A stretch of DNA of 64,000 bases, from NCBI GenBank assembly GCA_903909815.1, contig CAIVXG010000013.1, positions 946 to 64,945 on the forward strand. The letters are read 5' to 3'. Origin of the DNA: an uncultured beta proteobacterium. Its GTDB lineage: Bacteria > Pseudomonadota > Gammaproteobacteria > Burkholderiales > Burkholderiaceae_C. Positions 1 through 64,000 of the stretch are shown piece by piece. Made by a program: the position numbers and the translations under genes. Under the pieces are notes generated by a model. The model was not told where the DNA came from, ran no database searches, and saw only the letters and a program-made list of their open reading frames with translations. How positions within the stretch are numbered: position 1 is the stretch's first letter; the number at the start of each line of letters is the position of its first letter.

Positions 1-40
1 GCGCACTCAGGGTGGAAATTCGCACGTCCGTGGTCATGGC

Positions 41-598
41 TTGAATATGCCCTATACCGTAATCCCTACAGCACTGCCTGAAGTGCTGATCCTCGAACCC
101 AAGGTGTTTGGCGATGCCCGCGGCTTCTTTTTTGAAAGCTTTAACCAGCGTGATTTCGCCCAAGCCACGGGGCTGGATGTGCAGTTTGTGCAGGACAACC
201 ACAGCCGCTCTGCCAAGGGCGTATTGAGAGGCCTGCATTACCAGATTAAGCACCCGCAGGGCAAGCTGGTGCGCGTGACTCAGGGCGAGGTGTTTGATGT
301 GGCTGTGGACCTTCGCCGCAGCTCGCCCAACTTTGGAAAATGGGTCGGCATGGTTTTGTCCGCCGACAACCATCGTCAGCTGTGGGTGCCCCCAGGCTTT
401 GCCCACGGTTTTGTGGTGACCAGCGACACGGCAGAGTGCTTGTACAAGACCACCGACTATTGGTACCCTGAACACGAGCGCAGCCTGCTGTGGAATGATC
501 CGATGGTGGCTGTGCAATGGCCGCTGGCGGCAGCCCCCCAACTGGCGGTCAAGGATGCGGCCGCGACCCGGCTGGGGGATGCGCAGGTCTTTGCCTAA
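41..598 (+). CDS. rmlC: dTDP-4-dehydrorhamnose 3,5-epimerase
   Basis: The ORF translation has MPYTVIPTALPEVLILEPKVFGDARGFFFESF and RGLHYQ, a typical RmlC cupin. ATG at 47 is a more likely start than TTG at 41. Confidence 0.9.
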   Translation: MNMPYTVIPTALPEVLILEPKVFGDARGFFFESFNQRDFAQATGLDVQFVQDNHSRSAKGVLRGLHYQIKHPQGKLVRVTQGEVFDVAVDLRRSSPNFGKWVGMVLSADNHRQLWVPPGFAHGFVVTSDTAECLYKTTDYWYPEHERSLLWNDPMVAVQWPLAAAPQLAVKDAAATRLGDAQVFA

Positions 599-1698
599 TC
601 CCTTGCAGGCGTCTGCAGTTTCGCAGGGGCCTTCAGTGTGACTGCGCTGAGGCACCAACGAAACTGGGTCAGTCGCGCGTAGATCGCTGCATAAATGAAT
701 ATGGCCACGCCCAAGCCGACTGCGAGCATCGCCGTGTTGCGTGCGAACACAACAGCCCAACCCGAGGGCAGGGCGGCGAAGAGCCAGCACAGCGGGCTGG
801 TCAATCCATTTTGCAGTGTTGGACTCATTCTGGACACGGCGGGACGCACCAGTCGCCGATGCAAGAAATGGTGCAGATGCGCCTTATCGGGTTGACCAGG
901 GTGACTGCCATCGCGCTTGCGGCGACGGTGCACTGAAAACCCCACCTCCAGCACCGGATAGGCGCACACCAGCATGGTGGCCCAGGCGTTCACCTGCGAA
1001 CTGCGCATGGGCAGAATCACCGCCACCCACGCAAGCACAAAGCCCAAAAGATAGGCGCCGCCGTCACCCAGAAACACTTTGCCATAGGGCCAGTTCACCG
1101 CGCCAAAACCGAGCACACAACTGCACACGAGGAGGCACACTGCAGCAATGTCGGGTTCGCCCACGTTGAATGCAATCAGGCCCATGGCGCCCAGCATGAC
1201 GACCAGGGAGCCGGCCGCCAGGCCATTGAAGCCGTCGATGATGTTGATGGCGTTGGCTACACCGCCCACAGCGAATGCCGTGAACAGCACCGCGATCGGG
1301 GTGAAGCTGAGTAGCCAATCCAGGGGCGGCAGCCCCGTGTCCTGCATCGCGATGCCCGTAAGGTACCAGGCCAGTAAGCCACTGGCCATGGTGGCCAGCA
1401 GGCGTGGCAGAACGCCCACCTTCTTCGTGACGTCCTCGGCCAAACCAAACGCAAACGCAGGGATTCCCGCGAGCAGCATGGGGCCGAGAATGGCGCGTAC
1501 ATCTGGCGTGGACAGAGTCCAGGCTACGATCAGGCCGACAGCGATGCCCACCCCTCCGATCCGGGGTGTTGGCGTAACATGAAATTTTTGCACACCCTCA
1601 ATGCCGTCCATGCTGAAGTGACCGTGCCAACGCTGCGTGACGACCAGAGTGACGCTGGCCAGCAGGGTGACAATAAATACACTGAGGTAGATGGGCAT
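595..1698 (-). CDS. polyprenyl-phosphate sugar-1-phosphate transferase (MraY/WecA/WbpL family)
   Basis: 367-aa polytopic membrane ORF with an NAINIIDGFNGLAAG motif characteristic of the WecA/MraY family. It is convergent with rmlC and overlaps it by 4 nt. Confidence 0.8.
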   Translation of the reverse strand: MPIYLSVFIVTLLASVTLVVTQRWHGHFSMDGIEGVQKFHVTPTPRIGGVGIAVGLIVAWTLSTPDVRAILGPMLLAGIPAFAFGLAEDVTKKVGVLPRLLATMASGLLAWYLTGIAMQDTGLPPLDWLLSFTPIAVLFTAFAVGGVANAINIIDGFNGLAAGSLVVMLGAMGLIAFNVGEPDIAAVCLLVCSCVLGFGAVNWPYGKVFLGDGGAYLLGFVLAWVAVILPMRSSQVNAWATMLVCAYPVLEVGFSVHRRRKRDGSHPGQPDKAHLHHFLHRRLVRPAVSRMSPTLQNGLTSPLCWLFAALPSGWAVVFARNTAMLAVGLGVAIFIYAAIYARLTQFRWCLSAVTLKAPAKLQTPARD

Positions 1699-1818
1699 GA
1701 ATGGAGCGCGGACAAGCTAGGCCACAGCAGATGGCGGGTAGGGCGGCGAGGGCTTCGTTCTTACAATCATAGTCGACTGACATCGGTAACTCCCTGACGC
1801 GCGCTGCCTGGTTCAAAG

Positions 1819-4719
1819 CTACCCGCACTGCCCCACGTACCCGCAAGCGGTGCAGAAGTCGCAGCCGTCCTTGTGGATCACGGTGGGGTTGCCGCATTCA
1901 GGGCAGATTTTTCCGGCCATGGTGGTGACGGTGGCCTTGCCTTTGGGGGCGTCGAGTACGCCCATTTCGCGCAGCGGGAAGCCCTCTTCGTCCAGCACGC
2001 CCAGCATGGCGTAGCGGTGGATGATGAGGCGCGCCAGATAGGCCACGGTGGAGGGCCAGGTTTGCTGGCGACGCTCGTTGTGCGGCAGACCGGGTACGAA
2101 GGCCATGAAGTGGCCCAGCGGCTCGGCGTAGTTGAGCAGCTTGCGCAACTTCATGCCGATCCACGCCGGATCAATGACGCGCATGTCCAGCGACAGGATG
2201 CGCGCCAGACCGTCCAGCGCGCGCGGGTAGTTGCCGGAAAAACCGACCGCGCAGGGCCGTGTGACGATGCTGCCGTCGGGTCCGGGCAGGGTCACTTCCT
2301 TGAGCGTGAGTGTGAAGGCTTCGCCGGTGGCGGGGTTGTCCACGTCCACCGACCAGGCGAGCGTGCCCGACGGCCCGGTGTGCGGCTCACCCCGGCTGAA
2401 CATGGCGTCTATCACCGGCGTAGGCACGGCCTTGGTTTGCTGAGCGGGCAGGGCCTTGAGTTGTTCGCAGCGCCAGCGGATCACGGCGGCCGTGGCGGCC
2501 ACGACGCCGGGGAACAGGCGGCGCTCGCCGTGCGGTGGGAACGGCATCTCGAACGAATGTTCTTCGGCCACGGTGGCCAGCACGTCCAGCTTGAGCTGCA
2601 ACCAGGCCGGGTCGTTGGCGCGCAAGTCCATGGACAGGGTCTTGGACAATGCACCCAGGCCTCGGGGTTGATCGGTGCCGTTGACCCAGACTTCAAAGGG
2701 CTGCGGGCTGCCGCCTTCTTCGCGCGCCAGTTCGCCCACGAACAGCGCAAAGTCGCCAAAGGGGTGGTGCACCATGAAGGTCCAGGCCGGGTTGCCCGAG
2801 GGCAGTTCGGGGCGGCTGGGCCAGCGCAGCGACGACAACACGGGCGCGGGCAATTGCTCCAGCGCCATGCGCCGATTCGCGCCGTCGATCTGCAGCGGCG
2901 CTGCGGCGGCCGTCGCAGCGGGCGTAACGCTCAACACCGAGCCCAAAATGGAATTCGGCCGGTAGGTGGCCAGGCCTTTGAGGCCGTCCTGCCAGGCCTG
3001 CATGTACAGGTCCTGGAAGTCTTCATAGGGGTAGTCCACCGGCACGTTCACGGTCTTGGAAATGGCGGTGTCAATGTAGGGTGCAACCACCGCCACCATG
3101 GCGGCATGCGCCTGCGCGCTCATCTCCAGCGCCGAAACGAAGGCCTCGGTCAGTGGCGTGTCCTTGCCCTTGAGGTGGCGGTACAGGCGCCAGGCGTGGT
3201 CTTCCACCGCGTATTCCTTGAAGCTGCCGTCGGGCATGCGTTTCTTGCGGCTGTAGCTCCAGCTGAAGGCGGGCTCGATGCCATTGCTGGCGTTGTCGGC
3301 AAAGGCCAGGCTGATGGTGCCGGTGGGCGCAATCGACAGCAGGTGCGAGTTGCGCAGACCGTGGGCGCGGATCTTGTCTTTCAGCGGCTGCGGCAGGCGC
3401 GAGGCGAAGGTGCTGCCGCTCAGGTACAGGTCGGCGTTGAACAGCGGAAACGCGCCGCGCTCTTTTGCCAGTTCCACCGAGGCCTCGTAAGACGCGTCGC
3501 GCATGACTTCGGAAATGCGTTGCGCGGCGGCGCGAGCTTGGGCCGTGTCGTAGCGCAAATTGAGCATCACCAGCGCGTCGCCCAGACCGGTGAAGCCCAG
3601 GCCGACGCGGCGCTTGCTGCGCGCTTCTTCCTGCTGCTGGGGCAGCGGCCAGACGGTGACGTCCAGCACGTTGTCCAGCATGCGCGTGGCCACCTTGGCC
3701 ACCTTGATGAAACCCGCTTCGTCAAAGCGTGCATCTTCGGCAAAGGGGTTTTGCACGAAGCGCGTCAGATTGATGGAGCCCAGGCAGCAGCAGCCATAGG
3801 GCGGCAAGGGCTGCTCGGCACAAGGGTTGGTGCTGGCGATGGTTTCGCAGTACGAGAGGTTGTTGTCCTTGTTGATATGGTCCAGGAACAGCACGCCAGG
3901 CTCGGCGTGGCTGTAGGTGGAGCGCATCACCTGATCCCACAGGTCGCGCGCGCGCAGCTTGCGGTAGACCCAGATGCCGCTGTCGTCGGTGTGCTGGTAG
4001 GCGCCAGCATTTTTTTGTGCCGTACCGGGTTCTGCGCGGTGCACCAGTTCCACTTCGCCATCGGCCTGTACGGCCTTCATGAAGGTGTCGGTCACGCCCA
4101 CCGAGATGTTGAAATTCTTCAGGTCGCCCTTGTCCTTGGCGTGGATGAACTCCTCGATGTCCGGATGGTCGCAGCGCAGCACGCCCATCTGGGCGCCGCG
4201 GCGTGCGCCGGCGGATTCCACGGTCTCGCAGGAGCGGTCAAACACGCGCATGTAGCTCACCGGACCGGAGGCGCTGCTTTGCGTGCTTCCGACCCAGGCG
4301 CCGCGCGGGCGGATGCGCGAAAAGTCGTAGCCCACGCCGCCGCCGCGGCGCATGGTTTCGGCCGCTTCGGTCAGCGCCGTGTAGATGCCGGGGTAGCCGT
4401 CTTCAATCTGCGCAATCGAGTCGCCCACGGGCTGCACAAAGCAGTTGATGAGCGTGGCCGAGAGGGCCGTACCCGCAGCCGACTGGATGCGTCCCGCCGG
4501 TACGAAGCCTTCGGCCAGCGCCTGGGCAAAACGCTGCTCCCACAGGGCGCGTTGTTCCGGCAGTTCGGCTTGGGCCAGGGCGCGCGCGACGCGCTGGTTC
4601 ACCTCTTCGATTGTGGTCTCGTCTCCCTTGCTGTATTTCTCGATCAGCACCTCGGCGCTGATGGGTTGGGCTGTGAGGTTGGAGAGGGTATTGTTTTGTT
4701 CTGGAATGGTGTTTTGCAC
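1819..4719 (-). CDS. nrdJ: adenosylcobalamin-dependent (class II) ribonucleotide reductase
   Basis: 966-aa ORF with RNR class II signatures ([21 protein letters not shown] active-site region). The C-terminal tail is Cys-rich: [31 protein letters not shown] start at 4719 is preceded by GGAGG at 4726-4730. Confidence 0.9.
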
Positions 4720-4992
4720 GTGAGCCTCCGGGAGAATGCGACGATGTTAGAGGCTCTTTGGGCTTGTGAGGCGGCCCAAAATAAAAAAATAAATATTCTT
4801 TGCCGTGCGTCAGAACAACGCATGTTCACATGACGAAATGGATGCCATTTTGAGCAGACTGTGGAGCTGATTTAGGGTTAACCCGGCTTGTCATCCGCTT
4901 GCACCTTGACTACCCGTTTCCCAACCCCCGGAGCTGGAGTCCAAGCTTATTGATCTTTCCAGAATTCAAGACATCGATCTGGCAAAGATTCG

Positions 4993-5033
4993 GTCATTGC
5001 GACTGCCGCGTCGCTGGAGCTCCTCGAAATGAC
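4993..5033. repeat. solitary copy of the GTCATTGCGA...AATGAC palindromic (REP-like) element
   Basis: gtcattgcgactgccgcgtcgctggagctcctcgaaatgac. Its reverse complement resembles the GTCATTGCGAGGAGC..AGCGACGCGGCA units seen at 9101-9408, 11434-11676 and 18161-18208. Confidence 0.5.
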
Positions 5034-5157
5034 GGAAGTGGCTGTCACGGATTCTGGAACTCTCAATGGCTGCGCCAGCCCATTGCGTGTAAGTGCCAGG
5101 CAATCTGACGCAGCGACACTTGCGCCTGCATTCATTTCAAACCCCAAGGAGAACCCC

Positions 5158-6345
5158 ATGGCCCGTGAAGTTGTTGTCGTCAGCGGTGTGCGCACCCCCA
5201 TAGGTACTTTCGGCGGCAGCCTGAAGGACATTGCCCCGACCGAGCTGGCGGCCCAGGTGGTGCGCGAGTCGCTCAAACGCGCCAGCGTCGATGGCGCAGA
5301 GGTTGGGCACGTGGTGTTTGGCCACGTGGTCAACACCGAGCCCAAGGATATGTACCTGTCGCGCGTGGCTGCGATCAACGCCGGCTGCGCCGAGGGTACG
5401 CCCGCCTTCAATGTGAACCGTCTGTGCGGCTCGGGCCTGCAGGCGATTGTGTCGGCAAGCCAGTCGATTCTGCTGGGTGACTGTGACATCGCCGTGGGTG
5501 GTGGCGCGGAGAACATGAGCCGTGCGCCCTACGCCAGCCTGAACATGCGCTGGGGCGCTCGCATGGGCGACACCAAGATGGTGGACATGGTGGTGGGCGC
5601 GCTGCACGATCCCTTTCACACCATCCACATGGGTGTGACGGCCGAGAACATCGCGGCCAAATGGGGCATCACGCGCGAAGACCAGGACCAGTTGGCCGTG
5701 CAAAGCCACAACCGCGCCGAGCGCGCCATCACGGCGGGCTACTTCAAATCGCAGATTCTGCCGATCCTGCTCAAGAGCAAAAAGGGCGACGTGTCGTATG
5801 AGACCGACGAGCATTTCCGTCCCAACTGCACGCTGGCCGATATGGCCAAACTCAGGCCCGCGTTCCTGAAGGAAAACGGCACGGTCACGGCGGGCAATGC
5901 CTCCGGCATCAACGACGCCGCGGCGGCCGTGGTGCTGATGGAAGCCGGCGTGGCCAAGGCGCGCGGGTTGCAACCGCTGGCGCGGCTGGTGGCCTACGCC
6001 CACGCTGGCGTGGACCCGAAATACATGGGCATCGGTCCGGTCCCGGCGACCAAATTGGCGCTGCAAAAAGCGGGTCTCACGGTGGCCGATCTGGACGTGA
6101 TCGAAGCCAATGAGGCGTTCGCAGCCCAGGCCTGTGCCGTGACGCGCGACCTGGGTCTGGACCCGGCCAAGGTCAACCCCAATGGCTCGGGCATTTCGCT
6201 GGGGCACCCCATCGGCGCCACCGGCGCACTGATCACGGTCAAGGCGCTGTACGAGCTGGAGCGCATCGGCGGCCGCTACGCCCTGGTCACGATGTGCATC
6301 GGTGGCGGCCAGGGTATTGCCGCCATCTTCGAACGCATGGCATAA
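5158..6345 (+). CDS. acetyl-CoA C-acetyltransferase (thiolase II)
   Basis: MAREVVVVSGVRTPIGTFGGSLKD, NRLCGSGLQA (active-site Cys) and a C-terminal CIGGGQGIA motif. ATG at 5158 follows an AAGGAGA RBS. The track start at 5029 is an upstream extension. Confidence 0.9.
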   Translation: MAREVVVVSGVRTPIGTFGGSLKDIAPTELAAQVVRESLKRASVDGAEVGHVVFGHVVNTEPKDMYLSRVAAINAGCAEGTPAFNVNRLCGSGLQAIVSASQSILLGDCDIAVGGGAENMSRAPYASLNMRWGARMGDTKMVDMVVGALHDPFHTIHMGVTAENIAAKWGITREDQDQLAVQSHNRAERAITAGYFKSQILPILLKSKKGDVSYETDEHFRPNCTLADMAKLRPAFLKENGTVTAGNASGINDAAAAVVLMEAGVAKARGLQPLARLVAYAHAGVDPKYMGIGPVPATKLALQKAGLTVADLDVIEANEAFAAQACAVTRDLGLDPAKVNPNGSGISLGHPIGATGALITVKALYELERIGGRYALVTMCIGGGQGIAAIFERMA

Positions 6346-6381
6346 ACCCGCGGCGCGCCTCGCGCAGGCGCGGCGTTGGAC

Positions 6382-9066
6382 TCAGGCGCTCAGCGCCTCG
6401 AGCAGCTCGGTTTCGATCTCGATCTGTTCGCGGTTGTGTTGCAGCGCGGCGCCGTCGATCAGGAAGCTGTCTTCCACCCGCTCGCCCAGCGTGCTGATCT
6501 TGGCCAGTTGCAGGTTGACGTGGTGCGCGGCGAGCACGCGCGCCACGCTGTAGAGCAGGCCCACGCGATCGCTGGCCGAGATGTTGAGCAGCCAGCGCTG
6601 GGCTTTTTCATCCGGGCGCAAATCCACTCGCGGTGCGACCGGGAAGCTTTTGACGCGGCGCGACACCCGACCCCGGCGCGGCGTAGGCAGCGCTCCCTGG
6701 TGTTCAATGGTTTGCGTCAGTCCGGTCTCCATCATGTTGATGAGGTCGCGGTAGCTCTCGGGCTCATCGGCCGTGACCACCTGAAACGTGTCCAGCGCAT
6801 AGCCGTTCTTGGCGGTGTAAATCTTGGCGTCCAGAATGCTGAATCCGGCCTGATCGAAGTAGCCGCAGATGCGGGCAAAAAGATCGGGCTGATCCGGCGT
6901 ATACACCAGCACCTGCAGGCCTTCGCCCACGGGCGACTGGCGCGCGCGCACGGTGGCGTTCAGGCGCTGCTGGGTGCGAGCCTCAACCGCAGGTGCGTCG
7001 GGCGTGCGATTCGTGTCACTGCCGCGGTTGGCGCGGCGCGTGAGCTGGCGCGTGTGCCAGGCAATGTCGGCGGCGTCGTGGCGCATGAAATAGCCCACGT
7101 CCAGCGTTTCCCACAGCGGCTTGTGCGCTTCAAAGGGCAGGGCGTGCAGCGCCAAAATCGACAGGGCCTCGCGCTTGCAGGCTTCGATTTCGGCACCCGG
7201 GTCGGGCGCGCGTCCGCCCAGGCTGCGCAGCGTGAGACGGTACAGGTCTTCCAGCAGCTTGCCTTTCCATGCGTTCCAAACCTTGGGCGAGGTGCCGCGG
7301 ATGTCGGCCACCGTGATCAGATACAGGGCTGTGAGGTTGCGCTCATTGCCCACCCTGCGGGCGAAGGCGGCGATCACGTCCGGGTCGCTCAGGTCCTCCT
7401 TTTGGGCGATGCGGCTCATGCTGAGGTGTTCGCGCACCAGCAGCTCGATCAGTTTCACGTCGTCCCCGGCCACGCCGTGCGCGCGGCAAAAGCGCCGCAC
7501 TTCGACCACGCCCAGTTCTGAGTGATCGCCGCCGCGCCCCTTGGCGATGTCGTGAAACAGCGCGGCCGTGTACAGCAGCCAGGGTTTGTCCCAGCCGGCG
7601 GCGAGCTGCGAACAAAACGGGTATTCGTGCGCGTGCTCGGCCATGAAGAAGCGTCGCACATTGCGCAGCACCATCAGGATGTGCTGGTCTACGGTGTACA
7701 CATGGAACAGGTCGTGCTGCATCTGCCCAACGATCTTGCGAAACACCCACAGGTAGCGCCCCAGCACCGAGGTCTGGTTCATGAGGCGCATGGCATGGGT
7801 GATGCCGTCGTGCTGCTGCAGGATGGCGAGGAAGGTGGCGCGGTTCACCGGGTCGCGCCGGTAGGCCGCGGTCATGACGCTGCGCGCGTTGAACAGGGCG
7901 CGCAGCGTGCGCGCCGACAAGCCCTTGATGCCCACCGTGGTCTGGTATAGCAAAAAGGTTTCGAGGATGGCGTGCGGCTGGCGCAGATAGAGGTCGTCGC
8001 TGGTAACTTCCAGCATTCCGGCCTTGTCGGCAAAGCGCTCGTTGATCGGGCGTGGCGCATGCGTGCTCGGGTTCAGCCGCTCCTCGATGTTGAGCAGCAA
8101 GATCTGATTGAGCTGCGTCACCGCCTTGGCCGCCCAGTAGTAGCGCCGCATCAACAACTCGCTGGCGCGCAGCGGTGCACGGTAGCGCTCGGACACGGTG
8201 CGTGCGCCGTCACTGGTCTGTGTGACGTAGCCAAAGCTGTTGGCTACGACCGTCTGCAGGTCGAACACCAGCCGGTCTTCGCGCCGCTTGGCCAGCAGGT
8301 GCAGCCGGGTGCGGATCAGGTTCAGCAGCGCTTCGTTGCGCTTGATCTGGCGTACTTCAAAGGGTGTGGCCAGCCCGTTGCGGGCCAACGCATCCCAGGT
8401 CTGCCCCAGGCCTGCCGCCTTGGCCACCCACAGGATGACCTGCAGGTCGCGCAGACCGCCGGGCGACTCCTTGCAGTTGGGCTCGAGCGCATAGGGCGTG
8501 TTTTCCTGGCGGTTATGGCGCTGGCGCAGCTCCAGCGTCTTCGCCACGAAGAAGGCCTGAGGATCGAGCGCCGCAGAAAACAGCTTTTGGAACTGCTCGT
8601 ACAGGGCGGCGTTGCCGGTGATGAGGCGCGACTCGAGCAGCGACGTCTGCACCGTGACGTCGTTTTCGCTCTCGCTCAGGCACTGGTCCAGGTCGCGCAC
8701 GCTGGAGCCGATCTCCAGGCCGGCGTCCCAGCAGCTGCCAATCAAGCCTTCGATGCGGGCCTTCAGCGCCGGGTCGGTGTCAGGCGACACGCCCGCAGGC
8801 AGCAGCACCAGCACGTCGATATCGGAGTAGGGGAAGAGCTCGCCGCGACCGTAGCCGCCCACGGCCAGCAGCGCGAGGCTGGCGCCACAGGAACGGTCCA
8901 GTCCGGCCTGACACCACAGCGTGTTCAGGGTGGCGTCGGTCAGTTGCGCCAGTTGCCGCAGGCTCGAGCGCACGCAGCGGGTGGAGGCCGCACTGTCCTG
9001 AACGGCTTGCAGCAAGGCTGTCTTTTGCGCGCGGTATTGCTCGCGCAGGGAGGGCGATGGGTTCAC
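6382..9066 (-). CDS. glnD: [protein-PII] uridylyltransferase/uridylyl-removing enzyme
   Basis: 894 aa. N-terminal nucleotidyltransferase ([19 protein letters not shown]), an HD domain ([14 protein letters not shown]) and two C-terminal ACT-like regions. Confidence 0.9.
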
Positions 9067-9100
9067 GTTGAAATTCGTCGTGATGGAGGGCTGCGCTCGC

Positions 9101-9150
9101 CGTCATTGCGATTGCCGCGCTCCTCGCGTTGGCAGCAGCGCGGCAATCCA
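9101..9150. repeat. REP-like hairpin (11-bp perfect inverted repeat ATTGCCGCGCT / AGCGCGGCAAT)
   Basis: gtcattgcgATTGCCGCGCTcctcgcgttggcagcAGCGCGGCAATccatgg, immediately upstream of the glnD start. Confidence 0.55.
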
Positions 9151-9168
9151 TGGTGGAGATCCGTAAAA

Positions 9169-9408
9169 GTCATGGATTGCCACGGCCTACGGCCTCGCAA
9201 TGACGAAGGCCCTGTCATGGATTGCCGCGGCCTACGGGCTTGCAATGACGTAGGCACTGTCATGGATTGCCGCGGCCTACGGCCTCGCAATGACGAAGGT
9301 CCGGTCATGGATTGCCACGGCCTACGGGCTCGCAATGACGAAGGCCCCGTCATGGATTGCCACGGCCTACGGGCTTGCAATGACGAAGGTACAGTCATGG
9401 ATTGCGGC
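9169..9408. repeat. 45-bp tandem repeat array, 5 full copies plus a partial one
   Basis: Units start at 9169, 9214, 9259, 9304, 9349 and 9394 (partial). Unit sequence: gtcatggattgccRcggcctacggSctYgcaatgacgWaggNNNN. Each unit is an imperfect palindrome (GGATTGCC..GCAATGAC). There are no spacers. Confidence 0.85.
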
Positions 9409-9412
9409 TGCG

Positions 9413-10219
9413 TCAGGGGGCGGTGACGAAAGCGGGTGGTTTCGGGCAGCCTTCGGACAGCGTCAGCACCTCGTATCCGGTGGGCGTGACCAGGATCGTG
9501 TGCTCCCACTGTGCCGACAGCGAATGGTCCTTGGTGACGATGGTCCAGCCGTCTCCCAGCTCCTTGATCTCCTTGCGCCCGGCGTTGAGCATGGGCTCGA
9601 TCGTGATCGTCATGCCTTCCTTGAGCTCGTCCAGCGTGCCTGGCTTGCCGTAGTGCAGCACCTGCGGCTCTTCGTGAAATTTCTGGCCGATGCCATGGCC
9701 GCAGAACTCGCGCACCACGCTCAGGCCGTGGCCTTCGGCAAACTTCTGGATCGCGTGTCCGATGTCACCCAGATGCGCGCCCGGTTTGACCTGCAGGATG
9801 CCGTGCCATAGCGCCTCATAGGTCAGGGCGCACAGGCGCTTGGCCGCAATCGAGGCCTCGCCCACGAGGTACATGCGGCTCGAGTCGCCATGCCAGCCGT
9901 CCTTGATGACGGTGACGTCCACGTTCAGGATGTCGCCCTTTTTCAGCGGCTTGTCGTTGGGTATGCCGTGGCAGACCTGGTGGTTGATCGAGGTGCAGAT
10001 CGACTTCGGATAGGGGTTACGCCCGGACGGGTCGTAGTTCAGCGGCGCCGAGATCGCGTGCAACACCTGAGTGGTGTAGTCCTCGGCCAGTCGGTCCAGT
10101 TCGTTGGTCGTGACGCCCGGCTTCACGAACGGCGCCAGATAGTCCAGCACCTGTGCCGTCAATTGGCCCGCGATGCGCATGCCGTTGATTCCGGCCTCGT
10201 CTTTGATGGTGATGGTCAT
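9413..10219 (-). CDS. map: type I methionine aminopeptidase
   Basis: 268 aa. [20 protein letters not shown], with metal-ligand context ([26 protein letters not shown]-like TITIEPM). Confidence 0.9.
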
Positions 10220-10356
10220 GGGGCGTGATTATCCCCGAGGCGGTGTGGGTGCGCCGCACGGGTGGATTCAACCCCACAGCTAAAATCCAACTCTCACGCG
10301 CGTCGCGCGAGATTCCTGCGAATCCGCCTCCTTCCCCCTTCATTGAGCTCACCACC

Positions 10357-13300
10357 GTGACCCTGCCTATCTCCACTTTCGACGCAGCCCCGCTGGGCAT
10401 CAACGCCTTGAGCGATTTTCGGGTGCAGCAATTGCTGCCGCGCCTGCAAGGCATCTGCCCCAAGGTCATTGGCGTGAGCGCCCGGTTTGTCCATCTGGTG
10501 GCGAGCGATCAGCCCTTGAACGCCGAGCAGCGCGGGCAGCTCGATGCGTTGTTGCGTTACGGTGAGCCCTACGCCGGATCGGCCGAGGGCGAATTGCTGG
10601 TGGTGACGCCGCGCTTTGGCACGGTCTCGCCTTGGGCGTCCAAGGCCACCGACATTGCGCACAACTGTGGGCTGGCGGTGCATCGCATCGAGCGCATCAC
10701 CGAATACCGCATCAGCCTGCATTCTGGCTTGCTGGGCAAGGCGAAGTTGAGCGCGGAGCAGCGCCTGCAGATCGCAGCGCTGCTGCACGACCGCATGACG
10801 GAGAGCGTGATGGCCGACCGGTCCCAGGCCTCGGGCCTGTTTGCCGCGCTGCCGGCTGCGGACATGGAGCAGATCGACGTACTCCAAGGTGGCAAGGCGG
10901 CGCTGGATCAGGCCAATATCCAGTTCGGGCTGGCGCTGGCCGCCGACGAGATCGACTACCTGGTGAGCGCGTTCCAGTCCCTGGGGCGCAATCCGACAGA
11001 TGTGGAATTGATGATGTTCGCGCAGGCCAACAGCGAGCATTGCCGGCACAAGATCTTCAACGCGCAATTCACGCTTGACGGTGTGGCGCAGGACAGGAGC
11101 CTGTTCGGCATGATCCGCCACACGCACCAGACCAGTCCGCAGCACATGATCGTGGCCTATTCGGACAACGCATCGGTGATGGAAGGCACGCAGGTGCAGC
11201 GTTTCGTTGCCAAAGCGCTTGACGCCAACAGCGCCCCCAGCTACGTCAAAGAAAGCGCCCTGAACCACGTGCTGATGAAGGTGGAAACGCACAATCATCC
11301 CACGGCGATCTCGCCTTTCCCCGGTGCCTCCACCGGCGCTGGCGGTGAGATCCGCGACGAAGGCGCCACCGGCCGTGGCTCCAAACCCAAGGCCGGCCTC
11401 ACCGGCTTCACCGTCTCCAAAATTGGCGGATCCGTCATTGCGAGGAGCGCAGCGACGCGGCAATCCATGGCGGAGGACCGCGGCGCAATTGGATTGCCGC
11501 GCTTCGCTCGCAATGACGAGTCAGAAAATAATTGGAATCTGACCCCAATTAACCCAATTGGCAAGGCCGGCCTCGCGGGTTTGACCGACTCCAAAATAGG
11601 CGGATCCGTCATTGCGAGCGAAGCGCGGCAATCCATCACGCCTGAAATGCCGCGTCGCTCTGCTCCTCGCAATGACGATGGTGCCAGCGACAAGCCGGAG
11701 CACATCGCCAGCGCGTTGCAGATCATGATCGAGGGGCCGCTGGGTGGGGCGGCGTTCAACAACGAGTTCGGGCGACCCAACCTGCTGGGCTACTTTCGGG
11801 AGTACGAGCAGGTCATCGACTCGGATGTGGACAGCATACGGCGCGGCTACCACAAGCCCATCATGATCGCTGGCGGTTTGGGCAGCATCGACGCCGGGCA
11901 GACGCACAAGATCGAATTCCCGGCCGGCAGCCTGCTGATTCAGTTGGGCGGACCCGGCATGCGCATCGGCATGGGCGGCAGCGCGGCGAGTTCGCTGGCC
12001 ACGGGCGCGAATGCTGCGAACCTGGATTTTGATTCGGTGCAGCGCGGCAACCCCGAAATGGAGCGGCGTGCGCAGGAGGTTATCAACCACTGCTGGAGCC
12101 TGCTCGAAGCCAATCCGATTCTGGCGATCCACGACGTGGGCGCAGGCGGCTTGAGTAACGCCTTTCCGGAGTTGACGAACGACGCGGGACGTGGCGCGCG
12201 CTTCGATCTGCGCGCCGTGCCGCTGGAAGAGTCGGGCCTGGCGCCCAAGGAAATCTGGTGCAACGAGAGCCAGGAGCGCTACGTGCTGGCGATTGCGCCG
12301 CAGTCGCTGGAACTGTTCCAGTCTTTCTGCGAGCGCGAGCGCTGCCCGTTTGCGGTGGTGGGCGTCGCGACCGAGGAGCGGCAGCTGATCGTGGCTGACG
12401 ACGCCTCGGATGCCCCGGTCAATATGCCGATGAATGTGCTGCTGGGCAAGCCGCCCAAGATGCACCGTGACGTGAAGTCGGTGCAACGCCAGTTCGCTCC
12501 CATCGATCTGAGCGGCGTGGACCTGCAACAGGCTGCGATCCAGGTGCTGTCGAGCCCGACGGTCGCGTCCAAGCGTTTTCTCATCACTATCGGCGACCGC
12601 ACCGTGGGCGGACTCACGCACCGCGACCAGATGGTCGGACCCTGGCAGGTGCCGGTGGCCGACTGTGCGGTCACGTTGGCCGACTACCAGGGCTTTGCCG
12701 GTGAAGTCATGGCCTTGGGCGAGCGCACGCCACTGGCGAGCTTGAACGCCGCCGCCTCGGGGCGCATGGCGGTGGCCGAGGCCATCACGAACCTGCTGGC
12801 CGCTCCCATCGAACTGCCCCGTGTCAAGCTCTCGGCCAACTGGATGGCGGCCTGCGGCGAGCCGGGCGAGGATGCCGACCTGTACGCCACGGTCAAGGCC
12901 GTGGGCATGGAACTCTGCCCCGCCTTGGGCATCTCGATTCCCGTGGGCAAGGATTCGCTCTCGATGCGCACGCAGTGGACCGACCCGGTGAGCGCCGAGG
13001 CCAAGAAGGTGACTTCGCCGGTGTCGCTCATCGTCACCGCTTTTGCCACGCTGGCCGACGTGCGCGGCACGCTCACCCCGCAACTTGACGCAACCGTTAC
13101 CGACACGACGCTGGTGCTGATCGATCTGGGCAAGGGCGCCAAGCGCATGGGCGCCAGCATGCTGGCGCAGGTGCTGGGTCAGGCAGGCGGCGAAGTGCCC
13201 GACCTGCACCAGCCACAGGACCTGATCAACCTGGTGAATGCTGTCAACGTGCTGCGCGCACAGGGTCGCATCCTGGCCTACCACGACCGCAGCGACGGTG

Positions 13301-14604
13301 GCCTGTTTGCGACGGTATGCGAGATGGCCTTCGCCGGCCACGTGGGCGTGTCGCTCAACGTGGATCTGCTCGTGACCGAGGGTGACGGCGTCTCCGACAG
13401 CCGCATGGACGTGGGCGACAGCAAGAACTGGGCGGGGCAGGTGGGAGCGAGGCGCGAAGATGCGACGCTCAAGGCCTTGTTCAACGAAGAGCTGGGCGTG
13501 GTGCTGCAGGTGCGCACGGATCAGCGCAACGATGTCATGCAGACGCTGCGCGAGCATGGTTTGAGCGCGCATAGCCATTTCGTGGGCAAGACCCGTCCTG
13601 AGAGCTCTGCGGTGAATTCAGGCAAGGGCGAAGTGCAGGTCTGGCGCGATGCCAAATGCATCTTCAGCGCCAAGCTGTCCGACCTGCATCAGGCCTGGGA
13701 CGCGTTCAGCTGGCGCATCTGCCAGCAACGCGACAACCCCCTGTGCGCCGACGCCGAGCACGCCCTCACCGGGGCGCCACTGGACCCGGGCCTGCACCAG
13801 CATCTGACGTTTGTGCCGCAGGCGCCAGCGCTGCTGTTGTCGCGCCCCAAAGTGGCGGTGCTGCGTGAGCAGGGTGTTAACTCGCAGATCGAGATGGCCT
13901 ACGCCTTTCATGCGGCGGGCTTTGACGCGGTGGATGTGCACATGACCGATCTGCAGACGGGCCGCGCCAGGCTGCAGGACTTCGCCGGCGTCGTGGCCTG
14001 CGGGGGTTTCAGCTACGGCGACACACTGGGCGCGGGCATTGGCTGGGCGCGCTCCATCACCTTCAACTCGGGACTGGCGGAGCAGTTTCGGGCCTTCTTT
14101 GCGCGCACCGACACCTTTGGTCTGGGCGTGTGCAACGGCTGCCAGATGTTTGCCGAACTGGCCGATATCATTCCCGGCGCACAACATTGGCCACGCTTCA
14201 CCACGAACCAGAGTGAACGCTTTGAAGCGCGCTTTTCCATGGTGGAAATCCTCGACTCACCGAGCCTGTTCCTGCAGGGCATGGCGGGCAGCCGGCTGCC
14301 GATCGCGGTGGCGCACGGTGAGGGCTTCGCCAACTTCGCGCACCGCGGCGATGCGGCGCAAGCGCTAGCAGCGATGCGCTTCGTGGACAACTTTGGCCAG
14401 GCCAGCGCGGCCTATCCCTTCAACCCCAACGGCAGCCCGGACGGCCTCACGGCTGTGACCACGGCCGACGGCCGCTTCACTGCCATGATGCCGCACCCCG
14501 AGCGGGTGTTTCGCAACATCCAGATGAGCTGGAGCGCAGGCCACACCGACAGCCACAGCCCCTGGATGCAGCTCTGGCACAACGCTCGGAAATGGGTCGG
14601 CTGA
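10357..14604 (+). CDS. purL: phosphoribosylformylglycinamidine synthase (large single-chain PurL)
   Basis: [12 protein letters not shown]-terminus, [30 protein letters not shown], and a C-terminal glutaminase domain (GVCNGCQM). GTG at 10357 is the likely start, because the track start at 10225 would leave only 5 bp to the divergent map gene. Contains an in-frame repeat insertion (next feature). Confidence 0.9.
11434..11676. repeat. four REP-like units in two convergent pairs, embedded in-frame in purL
   Basis: Units at 11434-11466 (fwd), 11491-11517 (rev), 11608-11634 (fwd) and 11649-11676 (rev), all GTCATTGCGAG..GCGGCAATCC type. They translate as [13 protein letters not shown] / [10 protein letters not shown] / [11 protein letters not shown] / [11 protein letters not shown]. 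Confidence 0.75.
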
Positions 14605-15221
14605 TGCCTGACGTGAAGCGGCTGGCGTGCGAGCAGCTGGCCGCGCATGCTGAATTCCGAAGGCTGAGGTCGATCCCGGGCATCGAGGTCGATCTGCGCT
14701 ATGCCGGCGCGGACAACTTCGTTGGACGAATCCTCTACGGCGACCTGGACTGTGCCTGGTTGCACTGCGAAGCGGCGCATGGCCTGGAGTGCGTGGTGGC
14801 GTGGTTGCAGAAAAGGCATCCGGCGTTGCGGCTGCGGGTGCTGGACGCCCTGCGCCCGCACCGGGTGCAGGAGCAGCTGTGGCAACACCTGGAGGGCACG
14901 GACCTGCGCCAATACCTGGCGGATCCGGCGCGCGGCTCCATCCATTCCTTCGGCATGGCGGTGGACGTGACGCTGCTTGACCGTGACGGCGCGGAGCTGG
15001 ACATGGGCACGGGCTTTGACGATTTGTCGCAGTTGTCGCACCCGGATATGGAGATACAGCATCTGGCGCAAGGGCGCTTAAGCCCGGCGCAGATCGAGTG
15101 CCGCTTGATCCTGCGCAGCGCGATGTGTGAATGCGGCTTTCGCGCCATCCACAGCGAGTGGTGGCATTTCGATTTCGGCGACCGGGACCGGATCCGCGAG
15201 CACTACCTGCGCATCGAATAG
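14592..15221 (+). CDS. ddpX: D-alanyl-D-alanine dipeptidase (VanX/DdpX family, peptidase M15D)
   Basis: [11 protein letters not shown] and HSEWWHFDF zinc and catalytic motifs. An alternative ATG at 14604 overlaps the purL stop (TGATG). Confidence 0.8.
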
Positions 15222-15226
15222 TCAAG

Positions 15227-15250
15227 AAAAAGGCCCGCAGTTGCGGGCCC
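15227..15250 (-). terminator. intrinsic terminator downstream of hppA (hairpin also faces ddpX)
   Basis: The minus strand reads aagGGCCCGcaactgCGGGCCttttt, a GC stem followed by a U-tract, in the convergent gap. Confidence 0.6.
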
Positions 15251-15287
15251 TTGGTGCGCTGTGCATCGGGGCCAGGCCCCGACGAAC

Positions 15288-17366
15288 TCAACCGCCGTGG
15301 ATCTTCATCATCACGGGCACGATCAGCAGTGCCACGATGTTGATGATCTTGATCAGCGGATTCACGGCCGGACCGGCCGTGTCCTTGTACGGGTCGCCCA
15401 CGGTGTCGCCGGTGACGGCGGCCTTGTGTGCTTCGGAGCCCTTGCCGCCGAAATTGCCGTCTTCAATGTACTTCTTGGCATTGTCCCAGGCACCGCCGCC
15501 GGTGCACATGGAAATCGCCACGAACAGTCCGGTCACGATCGTGCCCATGAGCAGGCCACCGAGCGCCTTGGGGCCCAGGATCAGGCCCACCAGGATCGGC
15601 ACCACCACCGGCAGCAGCGACGGGATCATCATTTCCTTGATCGCAGCGGTGGTCAGCATGTCGACTGCGGTGTCGTACTCGGGCTTGGCCGTGCCTTCCA
15701 TGATGCCCTTGATCTCGCGGAACTGACGGCGCACTTCCACCACCACCGAGCCCGCAGCGCGGCCCACGGCCTCCATTGCCATCGCGCCAAAGAGGTAGGG
15801 GATCAAACCGCCGATGAACAGACCGATGATAACCAGCGGGTCCTTCAGGTCAAAGCTGATGGCGTGGCCGTAGCCTTCGAGCTTGTGTGTGTAGTCGGCA
15901 AACAGCACCAGCGCTGCCAAGCCGGCGGAGCCGATGGCGTAGCCCTTGGTCACGGCCTTGGTGGTGTTGCCCACGGCGTCCAGCGGATCGGTGATGTCGC
16001 GCACGCTGGCGGGCATTTCCGACATTTCAGCGATGCCGCCGGCGTTGTCGGTGATGGGGCCGTAGGCGTCCAGTGCCACGACGATGCCGGCCATGCTCAA
16101 CATGGAGGTGGCGGCGACGGCCACACCGTACAGACCGGCCAGCCAGTAGGCGGTGCCGATGGCCATGCAGACGAAGATCACGGGCCAGGCGGTGGAACGC
16201 ATGGACACGCCCAGGCCGGCGATGATGTTGGTGCCGTGACCGGTGGTGGATGCTTGTGCAATGTGGCGCACGGGCGCGTATTGCGTGCCGGTGTAGTACT
16301 CGGTGATCACCACCAGCGCTGCGGTCAGGATCAGGCCGACGGCGCAGGCGCCGAACAGCGCGGTGGCCGTGAGCGTGCTGCCGTCAGCCAGCTTGATGGC
16401 GGTCGGGAACAGGTTTTGGGTCACGAAGTAAAAGGCGATCAGCGACAGGATGCCGGCGACGGCCAGACCCTTGTACAGCGCCGGCATCACGTTCTTCATG
16501 CCGGGCGAGGCCTTGACGAAGAAGCAGCCGATGATGGAGGCAACGATGGACACCGCGCCCAGGGCCAGCGGGTACATCACGGCGGTGGTGCCCACGCTGG
16601 TCAGCAGCAGCGCGCCCAGCACCATGGTCGCGATCAATGTCACGGCATAGGTTTCAAACAAGTCTGCGGCCATACCGGCGCAGTCACCCACGTTGTCGCC
16701 CACGTTGTCGGCGATCACGGCCGGGTTGCGTGGGTCGTCTTCCGGAATGCCGGCTTCAACCTTGCCCACCAGATCCGCGCCGACGTCCGCACCCTTGGTG
16801 AAAATGCCACCGCCCAGACGGGCAAAGATGGAAATCAGCGAGGAGCCAAAGGCAAAGCCGATCAGCGGATTGAGCAGTTGTGCCAGGGTGAGCGTCGTGT
16901 TGGGTCCAGCATTGCCCACCAGGAACCAGTAGAAACCGGTCACACCCAGCAGACCCAGTCCGACCACCAGCATGCCGGTGATGGCACCGCCGCGAAAAGC
17001 GACGTCCAGTGCCGGGCCAATGCCCTTGGTGGCAGCCTGCGCCGTACGCACGTTGGCGCGCACCGAGATGTTCATGCCGATGAAGCCGCAGGCGCCCGAG
17101 AGCACCGCGCCCACGACAAAACCGATGGCGGTCAGGTTGTCCAGAAACACGGCGATGAGCACCGTCAGAACCACGCCCACCATGGCGATGGTCTTGTATT
17201 GGCGCGCCAGGTAAGCGGCCGCGCCGGTCTGAATGGCGGCGGCAATTTCTTGCATCCGCGCATTGCCTGCGTCTTGGGAAAGAATCCAACTGCGCGTCCA
17301 AAAACCGTAAGCCACGGCAATGAACCCGCAAATGAGCGCCAGAATCAGCACTGAATTGCCAGACAT
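15288..17366 (-). CDS. hppA: membrane-bound H+-translocating pyrophosphatase (K+-independent type)
   Basis: 692-aa polytopic [24 protein letters not shown] motif. [10 protein letters not shown] carries the Lys diagnostic of the K+-insensitive class. RBS GGAGAT lies upstream of the ATG at 17366. Confidence 0.9.
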
Positions 17367-17605
17367 AAAAATCTCCTAAATGGATTGTTGTTTCGCTCGG
17401 GAAGGAACAGCTCGCGTTGATGCGGCGTCCCCGCTGAGTTGCTTCCTCGTGTCGCTGCGGCAGGTGAGTGCGCGGCGCCCGATTGGCCAACCCGCAGAAT
17501 GTACTTGCAAAACCTCATTTCTAACTGACTGAGCAAGCGGCGAGTCAGTAAAATCAGGGTTAATACTGAACAGTTCCTGATCTACCTCAACACAAAGAAG
17601 CCACT

Positions 17606-18151
17606 ATGTCTCTTGATAACGTCACCCCGGGTAAAAACGTCCCTGAGTCCTTCAACGTCATCATCGAAATTCCGATGAACGCCGATCCCGTGAAATATGA
17701 AGTGGACAAGGCCACGGGCGCGATATTTGTGGACCGATTCATGAGCACGGCCATGCATTACCCAACGAACTACGGTTACGTCCCCAAGACCATCTCGGGC
17801 GACGGCGACCCGGTGGACGTGCTGGTGATCACGCCGGTGCCGCTGATCCCGGGCGTGGTGGTGACCTGCCGTGCCATCGGTATCCTGAAGATGGAAGACG
17901 AAGCCGGCATGGACGGCAAGGTGCTGGCCGTGCCCATCGACAAGATCCTGTCGCTCTACACACGCTGGCAAAAGCCGGACGATCTGAGCCCGGTGCGCCT
18001 GAAGACCATCGCCCATTTCTTTGAACATTACAAGGATCTGGAAGACGGCAAGTGGGTGAAGATCCTGGGCTGGGAAGGCCCAGAGTCGGCACGCCAGGAA
18101 ATCATGGACGGTATCGCCAACTACGAGAAGGACAGCGCTGCCAAAGTCTGA
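17606..18151 (+). CDS. ppa: soluble family I inorganic pyrophosphatase
   Basis: 181 aa. [43 protein letters not shown]. Confidence 0.9.
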
Positions 18152-18160
18152 GGCTTTGGT

Positions 18161-18208
18161 GGATGGATTGCCGCGCCTTCATTGCGAGGCCGAAGGCCGC
18201 AGCAGTCC
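18161..18208. repeat. REP-like element copy in the ppa / EF-G-like convergent gap
   Basis: ggatggattgccgcgccttcattgcgaggccgaaggccgcagcagtcc. It shares GGATTGCCGCG and TCATTGCGAGGCCG..GGCCG with the 9169-9408 units. Confidence 0.5.
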
Positions 18209-18223
18209 ACGCCTCAGGTCCAA

Positions 18224-20305
18224 TCAGTCCTCTTGCGGCTGGGTCTCGCGATGCAGTGAAGCCAGCTTGAGCTGCGTCGCCGGCGGCACCTGGGCATAGT
18301 GCGAGAACGCGATGCTGTACGAGCCCTGGCCGCCGGTCAGTGACTTCAGGCGCGACTGGTATTCATCGAGTTCAGCCAAGGGCACAAGGGCGCTGATCGC
18401 CGCCGAGCCCAGGCTGCGGGGCTGGGTGTTCGTGACCTGGCCGCGCTTGGCCGCCAGGTCGCCAGTCAGGTCACCGATCGCGTGCTCGGGCGCCAGCACG
18501 TCGACGTCCACCAGCGGCTCCAGCACGATTGGACTGGCGGCGCGGATCGCTGCTATCGTGGCCTTTTTGCCTGCGGCCACGAAGGCGATCTCCTTGCCGT
18601 CGACGGCATGCGTCTTGCCGTCGTACACCGTGACGCGCAGGTCGTGCACCGGAAAGCCTGCCACAACCCCTTGCGAAAGCGCCTGGCGCACGCCTTTTTC
18701 CACCGCGGGGATGAAGACGCCCGGAATGGCGCCGCCCTTGACCACGTCCACAAACTCGAACCCCGCACCGCGCGCCAGCGGCTCGATGCGCAGCGAAACT
18801 TCGCCGAACTGGCCCGCGCCACCGCTTTGCTTCTTGTGGCGGCAGTGGCCCTCGGCGTGGGTCGTGATGGTTTCGCGGTAGGCAATCTGCGGCGGCGAGC
18901 AGTCCAGTTCCAGCTTGAACTGCTGCTGCAAGCGCGCTAGCTTGGCGCGCAGGTGCATCTCGCCCAGGCCGCGGATCACGGTCTCGTTCGTGACCGGATG
19001 GCGCTCGACCTTGAAGCAGGGGTCTTCCAGTTCGAGCTTGTGCAGCACGTCGAACAGCCGCTGCTCGTCGCCTTTGCGCCGCGTCTGCACCGCCAGGCCC
19101 TGCATGGGCAAAGGAAACTCCAGCGGTTTCAGGTGGATGTGGTCCTCGTCGTGCGAGTCATGCAGCACGCAATCGAAGGCGATCTCTTCCACCTTGGCCA
19201 CGGCGCCGATGTCTCCCGGCACCAGTGCTTCCACCTCCACATAATCCTTGCCCTGCATTTGGTACAGGTGGCTGAGCTTGAAAGCGCGGCGCGTGTCGCC
19301 CACAAAGAGCTGGGCATCGCGCCGCACCGTTCCCTGGTGCACGCGAAACACGGCCACCTTGCCCATGAACGGGTCGCTGATGATCTTGAAGACATGGGCC
19401 AGCACATGCTTTTGCGGATCGGCATCGGCATGAAATGCCACAGCCTCTGCGTTGCCGGGCTCGCCCCGATAAAAGGGCGCTGCGTTGCCTTCCGGCGGAC
19501 TGGGTGCAAGCTGGGCAAGTGCGTCCAGCAATTGCGGCACACCGGCACCGGTTTTGGCGGAGACGAACAGGATGGGAATCAGATGGCCAGCCCGCAGCGC
19601 CCGCTCGAACGGCGCATGCAGTTCATCCGGGTTCGGGTCGGAGCCGTCTTCGAGGTAGCGCGCCAACAGGTTTTCGTCTTCCTCCACGATCTGGTCGATG
19701 AGCGCGCGATGCGCTGCGGCGACCGATGCGAAGTCGCTCTCGCCCTGATCGTGGCTCAGCAGTTCAACCACCTCCTGCCCGTGTTTGGCCGGCAGGTCCA
19801 GCAGCAGGCATTCGCGCCCGAAGCGCTCTCGGATAGCGCTGACCAACTGCGGCAGATCGACGTTGTCGGCGTCGATCTTGTTCACCACCAGCATGCGGCA
19901 CAAGCCGCGCGCTGCGGCCTGTCTCATCATGCGCTCGGTCGTGAGCTCGATGCCGGTTTGCGCGTTGATCACGATCAGTGCGGTATCCACGGCCGCCAGT
20001 GCGCCCAGCGCCTGAGCGGCGAAGTCGGGGAATCCAGGGGTGTCGATGAATTGCAACTGCGTGCCGCGCCAAGTGGCGCTGACCAGGGCCGAGTTGATCG
20101 AATGCCCCAGTGCTTTTTCCTGCGGGTCGTGGTCGCAAACGGTGTTGCCCTTTTCGACCGAGCCGCGGCTGAGGATGGCTCCGCTGGCGGCCAGCAGGGA
20201 TTCGATCAAGGTGGTTTTTCCGCTGGCGCCATGGCCCACCAGGGCCAGCGTGCGGATGGAGTCGGTGCGGTGCAGGCTCATGAATTCCCCCTGTGCGTTG
20301 GGCAC
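18224..20305 (-). CDS. elongation factor G paralog (EF-G-like translational GTPase)
   Basis: G1 GHGASGKTT, G3 DTPGFPDF, G4 NKID, then EF-G domains II-V. Length is about 690 aa. An alternative ATG at 20281 gives MSLHRTDSIRT. Confidence 0.8.
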   Translation of the reverse strand: MPNAQGEFMSLHRTDSIRTLALVGHGASGKTTLIESLLAASGAILSRGSVEKGNTVCDHDPQEKALGHSINSALVSATWRGTQLQFIDTPGFPDFAAQALGALAAVDTALIVINAQTGIELTTERMMRQAAARGLCRMLVVNKIDADNVDLPQLVSAIRERFGRECLLLDLPAKHGQEVVELLSHDQGESDFASVAAAHRALIDQIVEEDENLLARYLEDGSDPNPDELHAPFERALRAGHLIPILFVSAKTGAGVPQLLDALAQLAPSPPEGNAAPFYRGEPGNAEAVAFHADADPQKHVLAHVFKIISDPFMGKVAVFRVHQGTVRRDAQLFVGDTRRAFKLSHLYQMQGKDYVEVEALVPGDIGAVAKVEEIAFDCVLHDSHDEDHIHLKPLEFPLPMQGLAVQTRRKGDEQRLFDVLHKLELEDPCFKVERHPVTNETVIRGLGEMHLRAKLARLQQQFKLELDCSPPQIAYRETITTHAEGHCRHKKQSGGAGQFGEVSLRIEPLARGAGFEFVDVVKGGAIPGVFIPAVEKGVRQALSQGVVAGFPVHDLRVTVYDGKTHAVDGKEIAFVAAGKKATIAAIRAASPIVLEPLVDVDVLAPEHAIGDLTGDLAAKRGQVTNTQPRSLGSAAISALVPLAELDEYQSRLKSLTGGQGSYSIAFSHYAQVPPATQLKLASLHRETQPQED

Positions 20306-20474
20306 GTGCGAAGAGCCGTGAATGCTGCACCGCAGGTGTCGTGAAACGAATCGAACGCGAGCACCTTGATTCTAGCGCTGCCATTTGGCGCCAGAATGCT
20401 TCACTTTTGCGCCGATCGCGTGACTTTCCATCGGTTATCCTGAGGGGTATTCGAACCATTGAACACCCCGGAGA

Positions 20475-22238
20475 ATGACCTTGAACAGCTTGAAGATTTC
20501 CACCAAACTGGCCGCGCTGATTGGCGTCCTGTCGATGTTGTTGCTGATCATCGGAGGCATTGGCCTGTATGGCATGAGCAAGGGCGACACCGCCCTGGAA
20601 TCGATGTACACCGATCGGCTGGTGGCGACGGATCAGCTCACTGAAATCGATTACCTGATGCTGCGCAACCGCCTGGTGGTTGCGAATGCACTGATCGAGC
20701 AGACGGCGGAGCGCACCGGCAAATCGGTCGCCGAAGTGGAGACGAACAATGGCCGGATTGCCAAGCTGTGGGACGCATACATGCTGAGCTTTCTGGATCC
20801 GCAGGAGGTGCAGCTGGCCAAGGACTTTGCCGAGAAGCGCAAGCAGTTTGATCAGGATGCCATGCAGCCCGCCATGGTCGCGCTGCGCGCCAGCGACTAC
20901 AAGCTCGTTCAAAGCGTGGTGGTGGAAAAGATCCGGCCGCGGTTTGACGCGGTACGCGACGTCGTCACCGCCTTGGTCAAGCATCAGGTGGACGAAGCGA
21001 AGAAGGAGTTCGACATCGAGTCCGCCCGCTTTCACACCATCCGCACGGCGTCCATTGCCTCCATCTTGCTGGGCCTGCTGTTTGCAGTCTGGTTTGGCTG
21101 GACCCTGGTGCGCGGCATCACAAGGCCCTTGCAACGCGCGGTGGATATTTCCGACGCAGTGGCACATGGAGACTTGACGCAGGCCATCGCCACGGACGGA
21201 ACTGATGAAATCTCGGCGCTGATGCGGGCCTTGTCAGAGATGCAGGCCAGTCTTTCCAAGGTCGTGACCACCGTGCGCCAGGGCTCGGAAGGGGTGGCGA
21301 CGGCCAGCGCCGAAATTGCCTCAGGCAACCACGACCTGTCCAGCCGCACCGAAAGCCAGGCCAGCGCGCTGGAGCAGACAGCAGCGTCGATGGAACAACT
21401 CAGCTCCACAGTGAAACAAAATGCGGACAACGCGCGCCAGGCCAATCAGTTGGCCATGAGCGCCAGCACGGTGGCCATCCAGGGCGGGGAAGTCGTGGGC
21501 CAGGTGGTGCAGACCATGAAGGGCATCAACGACGCCTCGCGCAAGATTTCAGACATCATCAGCGTGATCGACGGTATTGCGTTTCAGACCAATATCCTGG
21601 CGCTCAACGCCGCTGTCGAGGCGGCGCGTGCTGGCGAGCAGGGCCGAGGCTTTGCTGTGGTGGCGAGCGAAGTGCGCTCCCTGGCCGGACGCAGTGCAGA
21701 GGCAGCCAAGGAAATTAAAACCTTGATCTCGGCCAGCGTCGAACGGGTGGCGCAGGGAACCGTATTGGTGGATCAGGCCGGCAGCACGATGCAGGAGGTG
21801 GTGAGCAGCATCCGGCGCGTGACCGACATCATGGGTGAGATCAGCGCGGCCAGCCAGGAGCAAAGCCTGGGCGTGGCCCAGGTGGGCGAGGCCGTCACCA
21901 GCCTGGACCAGACAACGCAGCAAAACGCGGCCTTGGTGGAGGAAATGGCCGCTGCCGCCAGCAGCCTGAATTCGCAAGCGGGCGAACTGGTGCAGGCCGT
22001 TGCAGTGTTCAAACTCGCGGGCGGGCAAGGCAGCCACGCCACCCGCATTCCGAACCGCAGCACTGCGTCCAAACCTTATACGCCGCCGCTTCGTCATCCA
22101 GCGCCCCGCGCCGCATTGGCACCGCTCAAGCCCAGGGCACCAACGAAGGTCGGCGCGGCGGCAAAGGCACCTCAGATCGCCTCGAAGCCTGCGCCCCCGG
22201 CAGCGGCCGCAGGAGGCGATGATTGGGAGTCCTTCTGA
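20475..22238 (+). CDS. methyl-accepting chemotaxis protein (4-helix-bundle sensor, HAMP, MA domain)
   Basis: N-terminal TM plus a Tar-like 4HB region. Highly conserved hairpin [37 protein letters not shown]. Pro/Ala-rich tail ending in DDWESF. Confidence 0.85.
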
Positions 22239-22322
22239 TACATTGCGGGAAAGACCAAAGCTACGCGCAGCGAGCGTGCTCTGTCCCCCACTGATCCGGG
22301 GTGTTTTGCGGGACAGGAGTCT

Positions 22323-23513
22323 TCAGCCCACTTGCCGCAACGGGCTGCGCTGTTCCAGTTCGTCCAGATAGCCTTCAATTCCCTGGCCTTCGCGTTCCAG
22401 GAATCGCTGCACTGCATCCGCGAAGGCGGGGTGCGCGAGCCAGTGCGCGCTGCTGGTTTTCACCGGCAGCAGAGCGCGCGCCATCTTGTGTTCGCCCTGG
22501 GCGCCGCCTTCAAAGCGCTGCACGCCGTGGGCGATGCACCATTGCAGAGGCTGGTAATAGCACAGCTCAAAGTGCAGGCAGTCCACGCGCTCGAGTGCGC
22601 CCCAGTAGCGACCGTAGGCGACACCGGGACTCATGGGGACGCCAGGCAATGGATCTGACAGCCCGATCAAACTGCTGGCGAGCGGGCGGCCGTCGCGCTC
22701 GGCCACAAACAGCAACCAGTTCTGCGCCATGTGATCGGCCATGGACTGGAAGAAACTGCGGCTCAGATAGGGCGCGTTGCCATGTTCAAGGTAGGTGCGC
22801 TCATAACAGCGATAGAAAAATTCCCAATCCTGCGCGCTGATATCTTGCCCCTGGGTCCAACGGATCACTACACCTGCGTTGCTCACCTTGCGCCGCTCCT
22901 GGCGAATCTTCTTACGCTTTTCCTGCGTCAGCGCGGCCAGGAATTGATCAAAGTCCCGGTAGCCGTCATTGTTCCAGTGGAATTGGACACTGTGGCGCAG
23001 CATCAGACCGGCCTGCGTACAAACCGCTTCGTCGTCGTCTGCAATGAACAGCAGGTGCAGCGACGACAACTTTTGATCCTGGCACCACAGCAGCAATGCG
23101 TTCAGCAGTGCCTGGCGCGTTTGAGCATCGCACGCCAGCAATCGGCTGCCAGGAACGGGCGTGAACGGCACGGCGGCCAGGGCCTTGGGGTAGTAGGCCA
23201 GGCCGTGCTCGGCATACGCGTTGGCCCAGGCCCAATCGAATACGTACTCGCCGTGCGAATGGGTCTTGAGGTATAGAGCGCAGGCCGCGCGCAGTTGCAG
23301 CTCATCGCTCGCATCGCGCTGCCACAGCGTCATGAAGCGTGGCGTCCACCCCGACTTTGGCCGGGCGCAGCCGCTGGTGTGCAGTGCCGCCAGATATTCG
23401 TGGCGCATGAACGGGTTGGGTTGTGACTGCGCAGCCAGCAGCGCATTCCATGCCTTGGCTGAGATGTCCAGCGGCGTATCGAGTACTCGAATGACATAAT
23501 CAGACGCACTCAC
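22323..23513 (-). CDS. COG3146/DUF482 FemAB-like (GNAT-fold) protein
   Basis: Only the C-terminal roughly 396 codons of the 751-aa track ORF look coding (PFMRHEYLAALHTSGCA..., YWGALERVDCLHFELCYYQ). GTG at 23513 is the likely start. The upstream part overlaps nadE antisense. Confidence 0.7.
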   Translation of the reverse strand: MSASDYVIRVLDTPLDISAKAWNALLAAQSQPNPFMRHEYLAALHTSGCARPKSGWTPRFMTLWQRDASDELQLRAACALYLKTHSHGEYVFDWAWANAYAEHGLAYYPKALAAVPFTPVPGSRLLACDAQTRQALLNALLLWCQDQKLSSLHLLFIADDDEAVCTQAGLMLRHSVQFHWNNDGYRDFDQFLAALTQEKRKKIRQERRKVSNAGVVIRWTQGQDISAQDWEFFYRCYERTYLEHGNAPYLSRSFFQSMADHMAQNWLLFVAERDGRPLASSLIGLSDPLPGVPMSPGVAYGRYWGALERVDCLHFELCYYQPLQWCIAHGVQRFEGGAQGEHKMARALLPVKTSSAHWLAHPAFADAVQRFLEREGQGIEGYLDELEQRSPLRQVG

Positions 23514-23606
23514 GTCGTACCCCACAGGTACTGATTTTTTCTGGCGGTGGTTGGCATCCGCTTCAGGGCCTGAACCCGCTGGGCCCACACTTGGTTTTGT
23601 GTACTC

Positions 23607-26227
<2,621 letters not shown>

Positions 26228-26231
<4 letters not shown>

Positions 26232-26641
26232 GCCAGCCACCTTTGCGCCAGCGCCGCCGACCAGGTGCCAGCGCACAGGATCAGGCTGAGCAGCACGGCG
26301 GCGCTTCCCATGTCCTTGGCACGCTTGGACAAGTCGTGCCATTCGGGGCCGATACGGTCGATCGCCGCCTCCAGGCCGGTGTTGAGCAACTCAACGATCA
26401 TGACAAGGAGGATGGAGCCGGCGAGCAGGGAGGTTTCCACCCAGGTTCGGCCGAGCCAGAACGACAGTGGGAGCGCCAGCAGCGCCACCATGGCTTCCTG
26501 GCGAAAAGCGGGCTCGCCCCAGCCGGCTTGCAGGCCTTGAAGCGAATAGCCGGTGGCGTGCCAAAGGCGACTCCAGCCGCGGCGGGCCTTCTGCGGATTG
26601 ACCGGGTCACTGGTCGGGCGTTGGGGGGCATGAGAGGACAT
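26228..26641 (-). CDS. dgkA: diacylglycerol kinase
   Basis: ATGYSLQGLQAGWGEPAFRQE ... VELLNTGLEAAIDRIG ... KDMGSAAV, typical of small trimeric DgkA. ATG at 26641. Confidence 0.85.
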
Positions 26642-26666
26642 GCACCGATTGTCGCCGAGGAAGAAG

Positions 26667-27185
26667 TCAGGGTTTGAGCGGCGCACTCGAGATCAGGCGC
26701 GTGCCGGCCAGAGCGTCGTGCCAGAACTGCTGTTGCGGATGAAAGCGGCTCAGCACCGCCCAAACTGCAACCCAGCCGAGAACGAGGACGAGCGATTCCG
26801 GGCCCGACAGGTGAAAAGGTGCGAGCGCCGCCAGCGGCGGCAAGAACCACAACCAGCTCAGGAGATAGCGAGCCAGCGCTCGCCACTGGGTGAGAGCATG
26901 ACCCTGGGTGTCGACCACGCGGATGTGCCAGGTTTTCATGGCCAGGGTCTGCCCCTTGGACCAGAACCAGGTGAAGTAAATGCCAAACACGACCAGCAAG
27001 AAGGCCTGCAATGCGTTGCGGTTGTCCATGGCATTGCGGGTTTGGCTCAGCGTGCCGAACAGGTAGGCCGCGACAAAAAATACCCCCACCAGCAGCAAAC
27101 CTTCGTACAGCATGCAGGCCAGACGCCGGCGCAAACTGGGCGCATGCAAGGGGAGCGTGGAGAAGGTCGGGGCAGGCTCAGGCAT
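26667..27185 (-). CDS. RDD family membrane protein
   Basis: Has the RDD-domain pattern (RRRLACMLYEGLL..., GQTLAMKTWHIRVVD) and three predicted TM segments. ATG at 27185 is chosen because the upstream gene ends at 27220. Confidence 0.7.
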   Translation of the reverse strand: MPEPAPTFSTLPLHAPSLRRRLACMLYEGLLLVGVFFVAAYLFGTLSQTRNAMDNRNALQAFLLVVFGIYFTWFWSKGQTLAMKTWHIRVVDTQGHALTQWRALARYLLSWLWFLPPLAALAPFHLSGPESLVLVLGWVAVWAVLSRFHPQQQFWHDALAGTRLISSAPLKP

Positions 27186-27219
27186 ATCGGGGCAAAGTTG
27201 GCCCATCAGGCACAACGGT

Positions 27220-27978
27220 TCAATCGGTCGCTGTGAGGGTAGTCGCTGGCGCAGAAGGCGCTGACGCCGGCCCAGCTGCAGACGCCGCGGCCGATGCTGC
27301 CATGGCATTTTCGCGGTGCGGAAGCAGGGTTTTTTCGTCAATCTTGTGCGTTGCAGCAGCTATCTTCTGCCCCGGCTTGGCAGACTTTGGCGATGTGGGA
27401 ACCACCGTGAGTTGGGCGGATGGGTCAGGTTTCACAGCAGGTGCCGCCCCTTTGGGCGAAGCCGGAACTTTGAGCGCGAGCCGGTGTTTTTCTTCCGGAC
27501 TCAGGGCTTGATAGGCCTGCCATTTCTCCTGCTTTTCTGCGGGTGAGATGGCCTTGGCCTGGGCGTAGTTCAGGCGCGCCTGAGTGCGCTGCTGTGCGCT
27601 GAGCGTGACCCATTCGTTCATCCGCTCCTGCAGTTTGGCCTGCTCGGCGCTGGACATGCTTGGATAATTTTTGGACAGGGCCAGCCACTTGCGCTTGCGT
27701 CCTTCGCTCAGCTCATTCCAGCTCGCTCCCAGGGGCTTGAGCGCCAATTGTTGTGCGGGCGTGAGATCAAGCCACAGTGGTCGCATGGCAGCCGGCTTGG
27801 ACGCCGAAGCTCGCGACGGTGCGACGCCGCTTGCGTGAATTGTCGGCAGCTGTGCACTGGCGGGCGCGGAAGTTCCGCCGACCGCAATCGAGGTCACCAG
27901 CACCAGCAGCAGTGCCAGACCTGACCCAAGCCAAAGCGCCTTGCGCGAGTGCACCATCACGAACAGCCGCTTGCGCAT
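27220..27978 (-). CDS. DUF3106 domain protein (secreted, repeat-helical)
   Basis: Signal peptide, then repeated motifs W..L.P.Q / S.EQ..L.ERM..W / SPEEK..., characteristic of DUF3106. Confidence 0.7.
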   Translation of the reverse strand: MRKRLFVMVHSRKALWLGSGLALLLVLVTSIAVGGTSAPASAQLPTIHASGVAPSRASASKPAAMRPLWLDLTPAQQLALKPLGASWNELSEGRKRKWLALSKNYPSMSSAEQAKLQERMNEWVTLSAQQRTQARLNYAQAKAISPAEKQEKWQAYQALSPEEKHRLALKVPASPKGAAPAVKPDPSAQLTVVPTSPKSAKPGQKIAAATHKIDEKTLLPHRENAMAASAAASAAGPASAPSAPATTLTATD

Positions 27979-27992
27979 ACCGGGCGCGAGCT

Positions 27993-28430
27993 CTAGCGAG
28001 CCTGGTCCTTGTTTGCCTTGAGAAAATTGACGAAGCCTGGATCGGCGTAAGCCGAGGGCGGCAATTCGTCTGTCAGGATGGCAGAGTCAACTTCAGCTAC
28101 TTCATCGGCACGGTATTGGTTTTGCACCACATTGATGCCGACCAAGCCCATGGCCAGCACCACCAAAGGGATCGCAGACACCAGGCGGCTCCACCAATTG
28201 AGTCCTTCGTCACCAAAGGTGAGCGCGGCGGCACCACCCGAATTGACCACTACGGCTGCTGTGCGGGTGGGCGCGATCTTGCGCTTGGACAGTGCTTGCA
28301 TGCGCGCAGCGCGCAGGCGCTCCGAGACCTCGTAAGGCAGGTCGGTCGTGGCACCGGACAGCCGTGCTGCCAGCTTCAGCCCATACTGGTTTTGCAGGTT
28401 TTCTGCGCGGCGGTGAAGTGTTTCAGTCAT
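27993..28430 (-). CDS. DUF3619 family protein (single-pass membrane, putative anti-sigma-like partner)
   Basis: 145 aa. MTETLHRRAENLQNQYGLKLAARLS...LPYEVSERLRAARMQAL and one TM (IPLVVLAMGLVGINVV). 4-nt overlap with the sigma gene. Confidence 0.65.
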   Translation of the reverse strand: MTETLHRRAENLQNQYGLKLAARLSGATTDLPYEVSERLRAARMQALSKRKIAPTRTAAVVVNSGGAAALTFGDEGLNWWSRLVSAIPLVVLAMGLVGINVVQNQYRADEVAEVDSAILTDELPPSAYADPGFVNFLKANKDQAR

Positions 28431-29032
28431 AGTTGTATTCCCTTGGCTTTAAGTGCAGCGCTCAGTGCCTGTGTGGCCCTGAAGCAATGCACCTTCACGC
28501 TGCCCTCTGAGCAGCCCATCGCTGCGGCGGTCTCGGCAACGTCCATCTCTTCCCAGTAACGCATGAGGAAGGCTTCCCGTTGACGTGGCGACAACTGCTG
28601 CAACTCAGTTTCGATTTCACGCAAGACTTGTGCCCGATTTGTCGTGGTCTCGGCGCTCTCCGTGCCCTCTGAGTCGTTTTCGACCTCCAAAGTTTCCAAA
28701 ATATCAAAATCTTCCTCTTCCGAGGCACTGTGGTAATCGCTGAAGTTGGAAAACACGGCGTTGCGCGTCTTCTGCCGCCGAAACCAGTCCAGGGTGCAGT
28801 TGGACAATATGCGCTGGAACAACAATGGCAGTTCGGCTGCGGGCTTGTCACCGTAGTGCTCGGCCAATTTCATCATGCTTTCCTGCACGATATCCAGCGC
28901 CGACTCCTCGTTGCGAACGTGATAAACGGAGCGTTTGAACGCACGTTTCTCCACCCCTTTGAGGAATTCTGAGAGCTCTTGTTCAGTGGCCAAGGTGGCG
29001 TCCGGTGAGGGAAGGACCCCCGACATGCGCAA
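28427..29032 (-). CDS. ECF-type RNA polymerase sigma-70 factor
   Basis: Region 2 (ALDIVQESMMKLAEHY ... LFQRILSNCTLDWFRR) and region 4 (LSPRQREAFLMRYWEEMDVAETAAAMGCSEGSVKVHCFRA). Confidence 0.85.
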   Translation of the reverse strand: MRMSGVLPSPDATLATEQELSEFLKGVEKRAFKRSVYHVRNEESALDIVQESMMKLAEHYGDKPAAELPLLFQRILSNCTLDWFRRQKTRNAVFSNFSDYHSASEEEDFDILETLEVENDSEGTESAETTTNRAQVLREIETELQQLSPRQREAFLMRYWEEMDVAETAAAMGCSEGSVKVHCFRATQALSAALKAKGIQL

Positions 29033-29310
29033 TGGGCCAAGCGTCGGGAATGAAGAATGCGCAAATTATCGCATTGCGGCAAGCCGGGTCGACCCGGGCC
29101 AAGCGCATGCAATTGAATTTACCTGCAGAGTGAAAATGCTGCAATGCAATGCGATAATCAGCCCGCAAGTCAAAAAAGGCAAAAGGGTCTCGGCTCGGCG
29201 GTCCAACTATTCCGCCCATGGCCTTGGCCTCAAGTCCCGACACCGCCCCACAAGGGCATGGTGAAGGGGCACCCAAGGTTTTTCGTTAGAGAAATTCACA
29301 AAGGTTCATC

Positions 29311-31095
29311 ATGGAAATTTCAAAAGTCGAACTCTCGGCAACATCGGCGACGGCGCATGCCACGCCCAAATCCGTTCCCGAACTCATGGGTTCGGAAATT
29401 CTGATCAAGACCCTTCAGGCTGAAGGCGTCAAGTACATCTGGGGTTACCCCGGCGGCGCCGTCCTGTATATCTACGACGCCTTGTACAAGCAGGACACGA
29501 TGCAGCACGTGCTGGTGCGCCATGAGCAGGCGGCGGTGCATGCCGCGGACGGCTATGCGCGCGCCACCGGTGATGTAGGCGTGGCTCTGGTCACATCGGG
29601 TCCGGGCCTGACCAATGCCGTCACCGGTATCGCCACCGCCTACATGGACAGCATTCCAATGGTGATCGTCGCCGGCCAGGTGCCCACGCACGCCATCGGA
29701 CAGGACGCTTTTCAGGAGTGCGATACGGTGGGTATCACGCGCCCTGTAGTGAAGCACAACTTCCTGGTGAAGGACGTGCGTGATCTGGCCTTGACCATGA
29801 AGAAGGCTTTTCACATCGCGCGCAGCGGGCGCCCGGGCCCGGTGGTGGTGGACATCCCCAAGGACGTGTCCTTTAAGAAGACGCCTTATGCGGGTTACCC
29901 TGAAACCGTGGAAATGCGCTCCTACAACCCGGTGCGCAAGGGCCATTCAGGACAGATTCGCAAGGCGCTGCAGCTGCTGCTGGCGGCCAAGCGTCCCTAC
30001 ATTTACACCGGCGGCGGCGTGGTCGCGAGCAACGCGTCGGCCGAACTGCGCGCGCTGGTGGACATGCTGGGTTACCCGACCACACAGACGCTGATGGGTC
30101 TGGGTTCCTACCCGGCGAGCGACCGCAAGTTTTTGGGCATGCTGGGCATGCACGGCACGCTGGAGGCGAACAACGCCATGCAGCACTGCGACGTGTTGCT
30201 GGCGGTGGGGGCGCGCTTTGACGATCGCGTGATCGGCAACCCCAAGCACTTTGCTCAGAACGAACGCAAGATCATCCACATCGACATCGACCCGTCGAGC
30301 ATTTCCAAGCGCGTCAAGGTCGACATCCCGATCGTGGGTGACGTGAAGGATGTGTTGACCGAAATGATCTCCATGATTCGCGACGGCAGCGTCAAACCCG
30401 ATCCGACGGCCTTGAGCGCGTGGTGGGAAACGATCGAAGGCTGGCGTAGCCGCGATTGCCTCAAGTACGACCACGGCAAGGGCGACGTGATCAAGCCGCA
30501 ATACGTGGTGGAGACGCTGTGGAACATGACCAGGGATGCCGACGCCTATGTCACCTCGGACGTGGGCCAGCACCAGATGTGGGCGGCGCAGTACTACCGC
30601 TTTGACGAACCGCGGCGCTGGATCAATTCGGGCGGCCTGGGCACCATGGGGGTGGGCATCCCCTACGCCATGGGCATCAAGCTGGCCAAGCCCGAGAGCG
30701 AGGTTTTTTGCGTCACCGGCGAGGGCTCGGTGCAGATGTGTATTCAGGAACTTTCCACCTGCCTGCAGTACAACACGCCGATCAAGATCCTGGCCTTGAA
30801 CAACCGTTACCTGGGCATGGTGCGCCAATGGCAGGAGATCGAATACTCCGGTCGCTACAGCCATAGCTACATGGACGCACTGCCCGATTTCGTCAAATTG
30901 GCCGAGGCTTATGGCCACGTCGGCATGCTGATCGAGCGCCCCGAGGACGTCGAAGCTGCGCTGCGCGAGGCGCGCAAACTCAAGGATCGCACCGTGTTCA
31001 TGGACTTCCGAACCGACCCCACGGAGAACGTGTTCCCCATGGTGAAGGCCGGCATGGGCATCACCGAAATGTTGCTTGGCGCGGAGGATCTCTGA
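29311..31095 (+). CDS. ilvI: acetolactate synthase (biosynthetic) large subunit
   Basis: 594 aa TPP enzyme. [37 protein letters not shown]. Confidence 0.9.
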
Positions 31096-31096
31096 C

Positions 31097-31588
31097 ATGA
31101 AACACATCATTGCTGTCTTGCTGGAAAATGAACCCGGCGCGCTGTCGCGCGTGGTGGGCCTGTTCTCTGCCCGTGGCTACAACATCGAGTCGCTGACGGT
31201 GGCGCCGACCGAAGACCCGAGCCTGTCGCGCATGACAATCCAGACCACGGGGTCAGACGACGTGATCGAGCAGATCACCAAGCACCTGAACCGCCTCATC
31301 GAAGTCGTCAAGGTGGTTGACCTGACCGAAGGCGCCTACACCGAGCGCGAACTCATGATGGTCAAAGTGCGCGCCGTGGGCAAGGAGCGCGAAGAGATGA
31401 AGCGCATGGCGGATATCTTTCGCGGCCGCATCATCGATGTGACCGAGAAGAGCTATACGATCGAATTGACCGGCGATCAGGGCAAGAACGATGCCTTTTT
31501 GGAAGCGCTCGAACGCGGCTCGATCCTGGAGACGGTTCGCACCGGCTCCAGCGGCATTGGGCGCGGGGAGCGTATTCTTCGGGTCTGA
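31097..31588 (+). CDS. ilvH: acetolactate synthase small (regulatory) subunit
   Basis: MKHIIAVLLENEPGALSRVVGLFSARGYNIESLTVAPTEDPSLSRMTI (ACT domain). The ATG at 31097 begins 2 nt after the ilvI stop codon (TGA 31093-31095). Confidence 0.9.
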   Translation: MKHIIAVLLENEPGALSRVVGLFSARGYNIESLTVAPTEDPSLSRMTIQTTGSDDVIEQITKHLNRLIEVVKVVDLTEGAYTERELMMVKVRAVGKEREEMKRMADIFRGRIIDVTEKSYTIELTGDQGKNDAFLEALERGSILETVRTGSSGIGRGERILRV

Positions 31589-31613
31589 GTTTTCCAAGTC
31601 CGTGCGCGCGTTT

Positions 31614-32733
<1,120 letters not shown>

Positions 32734-32760
32734 TGGAGAAGGGGCTCTGACCCCAGGATC

Positions 32761-32788
32761 GGGGCCACTTCGGTGGCCCTTTTTTTTG
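32761..32788 (+). terminator. intrinsic terminator after ilvC
   Basis: GGGGCCAC ttcg GTGGCCC followed by an 8-T run. Confidence 0.75.
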
Positions 32789-32982
32789 GGTCCGGTGCGA
32801 TGCTGCAGGAGATCCCTCCAGTCCATGCAGCAACGGGCTGCTGCATGCTGGTGTGCGCGCTCGAACCGGGTGCAGATCGCTTGTCGGTGTTTACCCTAAT
32901 CGGGTTTCTTTGTGACGTTAGGGTAGATAAATTGAAGGGATTGCAATAGGATCGCCGACCATTGCACACTTAATGTAACAAA

Positions 32983-33255
32983 ATGTTTCATCTTAAACGC
33001 GTCGAAGCTCTGAATCCGCAGCGCAACAACCCCGAGATGCATAAACAAAAGTTTGATGCCTTATGCGCCTGGATCGAGGCGCATCTTTCGGAATCCATTG
33101 GTTGGCAAGAACTGATGAAGCATAGCGGTCTGGAGTACCAAACGATTCAGGCGCTGTTCTTTCGATTCACGAACACCACCGCCATGACCTGGATTCGGCG
33201 TCGCCGCGAAGCTTTGCCATCGGTGGCTACGGAATCGTGTTCCACTCATGGGTGA
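32983..33255 (+). CDS. small AraC-family HTH-like protein (hypothetical)
   Basis: 90 aa. FDALCAWIEAHLSESIGWQELMKHSGLEYQTIQALFFRFTNTTAMTWIRRRRE follows the AraC/XylS single-HTH pattern. It sits in a visibly lower-GC pocket. Confidence 0.4.
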   Translation: MFHLKRVEALNPQRNNPEMHKQKFDALCAWIEAHLSESIGWQELMKHSGLEYQTIQALFFRFTNTTAMTWIRRRREALPSVATESCSTHG

Positions 33256-33308
33256 CAAACCGCCTGCCGTACACTCGGCGTCTGCCCACCGCCTGTGAAG
33301 CCACACCC

Positions 33309-34118
33309 ATGAACGAAGACGAATCATTCAGCACCAAGTCCGACGAAGTTCCGGCAGTTCCCAAGCGCCGCAAGGGCATCTACGTGCTGCCCAATCTGTT
33401 CACGCTGGCGGCGCTGTTTGGCGGCTTCTACGCCATCGTGATGGCCATCAACGGCCGCTTCGATCTCGCAGTCTATGGCATTGCCTGCGCTATGGTGCTG
33501 GACAGTCTGGATGGCCGCGTGGCGCGGATGACGAACACGCAAAGCGCCTTTGGCGAGCAGATGGATTCGCTTTCCGACATGGTGTCTTTTGGCGCAGCGC
33601 CCGCATTGATTTCCTACATCTGGGCGCTCAAGGGCCTGGGCCGCTGGGGCTGGATCGCTGCCTTCGTGTATATCTCGTGCGCCGCCCTGCGTTTGGCGCG
33701 TTTCAACGTCAACACCGCAGTGGTGGATAAGCGCTATTTTCAGGGTCTGCCGTCGCCTGCGGCCGCGGCCATCGTGGCCAGCTTCATCTACACCATGAAC
33801 GACCTGGACATCACCGGGCCTAGCGTGGCCTGGCCCATGTTTTCGATCGCCTTGTACGCGGGTTTGACCATGGTGACGAATGTGCCTTTTTACAGCTTCA
33901 AGGAAGTCTCCAAGAAGAGCGTTCCGTTCGTAGTGCTGGTGGCCATCGCCCTTGTCATCGCCGCCATCAACATCGACCCGCCCAAGGTGCTGTTCGGTAT
34001 CTTTGTCGTGTATGGTCTGAGCGGCTACGTGATTTACGGCTGGCGCAAGGCCAAGGGGGTGCCGACCAGCGTCATCAGCACTTCCACCGATGAACCGGAC
34101 GAGAAGGGCCTGCATTGA
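33309..34118 (+). CDS. pssA: CDP-diacylglycerol--serine O-phosphatidyltransferase (type II)
   Basis: CDP-alcohol phosphatidyltransferase motif DSLDGRVARMTNTQSAFGEQMDSLSD. ATG at 33309. Confidence 0.85.
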   Translation: MNEDESFSTKSDEVPAVPKRRKGIYVLPNLFTLAALFGGFYAIVMAINGRFDLAVYGIACAMVLDSLDGRVARMTNTQSAFGEQMDSLSDMVSFGAAPALISYIWALKGLGRWGWIAAFVYISCAALRLARFNVNTAVVDKRYFQGLPSPAAAAIVASFIYTMNDLDITGPSVAWPMFSIALYAGLTMVTNVPFYSFKEVSKKSVPFVVLVAIALVIAAINIDPPKVLFGIFVVYGLSGYVIYGWRKAKGVPTSVISTSTDEPDEKGLH

Positions 34119-34141
34119 GAAAGCTGTGCTACAGTGAGGTT

Positions 34142-34198
34142 ATGAAAAGTATTTCGCTAGTGCTACTGCTGCTACGCCAACACGGGCAGGTTCAGTAA
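34142..34198 (+). CDS. leucine-operon leader peptide ([18 protein letters not shown])
   Basis: 18 codons, 5 of them Leu (CTA,CTA,CTG,CTG,CTA) clustered at positions 6-11. GAGG lies just upstream. Followed by a terminator and then leuA. Confidence 0.65.
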
Positions 34199-34222
34199 CG
34201 CCATCGCGATCACTGTTTTCCC

Positions 34223-34262
34223 AAGGCCCGTATGCATTCGCAACGGGCCTTTTTTATTTTTC
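34223..34262 (+). terminator. attenuator terminator upstream of leuA
   Basis: AAGGCCCGT atgcattcgca ACGGGCCTT followed by TTTTTATTTTT, 16 nt before the leuA ATG. Confidence 0.7.
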
Positions 34263-34277
34263 TCATCGGAGCGAACC

Positions 34278-35816
34278 ATGGCTGACAAACTGATTATTTT
34301 TGACACCACCTTGCGTGACGGAGAGCAGTCTCCGGGCGCGTCCATGACGCGCGACGAAAAACTGCGCATTGCGCGCCAGTTGGAGCGGCTGCGGGTGGAC
34401 GTGATCGAGGCCGGTTTCGCGGCCAGTTCCAACGGTGATTTTGAGGCAATCAAGGCCATAGCCGCCGCGATCAAGGACTCCACCATCTGCTCGCTGTCGC
34501 GGGCCAACGATCGCGACATTTCCCGTGCTGCCGAGGCACTGGCAGGCGCCAACAGCAGCCGCATTCACACCTTCATCGCGACCAGCGCCTTGCACATGGA
34601 GAAAAAGCTGCGCATGACGCCGGATCAGGTGTTCGAGCAGGCCAAGCTGGCGGTGCGCTTTGCGCGCAATCTGGTGGGGGACGTGGAGTTCAGCCCGGAG
34701 GATGGCTACCGCAGCGACCCGGACTTTCTTTGTCGTGTGATCGAAGCGGTGATTGCCGAGGGCGCCACCACCATCAACGTGCCCGATACCGTGGGCTACG
34801 CGATTCCTGAGCTCTATGGCAACTTCATCAAGAATCTGCGCGAGCGCGTTCCCAACAGTGACAAGGCGATCTGGTCGGTACATTGCCACAATGATCTGGG
34901 CATGGCGGTGGCCAATTCTCTGGCCGGCGTGAAGATCGGCGGTGCGCGTCAGGTGGAGTGCACCATCAACGGCTTGGGTGAACGCGCGGGCAACTGTGCG
35001 CTGGAAGAAGTGGTGATGGCGATCAAGACGCGCCGCGATTATTTCGACCTGGAGATGAGGATCGACACATCGCAAATCGTCGCGGCCAGTCGCATGGTGA
35101 GCCAGACCACGGGTTTTGTGGTGCAGCCCAACAAATCGGTCGTGGGAGCCAATGCTTTCGCTCACGCTTCCGGCATTCACCAGGATGGCGTGCTCAAGGC
35201 GCGCGACACCTACGAGATCATGCGTGCCGAGGACGTGGGCTGGAGCGCCAACAAGATTGTTCTGGGCAAGCTCAGCGGTCGCAATGCCTTCAAGCAGCGC
35301 CTGCTGGAACTTGGCGTGCAAATGGAGAGCGAAGCCGACATCAACACTGCCTTTGCCAAGTTCAAGGAACTGGCCGATCGCAAGAGTGAAATCTTTGAGG
35401 AAGACATTCTGGCGCTCGTAAGCGAGGAGGCGGCGACGCAGCAGCGCGAACAATATGGCTTTGTCTCCCTGTCTCAGCACAGCGAAACCGGTGAGCGACC
35501 ACATGCCACGATCGTATTCACGGTCGACGGCAAGGAAATGAAGGGCGAGTCCGATGGCAACGGCCCGGTCGACGCCTCGCTTAAGGCGATCGAATCCCAT
35601 GTCAAGAGCGGCGCCGAGATGGTGCTGTATTCGGTCAACGCCATCAGCGGTTCCACCGAGAGTCAGGGCGAAGTGACAGTGCGGCTGCAAAACAGCGGTC
35701 GCGTGGTGAATGGGGTGGGCGCCGATCCGGACATCATCGTGGCCTCGGCCAAGGCTTACTTGAGCGCACTGAATAAGCTGCAGAGCAAGGCCGATCGGGT
35801 CGCTGCCCAGGGCTGA
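34278..35816 (+). CDS. leuA: 2-isopropylmalate synthase
   Basis: [24 protein letters not shown]..., [16 protein letters not shown], and a C-terminal LeuA dimerisation/regulatory domain. Confidence 0.95.
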
Positions 35817-35870
35817 TTTGGCGGCAGGTTTGAAGCACTCTTTGTGGGTTCCTTTTTTGGATTAGAAACG

Positions 35871-35902
35871 TCACGCAAGTATTTGATCTTGCGTGATTTT
35901 TT
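35871..35902 (+). terminator. intrinsic terminator after leuA
   Basis: TCACGCAAG tatttgat CTTGCGTGA followed by TTTTTT. Confidence 0.7.
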
Positions 35903-35953
35903 CTGCTTGTGTACACTCGCGCAACTTGTTCCAAGCGCAACGGAGATAAATCA

Positions 35954-36964
35954 GTGATTCGTACTATCAGCTTGGCGTCCCAACGCCTACTGGCATCGAC
36001 CGCGCTCGCGGCGCTTTTGCTGAGTCCATTTGCCGCAACGGCGGGCGATGCGGTGGAAGCGGCACCGCCCGTGGCCCACAAGAAGACGGCGCACAAGGCA
36101 GCCAAGCCCAAAGCCAAACTCACCAAGAAGCGCCCGGCAGTCGCCGCCAAGCCCTCAGCCGGACATGTGGCAGGATTGCATAACACCCACGATTCGCTGG
36201 TTTTGAAGTCAAGTGCGGCCCTGGTCATCGACCAGGATACGCACGAGGTGCTGTATGGCAAGAATCAGGAAGCCGTTTTGCCCATCGCGTCATTGACCAA
36301 GCTCATGACCGGGTTGCTGGTGACCGAGGCGATGCTGCCGATGGGAGAAAATATCACCATCACCCAGGACGATGTGGATACCGAAAAAGGCAGTAGCTCG
36401 CGCCTCAAGGTCGGCACCACGCTGACGCGCGGCGAGCTCTTGCACCTGGCGCTGATGTCGAGTGAAAACCGTGCGGCCCATGCGTTGGGACGTACTTACC
36501 CCGGTGGGCTGGAAGGCTTTGTCGCCTTGATGAACAACAAGGCCAAGGTCTTGGGCATGCAGTCCACGCATTATGTGGAGCCCACGGGGCTGTCCAGCCG
36601 CAACCAGTCCAGTGCCACGGACTTGGCGATTCTGGTGGGCACAGCCTATGGCGAGCCGTCCATGCGTGAACTCACCACTTCGCCGGATTTTCAGGTGGAA
36701 GTGGGCAATCGGACCGTGCAGTTCAATACCACCAATCGCTTGGTGAAGAGTCCAAACTGGGATATCGGCCTGCAAAAGACAGGCTACATCTCCGAAGCCG
36801 GGCGTTGTCTGGTGATGCAGACAAAGATCGCCGGACGCAAGCTCATCATGGTGTTTCTGGATTCTGCCGGCAAATTCACCCGCTTGGCTGACGCCGAGCG
36901 CGTGCGCCGTTGGGTCGAGGCCAAGCCGGCGCAACTGCCGCTTGCCAAGCCCGTCATCAGCTGA
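35954..36964 (+). CDS. pbpG: D-alanyl-D-alanine endopeptidase/carboxypeptidase (peptidase S11, PBP7-like)
   Basis: SLTK (IASLTKLM), SEN (MSSENRAA) and KTG (LQKTGYI) motifs. GTG at 35954 lies 8 nt after GGAG. Signal peptide VIRTISLASQRLLASTALAALLLSPFAATA. Confidence 0.8.
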   Translation: MIRTISLASQRLLASTALAALLLSPFAATAGDAVEAAPPVAHKKTAHKAAKPKAKLTKKRPAVAAKPSAGHVAGLHNTHDSLVLKSSAALVIDQDTHEVLYGKNQEAVLPIASLTKLMTGLLVTEAMLPMGENITITQDDVDTEKGSSSRLKVGTTLTRGELLHLALMSSENRAAHALGRTYPGGLEGFVALMNNKAKVLGMQSTHYVEPTGLSSRNQSSATDLAILVGTAYGEPSMRELTTSPDFQVEVGNRTVQFNTTNRLVKSPNWDIGLQKTGYISEAGRCLVMQTKIAGRKLIMVFLDSAGKFTRLADAERVRRWVEAKPAQLPLAKPVIS

Positions 36965-37020
36965 TTTTCTGTTTGCGGCGCTGAATCGCCGCCCCGACCG
37001 GGCGCGCTGTTGCCCGCACT

Positions 37021-37806
37021 TCAGTGGCTGGGTCCACGGTAGCCCAGCGCGGCCGAGATTTCCTCGGCTGTGGTTTGCAATTTGGCCAACCAGCCTTCGT
37101 CCAGGCGGTCGGCAGGGGCAGATATCGACAGCCCGGCGACCAGTTTGTCCTGGTCATCGTAGATCCCCGCTGCCATGCAGCGCACCCCCAACTCCAACTC
37201 CTCGTTGTCGCGCGCGATGCCGTACTGCTGTACCCGGGACAGTTCGCGCTCCAGCACCGGTAACTGCGTGATGCTGTTCTTGGTGTGCCCCGGCAAGCCG
37301 GTGCGTGCCGCGTAGGCGCGCACGCGTTGCGGGTCGTCCACGGACAGGAACAGCTTGCCCACCGAAGTCAAGTGCAGCGGCGCACGGCCACCGATGGCGC
37401 GCACCACCTGCATGCCCGAGCGTTCGCTGAAAGCGCGCTCGACATAGACGATCTCATCGCCCTGACGCATGCTCAGGTTCACCGGTTGCTGGATCAGCTT
37501 GTGCAGCTCGCGCATCGGGACCAAGGCCGCGTCGCGCGCACTCAGCCGTCCCTTGACCAGATTGCCCAACTCCAGCAAGCGCATTCCCAGGCGGTAGCGG
37601 CCCGCGACCGGGCGATCGACAAATCGACCCTGCGTCAGGTCGTTCAGGATGCGGTGCGTTGTAGACGGGTGAAGCCCGGCCTTGGCGCTGATCTCCTTGA
37701 GCGACACCGGCTCTTCGTGGGCAGCCAAAACATCGATCAGGGTGAACATGCGTTCTATCACCTGAATCGTGGGGCTCAGGGGCGGAGTCGAGTCAGTCTT
37801 TTTCAT
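37021..37806 (-). CDS. IclR family transcriptional regulator
   Basis: N-terminal wHTH (VIERMFTLIDVLAAHEEPVSLKEISAKAGLHPSTTHRILNDL) plus an IclR effector domain. ATG at 37806. Confidence 0.8.
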   Translation of the reverse strand: MKKTDSTPPLSPTIQVIERMFTLIDVLAAHEEPVSLKEISAKAGLHPSTTHRILNDLTQGRFVDRPVAGRYRLGMRLLELGNLVKGRLSARDAALVPMRELHKLIQQPVNLSMRQGDEIVYVERAFSERSGMQVVRAIGGRAPLHLTSVGKLFLSVDDPQRVRAYAARTGLPGHTKNSITQLPVLERELSRVQQYGIARDNEELELGVRCMAAGIYDDQDKLVAGLSISAPADRLDEGWLAKLQTTAEEISAALGYRGPSH

Positions 37807-37828
37807 GGCCAGACGCAAAGTGGAGTGG

Positions 37829-38605
37829 CTATATTTTATCTGGTGAAATTTTGGCCCCGTGCGAAACATCGAGTGCGCGCTGCCACTGACCTTGCTGGCG
37901 CAATTCGTGCGGAGCGAAGCGGCTCTTGTAGCGCATCTTTTCACTCTGCGCTATCCAGTAGCCCAGGTACACATATGGCAGGCCGAGTTGACGCGCCTGT
38001 TCGATTTGCCAAAGCACGCCATAGCTGCCAAAACTGGCACTTTCGTCGGGCTCAAAGAAGGTGTAAACGGCCGAGATGCCATCGTCCAGCATGTCCACCA
38101 CCGAGACCATCCTCAGCGCACCCGGTTCTCCCTCGCGCTCCGGCTCCCGATACTCCAGCAGTTGCGTGTTCACATGGCTTTGCAACAGGAACTGCGTGTA
38201 TTGATCGACGCTGTCGTGGTCCATGCCACCACCCGCATGGCGAGCATTCTGGTAGCGCAAGAAAAGTGCATAGTGTTCCGGTTCAAAGCGCAACGGCAAG
38301 ACCTTGACCGCCAGGGCCTGGTGGCGACGCCAGGCGCGGCGCTGACTGCGGTCGGGCACGAACTCGGCCACCCGCACGCGCAACGGCACACAGGCATGGC
38401 AATCGTCACAGTAGGGCCGGTACGTGAACAGGCCGCTGCGACGAAAACCCTCCTTGATCAATTGGGAATACGCGTCCTTACGTACCCAGTGACTGGGCGT
38501 GGCGACCAGCGAGCGCGCCTGTAGGCCGCTGATATAGCTGCAATCGTAGCTCGCAGTAGCATAAAACTGCACGCCGTGCGCGGGGATTTCGTGCAGATGG
38601 GTCAC
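37829..38605 (-). CDS. bpt: arginyl/aspartyl-glutamyl leucyl tRNA--protein transferase (Bpt, ATE family)
   Basis: [46 protein letters not shown]. The GTG start at 38605 overlaps the aat stop (GTGA). Confidence 0.8.
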
Positions 38606-39366
38606 GCTGTTGGGGCTGCCTTTGGCATCAGTTCGTTCCAGTATTGTGGCTTGAATTTCCAAAGTGGCGCGGCTTGTGCAAGACCTTGTTCCACCTGCTG
38701 GAGGAAGTCGACGCGCGACATCTGGGCGGCCCCGAGCGAAGCCAGATGTCGTGTGTTCTGCTGGCAGTCGATCATCGCGATGCCGTGTGCCCGGCAAAAT
38801 CCCACGAGCGCCGTCAACGCTATTTTCGAGGCATCAGTGGTTTTTGCAAACATGGATTCGCCGAACACGGCCTTGCCCATGGAGACGCAATAGAGCCCGC
38901 CCACCAGTTCTCCCTGCACCCACGTTTCCACGCTGTGCGCGCAGCCCGACTCGTGCAATGCCTGATAGGCCCGAACCATGTCGGGCACGATCCAGGTACC
39001 TGACTGGCCGGCCCGCTGGCTCGTGCTGCAGGCGTGAATGACCTGTGAAAAGGCACTGTCGATGCGAATCTCGCACTGCGCGTTCTGGCGGAACTGCTGC
39101 AGCGTTTTACGCAAGGAAGGATGCAATTTGAAGTGCCGGGTTTGCAGCACCATACGCGGCTCGGTGCTCCACCACAGGATGGGTTCATTCGGACCAAACC
39201 ATGGGAAGATGCCTGCAGCGTAGGCGCGCTTGAGCGTGGCCACGTCCAGCGCGCCGCCCGCGGCCAGCAAGCCGGGGGCCGGCGTGTCTGGCCCCCAGGC
39301 CTGAGTGACGTGAGGGAAATCGTCGCCGGGCTCGAGCCAGGGGAGGGCGGGTTCGCTGCGTTGCAT
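38602..39366 (-). CDS. aat: leucyl/phenylalanyl-tRNA--protein transferase
   Basis: [42 protein letters not shown]. Confidence 0.85.
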
Positions 39367-39463
39367 GGCCTGACTTTACTGAATTTTTTGCCGCGCCATA
39401 TGGCACACTGGCGCCTTTTATTTTTCCATTCCACGTCGGCGCTCGCACGACACACACTCCCTC

Positions 39464-41857
39464 ATGCAAAACATCATTGCGCAGATCGCGCAGGAAATCC
39501 GGGTTCAGGGCCATCAGGTCAAGGCCGCAGTCGACCTTCTGGACGGGGGTGCCACCGTGCCCTTTATCGCGCGTTACCGCAAGGAAGCCACGGGTGGACT
39601 CGATGACATCCAGTTGCGCGAACTGGAATACCGGTTGGGCTACCTGCGCGAGCTGTGGGAGCGGCGCGAAGCCATACTCAAGAGCATCGACGAGCAGGGC
39701 AAGCTCACCGCCGAACTGTCGGCGGCGATCCTGGCCGCACCGACCAAGCAGGAACTGGAAGACCTTTACCTGCCGTTCAAACAAAAGCGGCGCACCAAGG
39801 GGCAGATCGCGCGTGAAGCGGGCCTGGAGCCGCTGGCTGACCGGCTCTGGACCGATCCGACCCTGGACCCGGCAGTGCTGGCGTTGCCATTCATCCGAAC
39901 CTGCAAGGGTGAAGACGGCGGCGACTTCACCACGCTGCAGGCGGTGTTGGACGGCGTACGCGATATCCTGAGCGAGCGCTGGGCCGAGGACGCGTCACTG
40001 GTGCAGGGCCTGCGCGAGTGGCTGTGGCAGCAAGGCCTGCTCAAAGCCAAGCTCATGGACGGCAAGGATGCGAATCACGTCGATGTGTCCAAGTTTCGTG
40101 ATTACTTTGATTACGACGAGCCCATCGCGCGCGTGCCGTCGCACCGGGCCTTGGCAGTGTTTCGCGGGCGCTCTCTGGAAATTCTCGAGGCCAAGCTGGT
40201 GCAGCCCGAAGCTCTGCCCAGCGCCACCGCACAGGCTGGCAAGGCATCCAGGGCACCAGTCGTGAGCCTGGCCGAGGGCCGCATTGGGCTGCACCTGGGC
40301 TGGAGCCATCTGGGACGCGCGGGAGACGACTTGCTGCGCAAGTGCGTGGCCTGGACCTGGCGTGTCAAGCTCAGCCTGTCGACCGAGCGCGACCTGTTCG
40401 CGCGTTTGCGCGAGGACGCCGAGAAGGTCGCGATCAAGGTCTTTGCCGATAATCTGCGCGACCTGCTGCTGGCCGCACCCGCCGGTCCACGCGTGGTTCT
40501 GGGCCTGGATCCGGGCATTCGCACGGGGGTCAAGGTGGCGGTGGTCGACGGCACCGGCAAGCTGGTCGAAACCGCCACGGTGTTTCCGCACGAGCCGCGC
40601 CGAGACTGGGACGGCGCGCTGCACACGCTGCGAAAGTTGTGTCAGCAGCATGGCGTAAACCTGATCGCGATTGGCAACGGCACGGCCAGTCGCGAAACCG
40701 ACAAGCTCGCCGGCGACCTGATTCAGTTGCTTGCGAAGACCGGCGCTCCAGGCTCGGAGCTCAAGATCGACAAGGTGGTGGTGAGCGAGGCCGGCGCCTC
40801 AGTGTATTCGGCGAGCGAGTTCGCGTCGCAGGAAATGCCCGACGTGGACGTGAGCCTGCGCGGCGCGGCCAGCATCGCGCGCCGCTTGCAGGACCCGCTG
40901 GCCGAACTGGTGAAGATCGACCCCAAGGCCATTGGCGTGGGGCAATACCAGCATGACGTGAACCAGAGCGAGTTGGCGCGCAGCCTGGGTTCGGTGGTGG
41001 AGGATTGCGTGAACTCGGTCGGCGTGGACGTCAACACCGCCAGCGTGCCCTTGCTCAGCCGCGTCTCCGGTGTCACGCCGAGCGTGGCCAAGGCGGTGCT
41101 GCGTTGGCGCGAGTCGCACGGCGCATTTCGCAATCGCCAGCAACTGCTCGATGTCGCAGGCCTGGGGGCCAAGACGTTCGAACAATGTGCCGGGTTCCTG
41201 CGCATCCGCGGTGGCGACAATCCGCTGGACATGACGGGCGTGCACCCCGAGGCCTACAGCGTGGTCGAAAGAATCATGGCGCAGGCACAGCGTCCGATCA
41301 ACGAGTTGATGGGCCGATCCGACATGCTCAAGACCCTGCGCCCCGAGCTGTTTGCGAACGAGCGCTTTGGCGTGATCACGGTCAAGGACATCCTGAGTGA
41401 GCTGGAAAAACCCAGCCGCGATCCGCGCCCGGACTTCAAGGTGGCGCGGCTGAACGAAGGGGTGCAGGACATCCGTGACCTGCGCGAGGGCATGCTGCTC
41501 GAAGGCACGGTGAGCAACGTCGCCGCCTTTGGTGCCTTTGTGGATCTGGGTGTACACCAGGACGGTCTGGTGCACATGAGCCAGCTCAGCAACAGGTTTG
41601 TGAACGATGCGCGCGAGGTGGTGAAAACCGGAGACATCGTGAAGGTCAGGGTGGTGGAGGTTGACGTGGAGCGCAAGCGCATCAGTTTGTCGATGAAGCT
41701 GGATGTGGAAAATGCGGCCCACCGGCCACGTGAGAATCGCTTCGAAGGCGCGGCGCGCGGGCAGACGCCCCGGCGTGGGCCGGAGCTTGCCGTGCCATCG
41801 GTCATGGGGTCGGCCATGGGGTCGGCTTTTGCCAGGCTGCAAGGCTTGAAAAAATAG
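39464..41857 (+). CDS. tex: Tex-like RNA-binding transcription accessory protein
   Basis: 797 aa. VPFIARYRKEATGGLDD, a YqgF-like region and HhH, and a C-terminal S1 domain (GMLLEGTVSNVAAFGAFVDLGVHQDGLVHMSQL). Confidence 0.9.
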   Translation: MQNIIAQIAQEIRVQGHQVKAAVDLLDGGATVPFIARYRKEATGGLDDIQLRELEYRLGYLRELWERREAILKSIDEQGKLTAELSAAILAAPTKQELEDLYLPFKQKRRTKGQIAREAGLEPLADRLWTDPTLDPAVLALPFIRTCKGEDGGDFTTLQAVLDGVRDILSERWAEDASLVQGLREWLWQQGLLKAKLMDGKDANHVDVSKFRDYFDYDEPIARVPSHRALAVFRGRSLEILEAKLVQPEALPSATAQAGKASRAPVVSLAEGRIGLHLGWSHLGRAGDDLLRKCVAWTWRVKLSLSTERDLFARLREDAEKVAIKVFADNLRDLLLAAPAGPRVVLGLDPGIRTGVKVAVVDGTGKLVETATVFPHEPRRDWDGALHTLRKLCQQHGVNLIAIGNGTASRETDKLAGDLIQLLAKTGAPGSELKIDKVVVSEAGASVYSASEFASQEMPDVDVSLRGAASIARRLQDPLAELVKIDPKAIGVGQYQHDVNQSELARSLGSVVEDCVNSVGVDVNTASVPLLSRVSGVTPSVAKAVLRWRESHGAFRNRQQLLDVAGLGAKTFEQCAGFLRIRGGDNPLDMTGVHPEAYSVVERIMAQAQRPINELMGRSDMLKTLRPELFANERFGVITVKDILSELEKPSRDPRPDFKVARLNEGVQDIRDLREGMLLEGTVSNVAAFGAFVDLGVHQDGLVHMSQLSNRFVNDAREVVKTGDIVKVRVVEVDVERKRISLSMKLDVENAAHRPRENRFEGAARGQTPRRGPELAVPSVMGSAMGSAFARLQGLKK

Positions 41858-41882
41858 GTCGCCAAGGCTGCACAATGCCCCT

Positions 41883-43043
41883 ATGAAAGCCCTCAGCATC
41901 TACGCCGGTCCGCGCGCCTACGCGCATATTCGGCGCCATGGCTTGAGGCCCCAGGACGTGGGCGTGATTCCGGGGGCTGCTGGCGGACCCAAGGGGCTGA
42001 TGCTCGGTGCGCTGGATCGTTTCATCTTTGGCGACTGGCTGGCCGGTTCGCAACACGAGGTGCACCTGGTGGGTGCCTCCATCGGTGCCTGGCGCATGGC
42101 GACGGCCTGCCTGCGGGATCCGGTGTCAGCGTTTGAGCGCTTTGAGCACGATTATTTGCACCAGCACTTCGAACTGCAGCCCGGACAGAAGCGTCCCACG
42201 GCTGACTTTGTGAGTGCGCGTTTTGGCCAGAGTCTGCAGGATTTCTTCGGCGGTCGCGTGCGGGAAGTGCTGGCGCATCCGCGCTACCGACTGCACCTCG
42301 TCACGTCGCGCGGACGCCACCTGCTGCGACAAGAGAATGCCTGGCGCACGCCGCTGGGCTATCTGGGCGCGTTTGCGACGAACGCGGTATCGCGCAGGGC
42401 GATGGGGGCCTGGCTGGAGCGGGTGGTGTTTTCCTCCGATGCCTCGGCTGGCGCAGCGGGGGCGCGCGCCACCCTGCCTTTTGCCGTTAAGGACTACCGG
42501 ACCCGGCAGTTGTCTCTGACGGAGGCGAATTTCATGGACGCGTTGCAGGCCAGTTGCTCGATCCCGTTTGTGCTGCGCGCCGTAGCGTCGATTGCGGGTG
42601 CACCCGCCGGTGCCTATTGGGACGGTGGCATCACCGACTACCACCTGCATCTGGACTATGCGCGGGCCGCCAGCGCGCCGCATCTGGAGTGCTCGGATGT
42701 CTTGAGAGATGTCGAGGAGGAATCTCCGAAGCTGGTCTTGTATCCCCACTTTCAGCGCACTGTAGTGCCGGGATGGCTGGACAAGGGCCTGCCCTGGCGC
42801 CATCGCGCCACTCGATTTCTGGACACGACGGTGTTGCTGGTGCCGCGGCCGGATTGGGTCAAGACACTGCCCAATGGCAAACTGCCCGACCGCAGCGACT
42901 TCACGCACTACGGCAATGACCTTGCAGGCAGGGTGAAGGCGTGGCGTGGCGCAATTTGCGCCAGTCAGCAGTTGGCCGACGAGTTTGAGGCCTGGCTGGA
43001 CTCGTACGGGCGTGATGCAGGCGCTGAGTTGAACCGGTTATGA
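41883..43043 (+). CDS. patatin-like phospholipase family protein
   Basis: Gly-rich oxyanion region GAAGGPKG, GxSxG nucleophile GASIG, and catalytic Asp in YWDGGITDY. Confidence 0.75.
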   Translation: MKALSIYAGPRAYAHIRRHGLRPQDVGVIPGAAGGPKGLMLGALDRFIFGDWLAGSQHEVHLVGASIGAWRMATACLRDPVSAFERFEHDYLHQHFELQPGQKRPTADFVSARFGQSLQDFFGGRVREVLAHPRYRLHLVTSRGRHLLRQENAWRTPLGYLGAFATNAVSRRAMGAWLERVVFSSDASAGAAGARATLPFAVKDYRTRQLSLTEANFMDALQASCSIPFVLRAVASIAGAPAGAYWDGGITDYHLHLDYARAASAPHLECSDVLRDVEEESPKLVLYPHFQRTVVPGWLDKGLPWRHRATRFLDTTVLLVPRPDWVKTLPNGKLPDRSDFTHYGNDLAGRVKAWRGAICASQQLADEFEAWLDSYGRDAGAELNRL

Positions 43044-43144
43044 GGTCAATACGATAGCAAAGAAACAGACTGTTACCGGGCAAAGTGGAAACAGATCACG
43101 GTTACGTGCGCCCGTTAGCAAATATCGTCACAAGTCATGGCATC

Positions 43145-44455
43145 ATGGCACGCATGGCAGAAAGCACCACGGTATTTGTTGACGTTGAAGAACTTCGGAT
43201 CGGTATGTTTGTGTACCTGGACCTGGGCTGGATGTCTCATCCCTTTCCGTCCAGCAGCTTCAAGATCAGCAATGAAAGGCAGTTGGAGGCGATTCGCTCG
43301 CTGGACCTGAAGCGGGTTCGCTGCAGTGTTGCAAAAAGTGACACGAAACCGAGTACTGCGGATGCAACCCAAGAGGTTTCCGGCAGTCCGATGGCATCGG
43401 CATCCGCCGCCCAGGCTGCCGAGATATTGCAAATCGCTGCCGCCGGGGCCGCGAGGCGCCGAGATCAGTTGGCTGCACAAAAATTGCGGTTTTCTCGCTG
43501 TGAGGAGGGATTTTCACGGGCAACCCAGGCTTGCGTCCAAGTCATGGCCTGCGTTGGGGCGCAGCCCGAGGTGGCACGGGTCAAAAGCCAAGCGCTGGTG
43601 CACGAAATCGTGGATCAAATGATCGGAGACGGCGAGTCGATGATTCACCTCTTGTCCGACGGGTCAGGCGAGCGCGCGGCCTTGCACCCGGTGAACGTGA
43701 CGGTCATCAGTTTGCTGTTGGGCAAGGCCATGCAACTGCCCGAGCCGCAGTTGCAGGCACTGGGTTTGGCGGCCTTGTGGCATGACGCCGGAAAAGCACA
43801 GTTGCCAGAACGGGTGCGTTGGCGCGACCCCTCGTTCACCCCGGTGGAGGACAAAGTGCACCAGGAGCATGTGGCTTTGAGCGTTGCGAGTGCGCAGCGC
43901 ATGGGGCTTTCGGAAGCGATCTTGCAGGGCATCGCGCAACATCACGAAATGGTGGATGGAAGCGGTTTTCCCGTCGGGGTCAAGGGTGACGCCATCAGCC
44001 TGCCAGCGCGAATCTTGGCGTTGGTCAACCGCTATGACAATTTGTGCAATCCCGCCAATCCGACTCTGGCTTTGACGCCGCACGAGGCACTGGCCCTGAT
44101 CTTCGCGCAGCACCGTACGCGCTTTGATGCGGCGAGTCTGAACGCTTTTGTTCGACTCATGGGCGTTTATCCTCCGGGTTCGGTGGTGCAACTGGTGGAT
44201 GACCGCTACGCTCTGGTGATGTCGGTGAATGGCGCGCGTCCGTTGCGCCCACAAGTTCTGGTGTACGCACCTGAAGTCCCCAAGGTCGAAGCGCTGATCA
44301 TGAACCTGGAGGACGCGCCAGAGGGTGGCATCAAGCGCAGCCTCAAGCCGTTGCATCTGCCGCAGGCGGCGCTGAGCTACCTGTCGCCGCGCAAACGCAT
44401 CAGCTATTTCTTCGAACAAAAGTTGCTGCCGGAAGGCGCCGGAATCGCCGCATGA
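43145..44455 (+). CDS. HD-GYP domain c-di-GMP phosphodiesterase with N-terminal DUF3391-like domain
   Basis: LRIGMFVYLDLGWMSHPFPSSSFKI (DUF3391 pattern). HD in ALWHDAGKAQLP. HHEMVDGSGFPVG is a GYP variant reading GFP. The start is uncertain (43085 GTG, 43145 or 43154 ATG). Confidence 0.75.
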   Translation: MARMAESTTVFVDVEELRIGMFVYLDLGWMSHPFPSSSFKISNERQLEAIRSLDLKRVRCSVAKSDTKPSTADATQEVSGSPMASASAAQAAEILQIAAAGAARRRDQLAAQKLRFSRCEEGFSRATQACVQVMACVGAQPEVARVKSQALVHEIVDQMIGDGESMIHLLSDGSGERAALHPVNVTVISLLLGKAMQLPEPQLQALGLAALWHDAGKAQLPERVRWRDPSFTPVEDKVHQEHVALSVASAQRMGLSEAILQGIAQHHEMVDGSGFPVGVKGDAISLPARILALVNRYDNLCNPANPTLALTPHEALALIFAQHRTRFDAASLNAFVRLMGVYPPGSVVQLVDDRYALVMSVNGARPLRPQVLVYAPEVPKVEALIMNLEDAPEGGIKRSLKPLHLPQAALSYLSPRKRISYFFEQKLLPEGAGIAA

Positions 44456-46884
44456 CTGAACCCGACTGGCGCTCCCTGATTGAGGGGATGTTGGAAGGCG
44501 TCTGGCTGCTGGATCCGGTGACGCTGCAATTCGTCGCCATGAATCGCGCGGCCGCTGACATGTTGGGCGTGCAGGCGCAGGCGCTCGTGGGTAAATCGGT
44601 GCTGGACCTGGCGGCGACGCCCGAAGACATCTTTTTTTGGGAAGACGTGGCCGCAGGACTCGCCGACGGCATTCAGTCCGAAACGCTGCTGCGTCACGCC
44701 GACGGAACCACCGTCAACGTGGAACGACGCGTGAGCAGGGTCTGGCTGGATCCGGACCGGGCGATGTTTGTGGTCAGCATCCGTGACCTGTCAGACAAAC
44801 GTCGGACCGAACTGGAGCTGGAGAAGTTGGTGGCTGAATTGCGTGCCACGCTGGAATCGACAGCCGAAGGCGTGCTGGTGACGGACCTGGAAGGTGCCGT
44901 GCGCAATTTCAATCAGCGCTTTTCGGTGATTTGGGGTTTGCCGGCGGCGTTGCTGACGCACAGGGATGACGCGGCGCTCATGCAGCACATGCAGGACAAT
45001 GTTGTGGACGTGAAGCACTACGCGCAGCGCATGAGCGAGATGTTGGAGTCACCGCTGTTGGAAGGCTCCGACGTGCTGCAATTGCGCTCTGGCCAGTTGC
45101 TTGAACGCGTGACCCTGCCCCAATACAGCCGGGGCCGGGCCATCGGACGCGTGTATTCGTTTCGCGATATCACACAGGCGCGCGCGGATGCTGCCCGTCT
45201 GGAGTTGGCGTCCAAGGTGTTCGAATCCAGCCTGGATGCGATCTTTATCACCGGCGCCGATGACCTGTTGCTGGCGATCAACCCGCATTTCAGGTCGATG
45301 ACGAAACTATTTTCTGAAAACTTCACGCAGCGTTCGGCGCAGCGCTTTTTCTATGATCCAGACGACGCCGTTCTGGACGCTCGCATCACGCAGGCCTTGC
45401 TGCTCGAGGGGGCGTGGGAAGGCGAGGCCTGGTGTCGGCGCGATGACGGGGAAACGTTCCCGGTGCAACTGTCGTGGGTGGCTTTGCGCGACAGCCTGGG
45501 CGTGATCACCAACACCATAGGCATCTTTCGCGATCTCTCGGAAAAAGTGGCGGCGAACCGGCGCATCGAGCAACTCGCCTATAGCGATGCCCTCACCGGC
45601 GTGCCGAATCGCTTGGCGCTGGCGCAACGGGTGGGCGTGGCGTTGAGCCTGGCCGAGCGCCGAGGTGGAAGCTTTGCGATTCTGTTCGTGGATCTGGATC
45701 GGTTCAAGAACATCAACGATTCCTACGGCCACCAGATGGGCGATGGTGTGCTGCGCGAGGTGGCTCAGCGCATCAACCAGTGCCTGCGGCAAGAGGACAC
45801 GCTGTGCCGCCTGAGTGGCGACGAGTTTACGGTGTTTCTGAACGGCGCTGAAGGCCGTGGTGCCGAGGCCATGGCGCGGCGCGTTCTGGACGAACTGGCA
45901 TTGCCGTTCGTGCTCGCGGACGAAATATTTTCGGTCGGCTGCAGCATTGGCATTGCCATGTACCCCACGGACGGACGTACGTTGGAGGCGTTGATCAGTT
46001 GCGCCGATACCGCGATGCACCGGGTCAAGGACCACGGACGCGGAAATTTCCGCTTCTATCAGCCCCAGATGAACGTGGATTTGCTGGCCCGCATGAAACT
46101 AGAACATGCCATGCGTCAAGCGATGGAACAGGGCTTGTTTCGCTTGCATTACCAGGCCAAGGTGGCGATGGATACCGGCCAAATCACGGGAACGGAGGCA
46201 TTGATTCGGTGGCGCGATGAGGCCCTGGGAGATGTCTCGCCCAGCGTGTTCATTCCGTTGGCTGAGGAGTCCGGCTACATCATCACCTTGGGTTCATGGG
46301 TGCTGGATCAAGCCGTACGCCAGGCCGCTCTTTGGCACAAGGCGGGCGCGCCGGTGAAGGTGGCGATCAATGTGTCGGCCCTGCAGTTCCAGCAGGCGGA
46401 TTTTGTGCAACGTGTGGTGCAGGCACTGCAGCGGGAGCAACTGCCTGCGCACTTGCTGGAACTGGAACTGACGGAGTCGATTTTGGTGCAAGGCGTGGAC
46501 GAGGCCATGTTGCGGCTGGATGCGCTCGCTGCCATGGGCGTTGGCCTGTCGATCGATGATTTCGGCGTCGGCTATTCCAGCTTGGCCTACTTGAAGAAAT
46601 TTCCTATCCACACGCTCAAGATCGATCAGTCCTTTGTCATGGGGCTGGCCACGAACGAGAGTGACTACGCCATCGTGAGCGCGATCATCAACATGGGCCA
46701 CGCGCTCAAACTGAACATCGTGGCCGAGGGTGTGGAAACGGTCGCGCAGCGCGATGTCTTGCGTGAACTGGGCTGCGACCAATACCAGGGATTCCTGTAC
46801 GCCAAGGGCCTGCCGGTGCCGGAGTTTGAGTGCCTGCTGCGGGCCGATTCAGCGCGGGGCGCGGCGCCTGCGCAGGCCTTGTAG
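44452..46884 (+). CDS. PAS-PAS-GGDEF-EAL signalling protein
   Basis: Two PAS regions. GGDEF domain with an RQED I-site and an SGDEF signature. EAL domain (EALIRW, DDFGVGYSSLAYLKKFPIHTLKIDQSFV). The ATG overlaps the previous stop (ATGA). Confidence 0.85.
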   Translation: MTEPDWRSLIEGMLEGVWLLDPVTLQFVAMNRAAADMLGVQAQALVGKSVLDLAATPEDIFFWEDVAAGLADGIQSETLLRHADGTTVNVERRVSRVWLDPDRAMFVVSIRDLSDKRRTELELEKLVAELRATLESTAEGVLVTDLEGAVRNFNQRFSVIWGLPAALLTHRDDAALMQHMQDNVVDVKHYAQRMSEMLESPLLEGSDVLQLRSGQLLERVTLPQYSRGRAIGRVYSFRDITQARADAARLELASKVFESSLDAIFITGADDLLLAINPHFRSMTKLFSENFTQRSAQRFFYDPDDAVLDARITQALLLEGAWEGEAWCRRDDGETFPVQLSWVALRDSLGVITNTIGIFRDLSEKVAANRRIEQLAYSDALTGVPNRLALAQRVGVALSLAERRGGSFAILFVDLDRFKNINDSYGHQMGDGVLREVAQRINQCLRQEDTLCRLSGDEFTVFLNGAEGRGAEAMARRVLDELALPFVLADEIFSVGCSIGIAMYPTDGRTLEALISCADTAMHRVKDHGRGNFRFYQPQMNVDLLARMKLEHAMRQAMEQGLFRLHYQAKVAMDTGQITGTEALIRWRDEALGDVSPSVFIPLAEESGYIITLGSWVLDQAVRQAALWHKAGAPVKVAINVSALQFQQADFVQRVVQALQREQLPAHLLELELTESILVQGVDEAMLRLDALAAMGVGLSIDDFGVGYSSLAYLKKFPIHTLKIDQSFVMGLATNESDYAIVSAIINMGHALKLNIVAEGVETVAQRDVLRELGCDQYQGFLYAKGLPVPEFECLLRADSARGAAPAQAL

Positions 46885-46995
46885 ACGCGCCTGGGCGGCC
46901 TTTGTCGGTCGCCAATGGGGGCCGGATTTCGGATGAGTCGTCATTTGTATCCGTTGCGTAAAGACCCCGTCCAATGTGACGCAAATGTGAAAATA

Positions 46996-47009
46996 TTGAC
47001 TGTGGTCAA
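46996..47009. promoter_or_regulatory. perfect TTGAC-N4-GTCAA palindrome (candidate Crp/Fnr-family operator) upstream of the porin
   Basis: ttgactgtggtcaa, about 100 bp upstream of the porin start. The same half-sites occur at 50998-51011. Confidence 0.5.
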
Positions 47010-47045
47010 GTGAAGTTGAAGCGTGGGCGGTGCCCAATAAATGCA

Positions 47046-47068
47046 GCAAATTCTTCGAAAGAATTTGC
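47046..47068. promoter_or_regulatory. perfect 10-bp-arm palindrome GCAAATTCTT-cga-AAGAATTTGC
   Basis: Seen directly in the sequence, between the TTGAC box and the porin RBS. It could be an operator or a leader hairpin. Confidence 0.35.
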
Positions 47069-47102
47069 GTTACGGATGCTTCAATAACTTCAGGAGACAT
47101 CA

Positions 47103-48689
47103 GTGAAAATGAAACTTAGCACGATCGCCAGAGTGTGCGCTCTGGTCGTGGGTGCGTCCGCGATGGGCTTGAGCGGCGTGGCAAATGCCCAGTCCAGCAA
47201 CCAGGAAATGCGCCAACAGATCGACCTGCTGCAAAAGCAGATCGAGATGCTGAACAAGCGCCTGGATCAGGCCGAACAAATGGCCGCAGCCCAAGCTGCA
47301 CCGGTTGCAGCGTCGACTGTCGGCAACGCTATCAAGCCCGGCAACGACCTGACTTTTCAGGTGGGCGGCGGCGAAGTCACGATCTACGGCCACGCCGACG
47401 TATCCTGGGATTACCAAACGAATGGGATGGCGGGCTATCTTAAAAATGAGGATCCAGGCGTTGCACGCCAAAGGGTAACTGGCATCAATGGCTGGCTTCC
47501 CGATGTCTCTAGCAACGGCTCCTTCTTCGGTATCAAGGGCGAGCGCGCCATCGACAAGGATTTGAAGGCTGTATTCCAGTTTGAGACCGAGATATCCTAT
47601 GCCGCGACTCCGGGCGCATCTGATCAGGGCACCGACGGAACTGCGCAAAAGACCGGCCTGGGTTCGCGCAATAGCTACGTCGGTTTGCAAAGCGCGGCCT
47701 ACGGCGCGATCAAACTGGGCAAGAACAACACGCCCTACAAAAACGCCACGGGACGCATGGACCCCTTCGCTGACACGCCCGGAGACTACAACGCCATCAT
47801 GGGCAACAGCGGCGGCGACAACCGCACCGAGTTCGACATGCGCCTGCCGCACTCGGTCTGGTACGAATCTCCCAAGATCAATGGCATGAGTTTCAGTGCA
47901 CTGGTTTCACCGGGTCAAAACCGCAGCACCGGAAACGGCCTTTACGCCATGGGGGAACCCGATTGCTCTGGTGGTAATTCCACCAACGGTGTCAATAGCA
48001 ACGCCGGATCTGTCGCCTCCTGTGTCGATGGCTCCTTCGCCACCGCCTACAGTGCGGCCCTGGTCTATGAAGCCGGTCCGCTATATATCACCGGTGCTTA
48101 CGAACTGCACAAGGCCGTGAATCGCACCGGCGACGAGACTACCGCCGGGAGCGTCGGCATTCGTGACGAAAGCGGCCTGAAGCTCGGGGTGCAATACAGC
48201 TTCCCGACCAAGACGACCGTGAACTTCATCGTCGAGCGGCTCAAGCGCAATGCGGTCACGGCTTCGCTGGACGAGCGCACGCACACAGCTACATGGCTCG
48301 CTATCACGCAAAGCCTAGGCACCTACGACGACGTGAACTTCGGCTGGGCGCATGCGGGCCGGACCCCGGGGCAGCCCGATCAGGGCGTGGAAGACAAGTA
48401 CGGCAATATGGCTGTGCCGGGCGGATCTGACAACGGCGCAAACCTGTTCTCCGTGGGTTACAAACACCGCTTCCTGGACAAGCGTAGCACCAGCTACATC
48501 ACGTTCTCGCGTCTGAGCAACGAGTACTGGGGCCATTACTCGCTGGGCGCGGGTGGGCACGGCCTGCCAGTGCGCAACTACGTGGGCGACAAGTACATCG
48601 GCGGCTGCCAGGACGGTGGTGTCTGCGGCCCACCCTTTGCCGGCAATACGGCCCAAGCGATTTCTGTTGGCATGATCTACGACTTCTGA
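47103..48689 (+). CDS. outer-membrane porin (general Gram-negative porin family) with N-terminal coiled-coil extension
   Basis: Signal peptide ...GLSGVANA. Heptad-like QEMRQQIDLLQKQIEMLNKRLDQAEQ. Porin hallmarks FGIKGERAIDKDLKAVFQFE, SRNSYVGLQSAAYGAIKLGKN, and the terminal ...GMIYDF. Confidence 0.75.
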   Translation: MKMKLSTIARVCALVVGASAMGLSGVANAQSSNQEMRQQIDLLQKQIEMLNKRLDQAEQMAAAQAAPVAASTVGNAIKPGNDLTFQVGGGEVTIYGHADVSWDYQTNGMAGYLKNEDPGVARQRVTGINGWLPDVSSNGSFFGIKGERAIDKDLKAVFQFETEISYAATPGASDQGTDGTAQKTGLGSRNSYVGLQSAAYGAIKLGKNNTPYKNATGRMDPFADTPGDYNAIMGNSGGDNRTEFDMRLPHSVWYESPKINGMSFSALVSPGQNRSTGNGLYAMGEPDCSGGNSTNGVNSNAGSVASCVDGSFATAYSAALVYEAGPLYITGAYELHKAVNRTGDETTAGSVGIRDESGLKLGVQYSFPTKTTVNFIVERLKRNAVTASLDERTHTATWLAITQSLGTYDDVNFGWAHAGRTPGQPDQGVEDKYGNMAVPGGSDNGANLFSVGYKHRFLDKRSTSYITFSRLSNEYWGHYSLGAGGHGLPVRNYVGDKYIGGCQDGGVCGPPFAGNTAQAISVGMIYDF

Positions 48690-48732
48690 TCTCCTCTTGA
48701 CCCGGGCAAGCTGACTGCCGGGTCAATTTTCA

Positions 48733-48760
48733 ATGGCCGACTTGTTCGGCCATTTTTTTG
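48733..48760 (+). terminator. intrinsic terminator after the porin gene
   Basis: ATGGCCGA cttgt TCGGCCAT followed by TTTTTT. Confidence 0.7.
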
Positions 48761-48845
48761 CTTAACGCGGTGTGGCTACAACCCGAATCGCCGGGCGAAG
48801 CCTTTGGATGACTAGGGTAAGCCCCTATCAAAGCTATTTTCAAAC

Positions 48846-48859
48846 TTGTCCGCAGTCAA
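48846..48859. promoter_or_regulatory. near-perfect TTGTC-N4-GTCAA box upstream of oxlT
   Basis: ttgtccgcagtcaa, a 9/10 match to the half-sites at 46996 and 50998, about 175 nt upstream of the oxlT ATG. Confidence 0.35.
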
Positions 48860-49028
48860 TGACTTTCAGCGCGCTGGAATCACAATGAGCCATCCCGTTG
48901 CAAGCCGAGGTTTTTGGGTTGACAGCGGTATCGACCAACGCACTGCCCACTTCGGTGGGCGGGCTCGAGAACCGGGAGCGTGCGTCGAGAAGTGGGGTAA
49001 TTCAGTGACAACATCAGGAGACTTCGTA

Positions 49029-50300
49029 ATGACTCAAACCAACAGCGCGGCCCAACCGTCCCGCTGGCTTCAACTCATCATGGGCATCGTATGCATGGCC
49101 CTGATTGCCAATCTGCAGTATGGCTGGACCCTCTTCGTAAGCCCGTTGGAGGCGAAGAATCATTGGGGATTGACCGCCATTCAGTTGTCCTTTTCGATTT
49201 TCGTGGTGGTCGAGACCTGGCTGGTGCCGATCGAAGGCTGGGCTGTCGATAAGTTCGGCCCGCGTCCGGTGATCGCCTTTGGCGCAATCCTGGGCGGCTT
49301 GGGCTGGGTCATCAACTCGTACGCCGATAACCTCACCATGCTGTACACCGGCGCGGTCATCTCCGGCATCGGTGCGGGCTGCGTTTACGGCACCTGCGTG
49401 GGCAACGCGCTCAAGTGGTTTCCGGACAAACGCGGCCTTGCCGCTGGCCTGACTGCAGCCGGGTTCGGTGCCGGTGCAGCCGTCACCGTGATCCCGATCG
49501 CCAACATGATCCAGACCTCGGGTTATGAGCAGACTTTCCTGTTCTTTGGCATTGGCCAAGGCGTGCTGATCTTCCTGATCGCGCTGTTCATGGTGCGCCC
49601 CAAGCCCCCCGCCGGCGTGGTTGCAGCGACCCGCCTGGTGATGAGCAAGGTCGACTACACGACCGGGCAAATGGTCAAGACGCCGGTGTTCTGGGTCACG
49701 TATGTGCTGTTCGTTGCTGTCGCGGCCGGAGGCCTGATGGCCACCGCGCAGATCGGACCGATCGCCAAGGACTACGGCCTGGCCAAGTTGCCCATGAGCT
49801 TTCTGGGTCTGTTGACTTTGCCGCTGTTGACGCTGACGCTGGCGATCGACAATCTGGCCAACGGCTTCACGCGCCCGCTGTGCGGCTTCATCTCGGACCG
49901 CATCGGCCGTGAGAACACCATGATGGTCGTTTTCGTCGGTGAAGGCCTGTCCTTGCTCGGGCTCATGACTTTTGGTCACGACCCCATCGCCTTCATGACC
50001 TTCGCCGCGCTGGTGTTCCTGTTCTGGGGCGAGATATTCTCCATCTTCCCCGCGCTGTGCGCCGACACCTTCGGTGTGAAGAACGCCGCTGCCAATGCCG
50101 GCACGCTGTACACCGCCAAGGGAACGGCTTCGATCCTGGTTCCGTTCGCGTCGGTGCTGTCGGCAGGCGGCAACTGGGACCGCGTCTTCATCGTTACCGC
50201 TGCCATTTCCATTGTTGCAGGCCTGTCGGCCAAATTGATCCTGGCGCCCATGCGCAAGCGCGTCATCGAAGAGGCAAATGCCCGCGGCAGTGTGAACTGA
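49029..50300 (+). CDS. oxlT: oxalate/formate antiporter (MFS, OFA family)
   Basis: MTQTNSAAQPSRWLQLIMGIVCMALIANLQYGWTLFV..., 12-TM MFS. AGGAGA RBS before the ATG at 49029. Genomic context with oxc and frc. Confidence 0.8.
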   Translation: MTQTNSAAQPSRWLQLIMGIVCMALIANLQYGWTLFVSPLEAKNHWGLTAIQLSFSIFVVVETWLVPIEGWAVDKFGPRPVIAFGAILGGLGWVINSYADNLTMLYTGAVISGIGAGCVYGTCVGNALKWFPDKRGLAAGLTAAGFGAGAAVTVIPIANMIQTSGYEQTFLFFGIGQGVLIFLIALFMVRPKPPAGVVAATRLVMSKVDYTTGQMVKTPVFWVTYVLFVAVAAGGLMATAQIGPIAKDYGLAKLPMSFLGLLTLPLLTLTLAIDNLANGFTRPLCGFISDRIGRENTMMVVFVGEGLSLLGLMTFGHDPIAFMTFAALVFLFWGEIFSIFPALCADTFGVKNAAANAGTLYTAKGTASILVPFASVLSAGGNWDRVFIVTAAISIVAGLSAKLILAPMRKRVIEEANARGSVN

Positions 50301-50327
50301 AGACGCTCTGACAGGTGGCGCGGGGAA

Positions 50328-50936
50328 TCAGATCTTCCCGCGCTGCTTCAAGCGGCTCAAGGTTTCCGCCGACATGCTCAGGTAGGAGGCCAGTTCCTTC
50401 TTGGGGACCCGATCCAGAAGTTCAGGGTGCTTGCGCACGAAGCGATGCACCCGTCCTGGCGCATCCAGCAGGTGCAGCGTGATGGTATGGGCCATGATTT
50501 CACTCATCACGCTCATCACCTCGTACTCGAACAGCTTCTTGATTTGCGGATGGCGCTCGATGAACGCGATCCACTGCGGTAGCGGCAGTTTGGCCACCCG
50601 CGTCTTGGTCACGCATACGATGCTGTAGGGCGTCGGCGTCTTCAGGCACCAGGCCGCATAGCTGGTCTCCATGTCGCGTTCGGCGGCGAAGCGCAGAATC
50701 ATCTCCTTGGCCACGCTGTTGGTGACCACACGCTTCAGGATGCCGTCCAGAATGAAGTACTGCTCCATGTCGTGCACCCCCTGGTGCAGCAGGAAATCGC
50801 CCTTGTGACAATCGAGCACAACCAGATGTTGCTCCAGCTCGGCCCGGTCAGACTCGCTCAAGCTCTTGAGCAGGACGTTTTGCCTGAGCTGGACCCGGAT
50901 GACGGTTTTTTCGGGATGATTTTCTACGAGCGACAT
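50328..50936 (-). CDS. Crp/Fnr family transcriptional regulator
   Basis: cNMP-binding-like beta-roll (FLLHQGVHDMEQYFILDGILK) and C-terminal HTH (KKELASYLSMSAETLSRLKQRGKI). The start is uncertain (50936, 50972 or 51011). Confidence 0.75.
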   Translation of the reverse strand: MSLVENHPEKTVIRVQLRQNVLLKSLSESDRAELEQHLVVLDCHKGDFLLHQGVHDMEQYFILDGILKRVVTNSVAKEMILRFAAERDMETSYAAWCLKTPTPYSIVCVTKTRVAKLPLPQWIAFIERHPQIKKLFEYEVMSVMSEIMAHTITLHLLDAPGRVHRFVRKHPELLDRVPKKELASYLSMSAETLSRLKQRGKI

Positions 50937-50997
50937 GAATGTGAGCGAATGGGCGAGGGTGTGGCGGCACATGGAGCCAGCACTATTGTCTCGATAA

Positions 50998-51011
50998 TTG
51001 ACCGCGGTCAA
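50998..51011. promoter_or_regulatory. perfect TTGAC-N4-GTCAA palindrome in the regulator/oxc divergent region
   Basis: ttgaccgcggtcaa. A TATGAT hexamer at 51034-51039 would place the palindrome centre about 41.5 bp upstream of the implied oxc start site. Confidence 0.55.
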
Positions 51012-51111
51012 CAGCGAAAATGAGATCGACTTCTATGATAACCCTTCGATGCACACGCACCCTGTGCATGGGAAATACGGCGGCGAAATCCAACGAAGAC
51101 AGAGATTCAAT

Positions 51112-52833
51112 ATGACCACTGATATGCAATCCACAGAGACGACCGACGGCTTTCACCTCGTCATCGACGCTCTCAAGCTCAACGGCATCAACACCATCTA
51201 CTGCGTGCCCGGCATCCCGATCACGGACCTTACGCGCAAGGCGCAGGCCGAGGGCATGCGCGTGATCTCGTTCCGCCACGAGCAGCACGCCGGCAATGCC
51301 GCAGCAGGCGCGGGCTTTCTCACACAGAAGCCCGGCATCTGTCTGACGGTGTCGGCACCGGGCTTCCTCAACGGCCTGACGGCGTTGACGAACGCGACTA
51401 CGAACTGCTTCCCGATGATCCTGATCAGCGGCTCCAGCGAACGCGAGATCGTCGATCTGCAGCAGGGTGATTACGAAGAGATGGATCAACTGGCCATTGC
51501 CAAGCCCCTGTGCAAGGCGGCGTTTCGCGTGCTGCACGCGCAGGATATCGGTGTCGGCATCGCCCGCGCCATCCGCGCGGCCGTGTCAGGGCGTCCCGGT
51601 GGTGTCTATCTGGACCTTCCCGCCAAGCTGTTCTCGCAGACCATGGACGCGCTGGCAGGCAAGAACTCGCTCATCAAGGTGGTCGACGCAGCGCCGCGTC
51701 AGCTCCCCGCTCCCGAGTCGGTGCAGCGCGCGCTGGACCTGCTCAAGGGTGCGAAGCGCCCGTTGATTCTGTTGGGCAAGGGCGCAGCCTACGCCCAGGC
51801 CGACGCGGACATTCGCGCCTTCGTCGAGAAGTCGGGCATCCCCTATCTGCCCATGTCCATGGCCAAGGGCCTGCTCCCCGATACGCACGTGCAGTCGGCT
51901 TCTGCCGCACGCTCTTATGTGCTGGCCGAGGCCGACGTGGTGGTGCTAATCGGCGCGCGCCTGAATTGGCTGCTGTCGCACGGCAAGGGCAAAACCTGGG
52001 GTGGCGAGAAGGCTGCAACGCGTCAGTTCGTGCAGATCGACATTGCACCCACCGAGATCGACAGCAACGTGGCCATCGCCGCGCCGCTGATCGGTGACAT
52101 CGGCTCTTGCGTAGGCGCGTTGCTCGCCGGTATGGGTGCGAACTGGGCCCAGCCGCCGGCCGAGTGGCTGGCTGCGACCTACGAGCGCCGCGACAAGAAC
52201 CTGGTGAAGATGGCGGCTACGCTGGCGCTGGACCCCTCACCCATGAATTACCACAGCGCGCTTAACGTGATCCGCAACGCGGTCAAAGCCAATCCCGAAG
52301 CCATTGTCGTGAACGAAGGCGCGAACACGCTGGACTTTGCGCGCAGCATCGTCGACATGTATCAGCCGCGCAAGCGTCTGGATGTGGGCACCTGGGGCAT
52401 CATGGGTATCGGCATGGGCTTCTCTGTGGCCGCAGCCGTGGAGACTGGAAGCCAGGTGATCGCGATCGAAGGCGACAGCGCCTTTGGTTTCTCCGGCATG
52501 GAAATCGAAACCATCTGCCGCTACAACCTGCCGGTGTGCGTGATCGTCTTCAACAACAACGGCATCTACCGCGGCATCGACGTCAACCCCACCGGGGGCG
52601 CGGATGTGGCGCCCACGGTGTTCGTGAAGAACGCCCGCTACGACATGATGATGCAGGCTTTCGGTGGTGTGGGCGTGAACGCCACGACGCCGGCAGAACT
52701 GCAGGCCGGTCTGGAAGAAGCGATTCGCTCCGGCAAGCCCACCCTGATCAACGCCGTCATCGATGAAACCGCCGGCACCGAAAGCGGTCGCATCACCAGT
52801 CTGAACCCGCAAAGCGCGGCCAAGAAGAAGTAA
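51112..52833 (+). CDS. oxc: oxalyl-CoA decarboxylase (TPP-dependent)
   Basis: 573 aa. [73 protein letters not shown]. Confidence 0.9.
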
Positions 52834-52864
52834 GTCAGCCCATCATTCAATAGGAGAAATCAAA

Positions 52865-54136
52865 ATGTCAAACAAACCCCTGCAAGGTATCAAGATCATC
52901 GACTTCACGCACGTGCAAGCCGGCCCGGCCTGCACCCAGTTGCTGGCTTGGTTCGGAGCCGACGTGATCAAGGTCGAGCGTCCCGGTTCAGGTGACGTGA
53001 CGCGTAGCCAGTTGCGCGACATGCCTGATGCCGACGCCCTGTACTTCACCATGCTCAACAGCAACAAGCGCTCCTTGACGCTGGACACCAAGCAGCCCGA
53101 AGGCAAGGCCGTGCTGGAGAAGATGATCAAGGAATACGACGTCATGGTCGAGAACTTTGGTCCCGGCGCCTTGGACCGCATGGGCTTCACCTGGGAGCGC
53201 ATCCAGGAACTCAACCCCAAGATGATCCTGGCTTCGGTCAAGGGCTTCTCCGATGGCCACGAATACGAAGACCTGAAGGTCTATGAAAACGTGGCGCAGT
53301 GCGCCGGCGGCGCGGCCTCCACCACCGGCTGGTGGAAGGGCGAGCAGGCTGGCCCGATGATTTCGGCCGCCGCTCTGGGCGACACCAACACCGGCATGCA
53401 CCTGGCCATCGGCATCCTGACGGCCTACATCGGGCGCCAGCAGACCGGCAAGGGCCAGAAGGTCGCTGTCGCGATGCAGGACGCGGTGCTCAATCTGTGC
53501 CGCGTCAAGATGCGCGACCAACTGCGCCTGGACACCGTGGGCTACCTGGAAGAATATCCCCAGTACCCGCATGAGATGGAAGCTTTCGCCGACAAGGTGG
53601 TGCCCCGTGGCGGCAACGCCGGCGGTGGCGGCCAGCCGGGCTGGATCCTGAAGTGCAAGGGCTGGGAGACCGACCCCAATGCGTACATCTATTTCACCAT
53701 TCAGGGCCAGGCCTGGGCGCCGATCTGCGACGCGCTGAACAAGCCCGAGTGGAAGACCGACCCGCTGTACATGACGCCCAAGGCGCGCCAGCCGCACATC
53801 ATGGACATCTTTGCCACGATCGAGGACTTCATCAAGGACAAGACCAAGTTCGAAGCGGTCAACATTTTCCGCAAGCACGACATCCCCTGCGCGCCGGTGT
53901 TCTCCATGAAGGAATTGCTCGCCGACAAGTCGCTGCGCGCCAGCGGCTCCATCGTGGAAGTTCCACACAAGGTGCGCGGCAGCTACTGGACCGTGGGCAG
54001 CCCGATCAAGTTCTCCGATCTGAAGCCCGTGGTCACGGCGTCGCCGCTGCTGGGTGAGCACACCGACGAGGTGCTGGCCGAACTCGGCTACAGTGCGGAA
54101 CAGGTTGCGGCCATGCATGCCGCGAAGGCGGTCTAA
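52865..54136 (+). CDS. frc: formyl-CoA:oxalate CoA-transferase (class III CoA-transferase)
   Basis: [49 protein letters not shown], catalytic-Asp context AALGDTNTG, and an intact Gly loop [11 protein letters not shown]. Confidence 0.9.
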
Positions 54137-54166
54137 GCCATCGCCTGACCTGCAATGAGTTTAAGA

Positions 54167-54197
54167 GCGGCGCCTGTTTCAGGCGCCGTTTTTGTTT
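54167..54197 (+). terminator. intrinsic terminator after frc
   Basis: GGCGCCTG tttc AGGCGCC followed by GTTTTTGTTT. Confidence 0.65.
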
Positions 54198-54260
54198 GAC
54201 CCTAATGACACGCTCTGTCCTCAACCGTTTAAGATTCCCTCCCCACTTTGGAGTAGCCAC

Positions 54261-54692
54261 ATGCCATCCTCCGTCGACTGTCAGCAACTGGTCGCCGTTG
54301 CCGGCGACGCCATCGTCGTCTGTGATCCAGAAGGGGTCATCACCCTGTGGAACCCCGCCGCGCAATACATGTTCGGTTTTTCGCCTGAGGAAGCACTGGG
54401 GCAGTCGCTCGATCTGATCATCCCGCAGCGGCTGCGCGCGCGCCATTGGGAAGGTTACCGCAAGACGATGGAAACAGGGCAGACGCGCTACGGTCACGAC
54501 GTGCTGCGGGTGCCCGGACAGCACAAGGACGGACGCGCCATGTCGATCTCATTCACCGTGGCACTGTTGCACGGCGCAGACCATAAAATATCAGGCATCG
54601 CCTCGATCATTCGGGACGAGAGCGCCAAATTCAACGAAGACCGTGCGCTGCGTAAACGGCTGGCGGAGCTTGAAGCCAAGGTGGGCGCGTAA
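54261..54692 (+). CDS. stand-alone PAS domain protein (FixL-like sequence pattern)
   Basis: 143 aa. GDAIVVCDPEGVITLWNPAAQYMFGFSPEEALGQSLDLIIPQRLRARHWEGYRKTMETGQTRYG...KDGRAMSISFTV, then a short coiled-coil tail. GGAG lies 7 nt before the ATG at 54261. Confidence 0.7.
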   Translation: MPSSVDCQQLVAVAGDAIVVCDPEGVITLWNPAAQYMFGFSPEEALGQSLDLIIPQRLRARHWEGYRKTMETGQTRYGHDVLRVPGQHKDGRAMSISFTVALLHGADHKISGIASIIRDESAKFNEDRALRKRLAELEAKVGA

Positions 54693-54729
54693 ACCATCGT
54701 TGACAGCATGTAGATAGAAAGAAGTACCG

Positions 54730-55977
54730 ATGAGCAAAGCCCTGGACGGAGTCCGTATCCTTGATTTCACCCACGTTCAGTCGGGGCCGACCTGCACCCA
54801 GTTGCTGGCGTGGTTTGGCGCCGACGTGATCAAGGTGGAGCGTGCCGGAGAAGGCGACGCCACGCGCGGCCAGCTGCGCGACATTCCCGGTGTGGACAGC
54901 CTGTACTTCACCATGCTGAATCACAACAAGCGCTCCATCACGCTCGACACCAAGAAGCCCGCAGGCAAGGAGGTGCTGGACACCTTGATCAAGCAGTGTG
55001 ACGTGTTGGTGGAGAACTTCGCCCCCGGGGCGCTGGACCGCATGGGCATCACCTGGGAGCACATTCAAAAGCTCAACCCGCGCATGATCGTGGCCTCGGT
55101 CAAGGGCTTTGGCCCCGGGCCCTACGAGGACTGCAAGGTGTATGAGAACGTGGCGCAGTGTGCGGGCGGTGCTGCCTCCACCACCGGCTTTGATGACGGC
55201 CCACCCCTGGTCACGGGCGCGCAGATCGGCGACAGCGGCACCGGTCTGCATCTGGCGCTGGGCATTGTGGCGGCGCTGTACCAGCGCAATAGTACCGGCC
55301 GTGGACAAAAGGTGCTGGCACCGATGCAGGACGCCGTGCTGAACCTGTGCCGGGTCAAGCTGCGCGATCAGCAGCGGCTGGAACGCACCGGCACCATGCA
55401 CGAATATCCGCAGTATCCGGACGGCAAGTTCGGCGAAGCGGTGCCGCGCGCCGGCAACTCGTCCGGCGGAGGGCAGCCCGGCTCGATCCTGAAGTGCAAA
55501 GGCTGGGAAGCCGACCCCAACGCCTACATCTATTTCATCACGCAGGCAGCAGTCTGGCCCGCCGTGTGCAAAGTGATCGGCGAGGAAGGCTGGATCACGG
55601 ACGAGGCCCACGCTACCCCCGCAGCGCGGCTGTTGCACCTGAAACCCATCTTCGCACGCATCGAGCAATGGACTATGACCAAGACCAAGTTCGAGGCCAT
55701 GGAAATTCTGAACAAATACGACATTCCGTGCGGGCCGATCCTGTCGATGAAGGAAATCGCCGAGGAGCCCTCGCTGCGCGAGAGCGGCACCATCGTCGAA
55801 GTGGACCATCCGACGCGCGGCAAATACCTGACGGTGGGCAATCCGATCAAGCTGTCCGACAGCGCCACAGAAGTGACGCGCTCGCCGCTGCTGGGCGAAC
55901 ACACGCAGGAGGTGCTGGCGCAACTGGGCTACAGCGCCGAGCAGGTGGCACAGTTGCGCGCCGAGCGGGTGATCTGA
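54730..55977 (+). CDS. second formyl-CoA transferase paralog (class III CoA-transferase)
   Basis: [59 protein letters not shown]. The Gly loop is altered to [11 protein letters not shown]. Confidence 0.85.
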
Positions 55978-56072
55978 GGCTCGTGCTGCGGCCCGGTTTC
56001 GCACCCCAGGGTCTTGATCCAGCCCCGGGCCAGTTCCGGGTGCGCTGCTCGCCTCCTTCAACTCATTGAAGA

Positions 56073-56891
56073 TCAGCTCTTTGACAAGCCCTGGTACAGC
56101 ATGTGCGCCGCCAGCAGGCACAGGATGCTGGCAAAAACACGTTTCAGTTTCTGGGTCGGCAGCGCATGTGCGATGCGCACCCCCAGTGGCGCGGTGAGCA
56201 CGCTGCAGGCGGCGATCACGGCCAGGGCCGCAAGCCAGATGAAGCCCAGTGAGCCGGGCGGCAATCCCGGTACGGAACTGCCACTGATGACGTAGCCCGC
56301 GACGTTGGCAAGGGCAATCGGAAAGCCCAGTGCGGCGCTGGTGGCCACCGCGTTTCGAATATTCACGTTGCACCAGGTCATGAAGGGCACGCTGATGAAA
56401 CCGCCGCCGGCAGCCACCAGGCCGCACAGGAAGCCCATCGCTGCACCGACAGCGACCTGACCCATGGCGCCCGGCATCTGGCGCGTGGGCGACGGCTTGC
56501 GATCCCGAAACATCTGGACCGCGGAGAAGCCCACGAACAGACCGAAAAAGATCGCCAGCGAAGTGCCCTTGACCAGGGCAAATACGCCCAGGCTGGAGGC
56601 GGCGCCGCCGATGAGAATGCCGGGTGCCAGACCACGCACCAGGTCCCAGCGCACGGCGCCGCGCTGATGCTGGGCGCGCATGCTGGAGAGCGAAGTGAAA
56701 AGAATGGTGGCCATGGAGGTGGCGATGGCCATCTTGATGGCCAGGTCGGCGCTGAGGCCACGCGCGCTCAGCATAAAGGTGATGAAGGGCACCATGATCA
56801 TGCCGCCGCCAACGCCCAGCAACCCGGCCAAAAATCCGGTGCTCAGACCGAGCAGGCAGAGCTCAAAAATCAGCAGTGGTTCTAGGTGCAT
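56073..56891 (-). CDS. TauE/SafE family sulfite/anion exporter (DUF81)
   Basis: Polytopic, with duplicated LLGVGGGMIMVPF / GGGFISVPFM motifs. ATG at 56891 is preferred over 56933, which would run into the putative 6S RNA. Confidence 0.8.
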   Translation of the reverse strand: MHLEPLLIFELCLLGLSTGFLAGLLGVGGGMIMVPFITFMLSARGLSADLAIKMAIATSMATILFTSLSSMRAQHQRGAVRWDLVRGLAPGILIGGAASSLGVFALVKGTSLAIFFGLFVGFSAVQMFRDRKPSPTRQMPGAMGQVAVGAAMGFLCGLVAAGGGFISVPFMTWCNVNIRNAVATSAALGFPIALANVAGYVISGSSVPGLPPGSLGFIWLAALAVIAACSVLTAPLGVRIAHALPTQKLKRVFASILCLLAAHMLYQGLSKS

Positions 56892-56903
56892 GGAATGGAA
56901 AAA

Positions 56904-57082
56904 GGTGTCTGCAGTTGCGCGCCGGACCGTCATCCTGAACCGGGGTTCAGGTGGGCGAGGTCAGCTCAGGGCCTTGGGTTCATCTGACGCGAGATGATCA
57001 CGCATTCCCAAGCGATGTTCCAAGCCCGGTGCTACATGAGCATTGGTTCTAGGAAATATAAAGCCCGACAGGCACTGCAGAC
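56904..57082 (-). ncRNA. ssrS: probable 6S RNA
   Basis: Lies immediately downstream of zapA, as in E. coli. 5' GUCUGCAG pairs with 3' CUGCAGAC, and CUGUC with GACGG. GGGCUUGG/CCAAGGCCC form an internal stem. The CCUGAACC-ccg-GGUUCAGG hairpin resembles E. coli CCUUGAACC..GGUUCAAGG. TACAAT lies at 57094-57089 and a U-run at the 3' end. Length is about 180 nt. Ends are approximate. Confidence 0.55.
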
Positions 57083-57118
57083 GCTCAGATTGTAGGGCAG
57101 CACGAACGTTCACGTTCA

Positions 57119-57460
57119 TCAGAGCAGCTGGCCATCCTTACCCAAAGCGGCGTCCACCCGCTCCAGCAGCGATGTCAGCGCGGCATCGTGAATTGCGTCG
57201 GATGGACCTGCCGCATTGCTGGCTGGCGGCACAGGCTGTTCGGTCGACGTAGCACTCTGGCGCAGATCAGAGAGTTCGAATGCCAGATTCAGCGCTGCCA
57301 GCACTGCAATCCGGTCCCGCGCCTTGACCTTGCCCGCATCGCGAATGCGGCACATCGCCGCGTCCACGCGTTGCACGGCCTCGCGAAACTGGACTTCGCC
57401 GCCGTCGGGGCAACCCAACAGATAGCTCTGTCCCATGATCTGCACATCCAACTGCTTCAT
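57119..57460 (-). CDS. zapA: cell division protein ZapA
   Basis: MKQLDVQIMGQSYLLGCPDGGEVQFREAVQRVDAAMCRIRDAGKVKARDRIAVLAALNLAFEL. Confidence 0.85.
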   Translation of the reverse strand: MKQLDVQIMGQSYLLGCPDGGEVQFREAVQRVDAAMCRIRDAGKVKARDRIAVLAALNLAFELSDLRQSATSTEQPVPPASNAAGPSDAIHDAALTSLLERVDAALGKDGQLL

Positions 57461-57681
57461 GCCTCGCCTTTCGGAGTCGTCGCGTTGCCCGGCAGCCGTT
57501 CCAGCAGTGCATCGACCCGCGCACGGGCCGCGCTCAGGCGCGATTTGAGCGAGTCACGTTCGTGCGTGAGCAGCGTCAACTGTTCGGACAGCAGCGCATT
57601 CGTGCGTTGCTGCTCCTGGTAGCGCACGAGCAGGCGCTCGACGCGTTCGGTGATCAGTTCGATTTGAGTGGGTGAAGCCAT
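57457..57681 (-). CDS. small coiled-coil protein (ZapB-like / TIGR02449 family)
   Basis: 74-aa all-helical heptad sequence, ATGA-coupled to zapA. The position upstream of zapA is conserved in beta/gamma-proteobacteria. Confidence 0.6.
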   Translation of the reverse strand: MASPTQIELITERVERLLVRYQEQQRTNALLSEQLTLLTHERDSLKSRLSAARARVDALLERLPGNATTPKGEA

Positions 57682-57743
57682 GGCGTTTCGGAGTGGGCGT
57701 CTGATTGTAAGGATTCGCCCAGGGCGAATTGAATAAAATAAGC

Positions 57744-57994
57744 GTGTTGGTGCTCGCGGTGTGGTTCACATGCCGCAGTTCAACGGGAAGCAGGAAGGTG
57801 AGTCGTTTGCTGCGAGGTCGCTCTCGTCGCCACAGCGCCCCGCCCCGCCTGCGCTGCCCCCGCAACGGTCAAACGGACGAGTCTTCGGCATTGGTGCCGA
57901 GGATTTCACTTTCATCTACAGCCACTGAGCGCCTTGAACAAGTGCTTGGGAAGGCGATGACAGCAGTGCCGCCAGCCCGGATACCGGCCAACAC
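57744..57994 (+). promoter_or_regulatory. cobalamin (B12) riboswitch
   Basis: P1 GTGTTGG (57744-50) pairs with CCAACAC (57988-94). Also GGTGC, AACGGGAAG..GGTGAG, GCTGCCCCCGCAACGGT, CCACTG...GGGAAGG, and the B12 box GCCAGCCCGGATACCGGCC. Lies directly upstream of btuB. Confidence 0.8.
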
Positions 57995-58076
57995 GGTGAG
58001 TCTGCGCGTGCGCGGGCTCGTATCGCTTTTGCACTGGCGGGGAGGCCGGTGTGGGCATTTTTTGTTCTAGTCCATC

Positions 58077-59912
58077 ATGACCTCACGTCACTTCATTGCG
58101 CGCCCGACGGCGCTTTTCTGCGCTATTTTTGCCTCCCTCTCGTGTCACGCCCAGTCCACTTCTATGGACACGGTCGTGGTAACGGCCAGCCGCACCGAGC
58201 AGCGGGTGCAGGACGCGCTACCGGCCACCACCCTGATCACGCGCGCTGACATTGACGCCGCCCAGGTTTCCGATCTACCCAGTTTGCTGCGTAGTGTTGC
58301 CGGCTTGGAACTCACGCAAAGCGGGGGCATGGGCACCATTTCAAGCGCCTTCATTCGCGGCGCGGAATCGCGCCACACGCTGCTGCTGATCGATGGTGTG
58401 GCTGTCAACAACCTGAACTTTGGCCTTCCGGCGCTGGAACAGGTGCCACTGGGCAATGTGGAGCGCATCGAGGTCGTGCGTGGCAACGTCTCCAGCCTCT
58501 ACGGCAGCGCTGCCATAGGCGGCGTGATCCAGGTCTTTACGCGTCAGGGTGCGGCACCGGCAGTCAGTGTTTCAACGCTCGCCGGCTCCAATGCCTACCA
58601 TCAACTCGACGCCAGCCTGTCCACACCGCTGGGTTCTTCCACGCGCCTGAACGCCACTTTGGAATCCATTGGGACGGCCGGCTTCAACGCCACCAACCAG
58701 AGTGAAATTCCAGGCACCAACCCCGATCGTGACGGCTACGCACGGCATGCGGCCTCACTGGGCCTGACCCAGGATTTGGGCGTGCTGGGTGGTGGTTCAC
58801 AAAAGAGCAGCCTGGGACTGCGACTGCGCAATGTGCACGGCGTGACCCAATACGACAGCCAGTACGGACCGGCCAACCAGGCGGATGTATCGCGCTACAC
58901 CGAACGCGGGACGGTGGTGGAGGGCAAGTTTTTCATGGCGGCAGGCCTGAGCCTGAACGCAGCATTGACCCAAAGCCAGGACTTGCTCAACGCGAACGTC
59001 ACGGCCTACCCGTACTGGGTGAATTCGTACAGCACCGGTGGCCAACTGGGTCTGGAGTGGACGTTTTCTCCCGGCCAGCGCATCTCCAGTGGCTACGAAG
59101 GCACGCACCAGCGCGTTGCCAGTGACACCGTCTACGATCACACGTCGCGGCAACAGGACAGCCTGCGTCTGGGATACCAGGCCGACTACGCGCAAAGCCA
59201 GGTGCAGTTGAATCTGCGTCAGGACAAGTATTCCGACTTCGGCACGGCCGACACCTATTACGCCGGTTATGCCTGGCGCATCACGCCGCAATGGCGAATC
59301 AACGCATCCAATTCCAGCGGCTTCAACGCGCCCACATTCAACGACCTGTATTACCCCTACGGCGGCAATCCCTTGCTCAAGCCCGAGCACGTGAAATCAA
59401 GCGAACTGGGCTTGCAATACGCCAGCAACGCACAGGAACTCCGCGTGGTGCTGTTCAACAATCGCTACGCCGACCTGATCGCCAACGATGTCAACTACAC
59501 CCGCGTCAATATCGGTGCGGCGCGCAATCAGGGTGTCGAACTGAGCTACAACGGCACGCTCGCCAATACCGGCGTGCACGCCAGCGCCACCTCGCAGGAT
59601 CCGATCGACCTCGTCACCGGCAAGCGCCTCACGCTGCGTGCAGCCACGCTGGCAAATCTGGGTCTGGGACGCGATTTCGGCGTCTGGAATCTGGTTGCCA
59701 ATCTGCGCTACAGCGGTTCGCGCCCGGACGGCAGCCATACATTGGCGTCCTACAGCGTGTTCGATCTGAGTGCCCAGTGCACCATTACGCCTGAACTCAA
59801 GGCGACGGCGCGCGTTCAGAACGTGGCGGACCGCCATTACGAGACCGTGTACGGCTACAACCAGGCTGCGCGTAGCTTGGTGCTGGGCCTGAATTGGCAA
59901 CCCAGGTTCTGA
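58077..59912 (+). CDS. btuB: TonB-dependent vitamin B12 outer-membrane receptor
   Basis: Signal peptide, TonB box DTVVVTASR, plug region FIRGAESRHTLLLIDGVAVN, and C-terminal ...LGLNWQPRF. Confidence 0.85.
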   Translation: MTSRHFIARPTALFCAIFASLSCHAQSTSMDTVVVTASRTEQRVQDALPATTLITRADIDAAQVSDLPSLLRSVAGLELTQSGGMGTISSAFIRGAESRHTLLLIDGVAVNNLNFGLPALEQVPLGNVERIEVVRGNVSSLYGSAAIGGVIQVFTRQGAAPAVSVSTLAGSNAYHQLDASLSTPLGSSTRLNATLESIGTAGFNATNQSEIPGTNPDRDGYARHAASLGLTQDLGVLGGGSQKSSLGLRLRNVHGVTQYDSQYGPANQADVSRYTERGTVVEGKFFMAAGLSLNAALTQSQDLLNANVTAYPYWVNSYSTGGQLGLEWTFSPGQRISSGYEGTHQRVASDTVYDHTSRQQDSLRLGYQADYAQSQVQLNLRQDKYSDFGTADTYYAGYAWRITPQWRINASNSSGFNAPTFNDLYYPYGGNPLLKPEHVKSSELGLQYASNAQELRVVLFNNRYADLIANDVNYTRVNIGAARNQGVELSYNGTLANTGVHASATSQDPIDLVTGKRLTLRAATLANLGLGRDFGVWNLVANLRYSGSRPDGSHTLASYSVFDLSAQCTITPELKATARVQNVADRHYETVYGYNQAARSLVLGLNWQPRF

Positions 59913-59926
59913 CGGGAGAAAAGTTG

Positions 59927-60805
59927 ATGCAGCAGCCTCGTCGTCGTCAAGTCATGCCTGTGCTCGCGGCGGCGCTGCTGTGCTTGCTGGCCACGGCGGC
60001 GCAGGCGCTGCAGATCAGCGACGACCGTGGCGTGTCGGTGCGCTTCGACGCGGCGCCGCGGCGCATCGTGAGCCTGTTGCCGTCGCTGACCGAGGCCGTG
60101 TGCGCGCTGGGCCAATGTCAGTACCTCGTCGGTGTCGATCGCTTCTCCAATTGGCCCGCATCGGTGCGCAGTCTGCCGCAATTGGGCGGCCTGGATGACG
60201 CTCCCATCGAAGCGATCGTCGCGCTGCGGCCCGACGTGGTGCTGCTGGCCGCGTCGGCGCGTGTCACGTCCAGGCTGGAGTCGCTGGGCATCAAAGTGCT
60301 TGCGCTGGAGCCGAAGAATTTCGCCGACGTGCAACGCGTGCTGCGACAGATCGGTGTGCTGCTGGATGTTCCCGATGCCGATCGTGTCTGGCGCGGCATC
60401 GACGCGGCGATGGTCGCCGCGGTCGCGTCGATGCCGACGCACGCCCGCGGCGCCAAGGTGTATTTCGAGGTCAGCCGCGAACCCTATGCGGCCGGCGCCT
60501 CGTCCTTCATCGGCGAGATGTTGACGCGCCTGGGCCTGGGCAATATCGTGCCGGGAGCGCTGGGGCCATTTCCCCAATTGAACCCTGAGTTCGTGGTGCG
60601 CGCCGACCCGGACCTGATCATGATCGGCGACGGCAGTGCCCAAGGGTTGAAGCAGCGTCCGGGTTGGGCCGGCATGCGCGCGTTGCGGGAGCAACGCATC
60701 TGCGCCTTCAAGCCGGAGCAGGCCGACATGCTGGTGCGTCCGGGTCCGCGCATGGCGCAGGCGGCGCAATTGATCACCCAATGCGTGCGCGACAAATTGC
60801 CATGA
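59927..60805 (+). CDS. btuF: periplasmic cobalamin/siderophore-type ABC substrate-binding protein (BtuF-like)
   Basis: Signal peptide MQQPRRRQVMPVLAAALLCLLATAAQA, RIVSLLPSLTEAVCALG, cluster A-II SBP fold pattern. GGGAGA RBS before the ATG at 59927. Confidence 0.75.
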   Translation: MQQPRRRQVMPVLAAALLCLLATAAQALQISDDRGVSVRFDAAPRRIVSLLPSLTEAVCALGQCQYLVGVDRFSNWPASVRSLPQLGGLDDAPIEAIVALRPDVVLLAASARVTSRLESLGIKVLALEPKNFADVQRVLRQIGVLLDVPDADRVWRGIDAAMVAAVASMPTHARGAKVYFEVSREPYAAGASSFIGEMLTRLGLGNIVPGALGPFPQLNPEFVVRADPDLIMIGDGSAQGLKQRPGWAGMRALREQRICAFKPEQADMLVRPGPRMAQAAQLITQCVRDKLP

Positions 60806-61815
60806 ACCCGGTTGCAAAGTACCAGCGTGTGGCGACCCTCCTGATGCTGGGTCTGCTGTTGCTCAGCGCCGTCTTGATCTTGGTTGGCGCGGGCGTGGGC
60901 AGCACCGGCTTTGAGCGGGTGTGGAGCGCCTGGAAAGACCCCGTTGCCTGGCAAATTGTCTGGGACATACGACTGCCGCGCACCTTGGGCGCCTGGACAG
61001 CTGGCGCCCTGCTGGGCCTGGCTGGCGCGGTGGCGCAAGGCCTGTTTCGCAATCCTTTGGCCGACCCCTACTTGCTGGGCAGTGCCTCCGGCGCCACGCT
61101 GGGTGTGGCCCTGGCGTTGGCGCTGCTCGGAGGCACCGGATTGGCCAGCAGTTGGTTGCTGCGTCTGGGCCTCACCGGCGCCGCCTTTGCCGGCGCCACT
61201 GGCGCTGTGATGCTCACGCTGGCGCTGGCCAAAGGGCTGCAGAACAGCTTGCGCCTGCTGCTCGCGGGCGTGGTCGTGGGCGTGGTACTGGGCGCCATGA
61301 GTTCGCTCGTGGTGCTGCTGGTACCGCAGATCACGCAGACCATGCAGGCCTTCATGTTGGGCAGCACCGGTTACATCAGTTGGAGCGCCTGCGTGCTCAT
61401 GGGTGGAGTGTGGCTGCTGTGCGCGCTCGTGGCCTGGCTGCTGAGTCCAGTGCTGGATGGTCTGGCACTGGGCGAAGCCACGGCGCACAGCCTGGGCCTG
61501 CCCTTGGCGCACATGCGTGCCGTGCTGGTGGCCGTGCTGGCCTTGGCCACCGGTACGGCGGTGGCGCAGACGGGCCTGATCGCCTTTGTCGGGCTGGCCG
61601 CACCGCACCTGGTGCGCTCGTTGCTCAAGACCACCCACGACCGCCTGCTGCTGCTTTCCAGTCTGGCCGGTGGCGTGTTGTTGCTGGCGGCGGACATGCT
61701 GGCGCGCAGCCTCATGGCGCCGCAGGAACTGCCGGTGGGCGTGTTGACCGCGGTGCTGGGCGGCGGCTACCTGCTGTGGCTCATGCGCCGTCCGCAGGGG
61801 AGGGTGACGCCATGA
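60802..61815 (+). CDS. btuC: FecCD-family ABC permease (BtuC-like)
   Basis: IVWDIRLPRTLGAWTAGALLGLAGAVAQGLFRNPLADPYLLG. ATGA overlaps with both btuF and btuD. Confidence 0.85.
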   Translation: MNPVAKYQRVATLLMLGLLLLSAVLILVGAGVGSTGFERVWSAWKDPVAWQIVWDIRLPRTLGAWTAGALLGLAGAVAQGLFRNPLADPYLLGSASGATLGVALALALLGGTGLASSWLLRLGLTGAAFAGATGAVMLTLALAKGLQNSLRLLLAGVVVGVVLGAMSSLVVLLVPQITQTMQAFMLGSTGYISWSACVLMGGVWLLCALVAWLLSPVLDGLALGEATAHSLGLPLAHMRAVLVAVLALATGTAVAQTGLIAFVGLAAPHLVRSLLKTTHDRLLLLSSLAGGVLLLAADMLARSLMAPQELPVGVLTAVLGGGYLLWLMRRPQGRVTP

Positions 61816-62579
61816 GTCGGGTGGCGCTTCAGGCGCGCAAGGTGTGCGCCACGTTGGGGTCGATGCAAGTTCTGCACGACGTTGATCTGGAGCTCCCGGG
61901 CGCCAGCTGGATCAGCGTGGTCGGGCCCAACGGCGCGGGCAAATCCACGCTGCTCAAGGTGCTGGCGCAACTGCTGCCGTACGGCGGACAGGTGCTGCTG
62001 CTGGGGCAGGACGCGGCGAAGATGCCCAGGCGCCAGCGCGCGCAACAACTGGCCTGGCTGGGCCAGCATGAGGCCAGCGCCGACGACTTGCTGGTGTACG
62101 ACGTGGCCATGCTGGGACGCCTGCCGCACCAGACTTGGCTGGTGGGCCCGACCGCCCTTGATCACGAGGCCGTGCAGCAGGCGCTGCGCGCCACTCAATC
62201 GTGGGATTGGCGCGCCCGGGCGCTGGGCCAGCTCTCGGCCGGGGAGCGTCAGCGCGTGTTGTTGGCGCGAGCGTTGGCGGTGCAGGCCCAGGTGCTGCTG
62301 ATGGACGAGCCGTTGGCCAATCTGGACCCGCCACATCAGGCCGACTGGCTGGCCCTGGTGCACTCCCTGGTGGCGTCGGGCAAGACCGTGGTGAGCGTGC
62401 TGCACGAGGTGGCGCTGGCGCTGCAGGCCGACGAGATGGTGATCCTGCGCGAAGGCAGAGTGCAGCACCAGGGGCGCTGCTCCGATGTCAGCACCCAGCG
62501 CGCGCTGGAATGCGTGTTTGACGATCGGATCTGCGTGCACAACCTGTTCGGCCAGCCGGTGGTGCTGCTGAAAAAGTAG
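61812..62579 (+). CDS. btuD: ABC transporter ATP-binding protein (BtuD/FecE-like)
   Basis: Walker A GPNGAGKST, signature LSAGERQRV, Walker B VLLMDEP. Only the last 255 codons of the 552-aa track ORF are real. Confidence 0.85.
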   Translation: MSRVALQARKVCATLGSMQVLHDVDLELPGASWISVVGPNGAGKSTLLKVLAQLLPYGGQVLLLGQDAAKMPRRQRAQQLAWLGQHEASADDLLVYDVAMLGRLPHQTWLVGPTALDHEAVQQALRATQSWDWRARALGQLSAGERQRVLLARALAVQAQVLLMDEPLANLDPPHQADWLALVHSLVASGKTVVSVLHEVALALQADEMVILREGRVQHQGRCSDVSTQRALECVFDDRICVHNLFGQPVVLLKK

Positions 62580-62595
62580 CGCAGGGCAGGGCCAG

Positions 62596-63234
62596 TCACG
62601 GTGCAGGCGTCTTGTCCTTGAAGTCGCAGCAGCGCGCCACGCTGCATTGCCAGCATTTGGGTGTGCGTGCCAGACAGATGTAACGCCCGTGCAGGATCAG
62701 CCAGTGGTGCGCATCCGCCAGATACTCGGTGGGGACGCGTTGCAGCAGCCTTTTTTCTACTTCCAGCGGCGTCTTGCCCGGCGCCATGCCGGTGCGGTTG
62801 GCGAGCCGAAAGACATGCGTGTCCACCGCCATGGTGGGCTCGCCGTAGGCGCAGTTCAGCACCACGTTCGCGGTCTTGCGTCCCACGCCCGGCAACGCCT
62901 CCAGCGCCTCGCGCTCGCGCGGCACCTGACCGTGATGACGATCCAGCAGCATCTGGCAGGTCTGCAGCAGGTGCCGCGCCTTGCTGTGATACAGGCCGAT
63001 GGTTCTGATATGGCGTTCCAACCCGTCGAGTCCGAGCGCCAACATCTTTTGGGGCGTGTTTGCCACCGGAAAAAGTTGACGCGTGGCCTTGTTCACGCTC
63101 ACGTCCGTGGCCTGCGCACTCAAGAGCACGGCCACCAGCAGCTCAAACACGTTGCTGTATTCCAGCTCCGTCACCGGAGTCGGGTTGGCGGCCTTGAGCG
63201 TGGCGAAAAATGCGCTGATCTGGTCGCGTGTCAT
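62596..63234 (-). CDS. nth: endonuclease III
   Basis: HhH-GPD (LPGVGRKTANVVL) and the C-terminal [4Fe-4S] cluster CLARTPKCWQCSVARCC. Confidence 0.9.
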   Translation of the reverse strand: MTRDQISAFFATLKAANPTPVTELEYSNVFELLVAVLLSAQATDVSVNKATRQLFPVANTPQKMLALGLDGLERHIRTIGLYHSKARHLLQTCQMLLDRHHGQVPREREALEALPGVGRKTANVVLNCAYGEPTMAVDTHVFRLANRTGMAPGKTPLEVEKRLLQRVPTEYLADAHHWLILHGRYICLARTPKCWQCSVARCCDFKDKTPAP

Positions 63235-63302
63235 GCTGTGCTGCCGTGTTGTGGGGAATGATGCAAAGTGTGCCCTATAGTTGCCCCTTCACCGATACTT
63301 GA

Positions 63303-64000
63303 ATGCCTATGGCGAAAGAAATGCTATCCACCGACGGTCTGATCCTGGACTTGCCTTCCTGGCTGAAGACGCCCGCCGGACGCTATCTTCTGGGCTGGGA
63401 GCAGGCGCAGCTGGATCGCGCGGTGGCCGATATCTTTGGCTTCAACGCATTGCAATTGGGTCTGCCGGAATTGGACGCGTTGCAGGCCAACCGCATGCCG
63501 CAGCGCTGGCTCGCCTGCGACAGCACACAGGCGGCGCAGTGGCCATCCCGCACGGCCTTGAGCACCGATTTCTCGGCCTTGCCATTCGCCACCGCCAGTC
63601 TGGACCTGGTGGTGCTGGCGCACGCTCTGGAGCTGCACCCCGACCCTCATGCCACGTTGCGCGAGGTGGAGCGGGTGCTGGTGCCGGAAGGGCGGGTGGT
63701 GATCTGTGGTTTCAATCCGAACGGGCTTTGGGCATGGCGCCAGCGCCGCGCGCACTGGACCCAGCATCTGGGCTTTGGCGAGCGCTTCCTGCCCGATGTG
63801 GGTCAATGGCTGGGCTACCGCCGATTGCGCGACTGGCTGCGGCTGCTGAGCTTTGAGGTTGAACTGCACCAGTATGGCTGCTATCGTCCAGCCATGCACA
63901 GCCTCACCTGGCTGGAGCGCTGCGCCTGGATGGACAAGGTGGGCGCACGCTGGTGGCCGATTTTCGGGTCAGTCTATTTCGTGGTCGCAGTCAAGCGCGT
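63303..64000 (+). CDS. class I SAM-dependent methyltransferase (5' partial, runs off the window)
   Basis: My own translation: M(PMAKEM)LSTDGLILDLPSWLKTPAGRYLLGWEQAQLDRAVADIFGFNALQLG ... LVVLAHALELHPDPHATLREVERVLVPEGRVVICGFNP. In-frame ATGs at 63303, 63309 and 63321. Not in the ORF track because there is no stop in the window. Confidence 0.65.
   Translation, partial: MPMAKEMLSTDGLILDLPSWLKTPAGRYLLGWEQAQLDRAVADIFGFNALQLGLPELDALQANRMPQRWLACDSTQAAQWPSRTALSTDFSALPFATASLDLVVLAHALELHPDPHATLREVERVLVPEGRVVICGFNPNGLWAWRQRRAHWTQHLGFGERFLPDVGQWLGYRRLRDWLRLLSFEVELHQYGCYRPAMHSLTWLERCAWMDKVGARWWPIFGSVYFVVAVKR

Follow-up and report, generated by a model that had tools for sequence, protein, structure and literature searches.

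Palindromic repeats of two families carried in frame within a purL loop of an uncultured betaproteobacterium

REPINs (Bertels and Rainey 2011; Nunvar et al. 2010, as cited in PMC3733652), which reportedly consist of two inverted REPs joined by a short spacer and folding as one long hairpin, are typically extragenic. Intragenic, in-frame palindromic repeats have been known since 2000, as exemplified by the Rickettsia palindromic elements (RPEs), which occur in essential genes and are translated (Ogata et al. 2000, as relayed in PMC3733652); RPE-4 and RPE-6 are CGTC-tagged (PMC3733652). GTAG/CGTC REPs that lie in frame within genes, purL among them, have already been catalogued, with two REP dimers inside purL of Opitutus terrae (Oter_3711), double insertions in one ORF, and repeat clusters that encode 43-82 residues (PMC3733652; Di Nocera, De Gregorio, Rocco 2013). 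CGTC-tagged REPs are characterized by an unpaired CGTC, an 8-9 bp stem starting A-T, T-A, a loop of 4-5 nt, and a CCA tail; atypical loops are allowed in some families, and REPs of this type have been reported without a dedicated transposase (PMC3733652).

The purL gene described here is a further example of this phenomenon. It lies in a 64-kb stretch of DNA (hereafter the window) from an uncultured freshwater-type betaproteobacterium, and about 80 repeat-encoded residues have been added to one loop of its product. Two repeat families, termed here REP-A and REP-B, contribute to the loop, which is laid out as follows:

10357-14604, + strand: purL, phosphoribosylformylglycinamidine synthase (from its translation, the Pfam domains of the called gene, and the consensus N-terminus MTLHxTxFEGG in relatives)
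11388-11424, + strand: native purL codons conserved in all orthologs, source copy of the duplicated flank (direct repeat D4)
11425-11529, + strand: insertion 1, 105 nt or 35 codons, made up of the 8-nt filler GGCGGATC, then REP-A dimer 1, then a tail AGTCAGAAAAT
11433-11467, + strand: REP-A unit 1 (REP1), long-centre form, 35 nt, CGTC ATTGCGAG GAGCGCAGCGAC GCGGCAAT CCA
11490-11518, - strand: REP-A unit 2 (REP2), short-centre form, 29 nt, tail-to-tail with unit 1
11524-11559, + strand: REP-B unit, core AATTGGAATCTGACCCCAATTAA at 11530-11552, encoding NWNLTPIN and shared with relatives' purL
11562-11606, + strand: duplicated junction (D4), 37 nt of purL in a diverged copy (6 substitutions) and then the identical filler GGCGGATC
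11607-11635, + strand: REP-A unit 3 (REP3), short-centre form, exact reverse complement of unit 2
11643-11677, - strand: REP-A unit 4 (REP4), long-centre form with a degenerate tail, 89% complementary to REP1
11678-11688, + strand: right-hand filler ATGGTGCCAGC, before native GAC AAG CCG GAG (DKPEH), placed by alignment with the related contigs L093 and L094

Homology suggests that purL starts at GTG 10357. Gene callers place the start at GTG 10225, which gives a 1459-aa product, and the frame has no stop codon from 10225 to 14604. The 1459-aa call is present in the protein collection, in which the 1415-aa product from GTG 10357 has no exact match. Translation bore out both the uninterrupted frame across the insert and the peptide that had been quoted from it. 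The insertion site corresponds to about residues 341-353 of Salmonella PurL, after a conserved strand of the FGAM-synthetase domain, in a loop that is variable in length by nature. In Salmonella PurL, 13 residues separate the two conserved blocks, in agreement with the figure of about 13 given for E. coli. The catalytic C-loop was considered as the insertion site and rejected, as it comprises Salmonella residues 444-470. In an AlphaFold2 model of residues 1-640 built with 53 sequences, pLDDT is below 50 from residue 305 on, across the entire FGAM-synthetase part and with the flanks included, which is too poor for placing the loop. On the opposite strand, 11521-13578 contains an antisense ORF of 685 aa, an instance of the long accidental ORFs that are frequent in this DNA.

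The four palindromic units anticipated in purL are present as two tail-to-tail REP-A dimers, at 11433-11518 (dimer 1) and 11607-11677 (dimer 2), and for the exact 29-mer shared by REP2 and REP3 the number expected by chance, from shuffles, is 0.00. The insert segments measure 105 nt and about 126 nt, contain no stop codon, and leave the conserved flanks in frame. The NWNLTPIN segment between the dimers was at one point taken for native purL sequence, a view that was abandoned: it is a REP-B unit, belonging to a second, AT-rich repeat family (37% GC over 11519-11561). When metagenomes were searched with a pattern made from the supposed native loop codons, intergenic copies of the 23-mer were returned and no purL, which identifies that sequence as itself a repeat. 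The original prediction of a single element, inserted and duplicated, holds for insertion and duplication, with the correction that two separate REP-A insertions flank a probably older REP-B unit, giving the loop three layers.

REP-B occurs in frame in the same purL loop in three related lineages, as an inverted pair in L093 and L094 and as a single unit in L074, and it is also found intergenically in relatives. On the related contig L081, copies at 12522-12544 (-) and 13347-13369 (+) surround a Y1_Tnp gene at 12590-13306 that matches PF01797 (E = 3.5e-11), an association that comes from relatives and not from the genome of the window. Read in reverse complement, REP-B includes GGGGTCAG and fits the published GGGGWSAS motif. 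Taken together, these features suggest that the REP-B unit predates the REP-A insertions and represents a family of RAYT/TIRYT-flanking repeats.

Alignment with orthologs, proposed earlier as a check, found the insert in none of 80 Burkholderiales purL genes; the span from GRG to FNNEFGRP is 32-61 residues in orthologs that match the stricter pattern, versus 115 here. The closest relative, L093, has no insert and flanks that are 82.8% identical, and insertion 1 is missing at the same position in L093, L074, L094, and L050. Protein searches around the loop matched only fragments without the insert. This loop comparison covers lineages other than the nearest sister lineage (P0124-P0126), whose contigs L091 and L092 start downstream of the loop. 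Intermediate loop states are preserved among related lineages, some free of repeats, others with a single REP-B unit or with two as a pair.

The 174-bp duplication put forward in the original prediction survives as a spacing and not as a length. Direct repeat D4 pairs 11388-11444 with 11562-11618 at a spacing of 174 nt, and is a 57-nt copy of the junction at 89% identity, whose filler GGCGGATC occurs solely at the two purL REP-A junctions. Because the repeat spans purL, non-REP filler, and REP head, the left copy at the second dimer was made after insertion 1; that left side probably arose through local copying. A simple 174-bp tandem duplication was rejected, as the second copy has no REP-B, its long and short units stand in flipped order, 7 nt and not 22 nt separate them, and its right flank differs; the right-hand filler ATGGTGCCAGC is not derived from the first copy, and the window contains no other informative copy of it. 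A simple inversion of dimer 1 as the origin of dimer 2, likewise rejected, fits the unit order and not the spacer or flank. The duplicated purL flank carries 6 substitutions in 37 nt, while REP2 and REP3 are perfectly complementary, a disparity that needs either relaxed drift combined with hairpin-templated correction or a more complex history. Regarding the hallmarks of MITEs, inverted arms are present, and a candidate target-site duplication for insertion 1 (TCCAAAAT / TCAGAAAAT) was dropped as unproven, being imperfect and equally readable as the remnant of an L093-type spacer, TCGCAAAAT.

Beyond purL, REP-A occupies three intergenic locations, which bring its total to 12 units in 64 kb versus 0-2 in shuffles:

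9102-9410, - strand: intergenic REP-A locus between glnD and map
5000-5033, - strand: single unit between the ribonucleotide reductase and thiolase genes
18178-18208, + strand: single degenerate unit downstream of the pyrophosphatase gene

The first of these had been assigned to the purL palindrome family (near 9101-9408), correctly so. The array is at 9102-9384. A single forward unit is accompanied by five complete reverse units and a truncated sixth in a 45-bp tandem array, and the locus is polymorphic in copy number across samples, with one additional unit in three of five related contigs. A search with translated REP-A returned mainly spurious ORFs over REP arrays, together with one glycosyltransferase that carries an in-frame copy.

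We consider it likely that the purL loop represents selfish palindromic DNA passively carried as coding sequence. The loop would first have gained REP-B, an AT-rich unit whose counterparts in relatives border an IS200-like (RAYT/TIRYT-type) transposase gene. A tail-to-tail dimer of CGTC-tagged REP-A, with its 8-nt filler, would next have inserted just 5′ of REP-B. Later, local copying, possibly primed at the microhomology CAAG(G)CCGG, would have placed purL flank, filler, and REP head immediately 3′ of REP-B, followed by another REP-A dimer with its units in flipped order. Given that purL is needed for purine synthesis, only in-frame, stop-free outcomes would survive, and insertions of these two lengths would pass such a filter; each insert can be read without a stop in three of six frames, which makes in-frame survival plausible without special selection. 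The roughly 90-residue loop would then be translated and probably disordered, affecting the enzyme little or not at all, and the expansion is probably tolerated and neutral. It is also conceivable, if rather doubtful, that the co-duplicated purL flank is a trace of how CGTC-type REP dimers spread, locally through template switching or copy-choice at stalled hairpins and not through transposition, the REP-B hairpin making the loop a recurrent landing pad. Such a landing pad would explain why three lineages have different repeat configurations at the same codons.

The properties of the insert also bear on whether it has acquired a function. Strong RNA hairpins were expected in the coding region, and the predicted fold of 11380-11700 indeed reaches -178.3 kcal/mol versus -113.3 +/- 5.8 for shuffles (z = -11.2), with predicted values of -49.8 and -32.2 kcal/mol for dimers 1 and 2. 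This extreme predicted stability, the perfect complementarity of REP2 and REP3 despite the diverged duplicated flank next to it, and an insert length that is constant in every full-length copy while the adjacent intergenic REP-A array varies would all suit an exapted element, in which the loop, or a nested mRNA/ssDNA hairpin of roughly 245 nt, has been recruited for purL translation, mRNA stability, or an interaction surface. We nonetheless regard exaptation as improbable: the closest relatives do without the insert, an Rfam scan of it gave no match, no sense-strand terminator or promoter was found within it, and contig L090 carries a nonsynonymous ATG -> CTG variant inside it. Constant length would arise equally well under purifying selection against frameshifts, and published surveys, which find REPs in numerous unrelated proteins, speak against functional constraint (PMC3733652). 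A more technical concern is that short-read assemblers stitched genomic REP copies into purL. Contigs L088, L089, and L090 end inside REP units (at 11611, 11613, and about 11517), which marks the region as hard to assemble, yet even these broken contigs hold the junction sequences, the duplicated flank included. At least 13 contigs from independent metagenome assemblies encode the same 1459-aa product, which makes a one-off misassembly unlikely; identical insert structure recurs in assemblies of at least three ENA assembly-accession series; and the two insertion lengths preserve the frame. Furthermore, the copy number of the intergenic array varies between the same samples, which indicates that the assemblies are able to resolve repeat variation, and L086 and L087, from different assemblies, show 2 SNPs relative to the window, neither of them within the insert. 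An assembly artefact is therefore very improbable, the insert is fixed in the population, and the central proposal that REP-type elements were inserted and partly duplicated in frame in the purL loop is sustained by this recurrence as well as by the 80 orthologs.

Long accidental ORFs such as the antisense one described above lend some color to the notion that purL here has lost its function or is decaying, its open frame being an accident of high GC content. We assign this reading as little credence as an artefact, for all conserved PurL motifs that flank the insert are intact in the same frame across 4.2 kb, population variants of PurL differ by 1-2 residues only, and map and glnD are syntenic with purL as they are in L093, the closest relative with the upstream flank read. 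Removal of the segment after transcription or translation, as an intron, intein, or bypassed element, has the strong secondary structure in its favor and nothing else; it is the least credible of all these readings, given that there is no Rfam intron match, that the insert is built wholly from units of two dispersed repeat families, and that sequence inspection reveals no intein-like blocks in the 90 residues.

Understood as passively carried selfish DNA, the locus would offer a natural example of protein-length evolution driven by palindromic repeats, with about 80 codons from two unrelated families in one loop of a large and conserved enzyme, and a defined place for testing the tolerance of PurL to foreign hairpin-forming sequence. 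The duplicated junction hints, in a small way, at how CGTC-type REPs, for which no transposase is known, may multiply. On a practical level, the insert explains metagenome contig breaks inside purL in the host species, and the over-long PurL in automated annotation. What the present analysis adds to the original prediction is the REP-B unit between the dimers, the recognition of REP-A as CGTC type, and the probable local copying of the left side of the second dimer.

A full-text literature search for the repeat sequence strings returned unrelated primers only. The RPEs share with this locus in-frame insertion in a protein gene, both inserts here being stop-free; they differ in taxon and sequence family, and their hosts are obligate intracellular bacteria whereas the present host is apparently free-living, with translation that would follow from the open frame. 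As in REPINs, purL dimers 1 and 2 are inverted doublets, each predicted to fold as one hairpin, and the placement of REP-B on both sides of the Y1_Tnp gene in L081 is the classic RAYT arrangement; the purL dimers differ in being intragenic. REP-B also resembles the TIRYT-associated TIR repeats (PMC3733652, Figure 9) in its GGGGWSAS-type motif and in flanking a tyrosine transposase gene, a likeness judged from motif and gene context, under which the transposase may be either RAYT or TIRYT.

The closest correspondence is with the CGTC-tagged REPs, a published type that REP-A fits as far as its sequence tells. All four purL units and most intergenic array units start CGTCATTGC, and CGTC is unpaired in the minimum-free-energy fold of the short form. 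The stem begins with AT (outer ATTGC/GCAAT) and is made of 5 + 3 bp with an internal loop between, and the tail GCAAT-CCA is present in units 1-3 and the array, unit 4 being degenerate (TTTCA). A tblastn search of the 64-kb window with a RAYT protein gave no match. REP-A resembles the published type in forming dimers and in lying in frame within a known protein. In contrast to the fixed 4-5 nt loop of the published type, its centre varies over 6-12 nt (CGAAGC, GAGCGCAGCGAC, GCCGTAGGCC), and the short form has an apical loop of 3 nt. Most CGTC families come from alphaproteobacteria, but the present host belongs to the betaproteobacteria (Comamonadaceae), and the purL dimers are tail-to-tail, whereas head-to-head dimers predominate in the catalogue (PMC3733652). 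The O. terrae purL has its repeats at other insertion sites, and the present locus is set apart from the catalogued CGTC-tagged REPs by a unit of a second family between the dimers and by a piece of the host gene that was duplicated along with the repeat.

The purL open reading frame encoding PurL (10225-14604, + strand, by translation) harbors palindromic repeats within its reading frame. Public gene calls start it at GTG 10225 (1459 aa), and homology favors GTG 10357 (1415 aa), the 44 extra residues encoded by 10225-10356 having no counterpart in relatives. The original prediction singled out about 90 residues between two conserved PurL blocks and attributed them to four palindromic units of one family, also present in an intergenic array; the positions, the pairing, and the intergenic copies are all borne out. 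A two-part pattern search for this CGTC-tagged family, REP-A, recovers 12 units in the window, compared with 0-2 in shuffled sequences: four in purL, six between glnD and map, and two single units elsewhere.

11433-11467, + strand: REP-A unit 1, long-centre, purL
11490-11518, - strand: REP-A unit 2, short-centre, purL
11607-11635, + strand: REP-A unit 3, short-centre, purL
11643-11677, - strand: REP-A unit 4, long-centre, purL
9102-9384: six REP-A units, glnD-map intergenic region (pattern search)
5000-5033: single REP-A unit (pattern search)
18178-18208: single REP-A unit (pattern search)

Reverse complementarity is perfect between units 2 and 3 (29 nt) and reaches 89% between units 1 and 4 (35 nt). 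The strong RNA hairpins anticipated within the coding region are likewise predicted by folding of 11380-11700 (-178.3 kcal/mol, z = -11.2) into a nested hairpin some 245 nt long, formed by pairing of units 1 and 4 and of units 2 and 3; dimer 1 (units 1 and 2) and dimer 2 (units 3 and 4) are each predicted to fold alone as well. Within the purL insert, no sense-strand terminator or promoter was detected, and no Rfam family matched.

The insert recurs across assemblies. The methionine aminopeptidase protein encoded next to purL is found on many metagenome contigs, and at least five of the places listed for these map-bearing contigs hold the 1459-aa purL product, three variants of which occur on 2, 2, and 9 contigs by exact-sequence look-up. 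L086 and L087, contigs of two separate assemblies, show only 2 SNPs relative to the window over all 4380 nt of purL, both outside the insert. Three further contigs break off exactly within REP units, at 11611/11613 in L088 and L089 and near 11517 in L090, as short-read assemblies usually do at repeats. Although they end there, all three retain the junctions, and L090 carries an ATG-to-CTG variant within the insert. The neighboring 45-bp REP-A array (9160-9410, glnD-map) comprises five complete units in the window, L086, and L089, and six in L087, L088, and L090. The assemblies can therefore distinguish repeat copy numbers; the purL insert nonetheless keeps a constant length among the samples in which the array varies, which renders a one-off misassembly unlikely. 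For this species, the tandem array itself amounts to a VNTR-like marker that varies between metagenome samples; the distance between the genes in one further record suggests an even shorter array there.

The host belongs to the Comamonadaceae. Among 80 Burkholderiales purL loci, scanned at one genome per species, none carries REP-A in the purL loop, and no REP-A unit was found in the approximately 800 kb surrounding them. The loop (GRG to FNNEFGRP) spans 115 residues in the window versus 32-61 in relatives where the stricter pattern matched. The loop of one of these loci, L074, reads SKINWNLTPIDSYGKP, which suggested that the window loop consists of two separate insertions around an NWNLTPIN segment at first taken as native. 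A metagenome search with the supposedly native NWNLTPIN codons retrieved the 23-mer AATTGGAATCTGACCCCAATTAA from intergenic positions in several unrelated contexts and not a single purL, and the native assignment was dropped. The 23-mer is a dispersed, AT-rich palindromic repeat of Comamonadaceae-like genomes, REP-B, with a small predicted hairpin; its surroundings have 37% GC inside a gene of 65% GC.

11530-11552: REP-B, window purL
L074, 4066-4088: REP-B, purL loop
L093, 6835-6925: REP-B pair, purL loop
L084, 2692-2748: REP-B inverted pair
L081, 12522-13369: REP-B around a Y1_Tnp gene, next to gltB
L082, L083, and L085: further REP-B copies

REP-B lies in frame in the same purL loop in at least three related lineages. 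The closest relative found, L093 (flanks 82.8% identical), holds an in-frame inverted REP-B pair and no REP-A; the noisier contig L094 has the same pair, and L050 a degenerate version. Palindromic repeats have therefore entered this loop recurrently, and in the window it has three layers, a presumably older REP-B unit with REP-A dimers on both sides. L094, a JGI contig, is chimeric or noisy and is used qualitatively only: part of purL (2605-2801) recurs inverted at its start (1-600), and the contig has many frameshifts. In a sister lineage (at least 90% identical), the purL contigs L091 (1-115) and L092 (1-45) begin at a second variable loop, near window 12470-12500, with extra in-frame sequence GGLGARSAGTGMDSNVHEDSEHRATTPPVHAVGRTPV containing an imperfect inverted repeat that may be another palindromic insertion. 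A partial PurL of 587 aa from a Ramlibacter MAG (P0129) covers the loop region twice in an internal tandem repeat of about 190 residues, which probably arose when that MAG was assembled.

By alignment, the insertion site corresponds to approximately residues 341-353 of Salmonella PurL, where 13 residues are found, ruling out the catalytic C-loop (444-470). An AlphaFold2 model of residues 1-640 is confident for the N-terminal and linker domains alone and uninformative for the loop; we infer that the site tolerates insertions from the large natural length variation across relatives rather than from structure. Both insertions are divisible by three, and three of the six frames of each are stop-free, so that in-frame survival requires only selection against purL knockouts. 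The insert is most likely a neutral passenger.

In insertion 1 (11425-11529, 105 nt), an 8-nt filler GGCGGATC precedes a tail-to-tail REP-A dimer, in which a 22-nt spacer separates a leading long-centre unit from a short-centre unit; the tail AGTCAGAAAAT follows. Insertion 2 measures approximately 126-135 nt, its boundary depending on the relative chosen; it opens with 37 nt of purL in a diverged copy (6 substitutions) and an identical filler copy, continues with a dimer whose order is flipped (the short-centre unit first, then a 7-nt spacer and the long-centre unit), and closes with 11 nt of unexplained filler before native GAC AAG CCG. A candidate target duplication of 8-9 bp at insertion 1 was unconvincing after comparison with L093. 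The proposed 174-bp duplication survives as a direct repeat at 174-nt spacing and not in its length: the copied junction is 57 nt (11388-11444 versus 11562-11618, 89% identity).

This repeat runs from purL sequence across the filler into the REP head, so that the second junction must be a copy of the first, made once insertion 1 was in place; at the window's other REP-A loci the filler is not a component of REP-A. A plain 174-bp tandem duplication does not account for a second copy that is devoid of REP-B and whose spacer and right flank differ. Had dimer 1 simply been inverted, the unit order would fit and neither the spacer nor the flank would, and independent transposition leaves the copied purL flank unaccounted for. 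As each of these simpler models fails on a detail, we state only that insertion 2 would have involved a local, template-dependent copying event. The junction copy begins at CAAGGCCGG, and the native downstream sequence CAAGCCGG presents microhomology.

The finding is real, and its original interpretation essentially right. REP-A shares the defining features of the CGTC-tagged REP type, namely the CGTC tag, AT-starting stem, and CCA tail; this type includes Rickettsia RPE-4 and RPE-6 and is reported without an associated transposase (Di Nocera et al., PMC3733652). REP-A deviates by its variable centre and tail-to-tail dimers. For REP-B, the 238-aa L081 gene with a copy at both ends matches Pfam Y1_Tnp (IS200-like, E = 3.5e-11), the arrangement described for REP-associated tyrosine transposases (RAYTs), and GGGGTCAG in the REP-B reverse complement fits the GGGGWSAS motif of TIRYT-associated repeats (PMC3733652). 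Translated REP-A matches mostly spurious ORFs over REP arrays and one glycosyltransferase (P0264, 290 aa, PF00534) with an in-frame run of REP-A-type peptides (GLPRYARNDD...), so real proteins elsewhere are also decorated by such repeats. Intragenic in-frame REPs have been catalogued, including double insertions and clusters encoding 43-82 residues, and Opitutus terrae purL holds two REP dimers (PMC3733652). In-frame palindromic repeats in a housekeeping gene are already known, and the present case is unusually elaborate; worth keeping are its three-layer, two-family hotspot and its duplicated junction, the latter a hint that a REP type without a known transposase may spread locally by replication.
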